Source of the DNA: an uncultured Alphaproteobacteria bacterium | GTDB taxonomy: Bacteria > Pseudomonadota > Alphaproteobacteria > Rs-D84 | NCBI GenBank assembly: GCA_947175875.1 | Contig: CAMWON010000003.1 | Span: forward strand, 72,746-136,745 | DNA: 64,000 bases | Direction: 5' to 3' | In this document: piece by piece, positions 1-64,000 of the stretch | Position numbering within the stretch: position 1 is the first letter of the stretch | Layout: every line of letters begins with the position of its first letter | The notes under the pieces: model-generated | What the model was told of the DNA's origin: nothing | The model's input: the letters and a program-made list of their open reading frames with translations, nothing else | The model's database searches: none | Program-made: the position numbers and the translations under genes

Positions 1-116
1 GTAACTTTTCTCTTGCGCCATATGGTGCATGTGGGTGATTTGTTGTGCAAAGGGTTGACAATATAATATTTTGGTGCGATTATTGTGCTGATAACGTTTA
101 GTACAAGGATATTGCC

Positions 117-920
117 ATGATAAATCAGGGCGACAAGTTCACATTTCTGGATTTACAGCAGTCTATGCGCGAAATCTGTGCCTATGACATACGTAAATAT
201 ATAGATAACAGGCGGCCAAAAACAGTTGTTTTAATTGGCAATTGTGGCGTTACCCCAAGCAAATGCAGCCCGGACGAGTATACCGCCGCCTGTATTCTGA
301 CTTATAGAGATATTCCATCCAGTGCGCTACATTTGGACAAACAACTGCGCGACAAAGGCTTTAAGACCGCATACAAGTTTTCATATAAATATAGGAATGG
401 CGGTTTAACGTCGGAGCAAATAGTTCACGATGCATATTGCCTGGACTGGTTTCAGCAACTTTATCGGACCTCTGCGCCACATAAAAAATACACCGACGAA
501 TACTTTAGCGCAGTGGATAATGCGTTTCGCTTGTCGTATTACTATGCCCAATATTTGTGGAATCAAAATGGGCGTGTAACCGGTAATATCGCCGGGGCTC
601 TGCGTATGCCCAATGAATCACACTGGGCGCAAATTATCAGCGCCATACTTGGGATCGGCTTTCAATTCAATCCTTTGGATGTATATGAATATGCGATAGA
701 ACACACATCGCCCATAATTACTAAGAAACAGTTTAATGCGCGATACTCAGAACAGCTGGCCTTCAAAAAAGAAATGATGGATAAGTACGGAATTGACACG
801 GGGTGCTTGGTGCTAAGCCCGCAAAGTCGTGACAAATTACATAAAATCGTAACGCGAACAGATACGCCGTATTGTTTACAGGTTATAAAGAAATTGCTGC
901 TGGGCTATTATAACCGCTAA
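117..920 (+). CDS. hypothetical protein (267 aa)
   Basis: Long ORF with uniform codon usage and no recognisable catalytic motif. The first ATG of the ORF is taken as the start. Confidence 0.5.
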   Translation: MINQGDKFTFLDLQQSMREICAYDIRKYIDNRRPKTVVLIGNCGVTPSKCSPDEYTAACILTYRDIPSSALHLDKQLRDKGFKTAYKFSYKYRNGGLTSEQIVHDAYCLDWFQQLYRTSAPHKKYTDEYFSAVDNAFRLSYYYAQYLWNQNGRVTGNIAGALRMPNESHWAQIISAILGIGFQFNPLDVYEYAIEHTSPIITKKQFNARYSEQLAFKKEMMDKYGIDTGCLVLSPQSRDKLHKIVTRTDTPYCLQVIKKLLLGYYNR

Positions 921-967
921 ACGAATATTTTGTAAGCCATACTGTCATATTATGTAATCCCCGCTCA

Positions 968-1621
968 TTACAACCCGAATTTATACGTTGCGCCGAGGTA
1001 GATTTGTGTCGCGTCAACCTTTGACACGCCTCGGTCATGTTCGACTTTGCCGAAATTGACGTATTTAAAGCCCAAATCCAAATCTATCCGGGAATTTAAT
1101 CTGAACAGTATTCCGACCATCGCCTGATACGACAGGTCGAACGCATTGTCAAGTTCGTCGTCAATTTCGCCCCATATCCCGGTCAGCCCCAGTCCCAGTC
1201 CCGCATACGGCGCCGCCGCGCCGTCAAAATCATATAGCAGGTATGCATTTAGCATATTGGCCCATATGTCGTATTCGAAATCTTTGTCGTTTTTGCTGTA
1301 CTGGGCGCCCATGTAAAGGGTTTCGTATTCCACGCGCAGATATTCGGTTAAATTGTTTCCGACCGTTGTCCCAAATCCCCAGTTGTCCTTTTTATACTTT
1401 TCTTTATGCCCGTTTGACAGATTGTACGAATATGCCGCGTGTTCGTTCTTGTATATGCGAAATCCGGCATAATTGTCGCGGCGGTCCATGGTGCCGGCCG
1501 CCGGGCATTCGCACGCCGGGCATTGCGCCAGCAAATCCATGTCATATTCGCTATATGTGCCATATTCTGCATGCGCGGCAATGGGCAGTATGCATAACAA
1601 TGCGGCAATATGTTTTTTCAT
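968..1621 (-). CDS. small outer-membrane beta-barrel protein (Opa/OmpW/OmpA-like family)
   Basis: N-terminal signal peptide MKKHIAALLCILPIAAHA. Alternating hydrophobic/aromatic beta-strand pattern, with an aromatic-rich C-terminal strand ...GATYKFGL. Confidence 0.6.
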   Translation of the reverse strand: MKKHIAALLCILPIAAHAEYGTYSEYDMDLLAQCPACECPAAGTMDRRDNYAGFRIYKNEHAAYSYNLSNGHKEKYKKDNWGFGTTVGNNLTEYLRVEYETLYMGAQYSKNDKDFEYDIWANMLNAYLLYDFDGAAAPYAGLGLGLTGIWGEIDDELDNAFDLSYQAMVGILFRLNSRIDLDLGFKYVNFGKVEHDRGVSKVDATQIYLGATYKFGL

Positions 1622-1640
1622 GTCGCTTTCCTTTTCTTGC

Positions 1641-2672
1641 TTATTTAGATGTTTTGGACTGCATCAGGGCCTGTATTATGGCGGCGATGGCCTTTGATTT
1701 GTTTTTGCCGACGGGCGGGCGTGTCGATATATTCTTTTTGGCGCGTGAAAAGGCAATCTTTTTGTCTTTTTTCAGCTTGGTTATCGTATGTACGCTTATG
1801 CCGGATTGGCGCGATGCCGCGGTTACATGCCCGCGTTTACTGTCCAGCGCGACCTGGGCCGCGTCTATAATCTCTTGAGATATGTGCTGCTTTGCCCGTG
1901 GGCGCAGCGGGACTATTTTGTATTTCTTGTTCCATTTGCGCAACTGGTCCTTTGTTACGCCGTATTCTGTTGAAACTATAATGAACGCCTGCTGTGCGCT
2001 TTTGGCGCCATCGGGCATTTCGTCATAGATTTCCCTGGCGCGGTGCAGAATTTGAATCTGCTCTTCCGGGGTGCATTTTTTATAGTCCGGTATCTCGCGC
2101 TCCTTGTATATTTTCAGCGTGCGGTTCCATCGCAGCATTGTGTTCTGCGTAACGTCGAATTCTTGTTCGGCGGCGGTTACGCCGTTGTCGCGCGCGTACG
2201 TCAAAATTTTTATTTTCTCGTCCTCGGTATAATTCGTGTTGGATTTATACACGCGCAGCGATTTGTTCCACTGAACAATTTGCGACGGCAATACATCGAA
2301 TTTATCCGCCGCGGCCAGTACGCCGAAATCCCGCGCAAATTCCAGTATTTCCAGTTTGTTCGCGCCGGTAAACTTTTTCTGGCGCGCGCCAACGATGTTC
2401 AGCCCCTTGTCCCACCGGTCGATGCTGCCGACGGAGACGTTGAATCTGCGGGCGGCGGCCCGTTTTCCGTGTGCTGCGGCATATCTTAGTATTTCCATGC
2501 GTTTTTCCAAAGGATATTGGGGCGGCACGGCGTCATATATTTTCAGGGTTTTATTCCAGCGCGCTATTGTCACATGCGGCAGGCCAAAGTGCCTTGCTGC
2601 ATCCAAAACACTGTTATCCCTGGCGTATTCCAGAACTTTTTTCTTAAATGTATCAGAATAGGGTGCGGTCAT
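1641..2672 (-). CDS. DNA-binding protein made of about 6 tandem transposase-type helix-turn-helix (homeodomain-like) repeats
   Basis: A ~50-aa unit recurs about six times: ...LEYARDNxVxxAAxxFxVxxxTIxRWNKTLKIY. This resembles the N-terminal HTH of IS630/IS3 transposases. There is no DDE catalytic domain. Confidence 0.55.
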   Translation of the reverse strand: MTAPYSDTFKKKVLEYARDNSVLDAARHFGLPHVTIARWNKTLKIYDAVPPQYPLEKRMEILRYAAAHGKRAAARRFNVSVGSIDRWDKGLNIVGARQKKFTGANKLEILEFARDFGVLAAADKFDVLPSQIVQWNKSLRVYKSNTNYTEDEKIKILTYARDNGVTAAEQEFDVTQNTMLRWNRTLKIYKEREIPDYKKCTPEEQIQILHRAREIYDEMPDGAKSAQQAFIIVSTEYGVTKDQLRKWNKKYKIVPLRPRAKQHISQEIIDAAQVALDSKRGHVTAASRQSGISVHTITKLKKDKKIAFSRAKKNISTRPPVGKNKSKAIAAIIQALMQSKTSK

Positions 2673-2921
2673 TTGTTGTATTCCGTATTATTTGTTTTTT
2701 TGATTATAGTCGTATTCTTTATAAATATGAAACACATTTTTTAGGTTGTATCCCGGTCGATTTTTTCATATAATATGAAGCAGTTTCCCAAATTATTTGA
2801 TTTATTTTTTCTGAATAGGAAAATTTTCTGATTGAAAAACACGCGAGTTTATGAAATTATTCAACCGTAGCTAGATTTTAATCCTAGAAAAACAATAAAC
2901 TGGTGCTAAGGAGAGGGAAAA

Positions 2922-3164
2922 ATGAATCATTTGGACTTGTGGTGCGCAATAGACCGTTTCGCGCATAGTCTGAATATGTCTTGTTCGGGCCTGGCAAAGA
3001 AAAGCGGCTTGGACGCTACCACGTTTAACAAGAGCAAGCGCTGGACCTGTTATGGCAAGCCGCGCTGGCCGTCAACACACAGTTTGGCGAAAATATTGGA
3101 ATCAACCGGCACTTCGCTGGAAGATTTTCTAAAGTTCATGCCATCGTCAAACAGCCGTGTATAA
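2922..3164 (+). CDS. small helix-turn-helix transcriptional regulator (XRE/LexA-N-terminal-like)
   Basis: 80-aa ORF with the motif LAKKSGLDATTFNKSKR...LAKILESTGTSLEDF, typical of repressor N-terminal HTH domains. An AGGAG-like RBS (ggagaggg) precedes the ATG. Confidence 0.45.
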   Translation: MNHLDLWCAIDRFAHSLNMSCSGLAKKSGLDATTFNKSKRWTCYGKPRWPSTHSLAKILESTGTSLEDFLKFMPSSNSRV

Positions 3165-3251
3165 CACGGGCCGGGACCGCCGTCTGGCGGTCTTTTTTAT
3201 TGGCTGGAATAATAAAATCTTTTTATGCTATAATTCGGGCAAAAGGAGAAT

Positions 3252-5018
3252 ATGTTGCCACGCGCCCGCCCGGATAAAGGCTTGGAAGAAAAAAAGCGCC
3301 CGTCATTTCGCATGCGGTTGCTGTTTTGGTGCCTAAATCTTGTCGCGCTGTTGATTGCGGCGGGGCTGACATATGTCATGATAATTTTTCTGCAGATGCC
3401 GTCGTTGGACGCCATTTTGCATGAAACAAGACCAGCTGCGATTGTGTTTTTGGATAAAAACGGCACGGAAATACGCAGTTCCAATCGAATTATGGGAATG
3501 CCGGTGTCAACGGATACCGTCCCGCCCTATGTATGGCAGGCGATTGTCGCCATAGAAGACAAGCGTTTTTTTGAGCACGGGCCGGTTGATATGCGGGGCA
3601 TCACGCGTGCGGTTTTAACAAATCTGGTGCATGGGCGCGTTGCTGCGGGCGGCTCGTCCATAACACAGCAGACGGCAAAAAACGTATTCTTGTCGCGTGA
3701 AAAGAAACTGTCGCGCAAGATTCAGGAATTGATTTTGTCATACTGGCTGGAAAACAGGTTTGACAAGAATCAGATATTGGATTTGTACATGAACCGCGTG
3801 TCGCTGGTGGGCGGAATGCGCGGAATCGATGCGGCCGCACGCGTGATGTTTCAGGTGTCTGCACGCGACATGACCCTGGCCCAGGCGGCTCAGATTGCCG
3901 CCATGTTAAAGGCGCCGACCACATACAGCCCGCTGAAAAATCCGGACAAGAATATTGCGCGCGCCCGCGTTATTTTACAGGAAATGGTCCGCCAGGGTTA
4001 TATTACGTTGAACCAGGCGCGCGCGGCGGCGGCCGCACTTGCGCCGGCCATGCCCGCACCCGACACAAATCTGTACAGATACTGGACCGATTTTGTTTTG
4101 GATGAAACGCGTTCGCGTCTGGGTGGCTTTAATACTGATTTGTTTGTATATACCACACTGGATATGAATCTGCAGGAGCGCATTGCCGCGATTTTGCCAT
4201 CCCGTGTCGGGGAATATCAGGGGGCGGTCGTCGCGATGGGGCATGACGGCGCACTGCGCGCAATGTCCGGTGGCGCCGATTACCAGGCCAGCCAGTATAA
4301 CCGCACACTGGCCATGCGACAACCCGGCAGTGCGTTTAAGCCGGTCGTATATCTGGTTGCGCTGGAACGGGGCCTGACGCCGGAGAGTTATGTTAACGAC
4401 TCGCCCTTTGCAATCGGGGATTACACGCCCAAGAATTATAACGCGCGCTATTACGGCGACATTCCGCTGTCCACGGCGTTTGCGAAAAGCGTCAATTCCG
4501 TCCCCTTAAAATTGACGGAGGAATACGGCATTGACGCCGTCTTGAATATGGCGGGCCGCTTAGGGGTCGGGACCCAGCTGCGTCGTGAATATTCAACGGT
4601 GCTGGGGGCGTCGGAGATGTCGCTGCTGGATTTGACGACGATATATGCGGTTATCTGGAATGACGGTGCGTCGGTGCGCCCATATTCGATTACCAAGATA
4701 ACTGACCCGGCGGGAAATGTTTTGTATTCTCGCAACCCGTCGGACGCCATCGCCGTTGTGGGGCCGCAGACGGTTGAATACATGACGCGGATGCTGGTCG
4801 ATGTTGTGACCGGCGGAACCGGACGCCGCGCAAACGCGCCGGGCGTTCTGGGGGGCAAGACCGGAACCAGCAACGAAAACCGCGATGCATGGTTTGTCGG
4901 CGCCACAGACAAATTGGTAATCGGCGTATGGGTCGGTAACGACGATTTTACGCCGATGTCGTCAAAAATTACAGGCGGTACAATCCCGGCGGAGATATTC
5001 CATGATATTGTGGAATAA
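3252..5018 (+). CDS. class A penicillin-binding protein (peptidoglycan glycosyltransferase + transpeptidase)
   Basis: N-terminal TM anchor. Glycosyltransferase motifs EDKRFFEHGPVD and GGSSITQQ are present. The transpeptidase motifs SAFKP (SxxK) and KTGTS (KTG) are also present. Confidence 0.85.
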   Translation: MLPRARPDKGLEEKKRPSFRMRLLFWCLNLVALLIAAGLTYVMIIFLQMPSLDAILHETRPAAIVFLDKNGTEIRSSNRIMGMPVSTDTVPPYVWQAIVAIEDKRFFEHGPVDMRGITRAVLTNLVHGRVAAGGSSITQQTAKNVFLSREKKLSRKIQELILSYWLENRFDKNQILDLYMNRVSLVGGMRGIDAAARVMFQVSARDMTLAQAAQIAAMLKAPTTYSPLKNPDKNIARARVILQEMVRQGYITLNQARAAAAALAPAMPAPDTNLYRYWTDFVLDETRSRLGGFNTDLFVYTTLDMNLQERIAAILPSRVGEYQGAVVAMGHDGALRAMSGGADYQASQYNRTLAMRQPGSAFKPVVYLVALERGLTPESYVNDSPFAIGDYTPKNYNARYYGDIPLSTAFAKSVNSVPLKLTEEYGIDAVLNMAGRLGVGTQLRREYSTVLGASEMSLLDLTTIYAVIWNDGASVRPYSITKITDPAGNVLYSRNPSDAIAVVGPQTVEYMTRMLVDVVTGGTGRRANAPGVLGGKTGTSNENRDAWFVGATDKLVIGVWVGNDDFTPMSSKITGGTIPAEIFHDIVE

Positions 5019-5075
5019 TCATTTGATTTAAAAAATTTTGTTGTGTATAAATTGTACCGCTATCAGGGGGAACAG

Positions 5076-6842
5076 ATGTCCAACGCGTTACCAAAATCGT
5101 TATGGGGTTTTTATTTTAAGCACGCCGCACGTGGCTATTGGTGGCTGCTGGGAGTATGGGCGCTGATGGGGCTTATTGCGTCATCCGACCGCGTGCTGCA
5201 GCCGATAATGCAGGGCTGGGTGGTTGGTCTGTTTGAAACCGGTATTCCTGCCGGTATGAATTTTTTGGCATATGCGTTTCCGACGATTGCGCTGATAACG
5301 GCGATTAATGTCGGAATGTCATCTTGTCACACAATCAGAATGTGGATAATAAATCATCTCAAGCCTAAAATAGATCGTCGTATATCTGAAATGTTGACGA
5401 TGTACGTGCACGGTCAATCCATGTCGTTTTGGGCCGGTCGTATGGCGGGCCAGGTAAAAAATCAGATGAATTATATTTCTGATGGTTTTGGAACAATTCC
5501 GGATATTGTATCCAGCATATTTAGGGCCAGTACAATATTAGTCAACGGTGCATTATTGTTACAGATAAATCATTATGTTGCATACATGTTTATCGGTGTT
5601 ATTGTGTTGCGTATTTTATTTTCTTGGAAAATGTATCGCCCGATAAAAACTGCATCCAAAGACCGGTCCACTGCGGGCAGTGCATTGTCGGGGCGCTTGG
5701 TGGACAGTTTGTCAAACTTTTCCGTGGTAAAACTGTTTGCGTGTCGCAGTGACGAAGAAAAATATTTGGCGCCATCGCGCGAAAACTTTGTTCAAACACA
5801 ATTGCGCAGCGGTTTCTTACAGCGAATATTCTGGACTGTGCCCGGTGTTTTGTGGGATGTGCTGTTTGGTGTGACGCTGATGTTATGCGCGTTGTTGTAT
5901 ATGCGCGGAGAGATGACACTGTCTCAGGTTGTTGTCACAACCGGCGTGTACTTCAGTGTTATGGGTACAATCAGTCAGGTAATGGATTCATTGCCAAACA
6001 TAATTGACAAGATAGGCGCGGCAGTCAAGGCGTATGAAGAACTGGTCGTGCCGACGGATGTCACGGACGCGCCGAATGCCCCGGCATTGCATGTGACGCA
6101 CGGCAAGATAGAGTTTAAAAACGTCTGGTTCCGCTATAAAACGGGGCGTCGCTGGATTCTGCGTGATTTTAATTTGACGATAAATCCCGGCGAAAGTGTG
6201 GGACTGGTTGGGTCGTCGGGTGCCGGCAAGACAACACTGGTAAACCTGCTGATGCGTTTTTATGACCCGACCCGCGGCCAGATTTTAATCGACGGCCAGG
6301 ATATTCGCAACGTGTCCCAGGATTCTTTGCGCGCGAATATCGCCTTTATCCCCCAGGAACCCACCATGTTCAATCGCACAATCGCCGAGAATATCGGCTA
6401 TGGCCGTGCAGATGCGGATTTGCCGCAAATCCGGGCCGCCGCACGTCGCGCCGCGGCCGACGGTTTTATCATGGGCGCTGAAAAACAGTACGACACCTTG
6501 GTTGGCGACCGTGGCATGAAGATGTCCGGCGGCCAGCGCCAGCGTATCGCAATCGCGCGTGCGTTTTTAAAAGATGCCCCGATTTTGATTCTGGACGAGG
6601 CAACATCCGCTCTGGACAGTGAAACCGAGGTCGCAATTCAGAAATCTTTTGAAGAGCTGGCCCAAAACCGTACAACGATTGCCATCGCGCATCGCCTGTC
6701 CACATTGCGTAATATGAATAAAATTATAGTTATGCGCCACGGCAAGATAATAGAGCAGGGGGCGCACCGAACGCTGGTCCGGCGCGGCGGGGCGTATGCG
6801 CGCCTGTGGCGGATGCAGTCCGGCGGCTTTATTCAGGAATAA
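5076..6842 (+). CDS. ABC transporter fused permease/ATP-binding protein (MsbA-like exporter)
   Basis: Six predicted TM helices followed by Walker A GSSGAGKTT, ABC signature LSGGQRQR and Walker B ILILDEATS. The start is set at the second in-frame ATG (5076), which has a GGGGGAA RBS. The ORF track begins at 5043. Confidence 0.85.
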   Translation: MSNALPKSLWGFYFKHAARGYWWLLGVWALMGLIASSDRVLQPIMQGWVVGLFETGIPAGMNFLAYAFPTIALITAINVGMSSCHTIRMWIINHLKPKIDRRISEMLTMYVHGQSMSFWAGRMAGQVKNQMNYISDGFGTIPDIVSSIFRASTILVNGALLLQINHYVAYMFIGVIVLRILFSWKMYRPIKTASKDRSTAGSALSGRLVDSLSNFSVVKLFACRSDEEKYLAPSRENFVQTQLRSGFLQRIFWTVPGVLWDVLFGVTLMLCALLYMRGEMTLSQVVVTTGVYFSVMGTISQVMDSLPNIIDKIGAAVKAYEELVVPTDVTDAPNAPALHVTHGKIEFKNVWFRYKTGRRWILRDFNLTINPGESVGLVGSSGAGKTTLVNLLMRFYDPTRGQILIDGQDIRNVSQDSLRANIAFIPQEPTMFNRTIAENIGYGRADADLPQIRAAARRAAADGFIMGAEKQYDTLVGDRGMKMSGGQRQRIAIARAFLKDAPILILDEATSALDSETEVAIQKSFEELAQNRTTIAIAHRLSTLRNMNKIIVMRHGKIIEQGAHRTLVRRGGAYARLWRMQSGGFIQE

Positions 6843-6889
6843 AATCCGCGCATAAAATCTGATTTCATTGGGTCGCGATTTGTGATATA

Positions 6890-7876
6890 ATGCCGAACAT
6901 GAGAAAAAGTATATTTTGCATATTATCGGTTTTGTCATGCTTTGCGGTCGTGCCTGCGCTCGCAAACTGGGAATATTCGGGCACTTATCTGGGCGATGGA
7001 TGGTACACTGACGACGGTTCGCGCTTTGTCATGTCGGTCCGCGGCGGCGCCGCGCTGGGCTTTGGTTCGATAAAGAACGAGGTTGGGGCCCTAACCACCG
7101 AATATTATATAAACCCCGGCGACGGCATGGTTATATCGGCGGCGTATTATGACGCCTGTGTCGAGGGCGGCGGTTGCGCCGGATTTGAATACGCCGGCAT
7201 GGGTGAAACCTCCGCACTGCCCGCGGCCAAGGATTACCGTGAATATTCTTTTGCGGCCGGCGCGTCGCTGGGCTGGACGATTCCAAACCGTCCGCAGTGG
7301 CGTCTGGAAATCGGCTGGGACCATATATCAGAGGCGGAATATAACGCGTCCCCGTTATATGAAGGGGACCTGCATTTGGCCGGCGGCGATGTCGAAGGGG
7401 TTGTCGTCCATGTTCAAAGCGGCTCTATTCAGTCCAAAGTGACAACCGATTTAATCAGCGCAATGGCGTTTTACGATTTCTTTGACGGCATGCAAAAGCC
7501 TGTGCGTAAAATGATTCCGTATGTCGGCTTTGGCGTCGGATATGCGGATACGACGACGACACTGAATCTGGTTGACCCGTACGGCGACCTGTCAACGTCG
7601 GTTGACCTGCAGAATTTTGGTGAATTGGACGATTACGGCGTTCTGAACTTTTACCGTTCAGAAAACAGCTCTTCAAACATCGCCGGCGTGTTGGCGCTGG
7701 GTGTTTCGTACGGCATAAACCAGACAATGTTTTTGGATTTTGGCGCCCGCGTTTCTTATATTCCAAAGATAAAGTGGACCCTGAAAAATGAAGACGGTTC
7801 GCGCACGCGCGACTGGTTAAGTGCGGAAAACATGATATATGCAAACATCATGTTGGGCCTGCGTTTCGAGTTTTAA
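6890..7876 (+). CDS. outer-membrane beta-barrel protein (porin/OMP family)
   Basis: Signal peptide MRKSIFCILSVLSCFAVVPALA. Gly/Tyr/Asp-rich beta-strand pattern with C-terminal ...LGLRFEF. Confidence 0.55.
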   Translation: MPNMRKSIFCILSVLSCFAVVPALANWEYSGTYLGDGWYTDDGSRFVMSVRGGAALGFGSIKNEVGALTTEYYINPGDGMVISAAYYDACVEGGGCAGFEYAGMGETSALPAAKDYREYSFAAGASLGWTIPNRPQWRLEIGWDHISEAEYNASPLYEGDLHLAGGDVEGVVVHVQSGSIQSKVTTDLISAMAFYDFFDGMQKPVRKMIPYVGFGVGYADTTTTLNLVDPYGDLSTSVDLQNFGELDDYGVLNFYRSENSSSNIAGVLALGVSYGINQTMFLDFGARVSYIPKIKWTLKNEDGSRTRDWLSAENMIYANIMLGLRFEF

Positions 7877-7903
7877 AAAATCCGCCAAACGGCGGATTTT
7901 TTT
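7875..7903. terminator. bidirectional intrinsic terminator AAAAAATCCGCCAAACGGCGGATTTTTTT
   Basis: A GC hairpin (TCCGCC/GGCGGA) is flanked by an A-run and a T-run. It lies between the convergent OMP gene (+) and the cysteine-rich gene (-). Confidence 0.6.
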
Positions 7904-8183
7904 AGTTGCTGTAATAACAGTCGCCCGTATATGTGCCGCTGCCGCCGGAATCGCTGAACGCGGCTCCCGCCGGAATATAACACGCGGTTATCCCGGTGTT
8001 GTTTTTGTCGGCGCTGGTCCCCTTAATCCCGCCCGACGACGGGCATTCCAGGCAGTTCCCGCCCGACAGGTAATATCCCGGCTTGCACGCCGTGTATGTC
8101 TTTGTTGTCGCCTCGCATGCGGCGCGGGCACCGATTGCGGGCAATATGCCCGCAATGACAGATATCAAGATATATTTTTTCAT
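7902..8183 (-). CDS. secreted cysteine-rich protein, C-terminal CY-P-G / SGT / C-YY motif family (second gene of operon)
   Basis: The true start is the MKKYILISVIAGILPAIGARA signal peptide at 8183. Its ATG overlaps the TAA of the upstream gene (TAATG). The C-terminus ITACYIPAGAAFSDSGGSGTYTGDCYYSN matches the paralogues at 9131, 13291 and 46052. Confidence 0.6.
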   Translation of the reverse strand: MKKYILISVIAGILPAIGARAACEATTKTYTACKPGYYLSGGNCLECPSSGGIKGTSADKNNTGITACYIPAGAAFSDSGGSGTYTGDCYYSN

Positions 8184-8539
8184 TACAATTGCTCTCCAAT
8201 ACATGCCAAACATTTAATATTTGAACCCATAGATATGTCGCAACATTCCACTTGTGAACTGGTTGCGTCGCATGTGCCATAGTTTTGGGTATAGTATCCT
8301 GTGTTGTCACTGCCGCTGGTGGAACTGCGACTGCATGTGTTGTCTAAGTAGCTCAGGGTATAGTTTTCAGGACACGCATATCGCGTTGTATACTTCCCGT
8401 TTGGACAGCATTGTTGACCGGAACTGCAGGTAAGCTGAAAGTCTTGAGTTGTTATGCAAAGTGCCGCCATTGCGGTGCCGATTGGCGGCGTCTGCCAGGC
8501 AATGATTGCGGCTATGAATAAAGTTTTTGTTTTCGTCAT
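8183..8539 (-). CDS. secreted cysteine-rich protein (13 Cys in ~118 aa)
   Basis: The start MTKTKTLFIAAIIAW... is a signal peptide. The mature part is Cys/Ser/Thr/Gly-rich. The gene is immediately preceded by leader copy A with a CAGGAG RBS. Confidence 0.6.
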   Translation of the reverse strand: MTKTKTLFIAAIIAWQTPPIGTAMAALCITTQDFQLTCSSGQQCCPNGKYTTRYACPENYTLSYLDNTCSRSSTSGSDNTGYYTQNYGTCDATSSQVECCDISMGSNIKCLACIGEQL

Positions 8540-8682
8540 TACTAACTCCTGTTTTGTTGAAAAACAAAAACCACCAAGATAAATGGTGGCCAGGAGGTTC
8601 ATAACAATTGTGAGAATTGCGTTGCGTATTTAAATATTCCGCAACCCTCCTGACCGGGTCAGGAGTTTGTTTTTCGTCACAA
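8540..8682 (-). promoter_or_regulatory. conserved structured 5' leader (copy A) of the cysteine-rich protein operon
   Basis: About 140 nt shared with copies at 8985-9130 and 13864-14008. It contains a hairpin CTCCTGACC..GGTCAGGAG and a second, covarying hairpin. A CCTCCTGGCC box precedes a CCACC..GGTGG hairpin plus T-run, directly in front of the RBS CAGGAG-ATG. Confidence 0.55.
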
Positions 8683-8814
8683 TACCCCCGCGCGCAATAC
8701 TTGCGCTATCGGTATGTATTCCGACGCCCCACATGAGGTTATGAAGCCTCGCCCCGGCAACACGCCCGGGCACAGACATTATATTTAATAAAGCCTAAAA
8801 AGTAAAGGGATATA

Positions 8815-8843
8815 AAGAAATCCGCCAAACGGCGGATTTTTTA
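8815..8843. terminator. second identical copy of hairpin AAATCCGCCAAACGGCGGATTTTTT
   Basis: The 25-nt core is identical to the terminator at 7875-7903. It sits in the spacer between the two divergent leaders. Confidence 0.45.
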
Positions 8844-8984
8844 TGATTAAAATTCTTTACATATTTGTGTTGCTGAGTTATAGTGACTTATGTCAGTGGG
8901 TGTTTCACTGATGGGGTGTGAGAACCCGTTCCAATGCGTCGGAATATTGTCTTATGGCGCGCTTTGTGCGCTGTTTTTTATATT

Positions 8985-9130
8985 ACGACGAAAAACAAAA
9001 CTCCTGAACCGCGGGTCAGGAGGGCACGCGAAATATTCAAATACGCGGCACAATTCATTGGATTGTTCTCAACCTCCTGGCCACCAGATTTTGGTGGTTT
9101 TTTGTTTAACAAAAATCAGGAGATTGAATT
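8985..9130 (+). promoter_or_regulatory. conserved structured 5' leader (copy B)
   Basis: Same architecture as copy A: GACGAAAAACAAAACTCCTGAACCGCGGGTCAGGAGGG ... AACCTCCTGGCCACCAGATTTTGGTGGTTTTTTGTTT ... CAGGAG-N7-ATG. A -10-like TATATT lies just upstream. Confidence 0.55.
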
Positions 9131-9763
9131 ATGAAAAATCTATCAATTATTTCGCTATTGGCGATAATTAGTTGCGGACATGCGCCTGCTGTGGCAAGTT
9201 CCGCGCAATTTTATTGTTCGGACGGCTCGCGTCCCACAACGGGCTCTGGATATGATACATTTTGTGACGAGGCTGTTTTTTATACCTATTTGGGAGATAA
9301 TATTCGATGCGATACGGATGCTGATTGCTTTGACGGTGGAAATGCGAAATACGATTATGACGAACAAGATGTATATTGCTATAAAGGAACCTATGGATAT
9401 GTCAGCAACCGGGAAACATACGGTATTTGCGCCTATAAATACAGAAATGAAGCTGAATGCAAAAGCAATCAATTTTTTGGCTCCTGGTATGCGACCACAT
9501 TGGACAATCCAATCTTGGATAATGTGTGCATGATGTGTCCGGATAATGCGACTTGTGACGGAAAGGATGTAGAGTGTCATGATGGCTATTATTTAACAAA
9601 CACAAATACGCCATATAATCCCATATGCGCCAAGTGTCCCGGTGCTCCAGGCTTAATAGTGCACAGCAATAACGCAATACGCATAGAGGAATGTTACGCC
9701 ACTGGTGGCACAGACAGCAGTGGTACATTTGAATATACCGGTATGTGTACGTATTCGGAATGA
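9131..9763 (+). CDS. secreted cysteine-rich protein (family member, 210 aa)
   Basis: Signal peptide MKNLSIISLLAIISCGHAPAVA. There are 22 Cys. The C-terminus IEECYATGGTDSSGTFEYTGMCTYSE shares the family motif. Confidence 0.65.
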   Translation: MKNLSIISLLAIISCGHAPAVASSAQFYCSDGSRPTTGSGYDTFCDEAVFYTYLGDNIRCDTDADCFDGGNAKYDYDEQDVYCYKGTYGYVSNRETYGICAYKYRNEAECKSNQFFGSWYATTLDNPILDNVCMMCPDNATCDGKDVECHDGYYLTNTNTPYNPICAKCPGAPGLIVHSNNAIRIEECYATGGTDSSGTFEYTGMCTYSE

Positions 9764-9772
9764 TTGTCGTAT

Positions 9773-11299
9773 TTATTTTATGCCGAATTTCCCGCGGCCG
9801 ATTTGGCGATATGACAATGCCTCGGCCAGGTCGGAAATTTCAACATTATCGGCCGCGCGCAAATCCGCAATGGTTCGCGCAATGCGTTTTATTCGGTTGT
9901 ATCCGCGCGCCGACATGCCCATCTTTTCGGCGGCCGCGTTTAAAAAGTCCGTCGCGTCCCGGGTCATGCCGACCGCCGCATCCAGTTCCGGCCCGTCCAG
10001 ATATGCGTTGATTTTACCCTGGCGCGTAATCTGGCGGTTGCGTGCGGCAATAACGCGCGCGCGTATGGTGGCGCTGTCCTCGCCCGGTGCATCATCCGCC
10101 GCGCGCTGCATTTCCCACGGATTTACCGCATCGACATCAACGTGCAAATCAATTCTGTCCAGCAGTGGCCCCGATATCTTGTTCTGATACGCCTCGGCGC
10201 ATCTGGGGGCGCGACTGCACGCCATGGCGGCATTACCCAGATGACCGCACGGACACGGATTCATCGCCGCAATTAACTGAAATCGCGCCGGATATGTCGC
10301 GTTGCGGCGTGCGCGTGAAATCATTATTTGACCGGACTCCATCGGCTGGCGCAGGATTTCCAGTGTCGCCCGATTAAACTCCGGCAATTCGTCCAAAAAC
10401 AATACCCCGTTATGTGCCAGTGATATTTCGCCCGGTCGCGCGTCGCCGCTGCCCCCGGCCAGGGCGACCGCACTGGCTGTGTGGTGAACGGCGCGAAACG
10501 GGCGCGTGCGAACCAGCCCCTTGTCGCCCAGCTGCCCGGCAATGGAATATATGGCCGATGTCTCCAGTACCTCGTCCGCGGTCATTTCAGGCAATATCGT
10601 CGCCAGTCGCGACGCCAGCATTGTCTTACCCGACCCCGGCGGCCCAATCATCAGCATTGCGTGCCCGCCCGCCGCGGCGATTTCCAGCGCGCGTTTCGCG
10701 GCCGCCTGGCCGTGAACGTCACGTATGTCCAGTTTTTGTACACCGACCGATGATGATATGTCCGGCATTTCCGGCGCCACCAATGGCGCCTGCCCGTTAA
10801 AATGATGCACCAGTTCCAGTACATGCTGCGGTGCCAGTATGTCCCGATTCCCGGCCAGCGCCCCCTCGGCCCCGCACTCCGCCGGACATATCAGCCCCAG
10901 ACCGTTTTTCGCCGCCCAAACACCGGCGGGCAGGGCGCCATCCGTCCGGACGATTGCGCCGTTTAGTCCAACCTCGCCCATAATCAGGTATTTGGACAGT
11001 TTTTCTTCGGGTAATACGCCGATGGCGCACATAATCGCGCACAGTATCGGCAAATCAAAATGCGCGCCGGATTTTTCCACGTCGGCCGGCGACAGGTTCA
11101 CCGTCAACTTTTTCGGCGGCAGGCTCAGATTCAGCGCCGCCAGTGCATTGCTGACGCGTTCGGCGGATTCTTTGACGGCCCGGTCGGCCAGTCCTATTAT
11201 TTTAAATTCCGGCTTGGCAAGTCCGGCGGACAGTTGCACCTGAACATCAATACGGGTTATGTCCATGCCGTTGAATATAATGGAATTTAAAGAAATCAT
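9773..11299 (-). CDS. comM: YifB/ComM family Mg-chelatase-like AAA+ ATPase
   Basis: Walker A GPPGSGKT. ComM-type N-terminal domain (MISLNSIIFNGMDITRIDVQV) and a C-terminal Mg-chelatase ChlI-like region. Confidence 0.85.
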   Translation of the reverse strand: MISLNSIIFNGMDITRIDVQVQLSAGLAKPEFKIIGLADRAVKESAERVSNALAALNLSLPPKKLTVNLSPADVEKSGAHFDLPILCAIMCAIGVLPEEKLSKYLIMGEVGLNGAIVRTDGALPAGVWAAKNGLGLICPAECGAEGALAGNRDILAPQHVLELVHHFNGQAPLVAPEMPDISSSVGVQKLDIRDVHGQAAAKRALEIAAAGGHAMLMIGPPGSGKTMLASRLATILPEMTADEVLETSAIYSIAGQLGDKGLVRTRPFRAVHHTASAVALAGGSGDARPGEISLAHNGVLFLDELPEFNRATLEILRQPMESGQIMISRARRNATYPARFQLIAAMNPCPCGHLGNAAMACSRAPRCAEAYQNKISGPLLDRIDLHVDVDAVNPWEMQRAADDAPGEDSATIRARVIAARNRQITRQGKINAYLDGPELDAAVGMTRDATDFLNAAAEKMGMSARGYNRIKRIARTIADLRAADNVEISDLAEALSYRQIGRGKFGIK

Positions 11300-11372
11300 A
11301 TTTGCATATTATAGCTTGCGCAATTTTAATTCAAGTTCTAAAATACCGGCAAAACCAAAGGACGGAAAAAGT

Positions 11373-12248
11373 ATGCCAAAGAATAAAAATGTTGCGCGCG
11401 AATGGTTTAATACACTGTTCTATGGCGCGCTGATTGCGATTGTTTTCAGAAGTTTTTTGTTGGAACCGTTTAACATTCCGTCCGGGTCGATGATACCGAC
11501 GCTGCATATCGGCGACCATATATTTGTTGAAAAGTGGTCGTACGGTTATTCACGTTATTCTTTCCCGTTCGGGTCGTGGAAAATGTGGAATGGACGCTTT
11601 TTTGCAAAGGAGCCCAAAATGGGCGACGTTATCGTATTCCGTAATCCTATTAATGAATCACAGGATTATGTTAAGCGCCTAATTGGTCTGCCGGGCGACA
11701 CGGTTCAGATGATTGACGGCCGCCTGTATATAAACGGCCAAATTGTACCGCGCGACAATCCGCGCCCGTATATCGTCGCCGTATTGCCGAAATCGCTGCG
11801 CAGCGTCGGCTATTACGAAGAAAACATGGCTATAAAGGGCAATCGTATCTGGATTGATAACGAACCTGCGCCGTTTAATTATACGATTGAATATAAATCC
11901 GACCGCTATTGCAAAACATATGCGGGGGCATGTGGCGTGGCGCGTGTGACGGAATATACCGAAACCCTGCCGAACGGTGTGGCGCACAGTATCATTGAAT
12001 ACGCCGACAACGCAATGTTTGACAACACGCCGGCATACACGGTCCCGGACGGCCATCTGTTCTTTATGGGCGACAACCGCGACAACAGCGGCGACAGCCG
12101 CGCCGACATCGGCTTTGTCTCGCGCGATTATGTATTGGGCAAGGTATGGTTTGTCTGGTATTCGCACAATTATTATTCGCCGATGCTGGCAATCTGGAAC
12201 TGGGGCAACAAGATGCGCTGGTCCCGTTTCGGAATGGGGATTAAATAA
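11373..12248 (+). CDS. lepB: signal peptidase I
   Basis: Catalytic Ser region PSGSMIPTL and the conserved GDNRDNSGDSR box are present. The start is set at the ATG at 11373 (GGA RBS), which avoids overlap with comM. Confidence 0.85.
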   Translation: MPKNKNVAREWFNTLFYGALIAIVFRSFLLEPFNIPSGSMIPTLHIGDHIFVEKWSYGYSRYSFPFGSWKMWNGRFFAKEPKMGDVIVFRNPINESQDYVKRLIGLPGDTVQMIDGRLYINGQIVPRDNPRPYIVAVLPKSLRSVGYYEENMAIKGNRIWIDNEPAPFNYTIEYKSDRYCKTYAGACGVARVTEYTETLPNGVAHSIIEYADNAMFDNTPAYTVPDGHLFFMGDNRDNSGDSRADIGFVSRDYVLGKVWFVWYSHNYYSPMLAIWNWGNKMRWSRFGMGIK

Positions 12249-12250
12249 GT

Positions 12251-12883
12251 ATGGAAAAACTGAACTATAAATTTAAAAATCCGGCACTGTTGGAATTGGC
12301 ATTGACGCAAAGCGGCGTTGACGCTGCCCGCAATAACGAGCGCTTGGAATTCGTCGGCGACCGCGTGCTGGGCTTAACCGTGGCGGCAATGCTGTACGAT
12401 ATGTTCCCGTCTGAGGCCGAAGGCGAACTTGCCCGCCGGCATGCCATGCTGGTATCGACCGAAACACTGGCCGATGTCGCGATTGAAATAGGGCTGGACC
12501 GCCGTGTTCGTCATGGTCATATGACGGCCGGGCGCATGCGTCATGTATGGGCCAACGCGATGGAGGCTGTATTCGGCGCAATATTTATCGACGGCGGATT
12601 TGACGCGGCCCGCGACGTGATAATGCAGCTTTGGCGCGATATTGCGTCGCGTGATGTCGTCGCGCCAAAGGACGCAAAAAGCGCACTTCAGGAATTGGTC
12701 CAAAAACGCGCCTCGGGCGGTCTGCCGGAATATGAATATACCGCCCCTGCCGGCTCATCGCACAATCCGGTCTTTACCGTGCGTGTGACGGCCCTTGGGG
12801 CGTGTGCGACGGCCACCGGCGCGTCCAAGAAAGAGGCCTCGACCGCCGCCGCGGCCGAATTGTTGAAAATTCTTGCAATTTAA
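12251..12883 (+). CDS. rnc: ribonuclease III
   Basis: RNase III signature ERLEFVGDRVLGL and a C-terminal dsRBD. Gene order is lepB-rnc. Confidence 0.85.
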   Translation: MEKLNYKFKNPALLELALTQSGVDAARNNERLEFVGDRVLGLTVAAMLYDMFPSEAEGELARRHAMLVSTETLADVAIEIGLDRRVRHGHMTAGRMRHVWANAMEAVFGAIFIDGGFDAARDVIMQLWRDIASRDVVAPKDAKSALQELVQKRASGGLPEYEYTAPAGSSHNPVFTVRVTALGACATATGASKKEASTAAAAELLKILAI

Positions 12884-12925
12884 GGGCGTGCGCGTTAAAA
12901 TCGACCCATAATCAAAGGAAAATAT

Positions 12926-13249
12926 ATGTTCACAATTTTACTTGTTTGCTTAATTATCGTTGCTGTTTTAATGACGGGAATCATCTTGTTGCAAAAGTCT
13001 GAGGGCAGTGGAATGTCCGGTTCTTCCGCGGCGTCCATGTTTGGTGGCGCACTGACCGGTGCGGCGGCGGGTAATTTCTTGACCAAGATAACCGCATGGC
13101 TGGCGACATTGTTCTTTATTTTGTGCGCGGCGCTGGCATTGGTGTCTGCAAAATCGGATATGGCCTCGCGTCAAAGCGACCTGCGCCAGGAAATTTTGAT
13201 TCAGGAAAGCGCGGACGCGGCATCCGTTCCGGCCCCGGCGGCGGAATAA
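12926..13249 (+). CDS. secG: preprotein translocase subunit SecG
   Basis: Two TM helices with the SecG-typical LLQKSEGSGMSG...FGG segment. Confidence 0.8.
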   Translation: MFTILLVCLIIVAVLMTGIILLQKSEGSGMSGSSAASMFGGALTGAAAGNFLTKITAWLATLFFILCAALALVSAKSDMASRQSDLRQEILIQESADAASVPAPAAE

Positions 13250-13266
13250 TAAAACGCTGTGAAATT

Positions 13267-13292
13267 TAAATCCCGCATCTGCGGGATTTTTT
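13267..13292. terminator. bidirectional intrinsic terminator AAATCCCGCATCTGCGGGATTTTTT
   Basis: GC hairpin with a flanking A-run and T-run, between secG (+) and the convergent cysteine-rich gene (-). Confidence 0.6.
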
Positions 13293-13863
13293 AATTTTTG
13301 TAATAGCAGTTTCCGCCGACAATTGTGCCGCTGCCCGTGCTGTCAGAAAAACTGCTGCCCGATGGCAGATAACACGATGTTATCGATGTTGCGCCGGCAG
13401 ATGCGGTTGTGCCGTACGTGCCGCCTGATGCCGGGCATCTGGTGCATCCGCTGGTGCCGTTTGTTGATGTGCCATAATATCCCTTGGCGCATCGGTATTT
13501 TTTTGTCGCGTCGCATGCCGACCCGCATTGAACGCTGTACTCATAACCTGTATTGCCGGCGGTCCACGCCACATCTTTGCAATTATTGCTGCATACGCAT
13601 TCCGTGCCGGATATGTTTGTACATGTTCCTGCTCTAACTTGTTTCAGGGTGCGATTCCCGGAACATTTGGTGCACCAATAAACATTGCTGGTCGTTATGC
13701 TTTCCACGTAATAGCATCCGCCATTATGGCCGGCTATGCAATAATCATAACTGCCAATCGTATTGGAACCGTTGGTGCATCCGGTACGTGTCTCGCATAC
13801 CGCGGCGAATACATTTACTGGCATGCAGATAAATGCAATTATTGGTAAAATTATGTTTTTCAT
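13291..13863 (-). CDS. secreted cysteine-rich protein (family member)
   Basis: The start at MKNIILPIIAFICMPVNVFAA is a signal peptide. There are 23 Cys. The C-terminus SCYLPSGSSFSDSTGSGTIVGGNCYYKN shares the family motif. It is preceded by leader copy C. Confidence 0.65.
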   Translation of the reverse strand: MKNIILPIIAFICMPVNVFAAVCETRTGCTNGSNTIGSYDYCIAGHNGGCYYVESITTSNVYWCTKCSGNRTLKQVRAGTCTNISGTECVCSNNCKDVAWTAGNTGYEYSVQCGSACDATKKYRCAKGYYGTSTNGTSGCTRCPASGGTYGTTASAGATSITSCYLPSGSSFSDSTGSGTIVGGNCYYKN

Positions 13864-14008
13864 TCGTTCGTTCTCCTGTTGTTTTTCGAAATGAAAAACC
13901 ACCCAAAATTTGAGTGGCCAGGAGGTTCAGAACAATCTCAAGAATTGTGTGCTTATTCAATATATTCGCAACCCTCCTGACCTGCGGTTCAGGAGTTTAT
14001 TTTTCGTC
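13864..14008 (-). promoter_or_regulatory. conserved structured 5' leader (copy C)
   Basis: Same element as copies A and B. The hairpins are CTCCTGAACCGCAGGTCAGGAG and CCACTCAAATTTTGGGTGG plus T-run, then CCTCCTGGCC. The RBS CAGGAG lies 11 nt before the ATG. Confidence 0.55.
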
Positions 14009-14140
14009 CGAATATTAAAAATGGCGCTGTGCGCCCAATATTATATTCCTTGACGCTTGAGCAGAGGTTCTGACACCCCATCGGCGAAACACCCGCCGAC
14101 AAATAAATTATATATCACGCCATGCGCAAAAACAAGAAAT

Positions 14141-14168
14141 AAAAAATCGCCCGTTTGGGCGATTTTTT
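14141..14168. terminator. intrinsic terminator AAAAAATCGCCCGTTTGGGCGATTTTTT
   Basis: Hairpin plus T-run located 3' of the small minus-strand membrane-protein gene. Confidence 0.5.
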
Positions 14169-14397
14169 ATTTCTTTTTGGAAACACGTTTCGGCGCCGGC
14201 TTCGGTGCGTTGTCCGCCTTGAACTGCTTGTACAGCATTTCGATACACGCATATCCGATTAACGCGGAACCTGCCGTAATCAGACCGCGCAGCAATCCGC
14301 CGGAAAATATCGCGAACAAGATAATCGCCGCAACCAATACAACAGTATAGCCAATATTTTTTGCCAATACGTTCAATATTTTTTCAAATGTTTTCAT
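14167..14397 (-). CDS. small membrane protein (~76 aa, two TM helices)
   Basis: The internal start MKTFEKILNVLAKNIGYTVVLVAAIILFAIF... is used. The upstream part of the ORF reads through a non-coding region. Confidence 0.45.
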   Translation of the reverse strand: MKTFEKILNVLAKNIGYTVVLVAAIILFAIFSGGLLRGLITAGSALIGYACIEMLYKQFKADNAPKPAPKRVSKKK

Positions 14398-14510
14398 TTT
14401 GTTTTTTTCCTTCGTTTGGATAACCGCATTATATTGAATTGATAATATTTGCGCAAGAGAAAAACCGGGGTCGCATCGCGACCCCGGCGGGGGAAAAGAC
14501 ATGTGTTGTT

Positions 14511-15263
14511 TTACAGTATTACCTGGCCGCCCAGTCGTGCGGTGCGCGGAATCGGACCGAACGATGAACGCGGTGATACGTAAATGTTTCCTGTGACGGT
14601 AAAGTCGCCGCAAAACTGCAACATTTCAACGTCACGCAGGAACAGATTGCCGCGCACGACCGTGCCGCACGGCAGCGTATATTTGCGCATGTTCTGCAGA
14701 TACAGGTTTCCGTTGACCTGTACTCCGTCGGCCAGAACCGGGCTGCCGCCGCGGCGGTCGATGATGACGTCGCCGTTCAGCTGGCGCGGTGCCGCCGCAC
14801 GTTCACAGTCGCTGTGTGCGACCGTGATTGTGCGTGATACATATTTGCGTGTTTTTACGTCGCGTTTCAGCGGCAGTGTCGGCCGCTCTGCGCGAACGCT
14901 GCGCGGGGCCGCCTCGTCTGTCATTGTTACTTGGGGCTTTTCCGGAACAACGGCGATTGCCGGCGCGTCTGCAACAATCACAACCGATTTTTTATTGCAA
15001 CCGACAATGTCGATAATCAGCATGGAAAACAGTACGATAATCGCAATCAACAGCGTTAAATTTACCAAACCGATTAAATCAATGCTGCGAATCCACGCCC
15101 ACAGACGACGCATTACATTCGCAATCATGCGAAAGGGCCAGCAAACAATATTGCGTACGCGCCCCCAGAATGTGTTGGTCTTGCGCTTTGCGCGTGTGGA
15201 TTTGCGTGCTTTCTTGTGTTCCACGCGGCGTGCGGCGATTTTTAACTTTAATTCTTTGAACAT
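14511..15263 (-). CDS. hypothetical membrane-anchored protein (250 aa)
   Basis: Basic N-terminus, one TM helix (LIGLVNLTLLIAIIVLFSMLIIDIV), and a C-terminal region with repeated GN(L/I)(Y/F)L motifs suggestive of a beta-helix. Confidence 0.5.
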   Translation of the reverse strand: MFKELKLKIAARRVEHKKARKSTRAKRKTNTFWGRVRNIVCWPFRMIANVMRRLWAWIRSIDLIGLVNLTLLIAIIVLFSMLIIDIVGCNKKSVVIVADAPAIAVVPEKPQVTMTDEAAPRSVRAERPTLPLKRDVKTRKYVSRTITVAHSDCERAAAPRQLNGDVIIDRRGGSPVLADGVQVNGNLYLQNMRKYTLPCGTVVRGNLFLRDVEMLQFCGDFTVTGNIYVSPRSSFGPIPRTARLGGQVIL

Positions 15264-15353
15264 ATCTGCCCCTTAATTTGTGTTTATGAGAACATAATAG
15301 CCCAAAAAGAATATTTGTCAATATATTTTGTCAAAAAAATATTTGGTCCAACT

Positions 15354-15836
15354 TTAGGCGCCGTTTTGTTCCAGCCGCAACAGCGTTTCTTTCGCCGTCA
15401 GTCCGCCGGCATAGCCGGTCAGCGCCCCATTCGTCCCAATTACGCGATGGCATGGGATTATTATGGATATCGGATTTCGCCCGATGGCGCCGCCAACCGC
15501 CCGCGGCGCGGAATGCAGTTTGGCGGCAATATCGCCGTATGTCATGACGCACCCGTATGGTATGTGGCGCAGCGCGTCCCAAACGCGGCGTTGAAAATCG
15601 GTTCCGCGTGGACGCAGGGGCGGGCAGGCCACCATTGGCATCGCCCCCGCGAAATATTCATCAAGCCATGCGCGCGCCGCGTCAAATACGGGCTGTGTGT
15701 CATCGATATGGCGCATGTCCGCGGCCCCGGCGGCATAGTATTTTTGATTTTCAATCCACAGTCCTGTCAGTGCCGTCCCATCGCATTCCAACAGCAATCG
15801 CCCCACGGGTGAATCATAATATGTATAATAATGCAT
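15354..15836 (-). CDS. ogt: methylated-DNA--protein-cysteine S-methyltransferase
   Basis: Active-site motif IIPCHRVIG and a C-terminal DNA-binding HTH of the Ogt family. Confidence 0.8.
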   Translation of the reverse strand: MHYYTYYDSPVGRLLLECDGTALTGLWIENQKYYAAGAADMRHIDDTQPVFDAARAWLDEYFAGAMPMVACPPLRPRGTDFQRRVWDALRHIPYGCVMTYGDIAAKLHSAPRAVGGAIGRNPISIIIPCHRVIGTNGALTGYAGGLTAKETLLRLEQNGA

Positions 15837-15907
15837 ATGATAATCTGTAATAAAAAGCCCGGCACAAGTCCAGGCTTTTTATAAGAGCTTTTTCAATATT
15901 TATACGC

Positions 15908-16483
15908 ATGCTAATTTTGCTTTTGCCACAAATCTTAAAAAGTGATAACATGTCACTTATGCATATTCCAGCAGAAGAAATTCTTAATTTTCACACACGC
16001 AGAACCCAGTGTCACATTGACTGCTTGAATTATTTTGCCTCGCTTCTGGGGTATCATTTCCCGGAACATGACAACGATAAAAATCATGACCCAATACGTA
16101 TCGGATACGCGTATGGAAATTATGTGACGTACCATCCTGGCTGTATGATGCCGGCGGCGGCACTGGATGCGTTCAAGGCGGCCAAGGCCGAACACCACCG
16201 CAATGCGCCGCACCATGTTGAGCATTATGCCCGCATATCCGATATACCGAAAATCCGTTTGGCGGAAATGATATGCGATTGGCACAGCGCAAATTTTGAG
16301 GAAATCCGCATCCTGCATAATTGCGAGTATTCATCCGTTTCAGATTTCTTTGACCGTATTATGGGCCCGCGTGACTGGACCCCGGCACAGCGTGAATTTG
16401 TGCGTGAAACAATAGAATTTATCGCCGCCAGGGCCGATATGACGCGGGTACAGGAAATTTGGCGGCCGTTAATGCTGCTGTAA
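15908..16483 (+). CDS. hypothetical protein
   Basis: ORF with His-rich segments. The start could alternatively be the ATG at 15950. No known motif was recognised. Confidence 0.4.
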   Translation: MLILLLPQILKSDNMSLMHIPAEEILNFHTRRTQCHIDCLNYFASLLGYHFPEHDNDKNHDPIRIGYAYGNYVTYHPGCMMPAAALDAFKAAKAEHHRNAPHHVEHYARISDIPKIRLAEMICDWHSANFEEIRILHNCEYSSVSDFFDRIMGPRDWTPAQREFVRETIEFIAARADMTRVQEIWRPLMLL

Positions 16484-16534
16484 AGACGCCGCCCCGGTCA
16501 AAATTGCATAAAATATTTTTTTGTAAATTTACAC

Positions 16535-16563
16535 TTGCAATAAGATAAAAACCAGCGTATAAT
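16535..16563 (+). promoter_or_regulatory. sigma70-type promoter of tRNA-Gln
   Basis: TTGCAA, a 17-nt spacer, then TATAAT, ending 11 nt before the tRNA 5' end. Confidence 0.55.
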
Positions 16564-16573
16564 CCACGACGCT

Positions 16574-16647
16574 TGGGGCATAGTTTAACGGTAGAACTCC
16601 GGACTCTGACTCCGTCAGTGTTGGTTCGAATCCAGCTGCCCCAACCA
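16574..16647 (+). tRNA. tRNA-Gln (anticodon CTG)
   Basis: Cloverleaf read by hand: 7-bp acceptor stem TGGGGCA/TGCCCCA, anticodon arm CCGGA-CTCTGAC-TCCGT, T-arm GTTGG-TTCGAAT-CCAGC, and a 3' ACCA. Confidence 0.8.
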
Positions 16648-18120
16648 AGATTGACAGCCGTTCAATTCCATCAGGATATTGAACGGTTTTCTTATTGAAT
16701 ATACTAACTTTTTATCTTTTAATTCGCAGTTCGAAAGTAGCAGGTTTATAATTTGGCGTTTTTGTTCTACTTTCGAACTCCGGAATAATTCCGCCGCGTG
16801 GGACGCCACAGCCAGCAAGGATTCCACCGTCGTTATAAATTCGTCATCTGCCTTGGAATGTGCTTCCAGATGCACGCCCACATCATACAGTTCTTTCTCT
16901 ATATCATTCTTTTTGTCGGCATATTCTTCCTGTGTAATGCTACCCGTCAGCAAGAAATCCAACAAGCGGCTTCTTTTGGACTTTAAAGCATCTTGCTTTT
17001 TACGAAGATTGTCTATCTCTGCCAACGCATAGGCATTTTCTGCCTGTGAGATATTGGTCAGGCATTTCGCTACCTCTTGCATAATATCACGCGGAAAGGA
17101 CAGCTTTTTTAATACCTCATCCTGAATCTGTTGAAATAAGACATCTTCATTTACCGCCAGTTGCGTGCAATTCCCCTTAAAATGTGAACAAGATAGGTAT
17201 GTATAGGTCTTTCCGCTGGGCTTTGTCTTGGTGTCGCTGGTAATCGCGCACCCGCAGTCGGCACATTTTATCAGGCCGCGAAACGCATACGGCTTTTCTG
17301 CATATTTAAATCTGGTGCGGTTCTTACCGTTCATTATCGCCTGACACTTATCATACAAAGACTTATCAATCAATGGTTGATAAATATGCGGATAAAGCGC
17401 GCCTTTGACGTTCATCATTCCGTAATAAAAAGGATTGTTTAATATATTGAAAATCGCGGCCTTTGTAATAGGTTTCCCGCTGATTTTGTTTGTCAGCCCC
17501 CATTCGGCAGCATTTTTAACCAGTTCACCAATCGTATACAAGCCAGAGGCATATTCTTCAAATAGCCTTTGTATTCCGGGGGCACGTTCCGGGTCAACAA
17601 TTATAATGGGCTTATTATTGTCATCCCGGCGGTTTAGATAACCCAGCGGAGCCTGACTTTGCCAGATGCCGTGTTTCGTGTTATAGTCAATGCTTCTTTT
17701 TACATTATCCCGAAGATTGCCAACATAGGTTTTGGCGGAAAATACGCCTAAATCCCACATTGCAATCTCATTTGAACTAGAATCGCGATGCAAACGCAGA
17801 TTTTCCCGGATAAAATGCAGTTCCGCCTTGTCCGCTTTGCGTAATTCATCTAATTCAACAGATTCCTTAAAACTGCGCTGGACGCGGTCGATACAATCCG
17901 CAACAATGGCGATTTTTTCCCGTTGTGCTTTGACAAAGTTCAGCATTTCAACGAACTTTTTACGGTCGCCACGCGTTGAGCTTTCGGTTATTTGAAAGGT
18001 TTCCAGCAGTGTCAGCCCATTGCGCTGGATATATTTATTCAAATTTTCCAGCTGTGCATCAATGGACATCCCATTTTCTTGTTCCCGCGACGATACACGC
18101 GCCAATATCACTGCCTTCAT
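16615..18120 (-). CDS. large serine recombinase (site-specific integrase)
   Basis: N-terminal resolvase catalytic domain MKAVILARVSSREQ. Recombinase domain plus Cys-rich zinc ribbon (CADCGC...CSHFKGNC) and a C-terminal coiled coil. The stop codon lies inside the 3' end of tRNA-Gln. Confidence 0.85.
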   Translation of the reverse strand: MKAVILARVSSREQENGMSIDAQLENLNKYIQRNGLTLLETFQITESSTRGDRKKFVEMLNFVKAQREKIAIVADCIDRVQRSFKESVELDELRKADKAELHFIRENLRLHRDSSSNEIAMWDLGVFSAKTYVGNLRDNVKRSIDYNTKHGIWQSQAPLGYLNRRDDNNKPIIIVDPERAPGIQRLFEEYASGLYTIGELVKNAAEWGLTNKISGKPITKAAIFNILNNPFYYGMMNVKGALYPHIYQPLIDKSLYDKCQAIMNGKNRTRFKYAEKPYAFRGLIKCADCGCAITSDTKTKPSGKTYTYLSCSHFKGNCTQLAVNEDVLFQQIQDEVLKKLSFPRDIMQEVAKCLTNISQAENAYALAEIDNLRKKQDALKSKRSRLLDFLLTGSITQEEYADKKNDIEKELYDVGVHLEAHSKADDEFITTVESLLAVASHAAELFRSSKVEQKRQIINLLLSNCELKDKKLVYSIRKPFNILMELNGCQSWLGQLDSNQH

Positions 18121-18253
18121 TACGTATTCTCTTGGTTTTACTTAGATTTATTATACCTTACGAAAGAAACAATACCAGAGTTTATTATCATAAAATGCCA
18201 AGGCTTGAAAAATGGTAATTTTTTCGTATATCATTAACAAAAAGGGACTGTAA

Positions 18254-21200
18254 ATGAAATTAATAACCTCCACAGATTTACAAAATTGGGCAAAAACGCG
18301 CGAGTCAGAGCAATATTTGCCACTTTTGCTTAGAAGGTTGATTATAAATAAAGTGGGCTTTGATAATATACAACATATTACAATACCGGGTGGTGATAGT
18401 ATATGGAAGCCCGGTGTTGATGGAAAGATTCTTACTCGTGTTGATAGCTTGTTGGGCGAAAAAGATAAAACGTACATGGTAGAGTGCGGTCAGTGTGTTG
18501 AAGATAAACAAAAATTTGAAAATGACTTGAAAAAACGAACAGCTCAACTAGGTGGTGTTAAACAAAAAAATTCTGCATTTGTCTTTATAACTACAAATAA
18601 AATCAAAGATTTAAATAGTACGTTAAATGCAACGAAAGAAAAAGTAGAAGGTAGTGATTTATGGGCTGATATCAAATTATATGATGCAGATGACATAGAA
18701 ACTTGGCTTGACAATGATTTTGCAACGTTTGCATGGCTGGCAGATATTATGGGCAAACAGTCTAATGGCTTAAAAGATTTTGATGGTTTTTGGAAAACTT
18801 GGAAAGCTTCTACTGAAATTCCAATTGACGAAGATATAATCTTAGCGCGCGCGAACACTTATCAAAACGAGGTATATAAATTTTTAAAGAAGGCTTCCGG
18901 AGTTTTTCATATAAAATCATTCAGTCGGAAAGAATCTTTATTGTTTTTTATGGCTTCTATATTAAAAGCACATTTTCCAGAGGATGAGATAGATGCAATA
19001 AAATCCAAAATTGTTATAGTTCAGGATGCTGATGTTTGGAATCGTGTGGTTGAGGATGGTGAAGCAAGCAAGTTTATATTTATTCCATTTTTCGGAATAC
19101 CAGAAAATTTGGGCTTTTTAGTGGACAAAGGTTTGCAGATTTTTATACCAATGGGCGAAAATGATGGAAAAGGAACAGAGTCTAATACTGTCCATATAGA
19201 ACCTTTTAATAATGAGATTTTATACAGTGTGCTAGAGAAGAAGTTAAGTTCATATGAAAAAACCAACCAAATTATTAACAAACTGGGGCATAATGGCACA
19301 TTGCTGCATTTACAAAGAATTATGGAACGCAAAGATGTTTCTAGGCCTGCGCCTCAATGGGTAAGTAAAGAAAATTCGGAGATTTTATTGCTAGCTTCAT
19401 TCGTTGGTGGTTGGTCAGACCAAAATACTAAGGACAAAGAAGCGATAGCCAGTATTTTTGGAATGAATTATTCAGAAATAGTAAAGAAGCTATCTTTTTT
19501 TATCAAAACGGAGGAAGCACCCATACGAAAAATAGGCGATATTTGGGAAGTTGGTTCGCCAGATATTATAATTGATTATTTAGGAGGGCATTTGACCGAA
19601 GATACTCTCAAGAGATATCTAAACGAAACTAAGAAGATTTTATCTGAAATAGATTTGCGCTATAATGAACGTGGTACGAGAAATCTTCTAGCTTCTTATG
19701 ATTTTAGCAGTGGAAAACATACATATTATTCAAAAAACTTAATTTGTGGAATTGGAAATGGGTATGCGGCAATTGCCAACAAAGAGAATAAATTTGTAAA
19801 TTTAAACAGTGTTGAATTCAGAATCCAACAAAATGTACAAAAACTCTTAGAAGATAAAAATTGGAAGAAGTGGGCTACTTTAAATCCTATAATGCCTCTA
19901 TTTGCTGAAGCAGCAAAAGAGAAATATTTGGAATTGCTTGAAAATGTTGTTGCAAATACCCCCTCTTTAATAATTGACCTTTATGAGAAAGGCGAGGATA
20001 TGGGGTTTATGGGAGAGTGTCTGTATTCTGGTATTTTATGGGGGCTTGAGAATCTTGCCTGGTTTGAACCATTTTTTATGAGGGTTATTAATATATTGGT
20101 AAAGATGGAAAAAATTAGAAGAGAAAATTTACGATACGGAAATTCTCCAATAGATACTTTAAATCGCATTTTCTGTACGTGGCTTCCAAATACTTTGGTT
20201 GATTTAAATAAACGGCAATTATGCATATCAAATATATTGAGAACAAATAAAAACTCGGATGTTTTATTTAATTTGTTATATAATTTACTGCCAACAGAAC
20301 ACATGACGTGTCAGCCTACCCATAGGCCACATTTTATTGAATTGCACGCCCCAGAACGCGTTTCTCGTCTAGCTATAGGTAAGTTTAATAATTTTATATA
20401 TACAGAAATTATTAATATGATAGGATGCGATAAAGATAAATGGGATAAGGTAATTCGTTATATAACATATATGAATCCAGAAAGATTCGATATGTTTATA
20501 AATACATTAAAATCTATTGATTGGTTGAATGCAGATGCCGAATTAAAAAACTCTGTATATCAGAATTTAGAACATTGGGTTGATTCTGCTCATCGCTGGA
20601 GTGATGAAAACGCACAGAATTGGGGCGCAGCTGAAAAAATAGCCAGAATAAATGATATATTGACGGAACTCATGCCAACTAATCCTATAGATAAGAATAT
20701 ACGTATCTTTTCTAAGTTTTCGGTTTGGAATTATAGAGAGTACTCGGGAAGCCCCAGTCCCAGATTGCAACAAGCCATTCAAGAAATAATTAGTTCTAGC
20801 GGTCTGCAGGGATTGATTGACTTTGCCAAGCAGATTGACGCTGTTGACGTTCTTGGAGAAGAGTTAGCATTATCTAATATATCGATGGCTGATGTTGTAT
20901 GGCTTTTAAATTCTTCCGATAGAAAAGACCCAAAAGTACAAAGATTTTTATCCGTATTGTTTGCGGTTATCATAAATATTAGAGGGCTGAGTTTAGTCGG
21001 TAAGATTTTTAGTGATGATTGGGAAATTGAATATAAGCAGGCTTTGATATGTACTGTAAAAGGTAATGAAGCATATTGGGAATGGGTGGAGAAAAAAGGA
21101 TTTTCTGAATTGTACTGGAAAAACACAGGTGCAATTTGGCCAAATACTGATAAAGAATATGATATTGCAATTAACAAGTTAAAGGAATTTAGGAAGTTTC

Positions 21201-22033
21201 CTGAATTAGCAACTTTACTTGCCATGCAAAATCGTAGACAAAGCGGGGTTAGAACCGAAGATATTGTAGATTTGCTGTTTGGTATAGCAGAGTCTTCAAA
21301 AGAACAACTTAATAATATGGACTGGTATCATATACAGGACTTATTTAAAATTTTACATAAACGTTCCGACATAGATGAAAAAATTATGTTTAATTTAGAA
21401 ATTAATTATTTTGAATTATTTGATGGTTCAAATGAATTAGAGCCGGTATATATCTATAAGCAACTAAAGGCAAATCCAGAGCTGTTCATAGAGGTAATTT
21501 CTTTAATGTTTGCTAAAAAGGAAGAATCTAAAGAAAAAAGTGAAGAAGAACAAAACAGGTTAAAAAATGCTATAAAAATAGCTCAGAAAATGTATTTTAA
21601 ATTAGAAAAAGATTATATATTTAATGATAAATCCGAACTACACAACTGGGTAAAACGTGCTATGGAGTTGTTAGATAAATTAGAGGAAAAGGAATTAAGT
21701 AGCACAGGAATGAGACAAATTGGTGCTATGTTGGCTAATTGTCCGACTGACCCTAATGACGACATTTGGCCTATTGGCTATGTCAGGGAGCTGCTAGAAG
21801 AAGCGTGTAATCGGGATATAATAGAGGGTATAGTTAGGGGAAAATATAATTCCTGTGGGTTCCATTCTGTTGACCGTACGAATCCGGGGGGGTATTGGGA
21901 AGAGAAGGCTATCAAATTTAGAGCAGATGCTGCTTCTATAAGATTTCAATATCCCAAAACAGCAGAAATATTGGATTGTTTGGCCAAAGATTTTGAAATA
22001 AATGCTAAACGAGCCATAACGGATATTATGTAA
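18254..22033 (+). CDS. very large hypothetical protein (1259 aa), AT-rich, mostly alpha-helical
   Basis: Uninterrupted 3.8-kb ORF. It has no P-loop, no HExxH and no obvious nuclease motif. A distinct ~150-aa N-terminal domain is followed by a long helical region. Confidence 0.7.
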   Translation: MKLITSTDLQNWAKTRESEQYLPLLLRRLIINKVGFDNIQHITIPGGDSIWKPGVDGKILTRVDSLLGEKDKTYMVECGQCVEDKQKFENDLKKRTAQLGGVKQKNSAFVFITTNKIKDLNSTLNATKEKVEGSDLWADIKLYDADDIETWLDNDFATFAWLADIMGKQSNGLKDFDGFWKTWKASTEIPIDEDIILARANTYQNEVYKFLKKASGVFHIKSFSRKESLLFFMASILKAHFPEDEIDAIKSKIVIVQDADVWNRVVEDGEASKFIFIPFFGIPENLGFLVDKGLQIFIPMGENDGKGTESNTVHIEPFNNEILYSVLEKKLSSYEKTNQIINKLGHNGTLLHLQRIMERKDVSRPAPQWVSKENSEILLLASFVGGWSDQNTKDKEAIASIFGMNYSEIVKKLSFFIKTEEAPIRKIGDIWEVGSPDIIIDYLGGHLTEDTLKRYLNETKKILSEIDLRYNERGTRNLLASYDFSSGKHTYYSKNLICGIGNGYAAIANKENKFVNLNSVEFRIQQNVQKLLEDKNWKKWATLNPIMPLFAEAAKEKYLELLENVVANTPSLIIDLYEKGEDMGFMGECLYSGILWGLENLAWFEPFFMRVINILVKMEKIRRENLRYGNSPIDTLNRIFCTWLPNTLVDLNKRQLCISNILRTNKNSDVLFNLLYNLLPTEHMTCQPTHRPHFIELHAPERVSRLAIGKFNNFIYTEIINMIGCDKDKWDKVIRYITYMNPERFDMFINTLKSIDWLNADAELKNSVYQNLEHWVDSAHRWSDENAQNWGAAEKIARINDILTELMPTNPIDKNIRIFSKFSVWNYREYSGSPSPRLQQAIQEIISSSGLQGLIDFAKQIDAVDVLGEELALSNISMADVVWLLNSSDRKDPKVQRFLSVLFAVIINIRGLSLVGKIFSDDWEIEYKQALICTVKGNEAYWEWVEKKGFSELYWKNTGAIWPNTDKEYDIAINKLKEFRKFPELATLLAMQNRRQSGVRTEDIVDLLFGIAESSKEQLNNMDWYHIQDLFKILHKRSDIDEKIMFNLEINYFELFDGSNELEPVYIYKQLKANPELFIEVISLMFAKKEESKEKSEEEQNRLKNAIKIAQKMYFKLEKDYIFNDKSELHNWVKRAMELLDKLEEKELSSTGMRQIGAMLANCPTDPNDDIWPIGYVRELLEEACNRDIIEGIVRGKYNSCGFHSVDRTNPGGYWEEKAIKFRADAASIRFQYPKTAEILDCLAKDFEINAKRAITDIM

Positions 22034-22094
22034 TTGTGATTTGTATTGCACATGCAATAAATGACAAAGTGGGGATTTTCCCCACTTTTTGTCT

Positions 22095-22307
22095 TTAATC
22101 TTCATCATCGGCCACATAATTGCCATATCCATAGCGTTCAAGGCCTTCTTCCTTGTAAAGTCTGCGTTTTAATATTGATACCATAATCACAAACAGGAAT
22201 ATGCAGGATAACACAGTCGCGATAAAAGCTATTATCCCCATCGTCTGCACAACTTCTGCTTGATGTTGCATCTTTTCCATTGCGCTTTGTAATAAATATT
22301 CGTTCAT
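22095..22307 (-). CDS. small membrane protein (70 aa)
   Basis: Single strong TM helix IIAFIATVLSCIFLFVIMVSIL. Lies within the island. Confidence 0.4.
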   Translation of the reverse strand: MNEYLLQSAMEKMQHQAEVVQTMGIIAFIATVLSCIFLFVIMVSILKRRLYKEEGLERYGYGNYVADDED

Positions 22308-22331
22308 TTGTTCTCTCCTTTTGATTAAAAA

Positions 22332-22748
22332 CTACATCGCGTCATATATTCCGGCAAGGCCGACATCTGGGATAACAGAATCAACCCTGATGCCACCCGT
22401 ACCAACGTATAGCTCCATAAATTTCCGCCTGCCTTTGGAAATAATTATTTCTGAGCCACCCCTTTGCCACGTTCCTCCGGTTGAGATAACATATTCACCT
22501 GGTTCTAGATTGGTGCAAAAATAAGAACTATTTGGCAGCCTGCCAATATATTCATTATTTGCGTATATGTCATAGGACATTGCCGCACCAACAAAATTTG
22601 AAGCCCGGAACATGCATAACTGGCCGCCACGTGGGTCAATAAAAGGCAATCTGCGTTCAATAACATCGGCCATTTCTGGGGTTAATTGTGATACAGTACC
22701 ACAACCAACCAGTGAAACAGACAAAATAACAAGCAAAATTTTCGTCAT
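22332..22748 (-). CDS. lipoprotein
   Basis: Lipobox LVGC after MTKILLVILSVS. Confidence 0.55.
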   Translation of the reverse strand: MTKILLVILSVSLVGCGTVSQLTPEMADVIERRLPFIDPRGGQLCMFRASNFVGAAMSYDIYANNEYIGRLPNSSYFCTNLEPGEYVISTGGTWQRGGSEIIISKGRRKFMELYVGTGGIRVDSVIPDVGLAGIYDAM

Positions 22749-22763
22749 GAATATACCCCTTGG

Positions 22764-23504
22764 TTAAAACGTGTATTTAATACCGGCCATAAATTGGAAG
22801 TTATGCATTAAAAAGGTATTATCTTTTAATTCTGTATGACCTATGTAGGGAATATCTATGTTATATTTTATAGTAGTCAGCAAAAGACGATATCTCGCTT
22901 CCGGTGTAAAAGAAATATTATCAGACACTTTTATGTCAAGTCCGATACCAATATTTGCGGCAAAGGCGATATCACCGGATTCCATATTGAGATAATCGTA
23001 TTCATCCGAGTCTGAAAACGACATGCTGGCCGCCCCAAGCCCAAGAATTAGGTCAAAATTGACACTATCGCCCATTTTAAAATACGGTATAAAGTTTATG
23101 ACATAGCTCGTATATCCGACATCTGCATGCAGTTTTGAATCCCAGTCATCATCAAATTTGACCTTTGAAGAAGATATATGTGCAACCTCAAACTCTATCC
23201 GCAAAGACGGGTCATAATTCAAATCAACACCGACGGAGCCAGAAAATATGGGGCTACCTTTAGAAAAAGTAAAACCTGCATCACTATCTTCATCTGTATA
23301 TAGCCACCCGTACATTAAATTGTATCCGCCTTTTGCATTAATGTAAAACCTTGTAGGCTTTTTAGCTTTGGTCGGTATGCGCGCCTGTGCGTATGTAGGT
23401 GTCCTATTCGCTTGATAATAATGGCCGCCCCCAGCAGTCGGCAGAACGGCAGCATTTCCTGAATAGGTTCCAAGAATCATTATGGGAATTATTGCTTTTT
23501 TCAT
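22764..23504 (-). CDS. outer-membrane beta-barrel protein (OmpA/Opa-like)
   Basis: The start MKKAIIPIMILGTYSGNAA is a signal peptide with an AGGTGG RBS. Alternating beta-strand pattern with the C-terminal strand AGIKYTF. Confidence 0.6.
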   Translation of the reverse strand: MKKAIIPIMILGTYSGNAAVLPTAGGGHYYQANRTPTYAQARIPTKAKKPTRFYINAKGGYNLMYGWLYTDEDSDAGFTFSKGSPIFSGSVGVDLNYDPSLRIEFEVAHISSSKVKFDDDWDSKLHADVGYTSYVINFIPYFKMGDSVNFDLILGLGAASMSFSDSDEYDYLNMESGDIAFAANIGIGLDIKVSDNISFTPEARYRLLLTTIKYNIDIPYIGHTELKDNTFLMHNFQFMAGIKYTF

Positions 23505-23924
23505 ATAAACCACCTTTCTTATGCAAAAGATGGCGCGGGGAGTTAAAGAAATCACGATAGAATGACCCCGTTGGCCTTTGGGCGATGCCCTGTTGTATAG
23601 CCAACGGCTCCCCGCAGAAGCAGGGATATGTTTTTGTGGTGCATATCCGGCACCATCTATCGCGAGGTTCTTTACGCCTCGGCATCTCTTTTGCGATGCA
23701 CCTTTATATTAACACCAATGGGCAGAAAATCCAACCGAATATTTACCAAGGTGGCTGTTCAACAATCTTTCCTACGTATTCAATTGTTTTTATATCGCCA
23801 TTGCGCATTTTATCAATCAGAGCAGCAGCAATTGCCTCTGTTTGGTTTTTGGGGTTAAAAGCATAAAAAGTTGTATTGTCCATGTTTAACAATTTAATCA
23901 ATATTTCTTGCATATTATGTCCTT

Positions 23925-24623
23925 TTAGTCTGAAAACATTATTTCCGCGGTTTCACGAGATTGCGCCTTGGGGTTAAAGCCGTATTTGTTGCCAGGACCG
24001 GCTTTTTCGTGTTTAATTTCAAGCGCAGTTTCTGCAATTTTGATTTTTTCGGTTATCCCAAGCCATTTCATACATTTTTGTTCTATACGTTTTTCGCGCT
24101 TCTGGTGATGAACCAAGTCGCACTGCAGGCTGGTAAGCCGTTCCTGCCAGTGCTTTAACTTGTTTTTAGCACTCTGTAATGCCCGTTGTCGGTTTGTTGA
24201 CTCTAGGTCAATTATCTGTTGCCCCATTTTTACAATCATTTGTTTACAATCCGCTATCTGGCGTTCGTATAGACTTTCTGTGCGGTATATCCTTTGGATT
24301 TTAGCCCTGTAATGCTCCAGCAGTTCTTCCGCGCTTTTATGAACCATAATACCGGTTGCACACATACGCATATCGTCTGCTTCATCATTTTGCCAACCTT
24401 GGCGCGATTTGCAGTTTGTGGTCGCAATCAAAGCTAAATTTTGTTCATAGGGCTTCAGCGAGTCGTTTACAAAGAATCTCCCTTGTTCTTGGGTATATTC
24501 GCGACGTTTAGCGCGCTCGTTTTCTAGATTCTGCTTCAGCACACTTGGTGCGAAGCTGTGGTTAGGCATTATGGCCATAATGGTTGAATATTCTGCCCAA
24601 AGTTCATAATCCTGCTGTTTCAT
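23925..24623 (-). CDS. hypothetical coiled-coil protein
   Basis: The internal start MKQQDYELWAEY is used. Charged heptad-rich sequence with no enzymatic motif. Confidence 0.45.
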   Translation of the reverse strand: MKQQDYELWAEYSTIMAIMPNHSFAPSVLKQNLENERAKRREYTQEQGRFFVNDSLKPYEQNLALIATTNCKSRQGWQNDEADDMRMCATGIMVHKSAEELLEHYRAKIQRIYRTESLYERQIADCKQMIVKMGQQIIDLESTNRQRALQSAKNKLKHWQERLTSLQCDLVHHQKREKRIEQKCMKWLGITEKIKIAETALEIKHEKAGPGNKYGFNPKAQSRETAEIMFSD

Positions 24624-24782
24624 CGTTGCTATCTCCGGAAACTCTTCCCGCGTGGGGGCGGGGGTTGATGTTGAAAAATTTATTAAAATTGCTCCCGCGG
24701 GTTGGATATTATAAATATATGTTTGACAAGGTCGCAAAAGCGGCTTCAGTCGGTTGTGTTTGTAATGCGTTGTTTAAAACAG

Positions 24783-25034
24783 CTAGGTTATTTGCCGGAC
24801 TTTGTTTAATTTATCATAAATCGCCTGTTCTATAGCATGGCATGTTTGGCGGTTTATCGGATAAAATACGTCAAAACCGTCCTTTTTTGGAAATGTCAAT
24901 CTATAGCCACCGCTTAATCTGGTATAAACACCGATTGAGCCAAGATATAGTGAATTATTCAATACAATGCTTGCAAAGCCGATTAGACCATCATTTGGAC
25001 GCACAAACTGAATCTTTACTTCTGAAATTGTCAT
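24783..25034 (-). CDS. spoVG: SpoVG family protein
   Basis: Aligns with B. subtilis SpoVG along its length: MTISEVKIQFVRPNDGLIGFASIVLNN...FPKKDG...YPIN matches the conserved ...RVNTDGRMRAIASITLD...HPIN pattern. Confidence 0.7.
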   Translation of the reverse strand: MTISEVKIQFVRPNDGLIGFASIVLNNSLYLGSIGVYTRLSGGYRLTFPKKDGFDVFYPINRQTCHAIEQAIYDKLNKVRQIT

Positions 25035-25230
25035 TCATTACTCCCTTTTGTTGTTTGTGAACATCGCTTAAAATCTTTAAAAAAGAAACGAGCCGCACCC
25101 CCGCTTCCGATGCCTCGGCATCGGAAATCGGCTCTGAGTACAGCCCTTTAATCTTTAAAGATAACAGCGTTTGTTCTTCCATAAACAGAACATAACGCAG
25201 GAATTTATAATTTTATGTAGTTCGCTAGCA

Positions 25231-26019
25231 TCAATTTTTTATTACAAGCGTTGTATCATTTGCAAGCCAACGATATATCGTCTCGCGCTCACCGTCTTTT
25301 TTTAACGGCGGGTTCCAGTTGGAGGGTTCATAATATTCCAGCAAAATAATATCAGCTAACTGACGTTTGCTGCGTACTTGTTGTTTGCTGCAAATTTCAT
25401 GCGCTTTGTCTAAAACCCATTTTTGTATAGTTGCTCTCTTTTTTGCGGTGCTGTGTCCGCTTTGGGCACGTTCCTGTCTGATGATTTGTACCAAACATGA
25501 TTCAAAGTCTACATACGTGTCATTCCAAGCGTTTTTTATTTGGTTTATGTGTTCGGCTCTTTGATTCCGAGTGGCATCGGGGTTGTTATTCAACCAAGTC
25601 AGAAAGGCAGAGCATTTATTTAGCATATCATAAAGTGCCCCGGCCGCGCCGATAGTCCACCATTCGCGATAGGTTAATCTTCTAATAGTGGCTCTTTTTC
25701 TTCCTTCTGGCTTGTCTTTAAATATTAAAGAGCCATCAGGATTGTTTTTCATTTTACGAATATCAAACTTTTTGTCCCGGTTTTGGTTTAAATGTTCAGC
25801 CAACACATCTGGTTTAGAGCTGCGTATTTTTACAAGTTTTTTATATCGTTCAACCGCGAGGTTGGTAAGGGGGAATATTCTGTCGTCAAATACGGAATAA
25901 TTCTCCAAAACAGAATTTCCCGTTTTGGGCAGTGGCTGATAGTTATTCAGCAATTCCAAAGCCTTTTTTGTGGCATTTAGCCGCAACTCTACAAAAATAC
26001 GTTTTTTCTTTTTTGTCAT
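25231..26019 (-). CDS. hypothetical protein (262 aa), basic
   Basis: ORF with good coding character and no recognisable motif. Confidence 0.45.
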   Translation of the reverse strand: MTKKKKRIFVELRLNATKKALELLNNYQPLPKTGNSVLENYSVFDDRIFPLTNLAVERYKKLVKIRSSKPDVLAEHLNQNRDKKFDIRKMKNNPDGSLIFKDKPEGRKRATIRRLTYREWWTIGAAGALYDMLNKCSAFLTWLNNNPDATRNQRAEHINQIKNAWNDTYVDFESCLVQIIRQERAQSGHSTAKKRATIQKWVLDKAHEICSKQQVRSKRQLADIILLEYYEPSNWNPPLKKDGERETIYRWLANDTTLVIKN

Positions 26020-26229
26020 TTCATTACGCCTTATTTTTAGCTTATATTCTTATGCTATGGCAGTTTTGGGGCAAATACAAGCTTTCTGGTATATTGCCTA
26101 TATTTTTTATTATCGTGGCTAAACTTAGAATGTCTTTGTAATACGTAGTTCGAAATTCGTTTGCTATCGTCAACCAGAATTCAAACGCCCCTTGTGGGCG
26201 TTTTTATTTGTGTATTCAAAAAAGACGCG

Positions 26230-26258
26230 TTGACAAAAAATATTTTTAGGTATAGCAT
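26230..26258 (+). promoter_or_regulatory. candidate sigma70 promoter
   Basis: TTGACA, a 17-nt spacer, then TAGCAT, upstream of the AAGGA RBS and the ATG at 26284. Confidence 0.3.
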
Positions 26259-26283
26259 GGGGCTGTTTAAAAGGATAATATTT

Positions 26284-27702
26284 ATGAAGTATTCAGATTC
26301 ATATGATTTTAAGTATAGTGGATTTACCGTATCCCGCTATAATATTGAGGATTATATTGCTGCGTTGCCCGGTAACGGCGGGCGGTTTGGGCGTCGCACC
26401 ATGTACTACCATTCATATGGCATAGTAGAAAGCATGATACGTTCCATTGCGTCCGATGATTTCGAATTTAATCCAAACGACAAGGGTATGTGTCGCCTGT
26501 TGGAGGAAATGATTCGTAAAGGTGGGCACGACCGTGGGGTATATTCGGAAAGTGCGCACATGGCAATGCGTAATTTATGCATCGCCCAGGGAAAAAATCC
26601 GGACAACCATTTGCTGTATGACAAAACTATTTCCGGCAGAATCAGCCAGGCTACGTCAAAAATAAAGGGCCTGTTTGGTTTCGGCAAAAAGAAACATGGC
26701 GCGGCACCGGCGGAATCCGAGCCCGCACAGGTTGTTGATGTGCCCGCTGAATCCACGCCTGTGTCGCACATTGACACCGATGTGGATGTTGCGGTTGAAC
26801 CGGCCCCGGTTCAGCAGCAGACCGTACCCGACACCGTCATTGAACCGGGTGTCGATGTTCCTGCCACTGATGCGGTTGCAGATACGCAGCCCCAAAAATC
26901 ATCCCGCAAAGCTAATATATTGTACAACATGGCGGCAACTGTGGCCGGGATTGCTGCGATTGGCGCTCTTGTTTTGACGGGTGGGCGTGCAAACAATATG
27001 AATGGTGATGCGGCGCCGGTGGATTCGGTACCGACGTTTAAAACAGTGTCTATGGGTGATACATCACGCACCATGACCCAGGTATATAATCTGGGTGACT
27101 TTGCAAATCAGGCCCGTAATGCGACTATCCCGACATTGAATACGGCCAGGGCACCGCGCACACCAGTCACATCGGTACGTCCGGCCACACATGTCGCGCC
27201 GGTCGTAACCTCGGCCGCGCCGGCCAAGAAGGTGACCAAGCGGGCCCCGACCGCATCGCGTGTCGCGACTGATTCCGTAGCGGTACAGTTGACCCGGGCC
27301 AGCAAAAGTTCCCTGAACATTCTGCTGGGGACCAAAAAGGCCGATGAATTGTGCCGTCGTGTGCAGTCCCAGATAGATGCCGGCATTTTTGCCGCGCCGA
27401 ACGGCATGTCGGCCGAACGCATTGCGCATGCCATGACAATGAGCCGTGTATATGAAGGTAAAAGTGTTATTTTGGATGCGTTGAATTCCACGGTCGCGCT
27501 GACCCCGGCCCAACAGGCGGCCTTTAATCAGCATATTGATGAAATCGGCGATATGGGCGTGAAAATCCAAAAACGCATGGCGTCCAAGCATAAGCTGTCA
27601 AATCACAGTCGTTTTGACCGTGCATCCCATGCGCAGCAGACGGTGCATATCAAAAACGTGAAACAATTGAAACAGTTTCGAAAACTGGCACGCACACGCT
27701 GA
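26284..27702 (+). CDS. hypothetical Pro/Ala/Thr/Val-rich protein with one central TM helix
   Basis: The start is set downstream of a terminator-like hairpin at 26185-26208 that lies inside the longer ORF (26161). There is low-complexity PAxxTPV-type sequence and a TM ILYNMAATVAGIAAIGALVL. Confidence 0.45.
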   Translation: MKYSDSYDFKYSGFTVSRYNIEDYIAALPGNGGRFGRRTMYYHSYGIVESMIRSIASDDFEFNPNDKGMCRLLEEMIRKGGHDRGVYSESAHMAMRNLCIAQGKNPDNHLLYDKTISGRISQATSKIKGLFGFGKKKHGAAPAESEPAQVVDVPAESTPVSHIDTDVDVAVEPAPVQQQTVPDTVIEPGVDVPATDAVADTQPQKSSRKANILYNMAATVAGIAAIGALVLTGGRANNMNGDAAPVDSVPTFKTVSMGDTSRTMTQVYNLGDFANQARNATIPTLNTARAPRTPVTSVRPATHVAPVVTSAAPAKKVTKRAPTASRVATDSVAVQLTRASKSSLNILLGTKKADELCRRVQSQIDAGIFAAPNGMSAERIAHAMTMSRVYEGKSVILDALNSTVALTPAQQAAFNQHIDEIGDMGVKIQKRMASKHKLSNHSRFDRASHAQQTVHIKNVKQLKQFRKLARTR

Positions 27703-27705
27703 CAA

Positions 27706-27737
27706 TAAAACGCCCGAACCGGGCGTTTTATTTTTTA
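27706..27737. terminator. intrinsic terminator AAAACGCCCGAACCGGGCGTTTTATTTTTT
   Basis: GC hairpin plus T-run immediately after the stop at 27702. Confidence 0.55.
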
Positions 27738-27800
27738 CTATCCTTGTTTATATTCTTTGTGCCAATATTGGCATGCATATATAAATACAGGACAGGAAAA

Positions 27801-30407
27801 ATGAAATTCAAGGGGTTGACCGCCGCCCAGGCGACGGCCAGTCGCAACAAGCACGGTGCAAACATAATCCCGGCACCCGCGCCGAAATCCGCATGGTATT
27901 TCTTTGTGGATATTTTTCGCGACAAGATAAATCTTATTTTGTTAATAATGATGCTGTTGTTCGTCGGTCTGGCCTTGGCTGGCGTCGGCGACATGTACGA
28001 GGCGATTGGCATCGGCGCGGTTCTGATTATCGTATCTGTAATCGGTGTTCGCACACAGCTGCGTGCCCAGAAAAGTGCGCGCGACCTGCAGATGGCCGTT
28101 AATCTGCATTACTGTAATGTTCTGCGCGGCGGTAAAATACAAAACATAAAAAGTACGGATGTCGTTGTCGGTGATATTGTGCAAATTACCGCCGGCCAGG
28201 CATTGTGTGCCGACGGATATTTAATAGACGGCGCAATCGCCGTAAACAACGCCATATTGAACGGGGAATCCGACGACTGTGAAAAAAGCCCCGTTCCCGG
28301 ATTTGTATATCGGCCCAAACAGCGCGTCACCGCCGAAGACTATATCGACCAAAACAGCGTTTTTGCCGGCACCACCGTGCAGAGCGGCGCGGGATTGATG
28401 CGTGTAACGCATGTCGGCGTGCAAACCCAGAACGCCCAGATATTGGGCAGTTTAAATGTAATAGAAACGGTAAAAACATCCCTTCAGATACAGCTGGACA
28501 ATCTGGCGGCGCGTATTGGAAAAATAGGCTCGGTCTCTGCGGTGGCAATATTCGCAGTATTGATATTGACGCAGTATTTGGCGGGCTCCTTTGCCGGAAA
28601 TGTCAATGATATTCGTATGCTGCTGGGCGATTTAACCGTGGCGCTGACCATATTTGTGGCGGCGGTTCCCGAAGGGCTGCCGTTCATCATCAGCATAATC
28701 ATCAGCCGCAATGCCGCCCAGATGGCCCGGAATCATATCCTGCCGAAAAATCCGCAAAAGATTCCGGCGGCGGGTAACCTGCATATAATATGCACGGATA
28801 AAACGGGAACGTTAACCCGTGGCAGCCTGTCGGTAACGGAAAATTTCTTAGGGGATGATACGATATTAGGGCAGGATGCCGCGGCATGGGATATATATGC
28901 GCACAGTGCCGTGCTAAACAATGGCGCCGTATATGATGCGGCGGACAACCCCGCCGGCGGGAACAGTACAGACCGTGCCATACTGGCGTCGGTACCGGCG
29001 GATGTTGCGCATGATATAATGCGGCGCTTTGCCATAATCCGTAATGTCCCGTTCAGCAGTGCGACCAAATTCGCCAAAACGGTCGTGCGCGATGCGGGGA
29101 CGGGAACCGAAAAAACGTTCGTTCGTGGCGCCACGGAAATCATTTTGAAACACTGTACGCATTATATTGACCATAATGGTAAAAGGCATCGTTTAAAGCC
29201 TGAATTAACAGATGAAATACAGAAACGTATTGCCGCGAAATCATTGCGCATGGTCGCCGCCGCATATATCGACGGGGCCGACAATGATGACAATATTCCG
29301 GGAAATATGACGCTGGTTTCCATTACCGCAATGCGGGACGAATTGCGTCCCGGTGTCACGGATGCGATTGGCATGCTGGGGCGTGCGGGCATTCAGACAA
29401 TTATGATAACCGGCGACAATCCGGATACTGCGCGCGCCATTGCGGCCGACTGTGGAATAATAAACGAGCGTCATGATATTGTGATAACCGCAACTGAAAT
29501 GGACGGGCATACCGACGAATGGCTGGCAAAAAATCTGAGCCGGATAAAGGTTATTGCGCGCGCGACGCCGGGCGCCAAACTGCGTGTGGTATCGGTGGCC
29601 CAGTCCATGAATAAAAGCATCGGCATGTGCGGTGACGGAACGAACGACGCGCCGGCATTGCGCCGTGCGGACGTGGGTTTTGCAATGGGCGACGGGACCG
29701 ACGTCGCCAAAGAGGCCGGCGATATCATCATCACGGACAACAATTTTGTATCGGTTGCCAAATGCGTGCTTGTCGGGCGCACATTCCTGCATAATGTCGT
29801 CAGCTTTCTGCGGTTCCAGTTGCCTATAAATTTCTCTTTGGTGGCGCTGTGCATCGCGTTCCCGTTAATAATCGGGGGCGAGGCATTAACCGCGGTCCAG
29901 ATACTGATAATCAATATTGTAATGGACAGTCTAAATTCGCTTTCATTCGGTGGCGAGGCGCCCCGTGACGAATACATGCGCCATCCGGCCCCGCCAAAGG
30001 ATGCGCCGCTGCTATCGCGTCGCGTTATCGGGGATGTCGCCGTTTCCACGCTTATATTTATCGGTATCTTTGCGGTGATAATGACGCCGCCGGTGCGCGC
30101 AATGTTTCCTGCCCCCGCACAATACGATGCGGCCAGATTCGCACTGCTGGTCATAATGTCGATATTGAACGGATTTAATATCCGGGTTGACGGATACAAC
30201 CTGCTGTCGGGACTGCGCCAAAATCCGATGTTCCTGTATGTGGCGGTCGGCGTTATTGGCGCCGCGGTGCTGCTGGTATCGTTCGGGGGCGCGGCCATGG
30301 GTGTGGCGCCGCTGGGGCCGCTGCAGTGGGGAATTGTATTCGGCCTGGGTATAATGGTTCTGCCGTTGGATATGCTGCGTAAAAGATTCCTGCGACGCCG
30401 TCCGTAA
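27801..30407 (+). CDS. P-type cation-transporting ATPase (P2-type, Ca2+/Mg2+-like)
   Basis: Phosphorylation motif ICTDKTGTLT, TGDN, hinge MCGDGTNDAPAL and 10 TM helices. The start is set at the ATG at 27801 with an AGGAAAA RBS. Confidence 0.85.
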   Translation: MKFKGLTAAQATASRNKHGANIIPAPAPKSAWYFFVDIFRDKINLILLIMMLLFVGLALAGVGDMYEAIGIGAVLIIVSVIGVRTQLRAQKSARDLQMAVNLHYCNVLRGGKIQNIKSTDVVVGDIVQITAGQALCADGYLIDGAIAVNNAILNGESDDCEKSPVPGFVYRPKQRVTAEDYIDQNSVFAGTTVQSGAGLMRVTHVGVQTQNAQILGSLNVIETVKTSLQIQLDNLAARIGKIGSVSAVAIFAVLILTQYLAGSFAGNVNDIRMLLGDLTVALTIFVAAVPEGLPFIISIIISRNAAQMARNHILPKNPQKIPAAGNLHIICTDKTGTLTRGSLSVTENFLGDDTILGQDAAAWDIYAHSAVLNNGAVYDAADNPAGGNSTDRAILASVPADVAHDIMRRFAIIRNVPFSSATKFAKTVVRDAGTGTEKTFVRGATEIILKHCTHYIDHNGKRHRLKPELTDEIQKRIAAKSLRMVAAAYIDGADNDDNIPGNMTLVSITAMRDELRPGVTDAIGMLGRAGIQTIMITGDNPDTARAIAADCGIINERHDIVITATEMDGHTDEWLAKNLSRIKVIARATPGAKLRVVSVAQSMNKSIGMCGDGTNDAPALRRADVGFAMGDGTDVAKEAGDIIITDNNFVSVAKCVLVGRTFLHNVVSFLRFQLPINFSLVALCIAFPLIIGGEALTAVQILIINIVMDSLNSLSFGGEAPRDEYMRHPAPPKDAPLLSRRVIGDVAVSTLIFIGIFAVIMTPPVRAMFPAPAQYDAARFALLVIMSILNGFNIRVDGYNLLSGLRQNPMFLYVAVGVIGAAVLLVSFGGAAMGVAPLGPLQWGIVFGLGIMVLPLDMLRKRFLRRRP

Positions 30408-30460
30408 TTGGCATATCCTTCCTATATACTTTGGATATGCCGCTACGCCATAATTAAGGT

Positions 30461-31546
30461 ATGTCCACGAAAAAAATACTTCCCGCGCTGCTGGTGGGTT
30501 TATCCCTGATGCATGCGAACAGGGCCGATGCCTGTACGGGTATCACCCTGAAATCCGACGACGGTTCAACTGTTGTCGCCCGTACAATCGACTGGTCCGG
30601 CACAAAAATGAACAACATTTATGTTGTATCGCCGCGCAATCATACTGTTCGTGCCATAACGCCGGCCGGCGCGGATACTGGCCTGGAATTTACCTCAAAA
30701 TACGGGTTTGTAGGCCTGGGTATGGAACAGTCTGAATTTGTCGTTGACGGCATGAACGAGGCCGGCCTGTCCGCTGCGCTGTTTTATTTCCCCAATTATG
30801 GCGGGTACGAGTCCTTTAATCGTGACACCGCCGACAGCACGATAGGCGACCTGCAGCTGGTTTCATGGATTCTTTCCAGTTTTTCCACCATTGATGAAGT
30901 CCAGGATGCGATAAAGAACGTCCATATCGTGAATATTTACCCCGATGCGTTGACGGTCCACTGGCGTATAACAGACAGCACCGGCCGCCAGGTCGTATTG
31001 GAGATAGAAGACGGCGTCCCTCACTTTTATGAAAGTGAAATCGGTGTCTTAACAAATTCGCCAAGCTATCCGTGGCAGGTAACAAATCTGAACAATTATG
31101 TAAATTTAAACCCCGGAACGGCGGGGCCGTCAAAGCTGGGGGCGTTAACGTTGCGGGCGTTTGGTGCCGGCAGTGGGATGCACGGCCTGCCGGGTGATTT
31201 CTCGCCGCCATCACGTTTTGTGCGCGCTGCATTTTTGTCGTCTTTTAACATTCCGTTAAAGACGGGATATGACGCGTCCATGCATGCGTTCCATATTTTG
31301 AATAATTTTGATGTGCCCTTGGCGGTGCAGTATAGCCGTGGCGCCAAACTGCCGGATATGCCGTCCGCGACCCAGTGGACGATAGCCACCGACATGCGCG
31401 CCCGTATGATATACTATCGCACAATGTATAACAGCGTAATTCGTTCCATAAACATGAACGATATCGATTTCGATAATGTCGAGTTCCAGTGGCATCCGCT
31501 GGACAGCGTCGAACGTGAAACGATAATTCCTGTGACGATACAGTAA
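30461..31546 (+). CDS. choloylglycine hydrolase family protein (Ntn-hydrolase, linear amide C-N hydrolase)
   Basis: The signal peptide is followed directly by the nucleophile Cys in ADA|CTGITLKSDDGSTVVARTIDW, typical of bile-salt hydrolase / penicillin V acylase enzymes. Confidence 0.7.
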   Translation: MSTKKILPALLVGLSLMHANRADACTGITLKSDDGSTVVARTIDWSGTKMNNIYVVSPRNHTVRAITPAGADTGLEFTSKYGFVGLGMEQSEFVVDGMNEAGLSAALFYFPNYGGYESFNRDTADSTIGDLQLVSWILSSFSTIDEVQDAIKNVHIVNIYPDALTVHWRITDSTGRQVVLEIEDGVPHFYESEIGVLTNSPSYPWQVTNLNNYVNLNPGTAGPSKLGALTLRAFGAGSGMHGLPGDFSPPSRFVRAAFLSSFNIPLKTGYDASMHAFHILNNFDVPLAVQYSRGAKLPDMPSATQWTIATDMRARMIYYRTMYNSVIRSINMNDIDFDNVEFQWHPLDSVERETIIPVTIQ

Positions 31547-31570
31547 AGAACGGGGGCTTGCCCCCGTTTG

Positions 31571-32608
31571 TTATTTGTATTTCAGCGCATCAATCGGATC
31601 AAACGCCTTGTTGCGCCCGTATTTCAATTTTATCGGCCCCTTTGGCGTGTTCATGGTCGCCGCATGATTTGTATTGTGCAGCTCGTAATGCAAATGGGTT
31701 ATGTCGATGCCCATACGGAAGGGTTTGCCTTGCTTTTTCAGCCCCAGACTGCCACCGGTGTATCCCATTGTCCCGATTTGACAGCCGGCTTGAACACGTT
31801 GCCCCTGGGTCACCAGTACAGAGTTCAAATGCATATACCACGATTCAAATCCGTCGGCATGCTTTATAACGATATAATTGCCGGCTGTTGACTGTGGGGT
31901 GTCCCGCTTAACTATTGAAACCACGCCGTCGGCGGTGGCAAATATCGGGGTGTCAAAATACTTTTTATTACATCCCAAATCATTCCCCTGATGGGTGTGG
32001 CCGCCGCCGCGATTAACCGCAAATCCGGAACATACCAGCCCGCGCTGTGCCTTGTCATAAATATCCAGATTCGGCGCCACCGGCACCCCCAGCGGTAATG
32101 TCTGGCCGCGCGGAATGTGTGGGTGCGTCGTCGCACAATATGTCCCCGGCGCGCCTGTCGGTGTCTGCGGTGTTGTGGCCGGGGGCTGTGTGGCGGGTGC
32201 GGTCGGCGCCGCCTGGGGCGCGGTGGCGACATTATTATTGTTGTTATTGGCGTTTGAATTTTGCTGGGTGTTTTGTGACGGCGCCTGTTGCGTGACAACC
32301 GTCGTGTCCGGAACATAAGGCTTGCATTCGGGCGCGTTTGCACCCGGTCCCATACAGTATATCTCGTGCTCTTTTTCTATGCGCTCCACTTCGTCCGCCA
32401 ATGCATCATTTAGAGGTTGCAGTTGAATGCTCATATATGCGCTGGCGTCTTTATAGGGGGCGTATCCGGCCGCTTTGTTTTCGGTCTGGGCCGAAAAAGA
32501 AACGTCGCCAGCGGTTGTCGGAAATTTTTCCGCGGTTAAAAATCCGGCGTTCGCTGTACCGACCGTCAAAATACCCGAAATGAATAAGAAGCGTAAAACA
32601 ATTGCCAT
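31571..32608 (-). CDS. secreted M23 family metallopeptidase
   Basis: Signal peptide MAIVLRFLFISGILTVGTANA. Asn/Pro/Thr-rich low-complexity linker. The M23 motifs HTHQGND, GYTGG and HLHYELH are present. Confidence 0.75.
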   Translation of the reverse strand: MAIVLRFLFISGILTVGTANAGFLTAEKFPTTAGDVSFSAQTENKAAGYAPYKDASAYMSIQLQPLNDALADEVERIEKEHEIYCMGPGANAPECKPYVPDTTVVTQQAPSQNTQQNSNANNNNNNVATAPQAAPTAPATQPPATTPQTPTGAPGTYCATTHPHIPRGQTLPLGVPVAPNLDIYDKAQRGLVCSGFAVNRGGGHTHQGNDLGCNKKYFDTPIFATADGVVSIVKRDTPQSTAGNYIVIKHADGFESWYMHLNSVLVTQGQRVQAGCQIGTMGYTGGSLGLKKQGKPFRMGIDITHLHYELHNTNHAATMNTPKGPIKLKYGRNKAFDPIDALKYK

Positions 32609-32707
32609 GTGTTTAATATTAAATATATTGCCGCGGCCGTACAAGAGAAATATTGATTTTGTATATTAAACATTGACAAAATATAATATTTGTATTATAT
32701 TTTAAGT

Positions 32708-33400
32708 ATGAAAGATATAACAATTGTTCCTATTTTTAATCAGTCGGTCCCGGGTGTCTGGGAAGATTTTGCATACATCTGCGCAGATACAATGCGCACG
32801 AATTATAATTATAAAGTTGATGGCGCTGAAATCACAGAGGCGATTAATAAAGACCGTGCCAAGTGGCGCCGCGGTACGCATTTTGCATTTGGTGCATACG
32901 ACGATAATGAAATGATAGGATATATCCAGGGCGATGCGACTGGTCGCTGCGCGACCATACAGTCACTGTATGTGTTGGCCGATTACCAGAAATTGCACAT
33001 CGGCCGTCGCTTGTTGCAACAGGTCGAGCGTGCGGCCACATTGTTCGCCAATCGTGTGGAATTGACCGCCCTGGTAAAGGCCGAGCCTTTTTATCGTGCG
33101 CACGGTTACAGCAATATGTACAGCAATGTTTACGCCAAGACCTTGCCAAATGCGCCGCGCTGTGAATGCCTGCCGGTATTTAAATGCGCGGGTGCGATGA
33201 CAAAACAGCTAATTGCATTGAGCCCGGACTTTGACGCCGCGGCGATAAATAAAGAGCACTTGCCCGCGTTCGCATATTTTGACGTGAACAGCAAGATTGT
33301 CGGATATGCGGCGGGGGAAAATATTGTTATTAGCCGTGGATGCGGCTTATCGGATATTGTCCGGTCCAGCCTGGTTCGAAACATTGCAAAGGTCAGATAA
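32708..33400 (+). CDS. putative GNAT-family N-acetyltransferase
   Basis: Weak acetyl-CoA binding-like segment LYVLADYQKLHIGRRLLQQVE. The call is tentative. Confidence 0.35.
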   Translation: MKDITIVPIFNQSVPGVWEDFAYICADTMRTNYNYKVDGAEITEAINKDRAKWRRGTHFAFGAYDDNEMIGYIQGDATGRCATIQSLYVLADYQKLHIGRRLLQQVERAATLFANRVELTALVKAEPFYRAHGYSNMYSNVYAKTLPNAPRCECLPVFKCAGAMTKQLIALSPDFDAAAINKEHLPAFAYFDVNSKIVGYAAGENIVISRGCGLSDIVRSSLVRNIAKVR

Positions 33401-33439
33401 TTAAAAATCCCCGCAACCCGCGGGGATTTTTACATCGCC

Positions 33440-35059
33440 TTACATCATTCCGGGCATGCCTGCCGGCATCTGTGCGCCGGCCGGTTTTTCTTCCGGTATT
33501 TCAGACATCACTGCGCCTGTCGTCAACAGTACGCCCGCGGTGCTGGCTGCCGCCGCCAGGGCTGTTTTTACAACCTTTGCCGGGTCGATGATGCCGGCCT
33601 TCATCATATCGACATACTCGCCTGTCTGGGCGTTGTATCCCATGTTATAGTCTTTGGCCTCGGATACCTTGCCGACGACGATTTCGCCGGATACGCCTGC
33701 GTTTTCGGCAATCTGGGCGCATGGTGCGGACAGTGCGCGGCGAACAATGTCAATACCGACATTCTGGTCGGTGTTGTCACCGGTAACGCCGTCCAACGCC
33801 GCAATCGCGCGTACCAGCGCAACGCCGCCGCCGGCGACAATTCCGCCCTCAACCGCGGCGCGTGTCGCCGCCAGTGCGTCGTCAACACGGTCTTTCTTTT
33901 CCTTTACCTCAACCTCGGTCATGCCGCCGACCTTGATAACAGCGACGCCGCCCACCAGTTTGGCCAGGCGTTCCGCCAATTTCTCGCGGTCATAATCGCT
34001 GGTGGTTGTCGCCATTGCGTTACGAATTTCATCCGCGCGCGCCGCAATCGCCTTTTTGTCGCCCCCACCATGGGCCAGCAATGTCGAATCCTTGCCGACG
34101 ACGACTTTTTTCGCCGTCCCCAGTACGTCCATTGATATATTGTCAAACGTCATTCCCATATCGTCGGAAATAACCGTCGCGCCTGTTACAATCGCAATGT
34201 CTTTCAGCATTTCCTTGCGGCGGTCGCCAAATCCGGGCGCCTTTACCGCACATACCTTCAGCCCACCGCGCAACCGGTTCAGAACCAGTGTCGCCAGCGC
34301 CTCTGACTCAACATCTTCGGCAATAATCAGCAGCGGGCGCCCCGACTGTGCAATCGGTTCCAGTATCGGCAACAGCGCCTGCAGCCCCGTAATTTTCTTT
34401 TCAGACACCAAAATCTGGGCGCCTTCCAGTTCCGCCAGCATTTTTTCGCTGTTCGTCACGAAATAGGGCGACATAAAGCCCTGCGCGAACTGCATGCCCT
34501 CAACAACGTCGATTTCCGTATCCAGACCCTTGGCCTCTTCAACGGTAATAACGCCTTCCTTGCCGACTTTTTCCATCGCCGCGGCGATTTTTTCACCGAT
34601 GTCGCGGTCCGAATTGGCGGATATTGTCGCAACCTGGGCGATTTCCGCACTGTCTTTGACCGGGCGCGCATGTTTGTCGATATCCGCCACAACCTTTGCC
34701 GTCGCAATGTCGATACCGCGCTTGATGTCCATCGGATTCATGCCCGCCGCGATGACACGACGGCCCTCGCGAATCAATTTCTGGGCCAGAACAGTCGCTG
34801 TTGTCGTGCCGTCGCCCGCATCGTCGCCCGCTTTCTTTGCAACCTCTTGAACCATGCGTGCACCGATATTTTCCTGTGGATCGCTCAGGGACACCGCCTT
34901 TGCAACCGTTACGCCGTCCTTGGTCGCCGCCGGCGCGCCGTATGATTTTTCAATAACGACCGTGCGGCCCTTTGGGCCCATTGTAATTTTTACCGCATTG
35001 GCCAGTTTATCTACCCCGGCCGCCAGTTTGTCTGTATTAAATACGATTTCTTTTGCCAT
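33440..35059 (-). CDS. groL: chaperonin GroEL
   Basis: Canonical [10 protein letters not shown]...AAVEEGIVAGGG and a C-terminal GGM repeat (PAGMPGMM). Confidence 0.95.
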
Positions 35060-35075
35060 TTGTCTTATTCCTTTC

Positions 35076-35363
35076 TTATTTCAAAATACCCAGGATATCG
35101 CTTTCTTTGATAATGACATAGTCGTGTCCGTCAATTTTAACCTCGTTCGCGCTGGACGCCCATTTGGCAAACATAACGACGTCGCCCGGGGCCACTGTCA
35201 TGGGGATGCGTGTGCCGTTGGATACCTCGCCGTCGCCTGTTGCGATTACGCGTCCGCGAGACGGCTTTTCTTTTGCGTTATCAGGGATTATGATACCGCC
35301 GGCGGTCTTGGTTTCTTCTTCCATCCGTTCCAGCAGAACATAGTTGTTTAATGGTTTTAGCAT
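35076..35363 (-). CDS. groS: co-chaperonin GroES
   Basis: [13 protein letters not shown]...GGIIIPD at the start with an AGGAG RBS. It lies immediately upstream of groEL. Confidence 0.9.
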
Positions 35364-35473
35364 TTTGTCTCCTTTGCTGTACGCTTGATATAGTTCAGCA
35401 TTGCCCGATTTCAAGTCTTGCTTTCAGGTCTTCAGTGTACTATCCTGAACCCAATCAGACAAGGGGAATAAAT

Positions 35474-35854
35474 ATGTATGACAAAGACAATGTGTTTGCC
35501 AAAATCGCGCGCGGTGAAATTCCGTGCCAAAAGGTGTTCGAGAATGAACACGCGTTAAGTTTCAATGATGTAAATCCGCTGTTTGCGACGCATGTCTTGG
35601 TTATCCCAAAGGGGCCGTATATGAACATTTTGGATTTTACCACAAACGCCACCCCGGCCGAGCAGGCGGGTTTCTGGGAATGCTTCAAGGAAAGCGCCCG
35701 TTTGTTGGGGATAGAAGATAATTTCAATGTCTTTGCCAATTCTGGTGCCGCCGCGCCGTTCTTTACCCAGTCGGTGTTTCATTTTCATCTGCATCTGGTG
35801 TCTGGCCCGCGCAATGACATGTTTCGCAAGATTGTGGGGGACATGTGCAAATAA
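35474..35854 (+). CDS. HIT family hydrolase
   Basis: Histidine triad HFHLHLV. The start MYDKDNVFAKIARGEIPC is typical of HinT. Confidence 0.8.
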   Translation: MYDKDNVFAKIARGEIPCQKVFENEHALSFNDVNPLFATHVLVIPKGPYMNILDFTTNATPAEQAGFWECFKESARLLGIEDNFNVFANSGAAAPFFTQSVFHFHLHLVSGPRNDMFRKIVGDMCK

Positions 35855-36060
35855 GCGTCCGTGTTGTTCCGCGTGCGCGTCGTAATGCGGTTGAACCGCA
35901 ACAGGGCGGCACTTATCGCGTTTATACCACCGCGGCGCCGGCCGACGGCGATGCCAATGCTGCGGTGATAAAAATGCTGTCAAAGCACCTTGGGGTGCCC
36001 AAAAGCACAATAAAAATAATTCGCGGGCAAACCGCCCGCGATAAAGTTATTGAATATTAG
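35845..36060 (+). CDS. DUF167 (YggU/UPF0235) family protein
   Basis: The 71-aa sequence MQISVRVVPRARRNAVE...AADGDANAAVIKMLSKHLGVPKSTIKIIRG matches the YggU-type pattern. Confidence 0.6.
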   Translation: MQISVRVVPRARRNAVEPQQGGTYRVYTTAAPADGDANAAVIKMLSKHLGVPKSTIKIIRGQTARDKVIEY

Positions 36061-36611
36061 TAATTCAGTACTTTTTCCATCAGCTCTTCCGGCGTCGTCG
36101 CCCCGTGCAGGTTATAATCTTCGGGATGAACGAAAAAGCCCGTATTTTTCATATGCACCAACAGGCGTGCAAACGGCGCCCAGAAATGTGCGGTGTTCAT
36201 AAAGAACAGGGGCTTGTTCGTCTCGCCAATCTGCTGCATTGTCATAATGTCGGTCAATTCGTTCAGCGTTCCCGTTCCCCCCGGCAGGATAATAAACGCA
36301 TCGGACAACTCGAACATCTTCTGCTTGCGCTCGTTGACACCGTTGACAATTTCAAATGCTTGAATCCCTTCGTGCATGGGCTCTTGCTTTGCCACGACGT
36401 CGTGCGTTGTGATGCCCGTTACATGGCCGCCGTTTTCCAGCGCCGCCGTCGCCACCGTTCCCATCAGGCCGACATTTCCGCCACCGAATACCATTTTTAT
36501 CCCGTTTTGTGCCAGCATCGCGCCGATTTTTGCCGCATCGCGCGCAAATGCCGGGTCTGTACCGTACTGATGCCCGCAATATACCGCAACCGATTTTAAT
36601 TTCCCTGCCAT
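36057..36611 (-). CDS. LOG family protein (cytokinin riboside 5'-monophosphate phosphoribohydrolase-like, TIGR00730)
   Basis: Motifs GGGNVGLMG and PGGTGTLNE are present. Confidence 0.75.
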   Translation of the reverse strand: MAGKLKSVAVYCGHQYGTDPAFARDAAKIGAMLAQNGIKMVFGGGNVGLMGTVATAALENGGHVTGITTHDVVAKQEPMHEGIQAFEIVNGVNERKQKMFELSDAFIILPGGTGTLNELTDIMTMQQIGETNKPLFFMNTAHFWAPFARLLVHMKNTGFFVHPEDYNLHGATTPEELMEKVLNY

Positions 36612-36656
36612 GTTTTTCCTTTATTTTTGCGAATTATAGCATAAAATAGCCACGCT

Positions 36657-37631
36657 ATGAACCAAAAATTTTTGGATTTTGTTCAGCCATTTTTATCCGC
36701 CCGCATGGCTGTTGCGGTCAGTGGTGGCGTGGATTCCGTCGCTTTGTTGCACTGGCTGGTGGCGGCGGGGGCCGACGTTGTGGTTTTGCATGTAAATCAC
36801 GGCCTGCGCGCCGCCGCAAATGCAGAGGAGGAATATGTCCGCGCCACCGCCGCGCATCTGGGCGTGCCGTGCCATGTGTTCCATTGGAACGGGGACAAGC
36901 CGGCCGCCGGGATTGAAGCGGCGGCCCGCACCGCCCGCTATCGCATGATGACGGATTTTTGCCGGGCGAACGGTCTGGAATACCTGGCCGTCGCGCACCA
37001 GGCCGACGACCAGATTGAAACATTTTTGATGAATTTGGCCCGGGGCAGCGGTGTCGCGGGTCTTTCCGGAATGCGCGACGTGACAATGCGCGACGGGGTA
37101 AAAATCTTGCGCCCTTTGCTTCAGGTGCCGCGCGCCGCGCTGGAACAGTATTGCAAGGATAACAATATCCGGTATTTTCATGACGAAATGAATGACGACG
37201 CGCGTTATATGCGTGTACGCATTCGCAAAAACAGACATGTGTTGCGTGAAATGCTTGGCATCAGTGACGAGCGCATCCTGCTTGCCATGCGTAATCTGGG
37301 GCGCGCCCGCGATGCGGCGGCCGTGGATGTCGCCGCGGCGGTCGAAAGTGTGATGGATGGCGACCGTGCGATTTTTTCTGATTCTTTTCTATTTGACCTG
37401 GGCGCCGATATTGGATTACAGTTTATCGCGGCGCTTATCATGAAGATAGGTGGGGGGGAATATCAGCCGCGCTTGAAATCATTGGAAATGGCATTAGATA
37501 AACTAACGTCCGATTGTAAATTTACGCTGGGGCGGTGTGTTGTCAGACGCCTTGGCGATAAAATTTTAATCGCCCGCGAAGGTGCGCGTACAAGTTTTAG
37601 GAAAAGACATGAAAACAAGCATAAAAAATAA
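36657..37631 (+). CDS. tilS: tRNA(Ile)-lysidine synthetase
   Basis: PP-loop SGGVDS near the N-terminus. A short alphaproteobacterial-type TilS. Confidence 0.8.
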   Translation: MNQKFLDFVQPFLSARMAVAVSGGVDSVALLHWLVAAGADVVVLHVNHGLRAAANAEEEYVRATAAHLGVPCHVFHWNGDKPAAGIEAAARTARYRMMTDFCRANGLEYLAVAHQADDQIETFLMNLARGSGVAGLSGMRDVTMRDGVKILRPLLQVPRAALEQYCKDNNIRYFHDEMNDDARYMRVRIRKNRHVLREMLGISDERILLAMRNLGRARDAAAVDVAAAVESVMDGDRAIFSDSFLFDLGADIGLQFIAALIMKIGGGEYQPRLKSLEMALDKLTSDCKFTLGRCVVRRLGDKILIAREGARTSFRKRHENKHKK

Positions 37632-39507
37632 GAAAAACAAGTTCTTTGGAAATAAAAAGGGCGACGGTTCGTCTGTCTTTCTGGTAATTTTCGTCGCATT
37701 GTTTGTTGCGGTGATGCTGCGTGCATTTATGACGGGCGGCGGCGCCCCGATGAGCATGGGCGCGAACCGTGCGGCGCCGATAGAACTGTCTTTTTCGGAC
37801 GTACTGCGCCGCGCGCCGGATATCAAAACCATGCAGATTCACGGCCAGGACGCGCGCGGAACCTTAAACGACGGAACAAATTATCGTGCAACAATCGCAT
37901 ACGATCCGGAATTGCTGGAGAAATTGGCCTCAAACGGTGCATCTATTTCTATTGATACGTCCAAGACATGGCTGGACCATTTGGGAACATGGGTTCCGAT
38001 TTTGATGGGGCTGCTGTTTATATGGTGGATATTCCGCGGAATGCGCGGCGCGGCGGGCGGTGGCATCGGACGCAGTATCATGGGGCAAAACCCGACCAAA
38101 ATCGCCACCGGCAGCAAGACCACCTTCAAAGATGTCGCCGGAATTGATTCCGAAAAACAGGAATTAATGGAAATTGTCGACTTCTTAAAACACAAGGACA
38201 AGTTCAAGGCGGTCGGCGCGCGCGTGCCGCGGGGCATCTTGCTGTCTGGCCAACCGGGTACCGGTAAAACATTGCTGGCCCGTGCCATCGCAGGCGAGGC
38301 GAACGTTCCGTTCTTTGCCGCCTCGGGCAGTGACTTTTCCGGCATCATCGTCGGACTTGGCGTGGCGAAAATCAAAGAAATCTTTGAAATGGCGAAACGC
38401 AATGCGCCGTGCATATTGTTTATCGATGAAATCGACGCCATCGGCCAGCGCCGCAGCCAGCATTCATTCAACGACCAAGACCGCGAACAGACATTAAACC
38501 AGCTGTTGATTGAAATGGACGGATTCTCGAACGATACGGGAATCATTGTAATCGGTGCGACAAACCGCGCGGATATGCTGGACCCTGCATTGTTGCGTCC
38601 GGGCCGTTTTGACCGCCAGGTTTATATTGAACTGCCGGATATGGCGGGCCGCCGCGAGATTTTGGATTTATATTCCAAAAAAGTGAAAATTGACGGCAAG
38701 GTAAACCTGCAGGACGTTGCCCGCGGCACCACCGGATTTTCAGGCGCCGACCTGGAAAACCTGTTGAACGAGGCCGCGCTGCATGCCGTTCGCAGCGGTC
38801 GCCATGAAATCGCCCCCGCGGATATCGAAGAGGCACGTGATAAAATTTTAATGGGCCCGCGCAAGATTCGCAAAATGCGCCCCGAGGATATAAAGTTAAC
38901 TGCATATCACGAGGCCGGCCATGCCTTTGTTTCCCAGGTGTATGCGGACGTCACCGACCCGATACACAAGGCGACGATCATTCCGCGCGGACGTGCACTG
39001 GGCATGGTTCAGCATTTGCCGATAGACGACAAAGTATCAATGACAATATCCGAGGTTCGCGCAAATCTGGCCGTGTCATTGGCCGGCCGCGCTGCCGAAG
39101 AGGTTTTCTTTGGCGCCGACAAGATTACGACCGGCGCGGAATCGGATATCGCATCTGCAACCCGTCTGGCGCGTTATTCGATAACGACGGCGGGCCTGTC
39201 GCCAAAGATAGGCATGGTTGCGGTAAATCAGGCCGCCGCGTTCAATTCGCGCGCGCCGTTGGAAAATGCGTCTGAAAAAACCGCGGAGATAGTCGATGGC
39301 GAAATTCGCGCATGGCTGGACCGTGCATACGCCGACGCATCAAAATTATTGCGCGCAAACCGTGAAACGGTGCGTCGCCTGGCCGAAGAGTTACTGGCCA
39401 AGGAGACATTGACCGGCGACCAGATAAAGGCGATTGTATCCGGCCGGAAAAAGAAAGCTTCCACACGGGGACGCAAAGATGCAAAATCCACAACAAAATC
39501 AAAATAA
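37609..39507 (+). CDS. ftsH: ATP-dependent zinc metalloprotease FtsH
   Basis: Two TM helices, AAA+ Walker A GQPGTGKT, Walker B ILFIDEIDA, SRH, and the HEAGHA zinc site. Confidence 0.95.
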   Translation: MKTSIKNKKNKFFGNKKGDGSSVFLVIFVALFVAVMLRAFMTGGGAPMSMGANRAAPIELSFSDVLRRAPDIKTMQIHGQDARGTLNDGTNYRATIAYDPELLEKLASNGASISIDTSKTWLDHLGTWVPILMGLLFIWWIFRGMRGAAGGGIGRSIMGQNPTKIATGSKTTFKDVAGIDSEKQELMEIVDFLKHKDKFKAVGARVPRGILLSGQPGTGKTLLARAIAGEANVPFFAASGSDFSGIIVGLGVAKIKEIFEMAKRNAPCILFIDEIDAIGQRRSQHSFNDQDREQTLNQLLIEMDGFSNDTGIIVIGATNRADMLDPALLRPGRFDRQVYIELPDMAGRREILDLYSKKVKIDGKVNLQDVARGTTGFSGADLENLLNEAALHAVRSGRHEIAPADIEEARDKILMGPRKIRKMRPEDIKLTAYHEAGHAFVSQVYADVTDPIHKATIIPRGRALGMVQHLPIDDKVSMTISEVRANLAVSLAGRAAEEVFFGADKITTGAESDIASATRLARYSITTAGLSPKIGMVAVNQAAAFNSRAPLENASEKTAEIVDGEIRAWLDRAYADASKLLRANRETVRRLAEELLAKETLTGDQIKAIVSGRKKKASTRGRKDAKSTTKSK

Positions 39508-40135
39508 GTTTGAAATACTGCGCATGCCGCCGGAAAACACGAATTCCGTGTTGGTGGCATGCGGCGCGGATGCGGCGATTTTCGACCCGTGGGGTCGCGC
39601 CGACGACTGGTCGCGCGTGCTGGACGCGCGCGGATTAACCCTGCGCGAGATATATGCGACGCACGGTCATCCGGACCATATTTCCGCTGCGGCGGACTTG
39701 TCGCATAAATATAATGCGCCATGGTATATGTCGCCGGCGGACAATTCGCTTATCGGCTGGGGGAGCGAGCTGCTGGATTTCTTTTCCATTCCGCATATCT
39801 GCGCGCACTCGGCAAATCCGTCGCCGATTGTGCCGGGGCGCCGCAATGTGCTGGGTAAAATACCGATGGATATAATCGCCGCCCCCGGACATACGCCGGG
39901 CGGACTGTGCTTTTATTTCCCAAATGAAAAAATATTGTTAACCGGCGACACCGTTTTTCACGACGGATTCGGACGATATGATTTCCCCGGTGGCAATCAG
40001 CAGGTTCTGTTCCAATCGATTTCCAATCTGTATAACATGAACCTGCCGGCGGATACCTATGTCGTTCACGGCCATGGCGCAGACTCCACCATTGCCGGGT
40101 TAAAAGAATCCAACCCGTATTTTCGTGCGATTTAG
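39479..40135 (+). CDS. MBL-fold metallo-hydrolase (glyoxalase II-like)
   Basis: Metal-binding motif THGHPDH plus downstream His/Asp ligands. Confidence 0.7.
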   Translation: MQNPQQNQNKFEILRMPPENTNSVLVACGADAAIFDPWGRADDWSRVLDARGLTLREIYATHGHPDHISAAADLSHKYNAPWYMSPADNSLIGWGSELLDFFSIPHICAHSANPSPIVPGRRNVLGKIPMDIIAAPGHTPGGLCFYFPNEKILLTGDTVFHDGFGRYDFPGGNQQVLFQSISNLYNMNLPADTYVVHGHGADSTIAGLKESNPYFRAI

Positions 40136-40188
40136 AAAAAAGAAAATAAAAGAACCGGCGGGGTATCCCGCCGGTTTGTTTTGCCGAT

Positions 40189-41451
40189 TTACATCTGTAT
40201 GAACAGGTTGGGCCTGTCTTTTAATTGCTCTATCGCCGTATCGACAACCTTGCGGTATTCGATGAACTTTTTCTTGTCCCCCGACCCCAGGTTGCTTATC
40301 GCCGGCAACTTTACCGTCATCGGATTTACATGCTTGCCGTTTTTGATAATTTCATAGTGCAAATGCGGCCCCGTTGACAGCCCGGTGGAACCGGCGTATC
40401 CGATAATCTGGCCCTGGCGTACGGTTGTGCCGACATTTACGCCCTTGGCAAAGCGTGACATATGCGCATACAGCGTTTCAAATGTTCCGTTGTGGCGTAT
40501 TTTTACATAATTTCCGTGCCCGCGGTTATAGCTGCGTGCGACAACGCGTCCCGCACCCGCCGCCGGAATAGGGGTCCCTGTCGGTGCGCGGAAATCAACG
40601 CCCTTGTGCGCCCGGGTATATCCCAGAACCGGGTGCTTTCTGCCGCCGGAAAAGCTGCTGGTAATTTTTGCATTGTTAATAGGTGTGCGCTTCAACGATT
40701 TGATTGCGCCGTTGCCGTTTTCGTCATAATAGCCGGTCGTTCCGTCCGCCTTGCGGAAGCGATACATTTTTACGTCGCCGCGCAAAGACTTAAACGAAAT
40801 CGCGATAACATTGCCGTTGTCGATTTTCTGGCCGTTGGAATAGTTTTCTTCGTACAGCACCGAGAAGTTCTGGCCCGCGCGAATATCGCGTTCAAAGTCC
40901 ATTTCAAACGCCAGCAGGTCATACACATCGGCCAGTATGCCCGCCGGTATTCCCGCGCGCATTCCCGCCAGATAAAAGCTGTCGCCATCCAGAATTTCGC
41001 CCGCACGATAAACCGCGCGCGTGTCACGTTCAATGTCAATCGTGTTGCACTGCCACGTGCCGTCTTCGCCGCATGTTAATTCCACCTGGCGCCACGGGGA
41101 CGGAATAACGACGATTTTGGATACCGGCGAATCGTCCTGAGCACGTCGGAATTCAATCTTGTCCTTGTCCGCGCGCAGGGTGGAAATACCCGCATCGGAT
41201 TTCAGAACATTTGCAATCGCCGTGATTTCATTGTGGCTCAGCCCCTGCTGTGACAGCAGCTTTGACAGTGTGTCGCCGGATGCGACCACCACCACCGAAG
41301 TACATTCTTTGCCGACCACATCGCCACCAATTATGGGGCCGCGGCGGTTTGTGGCAACCACATATGCCGCCACCAGTGTCATCAGGACGGCCATGCCGAT
41401 AACCAGGCGCGTCAGGTTTTTAGTTGTCATAATATCTTTTGCTTTTTTCAT
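40189..41451 (-). CDS. membrane-anchored M23 family peptidase
   Basis: The start MKKAKDIMTTKNLTRLVIGMAVLM (TM) is used. C-terminal M23 motifs HKGVDF and GPHLHYEI are present. Confidence 0.75.
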   Translation of the reverse strand: MKKAKDIMTTKNLTRLVIGMAVLMTLVAAYVVATNRRGPIIGGDVVGKECTSVVVVASGDTLSKLLSQQGLSHNEITAIANVLKSDAGISTLRADKDKIEFRRAQDDSPVSKIVVIPSPWRQVELTCGEDGTWQCNTIDIERDTRAVYRAGEILDGDSFYLAGMRAGIPAGILADVYDLLAFEMDFERDIRAGQNFSVLYEENYSNGQKIDNGNVIAISFKSLRGDVKMYRFRKADGTTGYYDENGNGAIKSLKRTPINNAKITSSFSGGRKHPVLGYTRAHKGVDFRAPTGTPIPAAGAGRVVARSYNRGHGNYVKIRHNGTFETLYAHMSRFAKGVNVGTTVRQGQIIGYAGSTGLSTGPHLHYEIIKNGKHVNPMTVKLPAISNLGSGDKKKFIEYRKVVDTAIEQLKDRPNLFIQM

Positions 41452-41472
41452 AAGCCCGATTATAATCGTTTC

Positions 41473-42234
41473 ATGAAAATAAATCAAGCCTTCACAATCC
41501 TGCAGCGTGCCGGCGGCCTGCGTGCCGCGCGAATTATAACTGATAACAATCGGAAACTGTCGCGATTTGGAACATATTTTATCGCATGGCGACTGCGTCG
41601 TGGGACCCCTGTGGCAAAAATAATTCATCAAAAATGGTTCTATGGCCTGTCGTTTTACACAAACAGGCGCACCCTGGACCCGCGGCCCGATACGGAAACG
41701 CTGGTCTCGGCGGTAATTGCCGACGGGGCGCCGACGCCGCGCATATTGGATTTGGGCACGGGTACGGGCTGCGTACTGATATCGTTGATAAAAAATATTC
41801 CCGGCGCATGTGGCACGGGCGTGGATTTGTCATGCGGTGCGGCGCGCGTCGCACGGCGCAATGTCCGGGCGCTGTGCCCGGGGCGCGCAACCATCATGCG
41901 GCGCAGTTATCACCGCCCGCAAATGCCCGGCGCGCCGTTTGATATAATCGTGTCAAATCCGCCCTATATTGCGCGCGGCGACGCACGTGTTGACGCCGGC
42001 GCCCGGCACGACCCGGCCATGGCCCTGTACGCGTCCGACGATGGATACGGGGAATATAAAGTCATTGCGCGCAATGGGCGCGCCTGGGTGCGCGCGGCTG
42101 GGCGCATTTATTTGGAAATAGGGGACGGCATGGCCCCCCGCGTCCGCGATATATTTACATCGGCCGGCTGGCGCTTTGTCCGCGCGGAAAAGGATTTGGC
42201 CGGCATAACCCGCGTCCTGGTGTTTGAAAAATGA
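41473..42234 (+). CDS. prmC: release factor glutamine N5-methyltransferase
   Basis: SAM-binding LDLGTGTG and the NPPY motif (IVSNPPYI). Confidence 0.8.
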   Translation: MKINQAFTILQRAGGLRAARIITDNNRKLSRFGTYFIAWRLRRGTPVAKIIHQKWFYGLSFYTNRRTLDPRPDTETLVSAVIADGAPTPRILDLGTGTGCVLISLIKNIPGACGTGVDLSCGAARVARRNVRALCPGRATIMRRSYHRPQMPGAPFDIIVSNPPYIARGDARVDAGARHDPAMALYASDDGYGEYKVIARNGRAWVRAAGRIYLEIGDGMAPRVRDIFTSAGWRFVRAEKDLAGITRVLVFEK

Positions 42235-42599
42235 AACAGTTGACGGACAGTGATATTGAAAAAATGTCTGCCGGGGAATTTACCCCAGACTTTAAAAGCG
42301 TAAACCGCTCGGTCCGGGGCCAGCTGCGCCTGGGGCGCCTAATCCCGCCGGCGCCGGAACCTCTTCCAAAGTGTCCGCGCCTTGACCTGCATCAATATAC
42401 GGAGCAACAGGCCTGGGACGCGATAATGTCGTTGGCCGAATCCGGCGCGCGCGATGCCGTAATCATTACCGGGGCCAGCGGTGTTTTACACCGCCTGTTC
42501 CCCGTATGGGCGACCGAAAGCGTATTGACGCCGTATATCGTATCGTGGTCCCCCATAAACAACGGCAGTTTTGCGGTTAAATTTAAAAAGCAATCTTAA
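42231..42599 (+). CDS. Smr domain-containing protein
   Basis: LDLHQYT...ITG core resembling the Smr (LDLHG) nuclease domain. The start overlaps the prmC stop (ATGA). Confidence 0.55.
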   Translation: MKQLTDSDIEKMSAGEFTPDFKSVNRSVRGQLRLGRLIPPAPEPLPKCPRLDLHQYTEQQAWDAIMSLAESGARDAVIITGASGVLHRLFPVWATESVLTPYIVSWSPINNGSFAVKFKKQS

Positions 42600-43725
42600 C
42601 GGTCGCGTGTACGTCATGCGCGGTATAGTCGCTGCGACTGTGCAGAGTGTATGTCGCCTCGGCGGCGATTTTTGCGCCATATAATCCAATGCCGCCGCCC
42701 GCGCGCAGTTCGGTTCTGTTGGGCGCGTGCACCGGCATGTCATAGTGCTGGTTTGTTATAAGGCGCGTTGCAACCCTGTCGGTTCCGTTGTGGATTATGT
42801 CGTATCCGGCGCCGACCTTTACCGTGGGGCGCACAACCATGCCGCCGACGGCGAATGTCAATCCGACGCTGGCGCCGGCATCAACGCTAAGCGTGTTGTA
42901 CCACCACTTTTTGAAATCCTGGGCGGCGGCGTCAACGTGTTTTTCATTGATAAGGCGCGTGTAACGCGTGGATATTTCCGGCACCAGCGTTAAACGCCCG
43001 CGCCCCAGCACCATTCCGGTGGTAATTTGTCCAGAATACAGGTCCGTATCAAAAGATGTTTTGTTCGCCACCCCCGCGACGGTCTTGTCCAGGTCCCATT
43101 GAGTCTGACCTGCGGCCAGCGCGATATTCATGTACCATCCGTTCTCGCCCATGTATTTTGTGAACAGACTGATTATATCGCTGGCGCCGTCCGCCTTCAG
43201 AGGCATGTCGTGCGTCTTGGATTTCGCATAAGTATATCCCACGCCGAACGCCAGACCGTCCGTCACATATGCGTACGCGCTGACCCCGGCACTGCTGGTG
43301 CGCATTTCAAAATCGTCGTTTTTGTGGTGTTCGAACTTGTCTGTTCCACCGCCGCCGTGCGCGTTCAGGACGAATGTCTTTGTCCCGCCGTCGCGCCGTG
43401 ACTCCAATGGTGTCGCTGCCGCCGCGTATGCCGCGTCCAGATGGCGCGTGGCCTCAAATATTGTCATTGCCGTGTTGTTAAAGGCCAGCACGGACATAAC
43501 GTCATACAGGCGCGCGTCGTTATGAGCGTCGTTCATTGCGCTCATACGGGCCGCGATTGCCCCGCCGCGCATCGGCGTGCCAATAAGACTGTCCCATGCG
43601 TCCGCGGCCTGAACCAAGTATTGCGGGGCGTCCCTGTATTCCGCAATCGTATTGCCCATTGGTGTTGTCGCCCCATGCGCGGCGGCACTAAAACATAGCA
43701 TGGCACATATGTAAATTTTTTTCAT
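42583..43725 (-). CDS. outer-membrane beta-barrel protein (autotransporter/OMP-like)
   Basis: The start MKKIYICAMLCFSAAAHG is a signal peptide. Gly/Tyr/Thr-rich strands with a C-terminal ...ATVKIAF. Confidence 0.5.
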   Translation of the reverse strand: MKKIYICAMLCFSAAAHGATTPMGNTIAEYRDAPQYLVQAADAWDSLIGTPMRGGAIAARMSAMNDAHNDARLYDVMSVLAFNNTAMTIFEATRHLDAAYAAAATPLESRRDGGTKTFVLNAHGGGGTDKFEHHKNDDFEMRTSSAGVSAYAYVTDGLAFGVGYTYAKSKTHDMPLKADGASDIISLFTKYMGENGWYMNIALAAGQTQWDLDKTVAGVANKTSFDTDLYSGQITTGMVLGRGRLTLVPEISTRYTRLINEKHVDAAAQDFKKWWYNTLSVDAGASVGLTFAVGGMVVRPTVKVGAGYDIIHNGTDRVATRLITNQHYDMPVHAPNRTELRAGGGIGLYGAKIAAEATYTLHSRSDYTAHDVHATVKIAF

Positions 43726-43791
43726 GACTCGCCCCGTTTTTTTGATTATGATACGGGCGGCCCGATTGAATTTTAACAGGAACCATTTGCT

Positions 43792-44733
43792 ATGAAGAAA
43801 GTCAAGACTGTATATGACCATATACGCAGTAATAATTTAAAGACAATTTTGCTGGTCGCGCTGTTTCCGATAATCTTTATCGTGCTGGTGTTTTTGTTCT
43901 CGTGGATTGTTATCCCGGCGTCCGACGCGTTGCAGGTTGCGCTGGGTGTTGCGATTCCGACCGCCGCGGCCTGTCTGATTTGGAGCGGTATATCATGGGC
44001 CTTTGGCGACTCCATGATATTAAGCGTTGCCGGCGCGCATGAAATCCATGATACGGACCCGGCAAACCGTGAAATATTTCGCAGTGTGGAAAACGTGGCC
44101 CTGGCGGCGGGCCTGCCGACACCGCGTGTGTATATTATTGACGATGATTCGATGAACGCGTTCGCCACGGGGCGCAGTCCGCGCGACGCGTCGGTCGCTT
44201 TAACCCGCGGAATTATAAAGCGCTTGAACCGGCTGGAACTCGAAGGCGTCATCGCCCATGAAATGTCTCATATCGGCAATCGCGATATTCGTCTGGATAT
44301 GTTTTTGATAACGGGCGTCGGGGTGACCGTGTTCGCCGCGGACGTCCTGTTGCGCGTCATCGCATCCGGCGGCGCACGCAGTAATAATGACGATAACAAG
44401 TCCGCCGGTGCCGTGCTGCTGATGGTGTGGCTGGCGTTTATGGTGTTTAACTTTATCATAACGCCGTTGCTGCGCATGGCGATTTCCCGTAATCGCGAAT
44501 ATGCCGCCGATGCCACGGGTGCCCAGATTACACGCAACCCGCACGCACTGGCGTCGGCATTGCGTAAAATTACAACGGACGCGCGCGTGGAATGCCTGGA
44601 CAAGGTAAAGGCAATGTCCGCAATGTGCATTGCAAACCCGCGCGGCCCGCGTGAGTTCATCGGTGACCTGTTGGCGACGCACCCGCCTGTGGAAAAGCGT
44701 ATCGCGCGACTGGAATCCATGCAGAAACAATAA
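43792..44733 (+). CDS. htpX: protease HtpX (M48 family)
   Basis: TM helices plus the HEMSHIGNRD (HExxH) zinc motif. Confidence 0.85.
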   Translation: MKKVKTVYDHIRSNNLKTILLVALFPIIFIVLVFLFSWIVIPASDALQVALGVAIPTAAACLIWSGISWAFGDSMILSVAGAHEIHDTDPANREIFRSVENVALAAGLPTPRVYIIDDDSMNAFATGRSPRDASVALTRGIIKRLNRLELEGVIAHEMSHIGNRDIRLDMFLITGVGVTVFAADVLLRVIASGGARSNNDDNKSAGAVLLMVWLAFMVFNFIITPLLRMAISRNREYAADATGAQITRNPHALASALRKITTDARVECLDKVKAMSAMCIANPRGPREFIGDLLATHPPVEKRIARLESMQKQ

Positions 44734-44744
44734 GGAATAATAAA

Positions 44745-45326
44745 ATGGCAAAATTACATTTTCACTATGGAACGATGAGCAGCTCCAAATCCGCCCAGTT
44801 GATTATCAACGCCTATAATTTGAACAACCAGGGCAAACAGACGGAAATAATCAAACCGCAGACGGACAACCGTTTCAGTGAAGACAAGGTAAATTCCCGC
44901 GTCGGCATATCGGCCAATGCCACGGTGTTAAAAACTTTGGACGGTTACGCGCCGCACCCGGATACCAAAATGCTGTTGATTGACGAAATACAGTTTTTCG
45001 CGCCGTCCGATATCGATGCGCTGGTTCGCATTGCCGATAACACGCCGATAATCGTAATGTGCTATGGCCTAATGGTTGACAGCAACGAGCAGATTTTTCC
45101 CGCTTCGCGCCGGTTGGTAGAGGTCGGCGCCAAACTGCACCGCATGGAATCAACGTGCCAAATGCCGGGCTGCATGCACCTGGCGACGCACCATCTGCGC
45201 TTTGATGCGAATGGTCGCGTTGTGCGCGCCGGCGCCCAGATTGCCGTCGGTGACAGCAACTATAAATCGGTCTGCCGCATGCATTATAACCGGATGTATT
45301 ACGGTAAAAACGAAAAGACGAAATAA
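44745..45326 (+). CDS. tdk: thymidine kinase
   Basis: P-loop GTMSSSKS, the LIDEIQFF box and a C-terminal zinc-binding Cys cluster. Confidence 0.85.
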   Translation: MAKLHFHYGTMSSSKSAQLIINAYNLNNQGKQTEIIKPQTDNRFSEDKVNSRVGISANATVLKTLDGYAPHPDTKMLLIDEIQFFAPSDIDALVRIADNTPIIVMCYGLMVDSNEQIFPASRRLVEVGAKLHRMESTCQMPGCMHLATHHLRFDANGRVVRAGAQIAVGDSNYKSVCRMHYNRMYYGKNEKTK

Positions 45327-45340
45327 TTCGTAATTATTTC

Positions 45341-45368
45341 TTGCATTTTAAATAAATAGGTATAAAAT
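45341..45368 (+). promoter_or_regulatory. sigma70-type promoter of tRNA-Arg
   Basis: TTGCAT, a 16-nt spacer, then TAAAAT, ending 11 nt upstream of the tRNA. Confidence 0.5.
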
Positions 45369-45379
45369 ATAACAACGTT

Positions 45380-45456
45380 GCGTCCATGGCTCAATTGGAT
45401 AGAGCATCTGACTACGGATCAGAAGGTTGGGGGTTCGAATCCTCCTGGACGCGCCA
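45380..45456 (+). tRNA. tRNA-Arg (anticodon ACG)
   Basis: Acceptor stem GCGTCCA/TGGACGC, anticodon arm TCTGA-CTACGGA-TCAGA, T-loop GGTTCGAATCC, and a 3' GCCA. Confidence 0.85.
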
Positions 45457-45506
45457 GAATTAAACCGACCTTGTGTCGGTTTTAATTTATTAATAAGGGG
45501 GAAAAT

Positions 45507-45848
45507 ATGGCATCAAGTGCGGAATTTATAAAATTTGTTTCAGACCAGGTGTCGACCGCGGGCGACAATATCCGTTATCGCAAAATGTTTGGCGATTATA
45601 TGCTTTATTGTGATGACCGTCCGGTGTTGCTGATATGCGACGACACGGTGTATGTAAAGCAGATTCCCGAAACCATGTCTATATTTGCCGCGCACGGCAT
45701 CACGCCGGATGCGGGCGTTCCGTATAATGGCGCGCGTCCACATTGGATTCTGGACATCGAAAATATTGATTTGTCGGTTGACATGGTGCGTGAACTGGCG
45801 CGCGTATTGCCGGTGCCAAAGCCAAAGAAAAAGAAAGTCTCAAAATAA
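45507..45848 (+). CDS. TfoX N-terminal domain-like protein
   Basis: The 113-aa sequence MASSAEFIKFVSDQVSTAGDNIRYRKMFGDYMLYCDD... resembles the TfoX/Sxy N-terminal domain. It has a lysine-rich tail. Confidence 0.5.
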   Translation: MASSAEFIKFVSDQVSTAGDNIRYRKMFGDYMLYCDDRPVLLICDDTVYVKQIPETMSIFAAHGITPDAGVPYNGARPHWILDIENIDLSVDMVRELARVLPVPKPKKKKVSK

Positions 45849-45851
45849 ACA

Positions 45852-45875
45852 AGCGCCCGTTTGGGCGTTTGTTCT
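45852..45875. terminator. intrinsic terminator AGCGCCCGTTTGGGCGTTTGTTCTT
   Basis: Hairpin plus T-rich tract immediately after the stop. Confidence 0.45.
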
Positions 45876-46051
45876 TATCTGTATATAGCATGTTGATAGT
45901 ACGTAAAAAAATAGTTGTTTTATATGCCTAATTAAAACGTACGTTTCTTTTCAACATAACTTTAACGCCGCAAAAGCGCCCTTGTCAAGCCTGTTTTTAT
46001 GCTGAACATAATCCTAGGTTTTTATGCGTAAAGCAAAAAAAAGGGAAGAGG

Positions 46052-46348
46052 ATGAATAAACGTTTTTTGTTCTATGTTTGCGTGGCGGCCTTTGTCGCCT
46101 TGGCTGGGAATAGGGCATACGGTGCCATAGCATGCAAAGTATATAGTTGTAATGTCGGGTACTTTGCCTCAGAGTATTCCTGTCCCAGATGTCCGGCGCT
46201 GCAGCGTGCAGATGGTGGAATGCAATATGGAATAACAGCATCGGCGGGGCTGTCGGATATTACCGCGTGCTATGTTCCGGCGGGTGTTAAGTATAAAGAT
46301 GCCGTCGGCGAGTTTGAATTCGTATCAAACTGTAATTATTCACGATAA
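46052..46348 (+). CDS. secreted cysteine-rich protein (family member, 98 aa)
   Basis: Signal peptide MNKRFLFYVCVAAFVALAGNRAYG. The C-terminus ITACYVPAGVKYKDAVGEFEFVSNCNYSR shares the CY-P-G ... C-Y motif. Confidence 0.55.
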   Translation: MNKRFLFYVCVAAFVALAGNRAYGAIACKVYSCNVGYFASEYSCPRCPALQRADGGMQYGITASAGLSDITACYVPAGVKYKDAVGEFEFVSNCNYSR

Positions 46349-46362
46349 AGGAGGGAGCGGTA

Positions 46363-46917
46363 ATGGCAAAGCAGATAAAAAGTTTTTGGTTAAAGCTAAC
46401 AGCTTGTTTTTTTACATTGTATTTTGCACCAATCGGTCACTTGATATTGTCGCTGTTTGGCGTACGCACAAATACGGGAAAAGCATATGCGGGAACAGTA
46501 TATTGCGAAAACAATTCTTCGACTAAGCGGGAGTGCGCAGGGCACAGCGGAAATGTTCAGGGCGGTGAGACAATTCGGTGTACGTGTCTTACGAATTCGT
46601 CCATGGTCTATGACCTGGAATGTGTCCCTGAATATCGTGGCGCTTGGAATCATGAATATGAAGAGGCATATTTTAGGGAGAGTGGCTGTTATTCTTTAAA
46701 CGCGTGTTCGCCAAACGGATCAACAAAAGACTGTAGCACAGCGTCGCAATATTGCACCCAGACCTGTACCGGTGGTGTATGGGGGGTAAAAGTATGGGGT
46801 AATTGCAAGTCGGGATATATAAAAATCAATGGTTCTTGTACCGCAGAATGCTCTATTTCCAATGGCAAAGGATATGAAGTTGAAGAAAGCTCTTCGTCGT
46901 CATCTTCTGAAGCATAA
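46363..46917 (+). CDS. secreted cysteine-rich protein with poly-Ser C-terminal tail
   Basis: N-terminal hydrophobic segment, 17 Cys, and an SSSSSSSEA tail. It lies 14 nt after the previous gene, so it is probably co-transcribed. Confidence 0.5.
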   Translation: MAKQIKSFWLKLTACFFTLYFAPIGHLILSLFGVRTNTGKAYAGTVYCENNSSTKRECAGHSGNVQGGETIRCTCLTNSSMVYDLECVPEYRGAWNHEYEEAYFRESGCYSLNACSPNGSTKDCSTASQYCTQTCTGGVWGVKVWGNCKSGYIKINGSCTAECSISNGKGYEVEESSSSSSSEA

Positions 46918-46978
46918 TATATTTGCGCCGGCGTTTGTGTATAACCGTCAGCTGGAGCCGAATTTATGGGCCCCCGAT

Positions 46979-47668
46979 ATGCAGCTGCGCACAATGCCGT
47001 CAAATTCGTTGCAGATGATTGTCTGGCATTATATTGCGTATATGCAAAATGTTGGACTGCCAATCAAAGATGAAGATGTTGTGGATATATTTCTGCATGG
47101 CTCTTCATCAAATTATTATTACGACCCGACCAGCGATATAGATATCTGTATTGTTATGGATATGCGGCGGCTTTCTGATGAATTGCCCGGCATTGATATA
47201 TTTGCGCTGACTACGGCCATGAAAGTTGCATGGCTGCGCAGCCGCAGAATTCGCATATATGGTCGCGGTGTTGATATCAGTATTGTTGACGTGAATCAGC
47301 CGAAGTACGGTCCCGGCATGTACAAGGTCGGTCCGGCGTATTCTTTGCCGCGCGACATGTGGGTTCGGCGTCCCATGCGTCTAAGTAATTCGGAAATTCG
47401 CGTGTTGCGCCGGCGCGCTGGCAAGATATATCGCCGTTATAAAAAATTGTTTCGGGAGTGTTACAAGAATAAAATGTCCGACACGTTTTTGGACACGTTC
47501 CTCTCGCGCCTCTGGTCGGAACGTCGAGAGGCATATTCTTTAAGCCCGCTACAGCCCATCACGCCCGAAACAATGGCGTTCAGAATGATGCGCCGGTGCG
47601 GTGTCTTGAACAAGATAAAGGCGCGCCTGGAAACATTGAAAAATAAAAATTTTACATTGAACGCATAA
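46979..47668 (+). CDS. putative nucleotidyltransferase (Pol-beta superfamily fold)
   Basis: Motif LHGSSSNYYYDPTSDIDICIV fits the NTase h-G-S ... D-h-D-h signature. The start is uncertain because the ORF extends upstream to 46829 into the preceding gene. Confidence 0.45.
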   Translation: MQLRTMPSNSLQMIVWHYIAYMQNVGLPIKDEDVVDIFLHGSSSNYYYDPTSDIDICIVMDMRRLSDELPGIDIFALTTAMKVAWLRSRRIRIYGRGVDISIVDVNQPKYGPGMYKVGPAYSLPRDMWVRRPMRLSNSEIRVLRRRAGKIYRRYKKLFRECYKNKMSDTFLDTFLSRLWSERREAYSLSPLQPITPETMAFRMMRRCGVLNKIKARLETLKNKNFTLNA

Positions 47669-47698
47669 AAAGAAACGCCCGGTCGGGCGTTTCTTTTT
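47667..47698. terminator. bidirectional intrinsic terminator AAAAAGAAACGCCCGGTCGGGCGTTTCTTTTT
   Basis: Perfect extended palindrome between convergent genes. Confidence 0.55.
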
Positions 47699-47714
47699 AT
47701 TTTATAAGCATGGA

Positions 47715-48602
47715 TTAAATGCTGTCGGCATTTATCCAGCGGCCGTTCTGCAACAGACCCGGCGCCATACCCTCGTTGCTGCGCAGGGAATCAATCACAC
47801 TGCGTGCCTGGGCCGCGTTCAGGCCGACAATACGTACCTTGTACAAATCGCCTTCCTTAACAACAACCGCGTTGCCGTATGTGCGCATGCGTGCCGCCAT
47901 GGCGTTCGCGCTGTCTTCGGAATACAGGGCCGCCAGCTGTACGCTGTAATCACCGGCGGGTGCCGCGGCCGGCTGCGGTGCCGGTGTTGTTACCGTTTCC
48001 GTAACGGTTACGGTCTCGGTCACTGTCTGAACCGGTGTCGATGCGCCGATTGTCGCATTTTTTACCTGCATTGACTGTTCCGGCAATACCTGAATCTGAA
48101 TCTTTGCCTGGCCGTTCATGCCAATCTGACGTGCCGCCGCCGGCGACAGGTCCATAATACGAGTGTTAACAAACGGGCCGCGGTTGTTCACGCGAACAAC
48201 GACGGACTGGCCGTTGTCCAAATTCGTTACGCGTGCAATCGTCGGCAGGGGCAGCGTCTTGCTGGTTGCAACCATCTGGTTAACGTCAAACGTTTCACCG
48301 TTGCTGGTTTTTGTGTCGTTCAGTTCGGCCGGGATGATACCCGCAACGCCGGTCTGGTTGTATGTCATGTCTTCGACCGGGATGTACTGAACATCTTCAA
48401 CCTTGTATGCGCTGCCGATATAGTACTTTGGTGCCGCCGCCAACAGGTATGCGTTGTTCAATGTCTGGGAATCGGCCGTTGTAATCAATGTTTCTTCGCC
48501 AAAGCCGTCGGTGCCGTATCCGCCGCCGGTATTGTTGTTCGTGCCGGTTGTACATGCCCCCAGCAATGCGGCCAATGCCGCCAAGGAAACTAATTTTTTC
48601 AT
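47715..48602 (-). CDS. rlpA: RlpA-like lipoprotein with C-terminal SPOR domain
   Basis: Lipobox LLGAC. DPBB-like segment VRVNNRGPFVNTRIMDLSPAAARQIG. The C-terminal region has a SPOR-like pattern (YSVQLAALYSEDSANAMAARM...YKVRIVGL). Confidence 0.6.
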   Translation of the reverse strand: MKKLVSLAALAALLGACTTGTNNNTGGGYGTDGFGEETLITTADSQTLNNAYLLAAAPKYYIGSAYKVEDVQYIPVEDMTYNQTGVAGIIPAELNDTKTSNGETFDVNQMVATSKTLPLPTIARVTNLDNGQSVVVRVNNRGPFVNTRIMDLSPAAARQIGMNGQAKIQIQVLPEQSMQVKNATIGASTPVQTVTETVTVTETVTTPAPQPAAAPAGDYSVQLAALYSEDSANAMAARMRTYGNAVVVKEGDLYKVRIVGLNAAQARSVIDSLRSNEGMAPGLLQNGRWINADSI

Positions 48603-48660
48603 GTGGAACTCCTTACATTCTTAATAAAGATTTTATCACATAAAAAAGCTGGTTTCAACT

Positions 48661-50130
48661 TTATTTTGTGGCGATGCGACGGTTGATTAAGAACGCAATC
48701 GGCAAATATATGACGCCGAATATTGCGATTGCTGCAAACAGTGCCCAAATGCTGGCAATCGGTACGAACCACAGCGCCACGCCCATAACCGCGGACAGTG
48801 CGCCGAACGCCGCAATTGCGCGCAGGGTGCCGCCATATATCCGGACCAGACCGCGCCGGCGGCAGGCCTGTCCCAACAGGTAATTCTTTAAATACCCGCT
48901 GATTACGATTCCGACCGGAATCGCCAAGTATCCGATAAGCGGAAACGCTGCAACGTATATGGCTGCCGCCCCCCCCAGAGATACCATGCTGGTCTGTACC
49001 GGTGTCTTTACATCCTGGCTGGCGTACAGTGTCTTGCTGTAAATCTGGCTGACCAGCATCGCTGGCAATACGAACACCTGAATCATAATCGCCATCGCCA
49101 CGGCATGGGTCGATGCGGACGTCCATGCGCCGTATTCGAACAGGTATTTGATAATAGGCTCGGCCAATACGAACAGGCCCGCCACGCACGGCATCAACAG
49201 CATCAGCGACCGCCGCATGGACGAATTTTGCTGAATATATACGCTGCGCATGTTTTTGTCAGCCAACGCATTTGATATCGACGACATCAAAACGGTCCCC
49301 ACCGCCAGTCCAATCATCGCAAACGGCAACTGTACGATGCGGTCGGAATAGTACAGCCATGATACGGCGCCGCTTTGGAAACTGGCGACCAGTGTGCCGA
49401 CGATAATTGTTATTTGGTAAAATCCGCTGCCGACGATGCTGATGCTTAAGCGCTTCAACATGCTTTTTATCCCCGGGGTCCAGCGCGGAATAACCAGACG
49501 CAGCCCGAAATGCTTGCGGCGAATGCGGTGCCATAATACGGCCACCTGAATCACGCCGGACAAAACGACCGTTCCCGCCATAATGTACAGAATGGTTCCC
49601 GGGGCGTAAAACGAGCTAAGCAACAATGCGCCGATTAGCATTATGTTTAACAGTACCGGCATAAACGCGGCCAACAGAAAGCGCGAAAACGCGTTCAGCA
49701 CCGCTGACAGGAACGCGGCCGCGCATACGAATATCACATACACGAACATTATGCGCGATATGACAACGGTCAGTTCCATCTTGCCCGGATCGGCGTCAAA
49801 TCCCGGCGCCAGCATCCATATGACCAGCGGCATGAATATTTCGAACAGCAACGCAATCCCCAGCAGACTAAGCGCCAGCCACGAGAAAACATTCTTGGCA
49901 AACCCCTCGTCCTTTTTTGAATCCGCATACATCGGGATGAATATTGACGACAGGGCGCCTTCGCCCAGCAAATCCCGAAACAGATTCGGCAGCTTAAACG
50001 CCGCCAGGAATATATCGGACAGTCGTCCCGCGCCCAAAACGCGTGCGATTAACATGTCGCGAACAAAGCCGAATATACGGCTGACGCCGGTCATGGCGCC
50101 AACCCCGAAAATATGTTTGCCTAGTTTCAT
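48661..50130 (-). CDS. murJ: lipid II flippase MurJ
   Basis: MurJ/MviN N-terminal signature MTGVSRIFGFVRDMLIARVLGAG and 14 TM helices. Confidence 0.9.
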   Translation of the reverse strand: MKLGKHIFGVGAMTGVSRIFGFVRDMLIARVLGAGRLSDIFLAAFKLPNLFRDLLGEGALSSIFIPMYADSKKDEGFAKNVFSWLALSLLGIALLFEIFMPLVIWMLAPGFDADPGKMELTVVISRIMFVYVIFVCAAAFLSAVLNAFSRFLLAAFMPVLLNIMLIGALLLSSFYAPGTILYIMAGTVVLSGVIQVAVLWHRIRRKHFGLRLVIPRWTPGIKSMLKRLSISIVGSGFYQITIIVGTLVASFQSGAVSWLYYSDRIVQLPFAMIGLAVGTVLMSSISNALADKNMRSVYIQQNSSMRRSLMLLMPCVAGLFVLAEPIIKYLFEYGAWTSASTHAVAMAIMIQVFVLPAMLVSQIYSKTLYASQDVKTPVQTSMVSLGGAAAIYVAAFPLIGYLAIPVGIVISGYLKNYLLGQACRRRGLVRIYGGTLRAIAAFGALSAVMGVALWFVPIASIWALFAAIAIFGVIYLPIAFLINRRIATK

Positions 50131-50183
50131 GGAATGGATTATACTGCCCTTTGTAAAATAAAATCAAGACAGGAATGAAACCA

Positions 50184-50924
50184 ATGAAGAAAATATTGTG
50201 TCTGTTTTTGGTGGGCGCCACTTTGGCGGCGTGCGGCGGCAAAAAGACCGAGATTATGGTTGAAGAGCCGCTGGAACAGATATATCAGCGCGCATATGAT
50301 GAATTTAACAAAAAGCATTACGAGCAGGCGGCGGCCGAGTTCTTAAAGGCCGAAACGCAATACCCGTCCAGTCCGTGGGCGGCCGATGCGCTGGTAATGG
50401 CGGCATATTCCCAGTATCTGGACAAGGATTTTGCCGGTGCCATTCTTGCGGCGGACCGTTTTATGCGATTCCACCCGGGGCACCCGGACGTTCCGTATGT
50501 TCTGTACCTGCGCGGAATGTGCTATTACCGCCAGGTCAGCGACGTTCGCCGTGAACCGGGCATGTCCACATACGCCCTGCAACAGTTTCAGCAGCTGGTC
50601 CAGCGCTTCCCAAAGAGCCCGTATGCCAAAAACGCCGAAAATAAAATCGTTATCCTAAAGAATTATATTGCGGGCAAGGTCATGTATGCCGCGCGCGAGG
50701 ATATGCAGCGCCAGAACTGGCCGTCGGCGATTTCGCGGCTTCAGTCTGTCGTGGCCGATGCCCAGGAGACGGTCATGACGCCGGAGGCGCTTTATCGCCT
50801 GTCGGAATGTTATACTGCCATCGGTGTGCCCAGCCAGTCTGCCGGATATTCACAAATGTTAAAGTTGAATTTCCCGGATAATGACTGGACCAAAAAACTG
50901 GAAGACAAATCGGACGAACTGTAA
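50184..50924 (+). CDS. bamD: outer membrane protein assembly factor BamD
   Basis: Lipobox LAAC. The TPR-like repeats have the BamD/YfiO pattern (YQRAYDEFNKKHYEQAAAEF...). Confidence 0.75.
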   Translation: MKKILCLFLVGATLAACGGKKTEIMVEEPLEQIYQRAYDEFNKKHYEQAAAEFLKAETQYPSSPWAADALVMAAYSQYLDKDFAGAILAADRFMRFHPGHPDVPYVLYLRGMCYYRQVSDVRREPGMSTYALQQFQQLVQRFPKSPYAKNAENKIVILKNYIAGKVMYAAREDMQRQNWPSAISRLQSVVADAQETVMTPEALYRLSECYTAIGVPSQSAGYSQMLKLNFPDNDWTKKLEDKSDEL

Positions 50925-50925
50925 T

Positions 50926-50960
50926 AAAAAAATCCGGCCATGCGCTGGATTTTTTATTTT
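50926..50960. terminator. intrinsic terminator
   Basis: AAAAAAATCCGGCCATGCGCTGGATTTTTTATTTT, a hairpin plus T-run after bamD. Confidence 0.45.
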
Positions 50961-50979
50961 TATGTGCTATTGTTGGGGC

Positions 50980-51873
50980 ATGACACAGACATATTCAGGA
51001 TTTATTGCAATCGTGGGTCCGACAAATGCCGGAAAAAGCACGCTGATTAACCAAATAATGGGGCGCAAGGTCTCGATTGTCTCGCACAAGGTGCAGACGA
51101 CGCGCACCCGCCTGCGGGCGATTAAAATGGTGGGCGACCGCCAGTTGATATTTGTCGACACGCCCGGCGTGTTTAAGCCCGGCCGCCGTCTGGACCGCGC
51201 AATGGTCGGCGCGGCGATGGACGCGGTTGCCGACGCGGACGCCGTTTTGCTGATTATGGACGCTCAAAAGGGTGTGACAAACACAATTCGTGAACTGACC
51301 CAAAAAATCAAAGGCCGCCAAAATCTGTTTGTTGCATTGAACAAGGTTGACGCCGTACGCAAGCAGGACTTGTTGCCGATTGTTGCGGAGTTGTCCGCAT
51401 TGGCCGAATTCAAAGAAATATTTATGATTTCCGCATTGAAAAACGACGGCGTCGCGCAGATGCTGACGGCGTTGTCCGCCGTAATGCCGGAAAGTCCTTA
51501 TTTGTTTGACGCGGTTGACGCGTCCGATGTTCCGGACGAACTGTATCTGGCGGAATTGACGCGTGAAAAGGTTTATAAATATATTCATCAGGAATTGCCG
51601 TATCATATCAATGTTGTGACCGAACGCGTTGATGTTGACCCGGAGGGTGTCTTGGACATCTACCAGAAAATCGTTGTGCAAAACGACGCGCATAAAAAGA
51701 TTGTAATCGGTCGCGGCGGGGCGCAGTTAAAGCAGATTGGCATGGCCGCCCGCCATGATATTCAGAATCAGTGGGGGGTGAACGCGCGCCTGCACCTGTT
51801 TGTGCGTGTGGAACCCGATTGGGAAAACAAGGCCGAAAACTATACCGACCAAGGCTTGGAGTTTAAAAAATGA
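50980..51873 (+). CDS. era: GTPase Era
   Basis: G1 GPTNAGKST, G3 DTPG, G4 NKVD and a C-terminal KH domain. The start is set at the internal ATG at 50980 after the bamD terminator. Confidence 0.9.
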   Translation: MTQTYSGFIAIVGPTNAGKSTLINQIMGRKVSIVSHKVQTTRTRLRAIKMVGDRQLIFVDTPGVFKPGRRLDRAMVGAAMDAVADADAVLLIMDAQKGVTNTIRELTQKIKGRQNLFVALNKVDAVRKQDLLPIVAELSALAEFKEIFMISALKNDGVAQMLTALSAVMPESPYLFDAVDASDVPDELYLAELTREKVYKYIHQELPYHINVVTERVDVDPEGVLDIYQKIVVQNDAHKKIVIGRGGAQLKQIGMAARHDIQNQWGVNARLHLFVRVEPDWENKAENYTDQGLEFKK

Positions 51874-52307
51874 TGGAAAAAGAAAATTTTAATGCGGGCA
51901 TGGTTGTGTTTGTGGTGCCGTTTGCTGCGCTCATAGTAGGGGCAATGGCGTTTGCAAAATGTGATTCAGACAACCGCAACGATGATTATATAATCACTGA
52001 CAAGGGCGCAAACAAAATCGTGTATCATTCCATTGCGAACCCCGGCGTCAATCATGTCATGACGTTTGATGGCGATACCGTGTTCCGCGCGGGCGGATTT
52101 TATCCGTATTTAAATGTTGGGGATACCATTCATGGAAATACGCGTTTTATGAATGACCCGGTAAATAATTCTTGGTATTATCAAGGCTTGCGGCCGCCGG
52201 TCCCGATGACTACAATACGCACGGCGAACGGTCGTACATTGAATGAATTGCGCGAAATTGCCCGCCGCGACAGCCTGATGCGGGAAATAAAAACGAAACA
52301 AAGATAA
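51870..52307 (+). CDS. hypothetical membrane-anchored protein
   Basis: N-terminal TM (GMVVFVVPFAALIVGAMAFA). Overlaps the era stop, so it is probably operonic. Confidence 0.4.
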   Translation: MMEKENFNAGMVVFVVPFAALIVGAMAFAKCDSDNRNDDYIITDKGANKIVYHSIANPGVNHVMTFDGDTVFRAGGFYPYLNVGDTIHGNTRFMNDPVNNSWYYQGLRPPVPMTTIRTANGRTLNELREIARRDSLMREIKTKQR

Positions 52308-52309
52308 AA

Positions 52310-53338
52310 ATGCTGCATACCTCTGATTTTGATTTTGAACTGCCGCCGGAATTGATTGCCGGATGTCCTTTGGAACGCCGTGACGCCTCGCGTATGCTGG
52401 TGGTGGACGGGCCGCGCATATCTGACCGGCACATTCGTGATTTTTTGGAATTTATCCGCCCCGGCGACGTGGTTGTGTTTAATAATTCCAAGGTTATACC
52501 CGCGCGCTTCATGGCGGCGGGTCATGAAATAACGCTGCATACCGCCGAAAATAAAAAAGTATGGTGGGGGCTGTGTAAAAAGTTCACACGTATACCCATC
52601 GGGACAAAGTTGGAACTGGAAAACGGCGTTATGATAAAGGTTCTGGATAAAAATTCCGAAAGCGGTATAAAAATACGATTTCTGTGCGACGACGTTTTTG
52701 AAACCTTGAACCAGGTCGGCAAAATGCCTTTGCCGCCATACATGCGTCGCGAAGAACAGGCCGCTGATCGTGAACGCTATCAGACTGTGTATGCCGACCC
52801 GGTGGGGTCGATGGCGGCGCCGACGGCGGGCCTGCATTTCACGCCGGAATTGATGTCGGAAATAGAGGCGCGCGGCGCAAAAATCGTAAAGGTAACCCTG
52901 CACGTCGGGGCGGGCACATGGATGCCGGTCAAGACCGAGGATTTGTCCCAGCATAAAATGCACAGCGAATGGTGCTGTATTACCGAAGAGCAGGCCGCGA
53001 TAATAAACAACGCCACGCGTGTAATTGCGGTTGGAACAACGTCGATGCGAACACTGGAAAGTGCGGCAATGGACGCCGGTAATGACGGGGCGGGCGGGCG
53101 TGTCGTGCCGATATGCCGAAATACAAATATATTTATAACGCCGGGCTATAAATTCCGTGCAACGGATGTTTTGCTTACGAATTTTCATCTGCCGAAATCC
53201 ACGTTGTTTATGCTGGTGTCGGCGTTTGCGGGGCTGGAAAACATGCGTGCGGCATACCGGCACGCAATCGATGAAAAATATCGCTTTTTCTCGTACGGGG
53301 ATTGTTGCCTATTATTCAAACAGGAACAGGAGGGTTAG
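52310..53338 (+). CDS. queA: S-adenosylmethionine:tRNA ribosyltransferase-isomerase
   Basis: QueA N-terminal signature MLHTSDFDFELPPELIA..PLERRDASRMLVV. Confidence 0.9.
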   Translation: MLHTSDFDFELPPELIAGCPLERRDASRMLVVDGPRISDRHIRDFLEFIRPGDVVVFNNSKVIPARFMAAGHEITLHTAENKKVWWGLCKKFTRIPIGTKLELENGVMIKVLDKNSESGIKIRFLCDDVFETLNQVGKMPLPPYMRREEQAADRERYQTVYADPVGSMAAPTAGLHFTPELMSEIEARGAKIVKVTLHVGAGTWMPVKTEDLSQHKMHSEWCCITEEQAAIINNATRVIAVGTTSMRTLESAAMDAGNDGAGGRVVPICRNTNIFITPGYKFRATDVLLTNFHLPKSTLFMLVSAFAGLENMRAAYRHAIDEKYRFFSYGDCCLLFKQEQEG

Positions 53339-53340
53339 AA

Positions 53341-53721
53341 ATGCCGGTTTTATTACGTTTGTTGGCAAATCCAAAATTGTTGGCGCGCTTTATGCGGACC
53401 AAGGCCGGGCGCAAGGCGGCGCTGAAATACGGCACAATGCTGGTAAATTCAAAAACGGCGCAGGATTCCGTTAAAAAGTTTTTAAATAAAAACGGCCGTG
53501 ACCGGCAGTTTGCCGCATCCGAGAAAAAATATAACGAATTACAGGCAAAGATTGACGCCCTGCAGACACAGGTGGACGCCCGAAACGCAACGGATGCGCA
53601 GCTGCAGACGGCGACATTTACGCTTGGCCGCCAGGTGGTGGAGATGCAACGCCTCTACGCCCAACTGCAGCAACAGTTGCAACAGATGCAGCTGGCCATG
53701 GCCGCCGCCCGCGTACGCTAA
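53341..53721 (+). CDS. hypothetical coiled-coil protein
   Basis: Gln/Leu-rich heptad region (LQTQVDARNATDAQLQ...LQQQLQQMQL). Lies between queA and tgt. Confidence 0.4.
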   Translation: MPVLLRLLANPKLLARFMRTKAGRKAALKYGTMLVNSKTAQDSVKKFLNKNGRDRQFAASEKKYNELQAKIDALQTQVDARNATDAQLQTATFTLGRQVVEMQRLYAQLQQQLQQMQLAMAAARVR

Positions 53722-53731
53722 TTTTAAGTAG

Positions 53732-54859
<1,128 letters not shown>

Positions 54860-54885
54860 TATCTCTATCAAGGAAAGGAGAAACA

Positions 54886-55917
54886 ATGGCACGTAAAAAG
54901 AAAGAAGTCGAGGTAATCGACCACGGTGGCGCCAAGACTGTCGCAAAAAAGACGTCTTATGTCACGCGTGTTAAGCAAATATTTGCTGTTATAACCGTGA
55001 TATGGCTGGCGCTGGTAATATGGGCGCCGTTGCACGTGAAAAACACGTATTCACAGCCGATAAAGAAATCAATCGTCGTATCAATGTTCTTTGACCTGCA
55101 GCGCAATATCGTGGAACAGTATGAAAAATTGCTGGACGGGATAAAAGACGCCATTAACTTGGAAAAGCCTGTTGCCTTTGCAATCGACAAAGTAAAAATG
55201 GCCCAAGGCGCGGTTGACAAAGTGACCGACACCACGGCCCAGGCCAAGGAAGTGACCGCCAAGGCGCACGAAAGTAATGCCAAGACCAAGGAAACGACTG
55301 CGGGTCTGAAACGGTTAAGCGGCGTTGCGGGCAAGTTCGGAATAAATACCGGTGGCATAGACAGTGCACTGGACAAGGTCGATGAAAATGTTGACAAGGT
55401 TGATGCGGCCGTGGGCAAAGCGGACCAGGCCATCGCCAAAGTTGACGATGTCGCCGCCAAGGTTAATGCCCAGCTGGACAAGGTTGAAAATGATTTGACC
55501 GCATTACTGCAGGTTGAATTTGATAAAATGATAGACGAGGCCATAAAGAACCAGCTGGATAAAAACACCGGCGGTTTGGGGACGACATTGCTGACCAACT
55601 ACGGAATAAAGCACGTGTATCCGTGGCGTCCGTCGTCCTGGCCGGTCGCGACCAAGATTTACAATGACCTGGCAAAATCGGACGTGACGGTTATTACCAT
55701 TATAACGGACACGGTTGATAAATATTTCGGCTATGTCGCATGGGGCTTGGTCGCGGCGGCATGGATTGCAGGTTTGTACATCTGGTTAATGGTAAAGAAA
55801 AAGGTCAAGATGATGATTGCGCCGTTCCAGGTATGTCCGCGTTGTGGCCATACGTTTGTGGACAAGCGTGGTGCAATGAACTTCATAAAGATGTTGCAGC
55901 CCTGGAAATGGTTCTGA
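54886..55917 (+). CDS. hypothetical membrane protein with coiled-coil region and C-terminal CPRCGH zinc-ribbon-like motif
   Basis: Two TM helices flanking a long Ala/Lys/Asp-rich helical segment. Confidence 0.45.
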   Translation: MARKKKEVEVIDHGGAKTVAKKTSYVTRVKQIFAVITVIWLALVIWAPLHVKNTYSQPIKKSIVVSMFFDLQRNIVEQYEKLLDGIKDAINLEKPVAFAIDKVKMAQGAVDKVTDTTAQAKEVTAKAHESNAKTKETTAGLKRLSGVAGKFGINTGGIDSALDKVDENVDKVDAAVGKADQAIAKVDDVAAKVNAQLDKVENDLTALLQVEFDKMIDEAIKNQLDKNTGGLGTTLLTNYGIKHVYPWRPSSWPVATKIYNDLAKSDVTVITIITDTVDKYFGYVAWGLVAAAWIAGLYIWLMVKKKVKMMIAPFQVCPRCGHTFVDKRGAMNFIKMLQPWKWF

Positions 55918-56007
55918 TGAAATGGTGTTGATAAAGGCCGCCTATGCGGCTTTTATCTTGAAGATTTTCGCATAATAGATTATTGGTATATTAAAAAGAG
56001 GTATTTT

Positions 56008-56307
56008 ATGATTGAGCCAAAAGATGTAAAAATTACAACCCCTTCTGTTAATGCAAAAGTAAAGATGGTAACATGTCCCTTTAAAGATTCCATCCGTGTG
56101 AAGTCTGTATGGGGTGGGCGACAATGGATTATTCTTGGGTGTGCAATTGCGATTTTGTTTGAATTATCAAATATCAATGCAAAGATTGGCGAGTCTAATG
56201 CATTAAAAGAAGAAGAAATAAAGGTAAAGAAAGAGCAGGTTCAGCTTGCGCGCCGCCAGTTGGCGATGGATTCCATGGCTTTGGAACAAAATCGCAAAAT
56301 TCGATAA
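56008..56307 (+). CDS. small hypothetical membrane protein
   Basis: 99-aa ORF with one TM (WIILGCAIAILF). Coding status is uncertain. Confidence 0.35.
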   Translation: MIEPKDVKITTPSVNAKVKMVTCPFKDSIRVKSVWGGRQWIILGCAIAILFELSNINAKIGESNALKEEEIKVKKEQVQLARRQLAMDSMALEQNRKIR

Positions 56308-56355
56308 AAAATACTTGCATTGGTAAAAAATATGTGTAAAAATACATTCCGCAGT

Positions 56356-56432
56356 GCGAGCGTAGCTCAGTTGGCTAGAGCGCAACCTTGCCAAGGTTGA
56401 GGTCGAGGGTTCGAGCCCCTTTGCTCGCACCA
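56356..56432 (+). tRNA. tRNA-Gly (anticodon GCC)
   Basis: GCGAGCGTAGCTCAGTTGG...ACCTTGCCAAGGT...GGTTCGAGCCC...GCTCGCACCA matches the tRNA-Gly(GCC) pattern. Confidence 0.85.
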
Positions 56433-56567
56433 AAGTTTAAAGGTCAAAGTACAATGAAATTAAATTTGAAAAAAATTTTGAATTGATACGTGCGACCATC
56501 AAAAGAAATAATGACGGACGCACTTTTCGGCGTCCGTTTTTTTAGTCCGCATCAAAAGGGAAAAGAT

Positions 56568-58034
56568 ATGTCAGAAAACAAAACAATGTCCACCAATGAA
56601 TTGGAAGCGCGCCTGCAAAAGGCTGAAAATATTCGTGCACGCGACGGCGTTGTTTGGAAAGACAAATTTGACCGCAGCGCAACCATCGCCGCGGCGCGCG
56701 AAATGGCGGACGGCGCGCCGGTGCGCTTGGCCGGACGTGTTACGGCGCTGCGTTGGCTGGGCAAGCTGATGTTCGGGCGTATCTATGACATTGACGGGGA
56801 AATTCAGTTTTCCATGTCCCGTGAAGAACTGGGCGAGGAAACATATCGTTTTATGAAGGCCAATGTCGATTTGGGCGACTTTATCGGCATCACCGGCGAA
56901 CTGTATCATACCACGGCGGGCGAATTGACCGTAAAGGTGTCGCATTATGATATTTTGTCCAAGGCTTTACGTCCGTTGCCGGAAAAGTTCCACGGCCTGA
57001 CTGATATGGAAACCCGTTACCGCCAGCGTTATTTGGACATCATCGCCAATGAAGACACGCGCCGCACGATGAAGATGCGTTTTCGCATGCTGCGCCTGAT
57101 ACGCGATTATTTGAACGACAACGGTTTTGTAGAGGTTGAAACCCCCATTATGCAGGTTGTGGCCAGCGGTGCCGCCGCGCGCCCGTTCGTCACGCACCAC
57201 AATGCGTTGGATGCCGACTTTTATCTGCGCATTGCGCCGGAATTGTTTTTAAAGCAGACGATTGCCGCCGGTTTCGACCGTGTGTTTGAACTGGGCAAAA
57301 ATTTCCGCAACGAGGGCATGGACGCCATGCACCTTCAGGAATTCACAATGCTGGAATGGTACGCTGCATATTGGGATTTTCGCAAGAACATAGATTTCTC
57401 GTGGAAGATGATTCAGAAAATCATCATGGATTTGCGCGGAACTTTGGAAATAGAATACCAGGGCACAAAACTGGACTTTTCGCGTTACGAAGAAATCGAT
57501 TACACCGCGCGCATGAACGAGCTGTTGGGTGTGGATATTTTGGAATTCAAAGACGCCGACGTGTTAAAGAAAAACCTGGCTGCGGCCGGCATGTTCCCGG
57601 CGGACGAATTGGAACCTTTAAAATCCGTCCCTGCCATTGTGGACTATGTGTTCAAGCGCAAGGTTCGCGACCAGATTATTAATCCTGCGATTGTTTATAA
57701 CTATCCGGCATACATGATACCGCTGGCACGTCGCAATGATGCGGACGGTCGTCGCATAGACATATTCCAGTTAATTGTATGCGGTGCGGAATTGATAAAG
57801 GCGTATTCCGAATTGGTAGACCCCATTATTCAGCGTGCGGCATTCGAAGAGCAGGCCCGCAACAAGGCCGCCGGCGACGACGAGGCGTTTGACCTGGACG
57901 AGGACTTCCTGCGCGCCATGGAGCACGGCATGCCGCCCATCTCAGGGCTGGGGCTGGGGATTGACCGATTCTTTTCAATCATCGCGGACGCGCCGACGCT
58001 GCGCGACGTGATATTGTTCCCAATTATGAAGTAA
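56568..58034 (+). CDS. lysS: lysine--tRNA ligase (class II)
   Basis: Class II motifs, N-terminal OB fold, and the lysS-typical FRNEG motif 2. The start is at the ATG at 56568 with an AAGG RBS. Confidence 0.9.
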   Translation: MSENKTMSTNELEARLQKAENIRARDGVVWKDKFDRSATIAAAREMADGAPVRLAGRVTALRWLGKLMFGRIYDIDGEIQFSMSREELGEETYRFMKANVDLGDFIGITGELYHTTAGELTVKVSHYDILSKALRPLPEKFHGLTDMETRYRQRYLDIIANEDTRRTMKMRFRMLRLIRDYLNDNGFVEVETPIMQVVASGAAARPFVTHHNALDADFYLRIAPELFLKQTIAAGFDRVFELGKNFRNEGMDAMHLQEFTMLEWYAAYWDFRKNIDFSWKMIQKIIMDLRGTLEIEYQGTKLDFSRYEEIDYTARMNELLGVDILEFKDADVLKKNLAAAGMFPADELEPLKSVPAIVDYVFKRKVRDQIINPAIVYNYPAYMIPLARRNDADGRRIDIFQLIVCGAELIKAYSELVDPIIQRAAFEEQARNKAAGDDEAFDLDEDFLRAMEHGMPPISGLGLGIDRFFSIIADAPTLRDVILFPIMK

Positions 58035-58053
58035 GGAAACAAAGGGGCTTTAT

Positions 58054-59469
58054 ATGACCCAGGATATTGTGGAAAGTAATGCGGAAATTCAGGCGATGGT
58101 TGCCGATAATGATCGGCGCAATCTGGCTGTAATTGAACGTGCGCGCGCCTCGGGCCGCATCAATGACGAGGCGGCACGTTATCTCTCCGTTTTATATTCC
58201 GATGGCCTGGGCTGGTTCCGCGAGGTGTTTTATTTCTTAGGCAAATGCTTTGGTGCGCCAAAGGCACCGGTTATGCGTTACGACTATGAAACGGACAGCG
58301 CGATTGACGAACCGATAAAGATTGCCGACATAAATCCATTGACTCCGTATCTGGTTCAGCATCGTCTGGACGCCGACCCGATGCGCAATCAGTTTTTTAA
58401 CAGCGGCCGCGGCCACAAGATAGATTTGGCGGTATCGTCAATCGTCACGGTAATTGTCGGCGCGCAGAAAAGTGTGGACCGCGCCCTGGACAAGGTTACG
58501 GGAAAGTATTACGCGCGTTACGTCGATGAGGTTTGTGACACGGTACACCGTGTCATAGCCTCGCACGAGCGCGAGGCTTCCGCCAAGGCTGTTGCGGACA
58601 AGGTTCGTGCAAAGCTGTCGGAAAAGTATATTTCCGCCGCATCTGAAGCGGTGCTGTCAATCATCGGCCGCGGTCACGAGAATATCGCGGTGGAACTGGT
58701 GCGCGCACTGGATCGTGTGCCGCGCCCGCGCACGCGGCTTCAGGACGTATGGCGCGTAAAGTGCCTGTTTGATTTGATACCCCAGGCCCGCACGTTTATC
58801 GAGCGTGTTCATCAAATGATGCCGGACCGCGTGTTATCCGTGCGTGATAATTTCTATGATATGGACAACCCGCGTAATTATCGCGATGCAAAGCTTATCA
58901 TAAATATCGGCACCAAAGACGATGTTGTTCCAATGGAAATCATCTGCCAGGTGCGCACGTTCTTTGAATACGAGCGCAAAACTCACGGCGGATACGAGGT
59001 TTCGCGCAAAGCCAGCGGCAAAAAGAGCGAGAATATAGAGCGCCGCCTGGCGGACTTCATGGAAGGGGGCGTCAAAGAATACAATTTGATGGTCTGCAAC
59101 TGCCTTGAAGATTTGTTCGAGCGTGTGGGCTGGAATATTTTATATATGCAGGATAACGGCGCGTCAATGTTTGACGGATTCCCGCGCGACTGTACGTTGC
59201 ATTATCCGCAAAAGATATATGATGTCATTATGGACAAGCTTGACAACGCGCTTGAGAACGAGGTGTTTCACGTAACGACCGCACCGGCAAAGCTAACCCA
59301 GGCCCAAGAGTCCAAGATATTCCACTACATGGCGCGTTTTGTACTGGTTGCCGCCATGCCGTATATGCAGCGCGGCTGGGCCGTGCCGTCCGACACCATG
59401 GCGGGCAAATTGTTTAACTTTGTCATGAACGAGGTCCAGCGTTATTATAAAAAGCCTACCAATGACTAG
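58054..59469 (+). CDS. hypothetical protein with possible RelA/SpoT-like nucleotidyltransferase domain
   Basis: The central region DVWRVKCLF...NPRNYRDAKLIINIG...MEIICQVRTFFEYERKTHGGYEV resembles the synthetase-domain motifs D-x-x-G-x-R, NGY..H and E-x-Q-I-R-T ... H-x-x-Y-K. The call is tentative. Confidence 0.5.
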   Translation: MTQDIVESNAEIQAMVADNDRRNLAVIERARASGRINDEAARYLSVLYSDGLGWFREVFYFLGKCFGAPKAPVMRYDYETDSAIDEPIKIADINPLTPYLVQHRLDADPMRNQFFNSGRGHKIDLAVSSIVTVIVGAQKSVDRALDKVTGKYYARYVDEVCDTVHRVIASHEREASAKAVADKVRAKLSEKYISAASEAVLSIIGRGHENIAVELVRALDRVPRPRTRLQDVWRVKCLFDLIPQARTFIERVHQMMPDRVLSVRDNFYDMDNPRNYRDAKLIINIGTKDDVVPMEIICQVRTFFEYERKTHGGYEVSRKASGKKSENIERRLADFMEGGVKEYNLMVCNCLEDLFERVGWNILYMQDNGASMFDGFPRDCTLHYPQKIYDVIMDKLDNALENEVFHVTTAPAKLTQAQESKIFHYMARFVLVAAMPYMQRGWAVPSDTMAGKLFNFVMNEVQRYYKKPTND

Positions 59470-59591
59470 GAAATCAAACTAACGGGCGTCGCCCGTTATT
59501 TTCTTGCTTTAATTTGCCAAATAACGAACAATGTATTCAGGTCATGCGGGAAAACGTGCGGCCATAACAAGCATAACATAAGGACAAGATT

Positions 59592-59933
59592 ATGCGTCAA
59601 GGTAAAGTAAAATGGTATAACGGCAAAAAGTGCTTTGGGTTTATTACACCGGATGCGCCGAATGCCGATGGCAATATGGATGATGTTTTCGTTCATTCCA
59701 GCGCTTTGAAAGAAGCCGGAATCAGATTTTTAAATGAAAATGATATCGTAGAGTTTGAAGAGGAGGTTCGCGGCGACAAACTGTCCGTCACGACAATCAA
59801 AGTTATTCAGCGCGACGAAGAATCTGCGCGCCGTTTCCACGAACGCCGTGCCGAACACCGCCGTTCCACCGAAGAGCGCAAAGCCCGCACCGAGCGCAGC
59901 GAGCGTCGCGGTTTTGCTTTCTGGAAAAAATAA
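59592..59933 (+). CDS. cspA: cold-shock protein with basic/acidic C-terminal extension
   Basis: CSD motifs KWYNGKKCFGFI and VFVHSS are followed by a ~40-aa Arg/Glu-rich tail. Confidence 0.8.
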   Translation: MRQGKVKWYNGKKCFGFITPDAPNADGNMDDVFVHSSALKEAGIRFLNENDIVEFEEEVRGDKLSVTTIKVIQRDEESARRFHERRAEHRRSTEERKARTERSERRGFAFWKK

Positions 59934-59943
59934 TTTTCAGATA

Positions 59944-59971
59944 AAAAATCCCCCGGTTGGGGGATTTTTTT
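59944..59971. terminator. bidirectional intrinsic terminator AAAAAATCCCCCGGTTGGGGGATTTTTTT
   Basis: GC hairpin with a flanking A-run and T-run, between convergent genes. Confidence 0.6.
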
Positions 59972-60401
59972 AATTAAACCATACGTATGCGCGTCCGTCC
60001 GGCGGATTCCCGGCCGGCTCGGTCATGGAAACGGTATCAAACCGGGTGTCCGCACCCGCCGCCACCGTGCCGTCTGTCGCGCCCACCGGCAGGCGCGCAA
60101 TATTTACCGTCCCGGACACCAGATTGTCCGCATTTGTATTGTCCACGTCCTTTACATTGCCCAGACCCACCTGTGCCGCCGTTACCGCGTGCGGATTTTC
60201 AGTGTTGCCCGTATGTGCCGCCAATGCCTCAGATATTGCCGGTACGCCCAAAGACGATACGATTTGATGAACATACGCGGAACTGGCAATCCCGATTCCG
60301 GACGTGGCCGCCGGTGCCGCGTTCCCCTCATCGGCATATGCGCCGCTTGTTATAATTGTCGTCGTAACAATTGGAATTAAAAAAAGATAGCGCTTCCGCA
60401 T
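59970..60401 (-). CDS. small secreted Ala/Gly/Thr-rich protein
   Basis: The start MRKRYLFLIPIVTTTIITSGAYA is a signal peptide. The mature part has ENPHAVTAAQVGLGNV...GTVNIARLP, a motif pattern reminiscent of phage tail-fibre segments. Confidence 0.45.
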   Translation of the reverse strand: MRKRYLFLIPIVTTTIITSGAYADEGNAAPAATSGIGIASSAYVHQIVSSLGVPAISEALAAHTGNTENPHAVTAAQVGLGNVKDVDNTNADNLVSGTVNIARLPVGATDGTVAAGADTRFDTVSMTEPAGNPPDGRAYVWFN

Positions 60402-60530
60402 CATTTCCCCCCACGCCAAAATACACTATTCTTTACGTTGCCAGAATTATTTCATATTTTCGACAATATTGCCAGAATTTTTTTGTAAGAAAAAATCCGC
60501 CTTTTTACAGGCGGATTCAAGTTGTTGCGC

Positions 60531-62396
60531 TTATTTTTGGATAAAATGAACGCTGTACTGCGGCTTTTTATCCGGCCCCAACGCCGCGCGCACAACCCTG
60601 TTGGACGCAGTTTGCACCGCGCGGACAAGGTTGTCGCGGTCCTTGCGCTCCGCCTTGGACAAATCGTCGATTGCCTTTGTGATTTCAATCTGAATCTGGC
60701 GCTTCATAAATCCTGTTTCGTCGGATTCAAATATACCCGCACTGGATACCTCTGGCACGCCTTTCAAGAATCCGCGTTTATCCACCGGCAGGGTGACGAA
60801 CACGGCGCCGTTGGCGGCGATTTTCTTGCGGTTTTTATACACCTGGTCGTTTTTGCTGCGCTCGGTTTCGCCTTCCATAACGACAAAACCGGTCTCGATT
60901 GTTTCGGCGACATACGGTTCTTTCCCATCGGCCAGGGCAATCATTTCACCGTTGTGCACAACCATCATGTACTTTGCGCCGCCGCGTTCCATCGCCATCT
61001 TGCCGTTCAGCATTTCGTTTATATAATCGCCGTGCATCGGAATTGAGACCTGGGGATGCACCATGTCGTAAAAGCGTTCCAGTTCCGGACGACCGGCGTG
61101 TCCGCTGGCGTGCAGATGGTCCGTGTCAAATATCGTATGCGTTTTGATGCCCATTCGCGCCAGCTTGTTATACAGATACGAAACGTCCTGTTCGCGGCCC
61201 GGAATAATAATCGCACTGAACAGAATTGTGTCTGTCGGCTGCAGTTTCATTTCCTTTACCTGGCCGCGGCACAAACGTGTCAGCATCGCGAACTGTTCGC
61301 CCTGGGAGCCGGTTAAGAATATTGCCTGTTTTTCTGCCGGCAAATCTTTGATTTCGCTGTGCAGATATACTTCTTCCTTGCCCAGATACCCGAATTTGAT
61401 ACCCATTTCGCGGAATTCCGGCAGACCGACGTACGGCACCGGGTTCGGGTTGCTGCGTTCTTTAATCGCGGCAACGCGGCCTGCGGCGCGGGCGGCCTCT
61501 GCAAACATTTTCAGACGCGCGATACTGCGTGAATATCCGGTCACGATAACGCGGCCCGGCGCCTCTTTCATCAGGCGTTCAAATGTTTCGCGAACTTCTG
61601 TCTCGGTCGTCTGCTTTGCCTGGCGCGATGCGGATGTGGAATCACATGCGCACGCCAACAGTTTCGGGTCCGAACCTATTTCGCGCAACCGCGCAAAGTC
61701 TGTCGGATTTTCCACCGGGTTGTCGTCGTTGAATGTCCAGTCGCCCGTATGCAGGATTTTGCCTGCGGGCGTTTTTACAATCAGCATCTGCGCCTCTGGC
61801 ACAGAGTGGGAAACATGGAATGTTTCAACCTCAAACGGGGCCAAATCCAGTGTCGCGCCATTGTGGTCGAATACAACAATGTCCTTTTTCGGATTGAAAT
61901 CCATCTCAACCCCTTCGAACGTGCGGCGAATTATTTCGCCCGGAAAGCGCGTGCAGTAAATAGGCTTTCTAAATTTCGGCCATATGAATTTCAGCGCGCC
62001 GATATGGTCTTCGTGACCGTGCGTGATAACGAACCCGACCACGTCCTTCTTGCGCTTTTCCAGCCAGCGTGTGTCACAGTACTGAACGTCGCCGGCACCG
62101 ATTTCTTCTTCCAGAAATCCCATACCGCAGTCCACGACCAGATACTTTCCCTTGTACTTATAGACATACATGTTCTGGCCGATATGTTCCAATCCGCCCA
62201 GCGCCATAAAGTACATCTTGTTGTCGTTTTTGTCCCCCTCGTGCGCGGGCATGCCGGAAATTTTTGCCGGCGCGTCCGGACGCGGTCCCTTTTTCGGTGC
62301 GCGCGGCCCGGATTTTGCCTGTGCCTGAGGCTTGTTTTGCGGTTTCGCCGCCGCCTGGGGCGCCGGTGCCGCTTTTTTTTCTCGAACTTTTACCAT
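60531..62396 (-). CDS. rnj: ribonuclease J (MBL + beta-CASP)
   Basis: Motif VITHGHEDHIGAL plus beta-CASP motifs. The ~60-aa Lys/Pro/Ala-rich N-terminal extension may or may not be translated (alternative start MYFMALGG at ~62216). Confidence 0.85.
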   Translation of the reverse strand: MVKVREKKAAPAPQAAAKPQNKPQAQAKSGPRAPKKGPRPDAPAKISGMPAHEGDKNDNKMYFMALGGLEHIGQNMYVYKYKGKYLVVDCGMGFLEEEIGAGDVQYCDTRWLEKRKKDVVGFVITHGHEDHIGALKFIWPKFRKPIYCTRFPGEIIRRTFEGVEMDFNPKKDIVVFDHNGATLDLAPFEVETFHVSHSVPEAQMLIVKTPAGKILHTGDWTFNDDNPVENPTDFARLREIGSDPKLLACACDSTSASRQAKQTTETEVRETFERLMKEAPGRVIVTGYSRSIARLKMFAEAARAAGRVAAIKERSNPNPVPYVGLPEFREMGIKFGYLGKEEVYLHSEIKDLPAEKQAIFLTGSQGEQFAMLTRLCRGQVKEMKLQPTDTILFSAIIIPGREQDVSYLYNKLARMGIKTHTIFDTDHLHASGHAGRPELERFYDMVHPQVSIPMHGDYINEMLNGKMAMERGGAKYMMVVHNGEMIALADGKEPYVAETIETGFVVMEGETERSKNDQVYKNRKKIAANGAVFVTLPVDKRGFLKGVPEVSSAGIFESDETGFMKRQIQIEITKAIDDLSKAERKDRDNLVRAVQTASNRVVRAALGPDKKPQYSVHFIQK

Positions 62397-62654
62397 ACTT
62401 AATCCTTTTTTATATGTTCATATTTTGCGCGGCCACACAATTCATTGCGAATAAAGCGGTACTTTATTTGTAGTGAATCTGTGGCGCGCGCGGCGATGTT
62501 GCCCCATGTGGTGTTTGTTTGTAAATTAAATCACTGTGGGGTGTTTGCCGGGCGTTCGTGCCCGTTTCTCTCTTTCCAACAAGTATATGATAGTGTTTTT
62601 CGCCCATAAATCAAGCAAATAATAAAACCCGCCACCATGGGCGGGTTCTTTGGA

Positions 62655-64000
62655 TTATTCAGCCAGCTGGCCCACGGACATTGTGATTCTGCGAATGCCG
62701 CTGCTGATTGATTTTTCCTTGTTTACCTTTGCCTTCATAATTTCGCCGGTATGATAAACGTGGGTTCCTCCGCACAGTTCGCATGAAACGTCGCCCGCAC
62801 TTATAACGCGTACCGTGTCGCCGTATTTTTCGCCAAACAGCGCCATCGCACCGCGCTGTTTCGCCGCGTCCAGTGACATTTCCGCATGCTCGACCGGCAT
62901 GTCGGCGGCAATCCATTTGTTAACCAAATCCTCTACCGCCTGTTTTTCTTCCGCCGTCATCGCACGGCCAAAGCTAAAGTCAAATCGAACGGAATCCGGC
63001 GATACTTTGGAACCGCGCTGTTCCACGTCTTCGTTCAGCACCTGGCGCAGTGCCGCCTGCAACAGATGCGTCGCCGTATGCGCACGCGCCGTCGCCGCGC
63101 GCGTGTTGTCGTTTATTGATGTGCGTACACTGTCGCCCACCGCAATCGGTGCGGTGACGACGCCCTTGTGAGTAACAATGTCGCCGGCGCGTGCGGCCTC
63201 GGCCACGTTCATAACCGTGTCGCCGCCTTTTGTTATTTCGCCGGCATCGCCAACCTGGCCGCCCTGGGTGCCGTAAAAGTTGGTTTTGTCCAGTGCTATT
63301 TCAACCTCGTCGCCGGGTGCGGCGCTTTGTACAAATTCGCCGCCGCGCAGAATTGCCAAAACCGCAGAGTCCATTTCCGCGTTCGGCGCATATTTGGATG
63401 TGTCAATTGTCGCCGGCAGGTCGCCCTGTGATTCCCACAGTACGCGTGTGCCTTTTGTGTTGGCGCGGCTGCGCTCTTTCTGTTCGGCCATTGCGCGTTC
63501 AAATGCCGCCACATCTACATCCATGTTCTTGTCGCGCAGAATCATCTGGGTTAAATCCAATGGGAATCCGTACGTATCAAACAGCTTGAACGCTACGTCG
63601 CCCGGCAAAATGCCGTTGTTGACTTTCGGTAATTCCGCGTCCAGCAATTTCATACCGTTTTGCAGCAGGTCTGCAAACGCGTTTTCCTCGTTCTGAATGA
63701 TTTCCACAACGCGTGCCTGCTGCGCGGCCAGTTCCGGATACGCCGCGCCCATTTCTGTCACCAACGCCGGATACAGTTTAGAGAGCAGGGCGCCTTTATG
63801 TCCCAAAATCTGGCCATGGCGCATTGCGCGGCGCAGTATGCGACGAATAACATATCCGCGGTCTGTGTTCGACGGAATAACGCCGTCCGCGATGGCAAAG
63901 CCCACCGCGCGCAGATGGTCTGCGATAACCTTGAACGATGCTGTGTTGTCCGCGGTCTTTTTTACGCCGACAACGCTTTCGGTCGCGCCAATTAAACCGC
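62655..64000 (-). CDS. alaS: alanine--tRNA ligase (partial; 5' part lies beyond the window end)
   Basis: AlaS editing and C-terminal regions are present (HTATHLL, CGGTH). The reading frame stays open to the window edge. Confidence 0.85.
   Translation of the reverse strand, partial: GLIGATESVVGVKKTADNTASFKVIADHLRAVGFAIADGVIPSNTDRGYVIRRILRRAMRHGQILGHKGALLSKLYPALVTEMGAAYPELAAQQARVVEIIQNEENAFADLLQNGMKLLDAELPKVNNGILPGDVAFKLFDTYGFPLDLTQMILRDKNMDVDVAAFERAMAEQKERSRANTKGTRVLWESQGDLPATIDTSKYAPNAEMDSAVLAILRGGEFVQSAAPGDEVEIALDKTNFYGTQGGQVGDAGEITKGGDTVMNVAEAARAGDIVTHKGVVTAPIAVGDSVRTSINDNTRAATARAHTATHLLQAALRQVLNEDVEQRGSKVSPDSVRFDFSFGRAMTAEEKQAVEDLVNKWIAADMPVEHAEMSLDAAKQRGAMALFGEKYGDTVRVISAGDVSCELCGGTHVYHTGEIMKAKVNKEKSISSGIRRITMSVGQLAE

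Follow-up and report, generated by a model that had tools for sequence, protein, structure and literature searches.

The gene and its island

The window, a stretch of 64,000 nucleotides, carries on its + strand an uninterrupted ATG-to-stop frame of 1259 amino acids (18254..22033, including the stop codon). The original prediction had pointed to an AT-rich 3.8-kb ORF far below its ~50% GC surroundings, and the composition bears this out: GC is 0.33-0.35 over 18-22 kb vs about 0.50 in the flanks, and 34% within the ORF. Stop codons are expected at ~7% of codons given the composition of the ORF, and we estimate the probability of a 1259-codon open frame at about 1e-41, so the frame is not a product of chance. 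Comparison with three close relatives gives a dN/dS of 0.12-0.18, which corresponds to purifying selection and therefore marks the ORF as a functional coding gene; full-length homologues likewise support the frame. A promoter-like site, TTGAAA-18-TATCAT (18205..18234, + strand), matches the consensus at 10/12 positions in a consensus scan and is followed 20 nt downstream by the ATG. Promoter-like sites are no more frequent in this region than chance would give, and this one is supported only by its position. A bidirectional terminator-like hairpin (22066..22088, no strand assigned) begins 33 nt past the stop codon. Its 10-bp stem has 5 G-C pairs, and each strand carries a T-run.

On its left, the low-GC island is bounded by a tRNA-Gln(ctg) gene (16574..16647, + strand, ARAGORN). 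Abutting it is a gene for a recombinase of 501 aa (16615..18120, − strand), whose 3′ end overlaps the 3′ end of the tRNA by 33 nt. The predicted placement of the ORF beside a recombinase at a tRNA is thus correct in outline, with two amendments. The ORF is not immediately downstream of an integrase; the two genes are divergently transcribed across a 133-bp spacer, which also holds the promoter-like site. The enzyme is also a large serine recombinase rather than a tyrosine integrase, as judged from its Pfam matches (Resolvase 2.6e-14, Recombinase 2.8e-10, Zn_ribbon_recom 2.5e-8), weak CcrB/XisF-like matches in NCBIfam, and a match to the PHROG integrase phrog_95 (1e-64). A search for att-site direct repeats of the island gave nothing convincing, which is normal where the recombinase is of the serine type.

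Another Alphaproteobacteria MAG (L009) is homologous to the window from 16573 to 26211, and an indel relative to L008 starts at 26209. In both L008 and L009, the same tRNA adjoins the same recombinase, and the recombinase homologue of L014 overlaps a tRNA-Glu likewise. The remainder of the island (22332..26211, − strand) encodes a DUF2846 lipoprotein-like protein, an outer-membrane beta-barrel, and two genes of unknown function. Searches with Pfam, NCBIfam, and PADLOC recognized no other defense gene in the island of the window; this, together with the lack of a PADLOC v2, Pfam, or NCBIfam model for the protein, counts against the immune-sensor reading given below. A megablast search of 16-24 kb against E. 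coli genomes returned no match.

Domain architecture of the 1259-aa protein

AlphaFold models of the protein (pLDDT 89-91) allowed four parts to be recognized: a nuclease-like head, an alpha/beta domain, a winged helix, and an all-alpha solenoid. A motif scan found no Walker A, HExxH, HD, or DEAD motif, in agreement with the predicted lack of a P-loop, HExxH, or HD motif. The distinct N-terminal domain, put at ~150 aa beforehand, is seen in the model and covers about 165 aa. The further claim of a helical repeat-like region exceeding 1000 aa was overstated. Only aa 441-1259 (819 aa) are all-helical, and the alpha/beta domain, a helical linker, and the winged helix occupy aa 166-440 instead.

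The head (aa 1-165; 18254..18748, + strand) is a putative nuclease of the restriction-endonuclease-like, PD-(D/E)xK type and is the most conserved part of the protein. In the AF2 model (pLDDT 90.9) its elements are H16-34, E39-43, E57-61, E73-78, H84-97, and E104-112, the first three strands following one another without an intervening helix. Over aa 16-112 the predicted order alpha-beta-beta-beta-alpha-beta is that of the PD-(D/E)xK core fold. The expectation that no obvious nuclease signature would be present therefore holds for motifs but not for the fold, in which D56 (100%), E77 (98%), and K87 (99%) are conserved. Further conserved positions in the head are R27/R28, E/D48, G54, G57, D91, R95, T113, and D144. 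D56 opens strand 2, E77 lies in strand 3, and K87 lies in helix 2. The head shares its predicted core fold order with members of the superfamily such as the FokI cleavage domain, Mrr, and Cap4. It differs from them at the +2 Lys of (D/E)xK, since position 79 is G/S here and a conserved Lys appears ten residues later, in helix 2; in the model, K87 is a candidate for the relocated Lys of the catalytic constellation. Profile searches of Pfam, NCBIfam, and the PDB gave no match between the head and known PD-(D/E)xK members. An hhalign comparison of aa 1-170 with the FokI cleavage domain, using an approximate FokI sequence, was not significant (probability 0.3%), and its single local match set strand 4 of the head against its topological counterpart in FokI.

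The alpha/beta domain (aa 200-320; 18851..19213, + strand) resembles AAA+/STAND nucleotide-binding domains in its predicted fold, lacks a Walker A motif, and is probably a degenerate adaptor. By regular expression and column profiles, Walker A is present in 0/157 aligned family members; the P-loop position reads [AS]-[DE]-[ST]-x-x-E227, with only a weak acidic preference at the Walker B position. No NTPase Pfam family was matched among the 35 members of alignment A1 that were scanned. Of the four domains, the alpha/beta domain shows the lowest conservation, and it is missing from the head-swapped relatives described below.

The conserved body starts with the winged helix (aa 372-440; 19367..19573, + strand), in which W387 is conserved at 97% and D394 at 100%. 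The all-alpha solenoid (aa 441-1259; 19574..22030, + strand), a putative sensor or regulatory body, is HEAT/ARM-like and similar to eukaryotic scaffold proteins. It is conserved in two blocks, aa 441-700 and aa 1001-1259. Between them lies its most variable stretch (aa 701-1000; 20354..21253, + strand), a candidate specificity region with a mean pairwise identity of 0.22 and only 3/300 columns conserved at ≥90%. Many invariant polar residues are found within the solenoid. Such residues would be unusual in a sensor of fast-diversifying phage proteins and count against a sensor role of that kind; an invariant ligand or another role is possible.

A widespread family with exchangeable heads

The protein had been taken for an orphan, and this is not the case. 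A word-index search returned 44 homologues, and a profile of aa 1-460 retrieved 4,898 protein clusters at 50% identity from many phyla. In PHROGs v4 the protein matches phrog_18693 as a full-length member (E 3.2e-91; aa 1-1254 cover positions 1-1245 of the 1258-position profile); this PHROG is itself without annotation and so contributes (pro)phage occurrence rather than function. Family members occur in 24 plasmid records, including 11 conjugative plasmids, as well as in soil and marine free-living bacteria. Their distribution is patchy over at least nine phyla, with mosaic dS and occasional pseudogenes. Cultured carriers are Shewanella baltica, Rhizobium, Cupriavidus metallidurans CH34, Paenibacillus, Brevibacillus, and Pseudomonas putida.

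No model in Pfam, NCBIfam, or PADLOC v2 matches the body or the nuclease-like head; scans of the protein and 35 relatives gave only noise (DELLA, Use1) plus fused HTH or AlbA_2 domains. The suggested PADLOC check left the window protein without a single match. PDB sequence searches with the single protein and two profiles yielded no match below E 0.1. Three representative family accessions are unmentioned in the papers searched; supplementary tables could still include the family unnamed. An N-terminal XRE-type HTH is fused to 35/157 members (about 22%), which would also suit a DNA-directed or regulatory role and in that respect speaks against an immune sensor. PGAP names members "helix-turn-helix transcriptional regulator" and calls one "HigA family addiction module antitoxin", the latter only because of its fused XRE-type HTH.

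Relatives with other heads define where the body begins. Aa 378-1257 of the window protein align with aa 373-1254 of P0189 (26% identity, E 4e-68). In P0189 the place of the head is taken by a SIR2 domain (Pfam SIR2_2; PADLOC pAgo-associated SIR2, E 6e-122). P0190 is a second SIR2-headed relative; no Dsr model was among the PADLOC matches of either protein. Aa 380-1209 align with P0193 (E 4e-39), the head of which matches the PADLOC TIR effector model (3.5e-12), and P0044 carries AlbA_2. Clustering of the N-termini separated six head types (two nuclease-like, SIR2, TIR, AlbA_2/Schlafen, and one of unknown kind) and body-only proteins. For two of the latter, P0212 and P0208, both contigs were inspected, and each has an overlapping upstream gene 46-59% identical to the P0036-type head; on sequence grounds, the winged helix and solenoid also occur split from the head into a two-gene arrangement. 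The protein consists of two evolutionary modules, an exchangeable head (aa 1-~375) and a conserved body (~378-1259). The natural head swaps and the two-gene split mark the module boundary near aa 375. The STAND-like layout of an N-terminal effector followed by a C-terminal repeat sensor is thus present, with six swappable heads on one body.

All-against-all ORF clustering over 28 loci revealed no conserved partner gene. Among 106 neighboring ORFs at 17 loci, Pfam domains included ResIII (9), Eco57I (6), Resolvase (4), N6_Mtase (3), SNF2 (3), PLDc_2 (3), SIR2_2 (2), Fic (2), and HNH (2), and PADLOC identified type III, type IIG, DrmD, and DrmMI components in the same set. The Brevibacillus locus combines type III restriction with SIR2-HerA, the Paenibacillus locus has TniB/TniQ, and ResIII-Eco57I is a further neighbor. 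On a Thalassospira plasmid the neighbors are Abi, SIR2, two RES-Xre pairs, and AbiEii. At single loci, one member lies within a type I R-M operon and others adjoin Mrr_cat or TIR-NB-ARC. Across unrelated genomes the neighbor classes are restriction-modification, DISARM-like, SIR2-HerA, Abi, toxin-antitoxin, Fic, and recombinase/transposon genes, and elsewhere the family travels on Tn7-like transposons, conjugative plasmids, and prophages. Closeness to known defense genes recurs in these unrelated genomes, as raw counts without a formal background model.

Proposed function and relation to known systems

Taken with the head swaps, the conserved head, the absence of a partner gene, the gene's own promoter-like site and terminator, the neighborhoods, the patchy mobile spread, and the precedents discussed below, these data led us to infer that the gene rather probably encodes a stand-alone modular immune sensor-effector of an undescribed family, a single-protein abortive-infection sensor analogous to Avs, Dsr, and Upx. 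The body would keep the nuclease head inactive until it bound an infection cue, most likely a phage protein and less likely a nucleic-acid structure. Binding would alter the protein's conformation or its oligomeric state, bringing nuclease heads together to cut DNA; phage replication would be halted and the cell lost, which amounts to abortive infection. Activation would proceed without NTP hydrolysis, and the gene would be cargo of the serine-recombinase island at tRNA-Gln. The original guess of a single-gene defense cargo gains from the body shared among SIR2, TIR, AlbA_2, and nuclease-like heads, from the lack of a partner in 28 loci, and from the gene's own expression signals and defense-rich neighborhoods, with the defense role itself still inferential.

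More tentatively, the body could be an NTPase-independent immune sensor module not described before, present in at least 4,900 clusters in its nuclease-headed form alone, joined to at least six heads, and tuned to one conserved signal. The invariant polar residues of the solenoid would suggest that it recognizes one conserved cue of infection, not a phage protein that diversifies. In the predicted structures, a resemblance to SAMD9, Apaf-1, and Avs may be the trace of a STAND receptor lineage that lost its NTPase.

We consider it unlikely that the protein is a DNA-directed restriction-like nuclease (type IV/Mrr-like, or aimed at plasmids or mobile elements), with the winged helix or HTH reading foreign or modified DNA and the solenoid acting as a scaffold or oligomerization platform. 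The winged helix that opens the body, the HTH added by 35/157 members, the frequent R-M neighbors (including the type I operon and Mrr_cat loci), and invariant polar residues suited to an invariant ligand such as DNA all favor it, but swaps to NADase-type SIR2, TIR, and AlbA_2 argue for generic cell killing, an 820-aa solenoid is big for a scaffold, and no methylase partner is conserved. Service to the mobile element itself, whether as an addiction or stabilization module or as an exclusion factor guarding an island, plasmid, or prophage from competitors, seems very unlikely. In its favor are the constant location on or near mobile DNA (tRNA serine-recombinase islands, Tn7-like elements, conjugative plasmids, a PHROG) and the HigA label of one member. 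Against it, the loci share neither a cognate toxin nor an antitoxin as a conserved partner, the HigA label reflects only the fused XRE-type HTH, and the heads match immune effectors; a mobile location is not discriminating, as defense systems are typical cargo of such elements too.

More improbable still is a true STAND/Avs-type NTPase receptor, in which nucleotide-driven oligomerization through the central alpha/beta domain would activate the nuclease. The fold of that domain recalls such receptors, and an "Avs with a dead ATPase" was favored at first; it was downgraded when the head-swapped relatives placed the alpha/beta domain outside the conserved core. We give least credence to a housekeeping or regulatory protein ("helix-turn-helix transcriptional regulator") or a secreted eukaryote-like repeat effector or toxin. 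The PGAP names of HTH-fused members, the HEAT/ARM-like solenoid, and the origin of the window in a relative of gut Alphaproteobacteria MAGs point that way, but the patchy, horizontally transferred distribution with pseudogenes disagrees with housekeeping, and the near-invariant catalytic-type constellation and the SIR2/TIR replacements do not fit a plain regulator. The large effector or toxin, an earlier alternative, loses ground as well: neither a signal peptide nor a secretion-associated domain was found, carriers include free-living soil and marine bacteria and plasmids, and many members bear the XRE-type HTH.

If the sensor-effector reading is true, the family is a large, taxonomically broad group of one-gene anti-phage proteins invisible to Pfam, NCBIfam, and PADLOC v2, with members mislabeled by the NCBI pipeline as "helix-turn-helix transcriptional regulator" or "HigA antitoxin". 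The family would be a well-defined addition to the pattern-recognition proteins free of an NTPase switch (Dsr1, Dsr2, Upx) and would raise the testable issue of how a helical sensor controls nuclease, SIR2, TIR, and AlbA_2 heads without nucleotide-driven oligomerization. Experiments are made practical by the cultured carriers.

Among known systems, Avs proteins (Avs3, Avs4, Avs7) resemble the family in being single large polypeptides with an exchangeable N-terminal effector, often a PD-(D/E)xK or Mrr/Cap4-type nuclease, and C-terminal helical repeats. Both occur in defense islands and mobile elements with extensive horizontal transfer, and in the models the central alpha/beta, helical, and winged-helix region appears structurally similar. 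Unlike Avs, none of the 157 members has a Walker A or B motif; sequence searches matched no STAND model of Pfam or PADLOC, and the solenoid showed no specific structural match to solved Avs sensors. The Walker motifs of KpAvs8 are degenerate, and the Avs7 sensor, which pairs with at least 20 effectors, is common to the NTPase-less Dsr1, so that a sensor can function whether or not a STAND module is present (PMC13581612). Upx is likewise a non-STAND protein of about 1,200 aa encoded by one gene, in which a large sensor and a divergent PD-(D/E)xK effector bring about abortive infection (PMC13601566). It matches the window protein in size, single-gene organization, and combination of a large sensor with a nuclease(-like) effector, but its nuclease is C-terminal rather than N-terminal and its sensor is beta-rich and acts by beta-augmentation (PMC13601566), whereas the body here is all-alpha. 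DSR2 combines SIR2, a middle domain, and an alpha-solenoid without an NTPase (PMC11850899, PMC11263360). The DSR1/DSR2 order, an effector at the N-terminus, then a middle region, and an alpha-solenoid at the C-terminus, is that of the window protein, which differs in lacking the SIR2 domain; its SIR2-headed relatives P0189 and P0190 match the DSR layout exactly.

The gene and its island

The window protein is encoded by an uninterrupted frame of 1259 codons on the forward strand (18254-22033). The GC content is 0.33-0.35 across 18-22 kb versus ~0.50 on either side, and the AT-rich 3.8-kb ORF of the original prediction holds. Because stop codons are common in AT-rich DNA, a frame of this length is not due to chance. 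All segments of the gene give dN/dS values of 0.12-0.18 in comparisons with three close relatives for which DNA was available. The ATG is preceded, at 20 nt, by a promoter-like site (18205-18234), and the stop codon is followed by a hairpin that resembles a bidirectional terminator (22066-22088), so the gene looks like a monocistronic unit. When window 18254-22030 is compared with its counterpart in a second MAG (L009, 10001-13777), dS is ~0.6 over codons 1-800 and 0.07-0.13 over codons 801-1259. The N- and C-terminal protein identities are likewise discordant in close relatives (90%/98% for P0001, 92%/77% for P0005), and this mosaic pattern points to recombination between alleles. Decayed copies of the family gene occur at other loci (L023, L024, L025, L027).

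Next to the gene, a large serine recombinase of 501 aa (16615-18120, reverse strand; Resolvase, Recombinase and Zn_ribbon_recom domains) runs 33 nt at its 3' end into the 3' end of a tRNA-Gln(ctg) gene (16574-16647). The gene had been placed immediately downstream of an integrase; the recombinase is indeed adjacent, but it is transcribed divergently and is of the serine, not the tyrosine, type. A homologous recombinase at another locus (L014, 19847-21372) overlaps a tRNA-Glu in like manner, with another family member ~8 kb away in the same locus, which is evidence for a class of serine-recombinase islands that target tRNA genes. The arrangement suggests a serine recombinase family that integrates into tRNA 3' ends and rebuilds them. 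A search for att repeats of the window island found none, and no empty site turned up either.

Over 9.8-33.5 kb the window is syntenic, at ~90-95% DNA identity, with a MAG of an uncultured alphaproteobacterium (L008), whose copy of the gene is 97% identical at the amino-acid level. The second MAG, L009, has only 16573-22329 and 23470-26211 in common with the window; the low-GC island therefore measures ~9.6 kb, from the tRNA to ~26.2 kb. The remaining window is ordinary chromosome (lepB, rnc, groEL, a P-type ATPase). The other island genes (22332-26019) encode a DUF2846 lipoprotein-like protein, an outer-membrane beta-barrel, and 270-aa and 262-aa proteins without a family; family and defence models recognized no defence gene among them. 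The 270-aa protein has a weak PADLOC match to JetC/MukB-like coiled coils (E 0.0016), which is probably spurious.

Two further features of this stretch were observed. A 513-aa ORF on the forward strand (26161..27702), with no match in Pfam, NCBIfam, PADLOC or PHROG, occupies a 1.5-kb segment (26210-27724) that is missing from L008. Because similar terminator-like hairpins (26183-26209 and 27708-27734) flank this missing segment, we suggest that it is a cassette gained or lost by recombination between them. In addition, 150-250-bp stretches at 8517-8678, 8891-9139 and 13882-14112 each occur in at least two places in L008, in both orientations and at 74-81% identity, and appear to be a dispersed family of small MITE- or REP-like repeats of this alphaproteobacterial lineage.

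Head and body of the window protein

Two AlphaFold2 models were built from 42-sequence alignments, one of aa 1-460 (pLDDT 90.9, pTM 0.89) and one of aa 441-1259 (pLDDT 89.0, pTM 0.68). In the first model, aa 16-112 run helix, three consecutive strands, helix, strand, as does the core of the restriction-endonuclease-like (PD-(D/E)xK) fold. Across 157 aligned members, the head conserves E/D48 (95%), D56 (100%), G57 (100%), E77 (98%) and K87 (99%), and also G54, D91, R95, T113 and D144. D56 begins strand 2 in the context P-G-x-D, and E77 lies within strand 3. The position of the canonical +2 Lys is G/S in the nuclease-like head, and K87 in the next helix would be its likely substitute. This domain is the best conserved, with a mean pairwise identity of 0.395; an hhalign comparison of the head with the FokI cleavage domain was not significant.

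An alpha/beta domain follows at aa 200-320 and, with the subsequent helices and a winged helix (aa 372-433), accounts for the best structural matches that Foldseek gave for the N-terminal model: SAMD9 (2e-5), Apaf-1 (3.5e-4), and Dark and Avs4 (7.6e-3), all at low TM-scores of 0.25-0.33. The alpha/beta domain has one well-conserved column and a pairwise identity of 0.26, the second-lowest of six segments compared. None of the 157 members has a Walker A motif; the P-loop position reads [AS]-[DE]-[ST]-x-x-E. The rest of the protein (aa 441-1259) forms a solenoid made wholly of helices, which matches nothing beyond generic HEAT/ARM proteins (Z <=9). At both ends of the solenoid (441-700 and 1001-1259) conservation is high and numerous polar residues are invariant, and aa 701-1000 form the most variable stretch (identity 0.22). 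Strong motifs lie at aa 548-554, 594-603, 630-647 and 1156-1240 (LLAEAAP, GxLWALExLAW, NxPxxSLxxIxxPWxPxT, IGxxLxxxPxDxxxxWP, GxxNSxG) and are invariant even between proteins only ~20-25% identical, which suggests a defined binding pocket or intramolecular docking site and not a plastic repeat surface.

Searches with a profile restricted to the winged helix and solenoid, followed by searches with one built from atypical members, recovered proteins that are clear homologues of the window protein over their C-terminal ~880 residues and have unrelated N-termini. In the homologues P0189/P0190, aa 373-1254 align with window aa 378-1257 (26% identity, E 4e-68) behind a SIR2 head (Pfam SIR2_2; PADLOC Argonaute-associated SIR2, E 6e-122). 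The P0193 group aligns with window aa 380-1209 (E 4e-39) and carries a TIR-like head (PADLOC TIR effector, 3.5e-12). The P0036 group bears a 286-aa module with the pattern GGGxxFE...DD...QxK, and the P0196 group a 186-aa head of unknown kind. Clustering the N-termini of 254 body-containing proteins gave six head types, together with four body-only proteins of 851-863 aa. On the two contigs examined (L033, 4049-7592; L035, 4006-7568), the genes of body-only proteins (P0212, P0208) are overlapped upstream by a 320-331-aa reading frame with 46-59% identity to the P0036-type head; the split form is either a natural fission or possibly a frameshift, in both cases at the module boundary. Since the same body carries unrelated heads, the protein consists of an exchangeable effector module (aa 1-~375) and, joined to it, a body that is conserved (aa ~378-1259).

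The alpha/beta domain is missing from the SIR2, TIR and AlbA_2 forms and belongs to the exchangeable part. Because it lies outside the conserved body, we rejected filing the family under STAND. As a separate observation, human SAMD9, a STAND-type antiviral factor with an effector AlbA_2 domain, is the best PDB match of aa 1-460, and one homologue (P0044) bears an AlbA_2/Schlafen head on this same body, a coincidence of note.

Family spread and neighborhoods

The protein had been taken for an orphan, a description that did not survive database searches. A word-index search found 44 homologues, nearly all of 1210-1370 aa and aligning end to end, and the aa 1-460 profile searched against 1.84 billion representatives matched 4,898 clusters at E <=1e-3 and 2,594 at E <=1e-30. 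The window protein is a member of phrog_18693 (PHROGs, function unknown), which it matches over its full length (E 3e-91). Pfam, NCBIfam, PADLOC v2 and PDB sequences contain no model for the family, which may already stand unnamed in supplementary tables of recent surveys. The RefSeq label is misleading and hides the family: HTH-fused members are named 'helix-turn-helix transcriptional regulator' or 'HigA family addiction module antitoxin' by PGAP/RefSeq, names that derive from a ~90-aa XRE domain at the tip of ~1,350-aa proteins (L028, Shewanella baltica OS195 pS19502, WP_012197948.1; L029; L030).

Hosts include Alphaproteobacteria, Gastranaerophilales, Endomicrobium, Brevibacillus, Paenibacillus, Binatia, Acidobacteria, Schlesneria, Nitrospiraceae, Electrothrix and Cloacimonetes. 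Plasmids or chromids carry members as well, in 24 records (Rhizobium, Cupriavidus metallidurans CH34, Shewanella baltica, Ralstonia, Arthrobacter and others), of which 11 are conjugative. An 83%-identical copy lies on a 3.4-kb contig (CALUVP010000102.1) of a Candidatus Gastranaerophilales MAG, binned as Melainabacteria/Cyanobacteriota, a phylum other than that of the alphaproteobacterial carriers. This copy reflects either a recent cross-phylum gut transfer or a binning error; the 34% GC of the window gene fits a low-GC donor.

All-against-all ORF clustering in 28 loci revealed no conserved partner gene, and the gene is a solitary one in neighborhoods of defense and mobile-element genes. In raw counts over 106 ORFs within 5 kb at 17 non-redundant loci, the Pfam families seen most often were ResIII (9), Eco57I methylase (6) and Resolvase (4), then N6_Mtase, SNF2, PLDc_2, AAA_21 and Phage_integrase (3 each) and SIR2_2, Fic and HNH (2 each). 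Among these neighbors PADLOC identified restriction of type III and type IIG, DrmD and DrmMI. Individual neighborhoods include a PLD-SNF2 helicase with Eco57I-type methylases. Type III Res and SIR2-HerA lie directly upstream of the member in Brevibacillus gelatini. In Paenibacillus the neighbors are TniB/TniQ (Tn7-like cargo); in a rumen alphaproteobacterium, a ResIII-Eco57I fusion; and on a Thalassospira plasmid, Abi, SIR2, two RES-Xre pairs and AbiEii. Mrr_cat adjoins the SIR2-headed form and TIR-NB-ARC a P0036-type form. The split pair of L033 sits inside a type I operon, between hsdM/hsdS and an HTH-PIN pair with hsdR.

Proposed function and relation to known systems

Modular in build, with a distinct conservation pattern in its head, lacking NTPase motifs and solitary in organization, the protein is, by analogy with published systems, rather probably a defense sensor-effector. 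The body would sense an infection cue and control the head, a putative DNase whose activation would abort infection. We are less confident that the trigger would be a phage protein and that activation would proceed by head dimerization. The observation behind the original prediction is confirmed in part; its interpretation as a candidate single-gene defense system is supported in part, and its core is strengthened by the head swapping, the lack of a partner gene and the defense neighbors.

A DNA-directed restriction-like enzyme would account for the winged helix, for the invariant residues of the body and for the XRE-type HTH often fused to members (35 of the 157); however, SIR2 and TIR heads occur on the same body, and we regard this alternative as unlikely. 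A role in mobile-element maintenance has little specific support and is very improbable, and a true NTP-driven STAND, whose defining Walker A motif no member carries, is a shade less probable again. Least probable of all is a regulator or secreted effector, for which there is also little specific support.

The finding is a good practical lead for experiment and not a surprise in kind. Among the published systems, Dsr1, which lacks an NTPase, has the same sensor as Avs7, a sensor that pairs with at least 20 effectors; in KpAvs8 the Walker motifs are degenerate (PMC13581612). DSR2 comprises SIR2, a middle domain and an alpha-solenoid, and the tail tube protein activates it (PMC11850899, PMC11263360). 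Upx, which is not a STAND protein, senses terminase and has a divergent PD-(D/E)xK effector (PMC13601566). The window protein probably works like these systems as a sensor-effector, yet it is a member of none: it differs from Avs in the absence of Walker motifs, from Dsr in having no SIR2, and from Upx in its reversed domain order.

Follow-up and report, generated by a model that had tools for sequence, protein, structure and literature searches.

Gene X, which encodes a protein of 471 aa directly downstream of lysS in an uncultured alphaproteobacterium, is best explained as a vertically inherited core gene with a deeply diverged RSH synthetase fold, whose product is most likely an active phosphotransferase and which was recruited behind lysS in Enterousia. 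We give this reading a probability of about 60%. RSH enzymes are central to stress signalling in bacteria, and lately toxin and anti-phage biology has come to revolve around them as well. A published census that relies on HMMs counts 30 SAS subfamilies in the superfamily (PMC7229694); the family of gene X is invisible to models of that kind. A divergent RSH fold that is under housekeeping-grade selection and sits in a lysS transcript would seem to have taken on a constitutive task in the cell, its donor site having changed. Our analysis also gives over 600 protein clusters, now labelled 'hypothetical', an annotation.

Gene X and its operon

In the window, which is the whole stretch of 64,000 nucleotides analyzed here, the original prediction had placed an ORF of 471 aa at 58054-59469, and the sequence bears this out exactly, including an ATG start. 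The gene and its immediate surroundings are as follows.

56568..58034, + strand: lysS, class II lysyl-tRNA synthetase, first gene of the operon (488 aa from the ATG at 56568)
58035..58053, + strand: lysS-X spacer, TAAGGAAACAAAGGGGCTTTATATG (19 nt), in which the purine-rich GGAAACAAAGGGG resembles a Shine-Dalgarno site
58054..59469, + strand: gene X, 471-aa ORF with ATG start; divergent RSH core with family-specific N-terminal, insert and C-terminal helices
59480..59508, + strand: terminator-like hairpin of 8 bp (5 GC) with a T-rich tail, 10 nt past the stop of X
59592..59933, + strand: cold-shock-domain (CSD) gene, 113 aa, CSD and R/E-rich tail (PF00313, E 4.8e-15)

The lysS product matches PF00152 (E 4.5e-74) as well as PF01336, and its relatives are 488-491 aa long; the mechanically called ORF starting from the GTG at 56490 is probably too long. 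Gene X follows lysS as had been claimed; with the lysS stop at 58034 the spacing is 19 nt. This spacer contains no terminator-like site and leaves no room for a terminator or a promoter. Judged by its sequence, the hairpin at 59480..59508 is the likely end of the lysS-X transcript, and the downstream cold-shock-domain gene is probably transcribed separately. Among the Enterousia-type loci examined, lysS was found immediately upstream of X in all 84, with a gap of 1-28 nt (median 16, 82 genomes), and the CSD gene followed in 72 of 81 loci. The proposed co-transcription with lysS is thus supported by the conserved order, the short gaps, the missing terminator between the genes and the terminator-like hairpin after X. 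Other neighbours of X are tgt, tRNA-Gly, RNase J and alaS.

The lysS-X operon is specific to this clade. In sister and intermediate lineages the X homologue lies behind ruvB, and once the start and stop codons of the two genes overlap; other divergent homologues adjoin U32 peptidase or Sel1 genes. No lysS was found close to the homologues of 37-45% identity that lie behind ruvB or beside the U32 peptidase gene. The suggested link to a tRNA synthetase therefore holds in one clade (84/84 loci) but not elsewhere, and the position behind ruvB in sister lineages weakens a functional connection to tRNA or LysRS. As a logic for the whole family, functional coupling to LysRS or tRNA-Lys was rejected on account of the 37-45% homologues that have no nearby lysS. 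In two remote relatives a YbaK-type tRNA_edit gene is divergent from the X homologue. A CdiA_C toxin-domain ORF lies next to one divergent homologue, and a gene for a GIY-YIG nuclease next to a second.

Distribution and selection

Gene X had been described as an orphan. This label is wrong, since we found 614 homologous clusters at 90% identity and homologues in 257 species-level reference genomes, where all of them are annotated 'hypothetical protein'. The hosts form one clade of uncultured gut Alphaproteobacteria, namely Candidatus Enterousia (order Rs-D84) and its relatives. Enterousia genomes retain about 900 genes and have lost both the TCA cycle and respiration. Genome sizes in the clade are about 0.75-1.0 Mb (PMC12306168). 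The dN/dS ratio of X is 0.03-0.08 versus 0.02-0.04 for lysS, and its GC, GC3 and codon usage are like those of the neighbouring genes. X behaves as a native, vertically inherited core gene and is under purifying selection. Its overall pI is neutral (6.8), a value that is uninformative on tRNA binding.

The idea that X might be a toxin of the toxSAS type found no support, as there were no signs of an antitoxin, of defence or of phage. Searches against PADLOC and PHROG gave no matches, and a search for phage-borne relatives yielded none, and no viral contigs. The genome scan for related loci used a narrow alignment (members at least 70% identical). Beside X there is no antitoxin gene; its neighbours are lysS and the CSD gene. 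A variant of the same idea is a CapRel-like fused toxin-antitoxin phage sensor in which the C-terminal domain acts as a cis-inhibitor. Like CapRel, X joins an RSH core and a C-terminal extension in a single polypeptide, it carries a YxxY motif (Y153-x-x-Y156), and the CdiA_C ORF and the GIY-YIG gene beside two divergent homologues would suit such a role. Nevertheless, we regard a toxin of either kind as highly improbable: besides the missing PADLOC match, phage copies and phage- or plasmid-like context, the gene occupies a housekeeping operon in 84/84 Enterousia-type loci (257 species genomes have a relative), its dN/dS is as low as that of lysS and its codon usage native, the C-terminal domain is all-helical and not a pseudo-zinc-finger, and the Arg residues on which a YXXY plug would stack are absent. 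On our reading X belongs neither to a toxin-antitoxin nor to a defence module.

Sequence homology to RSH synthetases

Searched alone against Pfam, NCBIfam, PADLOC, PHROGs and PDB sequences, X retrieved nothing relevant. PF04607 did not match it even at E<=10, nor did it match any of 50 members of its own subfamily, so that the homology is visible only via structure, family profiles and the remote subfamily. In 14 of 38 remote relatives PF04607 gave a weak match (best E 4.2e-4), below the gathering threshold as X itself is, and every other family matched three or fewer of them. Weak SPOR matches in 12/50 subfamily members were judged spurious. Against PDB sequences, a narrow profile (members at least 70% identical) found nothing, and a diverse family profile retrieved YwaC (E 2.5e-4) followed by three further SAS. 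With a profile of the spliced core all seven matches at E<=1 were RSH synthetases, including Tas1, whose match was weak and ran through its Syn1-Syn2 region. Comparison of the X family with an RSH profile by hhalign gave a probability of 92.7 (P 4.4e-7) and a score of 47.5, about 20 sd above the shuffle control (11.2 +/- 1.8, maximum 17.4 in 150 column shuffles); the score had risen from 39.1 once the Syn1 segment was joined to the core. The sequence homology of X to bona fide RSH synthetases is statistically supported.

As originally claimed, an HD hydrolase domain is lacking: Pfam and NCBIfam searches detected no HD, TGS, ACT or any other domain, and PF01966, PF13328, PF02824 and PF13291 did not match. 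A canonical Rel/SpoT was found neither within the window nor in its 11-kb flanks. One remote-subfamily genome (L101) has a long RSH of canonical architecture besides its X homologue, which argues for X as a lineage of its own and against a degraded Rel. A search with this long RSH retrieved only close relatives, from larger genomes.

Active-site motifs

The three motifs which had been read from the sequence are all present in the claimed order: DVWRVKCLF (aa 231-239), NPRNYRDAKLIINIG (aa 272-286) and MEIICQVRTFFEYERKTHGGYEV (aa 294-316). The regions on either side had been called unrelated. This is true of the C-terminal region, which is family-specific, but only in part of the N-terminal one, because the RSH core begins near residue 130 with a Syn1 segment (aa 130-149) that had been missed.

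58441..58500, + strand: Syn1-like VIVGAQK139SVDR143ALDK147, strand aa 130-135 and helix 141-149 (HMM alignment to RelQ)
58738..58770, + strand: Syn2-like strand LQD231VWR234VK236CLF (alignments to SAS)
58867..58905, + strand: Syn3/G-loop-like N272-P-R274-N-Y276-R277-D278-A-K280 and strand 278-284 (aligned to SAS GYRSxH)
58930..59010, + strand: Syn4/Syn5-like strand and helix, aa 293-319, E295-I-I-C-Q299-V-R301-T ... T310-H311-G-G-Y314-E315

Syn1 of X aligns to the triphosphate-binding helix of RelQ, FVTGRVK48PVAS52ILEK56. Against the canonical R-x-K-x3-S-x3-K it reads A137-x-K139-x3-R143-x3-K147, the first Arg being lost and the Ser replaced by an invariant Arg. An earlier hhalign placement of RelQ Syn1 on GRGHEN (aa ~203-212) was rejected: the segment is deleted in remote relatives, it is modelled by AF2 as helix-loop-helix and not strand-helix, and its gain in hhalign was only 2 versus 8.4 for aa 122-152. 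In Syn2 (canonical D-x2-G-x-R) the invariant D231 occupies the position of the Mg-binding Asp, the Gly is replaced by the invariant R234, and the adenine-stacking Arg by K236 in X and by Thr in remote relatives. Y276, invariant family-wide, aligns to the SAS Tyr that stacks the acceptor base, and the canonical His of this loop has become an invariant K280. The Syn4/Syn5 region aligns to SAS EIQIRT...H..Y.K with E295 and H311 invariant and Y314 nearly so; in the subfamily of X the Gln is replaced by I297, Q299 and R301 are shifted by two residues, and the Lys is replaced by E315. The remote subfamily retains the canonical E-x-Q-x-K. Down to ~17-22% identity, K139, R143, K147, D231, R234, Y276, K280, E295 and H311 are the sole invariants of the catalytic core, and they map to positions with functional roles in FaRel2 (PMC11782079).

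Taken over the whole core, the canonical positions substituted in X are R->A137, S->R143, G->R234, R->K236, H->K280, Q->I297 and K->E315. With several catalytic positions changed, X could lack activity altogether or carry out some other transfer reaction. A pseudo-enzyme, that is an RSH scaffold without catalysis which senses nucleotides or alarmones or has a structural or regulatory role as a partner, would fit the loss of the two arginines between which canonical RSHs hold the donor adenine (A137, K236), the altered Syn4 Gln and Syn5 Lys in the subfamily of X, the failure of PF04607 to detect it and the large share of non-catalytic additions. We nonetheless consider it an unlikely account, as the deepest invariants are just those positions that bind metal and phosphate or stack the acceptor (D231, E295, K139, K147, Y276) and the remote subfamily keeps its E-x-Q-x-K. 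Invariance at these putative sites is the pattern that selection on catalysis produces.

Predicted structure and architecture

The AF2 model of X (pLDDT 83, pTM 0.81) has the order beta-alpha-beta-alpha-beta-beta-beta-alpha, as in the mixed five-stranded sheet of RSH synthetase domains, and fold comparison placed small alarmone synthetases first. With Foldseek, the top ~45 PDB matches were all SAS or Rel proteins (probability 1.0, TM(target) 0.42-0.49), although with modest E-values of 1e-3 to 4e-4 and a superposition that spans ~125-145 residues of X. The top matches in BFVD were likewise RelA/SpoT proteins. An independent model of a remote-subfamily member (pLDDT 91) had RSH synthetases as its top 19 PDB fold matches, and FaRel2 (8PU3) was among its fold matches. 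Profile matches to RelA/SpoT enzymes at the level of the family and a predicted nucleotidyltransferase beta-sheet core were thus both found, and the inferred RelA/SpoT-like synthetase domain, divergent as it is, is supported by the fold, the family profiles, the profile-profile comparison and the PF04607 matches of remote relatives.

RSH and Pol-beta nucleotidyltransferases have this fold in common, and GLD-2 poly(A) polymerases and Pol beta do appear low in the Foldseek lists; X could accordingly be a generic enzyme of the Pol-beta type that transfers NMP and resembles RSHs superficially. This is very hard to reconcile with the Foldseek results, where such matches had 50- to 1000-fold worse E-values and probabilities of 0.1-0.2 versus 1.0 for RSH, with sequence profiles that retrieve only RSH synthetases, and with the absence of the hG[GS]...[DE]h[DE]h signature, strand 2 having a single acidic residue (D231-V-W233). 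A classical Pol-beta nucleotidyltransferase identity was rejected on the fold matches and the missing motif.

Outside the divergent RSH core the model shows four further elements.

58072..58251, + strand: N-terminal three-helix region, aa 7-66 (AF2 helices 7-33, 38-49, 51-66; pLDDT >90)
58273..58437, + strand: small beta-sheet, aa 74-104, and loop HRLDADPMRNQFF, aa 103-115 (loop subfamily-invariant, low-confidence)
58504..58737, + strand: helical insert of ~75 aa, aa 151-228, splitting Syn1 and Syn2 (helices 151-171, 174-190, 196-204, 209-220, 225-228)
59029..59451, + strand: C-terminal all-helical domain, aa 326-466 (AF2 helices 326-364, 386-401, 416-433, 449-466)

The three N-terminal helices are kept family-wide, and N23, I27, I36, L44 and Y48 are invariant in the diverse alignment. 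In the model, the loop at aa 103-115 is possibly a flexible substrate or lid loop. The insert opens with the invariant K151-Y152-Y153-x-x-Y156; it shrinks to ~45 aa in the remote subfamily, and canonical SAS lack it (15 residues in RelQ). For the C-terminal domain no significant sequence or structure match was obtained, and no non-RSH PDB match was better than E ~0.08. The N-terminal region comprises ~128 aa and the C-terminal one ~145 aa, and the non-catalytic additions account for ~60% of the protein.

Proposed function

The core would consist of beta1-alpha (Syn1, aa 130-149), the ~75-aa insert and then beta2-alpha-beta3-beta4-beta5-alpha (Syn2-5, aa 229-319). From the conserved residues we infer that X is most likely an active Mg2+-dependent phosphotransferase. 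The NTP donor, probably ATP, would be bound via K139/R143/K147, with the metal held by D231 and E295 kept at the position of the Syn4 Glu, and a purine-containing acceptor, stacked on Y276, would receive the beta,gamma-pyrophosphate at its 3'-OH. Since the adenine-sandwich arginines are lost and R234 is a new invariant, donor specificity or geometry may differ from that of known RSHs. As acceptor, a free nucleotide appears more likely than a tRNA 3' end, and the product would then be of the (pp)pNpp type; the two grounds for this choice are the conserved basic residues R274, R277 and K280 around Y276 and the non-toxin genomic behaviour. In Enterousia, recruitment into the lysS transcript would provide constitutive, translation-linked expression.

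If the acceptor were instead the 3' end of tRNA-Lys or other tRNAs, X would be a physiological tRNA pyrophosphokinase that regulates and does not kill, which would explain both the coupling to lysS and the neighbourhood rich in translation and RNA genes. The RSH fold is common to the tRNA-pyrophosphorylating FaRel2, CapRel and PhRel, and the ordered N-terminus of FaRel2 anchors tRNA (PMC11782079); X has conserved, ordered N-terminal helices, stands in a lysS operon in 84/84 loci and is surrounded by tgt, tRNA-Gly, RNase J and alaS, with the divergent tRNA_edit gene in two remote relatives. However, the lysS link is clade-specific and in other lineages the gene adjoins ruvB, a U32 peptidase gene or a Sel1 gene, X has neither an antitoxin nor a hydrolase as partner, the pI is neutral, and it is in alarmone synthetases, not in tRNA-targeting enzymes, that a basic cluster beside the acceptor Tyr has been described. 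On balance, a tRNA acceptor seems improbable to us.

A bolder version of the phosphotransferase reading is that X founded a non-toxic core-genome RSH-fold family with a re-engineered donor pocket, whose product is neither (p)ppGpp nor (pp)pApp. We put this forward as a tentative and rather doubtful proposal. If true, X could make a nucleotide messenger of a new kind or could pyrophosphorylate tRNA 3' ends reversibly as part of normal physiology, and X itself would be produced stoichiometrically with LysRS in bacteria with only ~900 genes. Once known, the product of X could add to the alarmone-type nucleotides or tRNA-end modifications, or reveal a coupling of growth signalling to translation in a minimal gut symbiont.

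Comparison with known systems

The best structural and sequence matches of X are RelQ/SAS1 and RelP/SAS2 (5DED, 5F2V, 6FGK, 6EWZ; PF04607). With these it has in common the core order beta-alpha-beta-alpha-beta-beta-beta-alpha, the lack of an HD hydrolase domain and the equivalents D231, E295, K139, K147, Y276, H311 and Y314. In contrast to RelQ/RelP (~210 aa), X has 471 aa with ~75 aa inserted between Syn1 and Syn2, and large family-specific N- and C-terminal regions in place of tetramerising C-terminal helices; it also lacks the adenine-sandwich Arg pair (A137, K236/T) and carries R234 at the Gly and K280 for the His. Its architecture differs from single-domain SAS in general (RelQ/RelP/RelV; ~200-250 aa), which consist of SYNTH and short oligomerisation helices.

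The toxSAS enzymes FaRel2, CapRel and PhRel, which are tRNA 3'-CCA pyrophosphokinases, resemble X in the RSH fold, in ordered N-terminal helices packed on the core and in being stand-alone synthetases without a hydrolase. Unlike them, X has no antitoxin gene, fused pseudo-ZFD or defence-island, phage or plasmid context, it is vertically inherited in a housekeeping operon under strong purifying selection, and it lacks the donor-site arginines at which the YXXY plug of the antitoxin is aimed. The divergent (pp)pApp synthetase toxins Tas1 (6OX6) and the MuF adenosine 3'-pyrophosphokinase domains are, like X, RSH-related, hard for HMMs to detect and embedded in larger proteins. They belong to secreted or polymorphic toxins and come with immunity proteins, whereas X has neither a secretion signal nor an immunity gene and lies in the core genome. 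Finally, the long RSHs (Rel, RelA, SpoT) contain HD, TGS, AH/RIS and ACT domains that X lacks, but their SYNTH domain is homologous: NPR-NYRDAK of X is similar to NPKPNGYQSIH in RelA, and Syn5 has the same H-x-x-Y spacing.

Gene structure and genomic context

The gene on which the original prediction was based exists as claimed in both the ORF listing and the raw sequence, and no overlapping alternative ORF of at least 60 aa was found there in the other frames. The three peptide motifs quoted for its product were located at aa 231-239, 272-286 and 294-316.

Features of the region encoding the 471-aa protein (X)
56356-56432: tRNA-Gly(GCC), upstream of lysS
58054..59469 (+): X ORF, 471 aa, ATG start
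59480-59498: terminator-like hairpin and T tract, 3' of the X stop codon

The upstream neighbour encodes a class II lysyl-tRNA synthetase (PF00152, E 4.5e-74, and the anticodon-binding OB fold PF01336), and its stop at 58034 leaves 19 nt to the start of X. The proposed co-transcription with lysS has all the support that sequence alone can give, because the lysS stop and the X start lie 1-28 nt apart (median 16) across 82 genomes. Moreover, lysS lies directly 5' of the X homologue in 84 of 84 loci despite differing regions farther up- and downstream, and the terminator-like hairpin follows X while no such site was found between the two genes. A cold-shock-domain gene is located 3' in 72 of 81 loci.

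X had been described as an orphan. This label was wrong, since X has 614 homologous clusters (E<=1e-3), the best 120 of which share 70-100% identity over the full length. Among the matches listed, all are unnamed or called 'hypothetical protein' and stem from uncultured Alphaproteobacteria.

The link to a tRNA synthetase holds within the clade but stops there, as none of the divergent and remote homologues examined has lysS nearby. Two homologues (45% and 37% identity) are placed behind ruvB: at locus L087 (2-418) the start of the homologue and the ruvB stop overlap by 11 nt, and at locus L085 an ORF of 117 aa that encodes a CdiA_C toxin domain (5379-5732, E 1e-17) lies between the two genes. 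Another homologue (37% identity) has a U32 peptidase gene at its 3' side, and the most diverged relatives (remote subfamily) neighbour a divergent YbaK-type tRNA_edit gene or a Sel1-repeat gene. The recurring pattern is one of joining constitutive housekeeping transcripts, not a specific LysRS partnership. The 157-aa YbaK-type aminoacyl-tRNA editing domain gene (PF04073) is found divergently upstream of the X homologue in two remote-subfamily genomes, at L086 (4841-5314) and L100 (5370-5843); these genomes are closely related, and shared ancestry rather than independent association may account for it.

Several other observations concern the surrounding genes. A strong hairpin with a T-run (56513-56538) 3' of tRNA-Gly(GCC) overlaps a promoter-like site (56483-56512) and falls within the mechanical lysS ORF beginning at GTG 56490; the real lysS start is probably ATG 56568 (488 aa, matching relatives). 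Between tgt and lysS, a 343-aa ORF (54886-55917, +) with two hydrophobic segments, a C-terminal CxxC and no Pfam domain keeps the same place throughout the clade at 64-96% identity, and is a clade-specific membrane protein without assigned function. In the 113-aa cold-shock protein (59592-59933, +) a normal CSD (aa 3-64) is extended by a tail of ~50 aa with a very high Arg and Glu content, which is unusual among CspA-type proteins. RNase J (60531-62396, -) has beta-CASP, Lactamase_B and RNase_J_C domains, and its catalytic domain is preceded by a Lys/Ala/Pro-rich extension of ~60 aa. Between the csp and RNase J genes, a 149-aa ORF (59970-60419, -) lacks Pfam domains and has an N-terminus resembling a signal peptide. 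It is missing from many related loci and only 51-66% identical where present; the protein is variable and possibly surface-exposed.

Homology to RelA/SpoT synthetases

As a single query X matched nothing in Pfam, NCBIfam, PADLOC, PHROGs or PDB sequences, and a profile of close relatives had no match in the PDB. When 1.84 billion representative proteins were searched exhaustively by HMM, only 47 representatives emerged, and the family is therefore narrow. This search gave intermediate relatives with 37-58% identity (P0121-P0126) and the remote subfamily with 17-22% identity (P0153, P0159, P0160, P0162, P0165).

Four independent lines of evidence, namely structure, profile-sequence and profile-profile comparisons and, for the remote subfamily, Pfam, agree on the RelA/SpoT-like fold that had been proposed. 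In the AlphaFold2 model of X (pLDDT 83, pTM 0.81), essentially all of the top 45 PDB matches were small alarmone synthetases (SAS) or Rel enzymes, including RelQ (5DED, E 1.4e-3), RelP, YwaC, the exported SAS 8VX3 and RelSeq. The top matches had a probability of 1.0 and target-relative TM values of 0.42-0.49, and generic nucleotidyltransferases ranked only beneath them. For the remote subfamily, which was modelled separately (pLDDT 91, pTM 0.88), RelA/SpoT homologue (RSH) synthetases made up the top 19 matches (196-224 aligned columns, lowest E 4.4e-4), among them Mtb Rel, S. aureus Rel, FaRel2 and RelA. RelA/SpoT proteins also ranked first in the viral structure library BFVD. There, several very large phage 'polyvalent' proteins of 1000-1300 aa matched the X model, A0A516LGL6 (1321 aa) across 427 aligned columns, and some of them carry RelA/SpoT, DdrB-like or ART-PolyVal annotations. 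Judged from the models, the RelA/SpoT-like modules of such proteins may be the closest structural relatives outside cells.

A family HMM of 11 diverse members, searched against 177,635 PDB sequences, matched B. subtilis YwaC/SAS2 (E 2.5e-4) followed by three further SAS, and a catalytic-core profile found only RSH synthetases at E<=1, Tas1 among them. For hhalign we used 13 verified RSH genes as reference (RelQ, verified identical to 5DED, two streptococcal SAS, E. coli RelA and SpoT, the toxSAS Phrann gp29 and other phage RSHs). The full-length family aligned with P 6.4e-5 and, without the family-specific insert, with a probability of 92.7% and P 4.4e-7. The observed score of 47.5 compares with 11.2 +/- 1.8 (maximum 17.4) for 150 column shuffles and 14.5 for the reversed profile.

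The Pfam family to which the original prediction had pointed, PF04607 (RelA_SpoT), was the commonest weak match in remote-subfamily members scanned singly (14 of 38, best E 4.2e-4; every other family was matched by at most 3) but was found in none of 50 members of X's own subfamily. Therefore, the latter is the more derived branch, and X is placed among the RSH synthetases by structure, by the profiles of its family and through the remote subfamily. Taken together, we put the probability that X contains an RSH-homologous domain at roughly 0.9.

Domain layout and catalytic motifs

The layout was drawn from the secondary structure of the AlphaFold2 model and family alignments.

Domain layout of X
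aa 7-66: three N-terminal helices; N23, I27, I36, L44 and Y48 conserved family-wide
aa 74-104: small beta-sheet
aa 103-115 (window 58360-58398): loop HRLDADPMRNQFF, invariant in 50 subfamily members, pLDDT 50-72
aa 130-135 and 141-149: Syn1 strand and helix, K139-x3-R143-x3-K147
aa 151-228: helical insert
aa 233-239: Syn2 strand, with D231 and R234
aa 242-255: helix
aa 260-265: strand
aa 278-284: strand after N272-P-R-N-Y276-R-D-A-K280 (G-loop, Syn3)
aa 293-300: Syn4 strand, E295
aa 301-319: Syn5 helix, T310-H311-x2-Y314
aa 326-466: all-helical C-terminal domain

The original prediction overlooked Syn1, for which VIVGAQKSVDRALDK aligns to FVTGRVKPVASILEK of RelQ. With this segment, which also aligns in the HMM search, hhalign scores 47.5 instead of 39.1; an alternative Syn1 at aa 195-225 adds only 2. 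The insert between Syn1 and Syn2 comprises ~45 aa in the remote subfamily and 15 aa in RelQ. Exactly nine core residues are invariant family-wide, down to ~17-22% identity (K139, R143, K147, D231, R234, Y276, K280, E295, H311), and the remote subfamily independently keeps the same nine.

Loop HRLDADPMRNQFF is the least confident stretch of the model despite its invariance; it is a conserved flexible element and a candidate for binding substrate or a partner. Besides, the invariant G-K-Y-Y-x-x-Y after the Syn1 helix (aa 150-156, window 58501-58521) contains a YxxY motif. In toxSAS, an antitoxin YXXY motif plugs the donor adenine site (PMC11782079); in X the motif may be a cis-acting element or mere core packing.

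Active site and predicted activity

In the FaRel2-APCPP structure R64, R95, G93 and Q147 coordinate the donor adenine, E145 confers adenosine specificity, R64, K66, S70, K74 and R77 bind the triphosphate, D90 is the Mg2+ ligand and the G-loop Y128 stacks the acceptor base (PMC11782079). X residues were assigned to these by motif spacing, which equals that of RelQ, and not by alignment with FaRel2.

Residues of X and FaRel2 paired by motif spacing
K139, K66: kept
K147, K74: kept
D231, D90: kept
Y276, Y128: kept
E295, E145: kept
A137, R64: substituted
R143, S70: substituted
R234, G93: substituted, new invariant Arg
K236 (Thr in remote relatives), R95: substituted
I297 (Gln in remote relatives), Q147: substituted

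The kept residues indicate that selection has preserved the parts of the site that bind metal and phosphate and stack the acceptor. This would argue for an active enzyme and against a pseudo-enzyme, which we regard as unlikely; X is probably an active phosphotransferase, with a predicted donor-base pocket that is rebuilt. Beside the acceptor Tyr, alarmone synthetases have an extensive positively charged patch, of which the tRNA-targeting FaRel2 shows a much reduced version (PMC11782079). In X the invariant R274, R277 and K280 flank Y276, and by analogy this slightly favours a phosphorylated nucleotide as acceptor. We propose a nucleotide acceptor tentatively and consider tRNA an improbable one.

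Distribution and relation to known RSH enzymes

In a scan of one genome per species, relatives of X occurred in 257 species, all uncultured gut Alphaproteobacteria and many named Candidatus Enterousia; the genomes include a closed 958-kb chromosome. Enterousia (order Rs-D84) have genomes of ~0.75-1.0 Mb and lack the TCA cycle and respiratory chains (PMC12306168). A toxin or defence module would be a very improbable reading of X: neither PADLOC nor PHROGs gave a signal, no phage-borne relative and no adjoining antitoxin-like gene were found, dN/dS is 0.03-0.08 (lysS 0.02-0.04 in identical genome pairs), and GC, GC3 and codon usage are those of the neighbour genes. X behaves as a native core gene.

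One remote-subfamily genome encodes a canonical long RSH (HD, RelA_SpoT, TGS, ACT) six genes from the X homologue. The X family is therefore a separate lineage and not a decayed Rel.

The structural inference of the original prediction was right and open to sharpening. With its split catalytic core, novel flanking domains and, as predicted from motif spacing, a remodelled donor pocket, X forms a new and deeply diverged branch of the RSH synthetase fold. It is a fixed core gene of gut Alphaproteobacteria with reduced genomes, and in Enterousia it belongs to the lysS operon. The family is missing from Pfam, NCBIfam, PADLOC and PHROGs, and it would escape the census of the RSH superfamily, which was HMM-based (PMC7229694).
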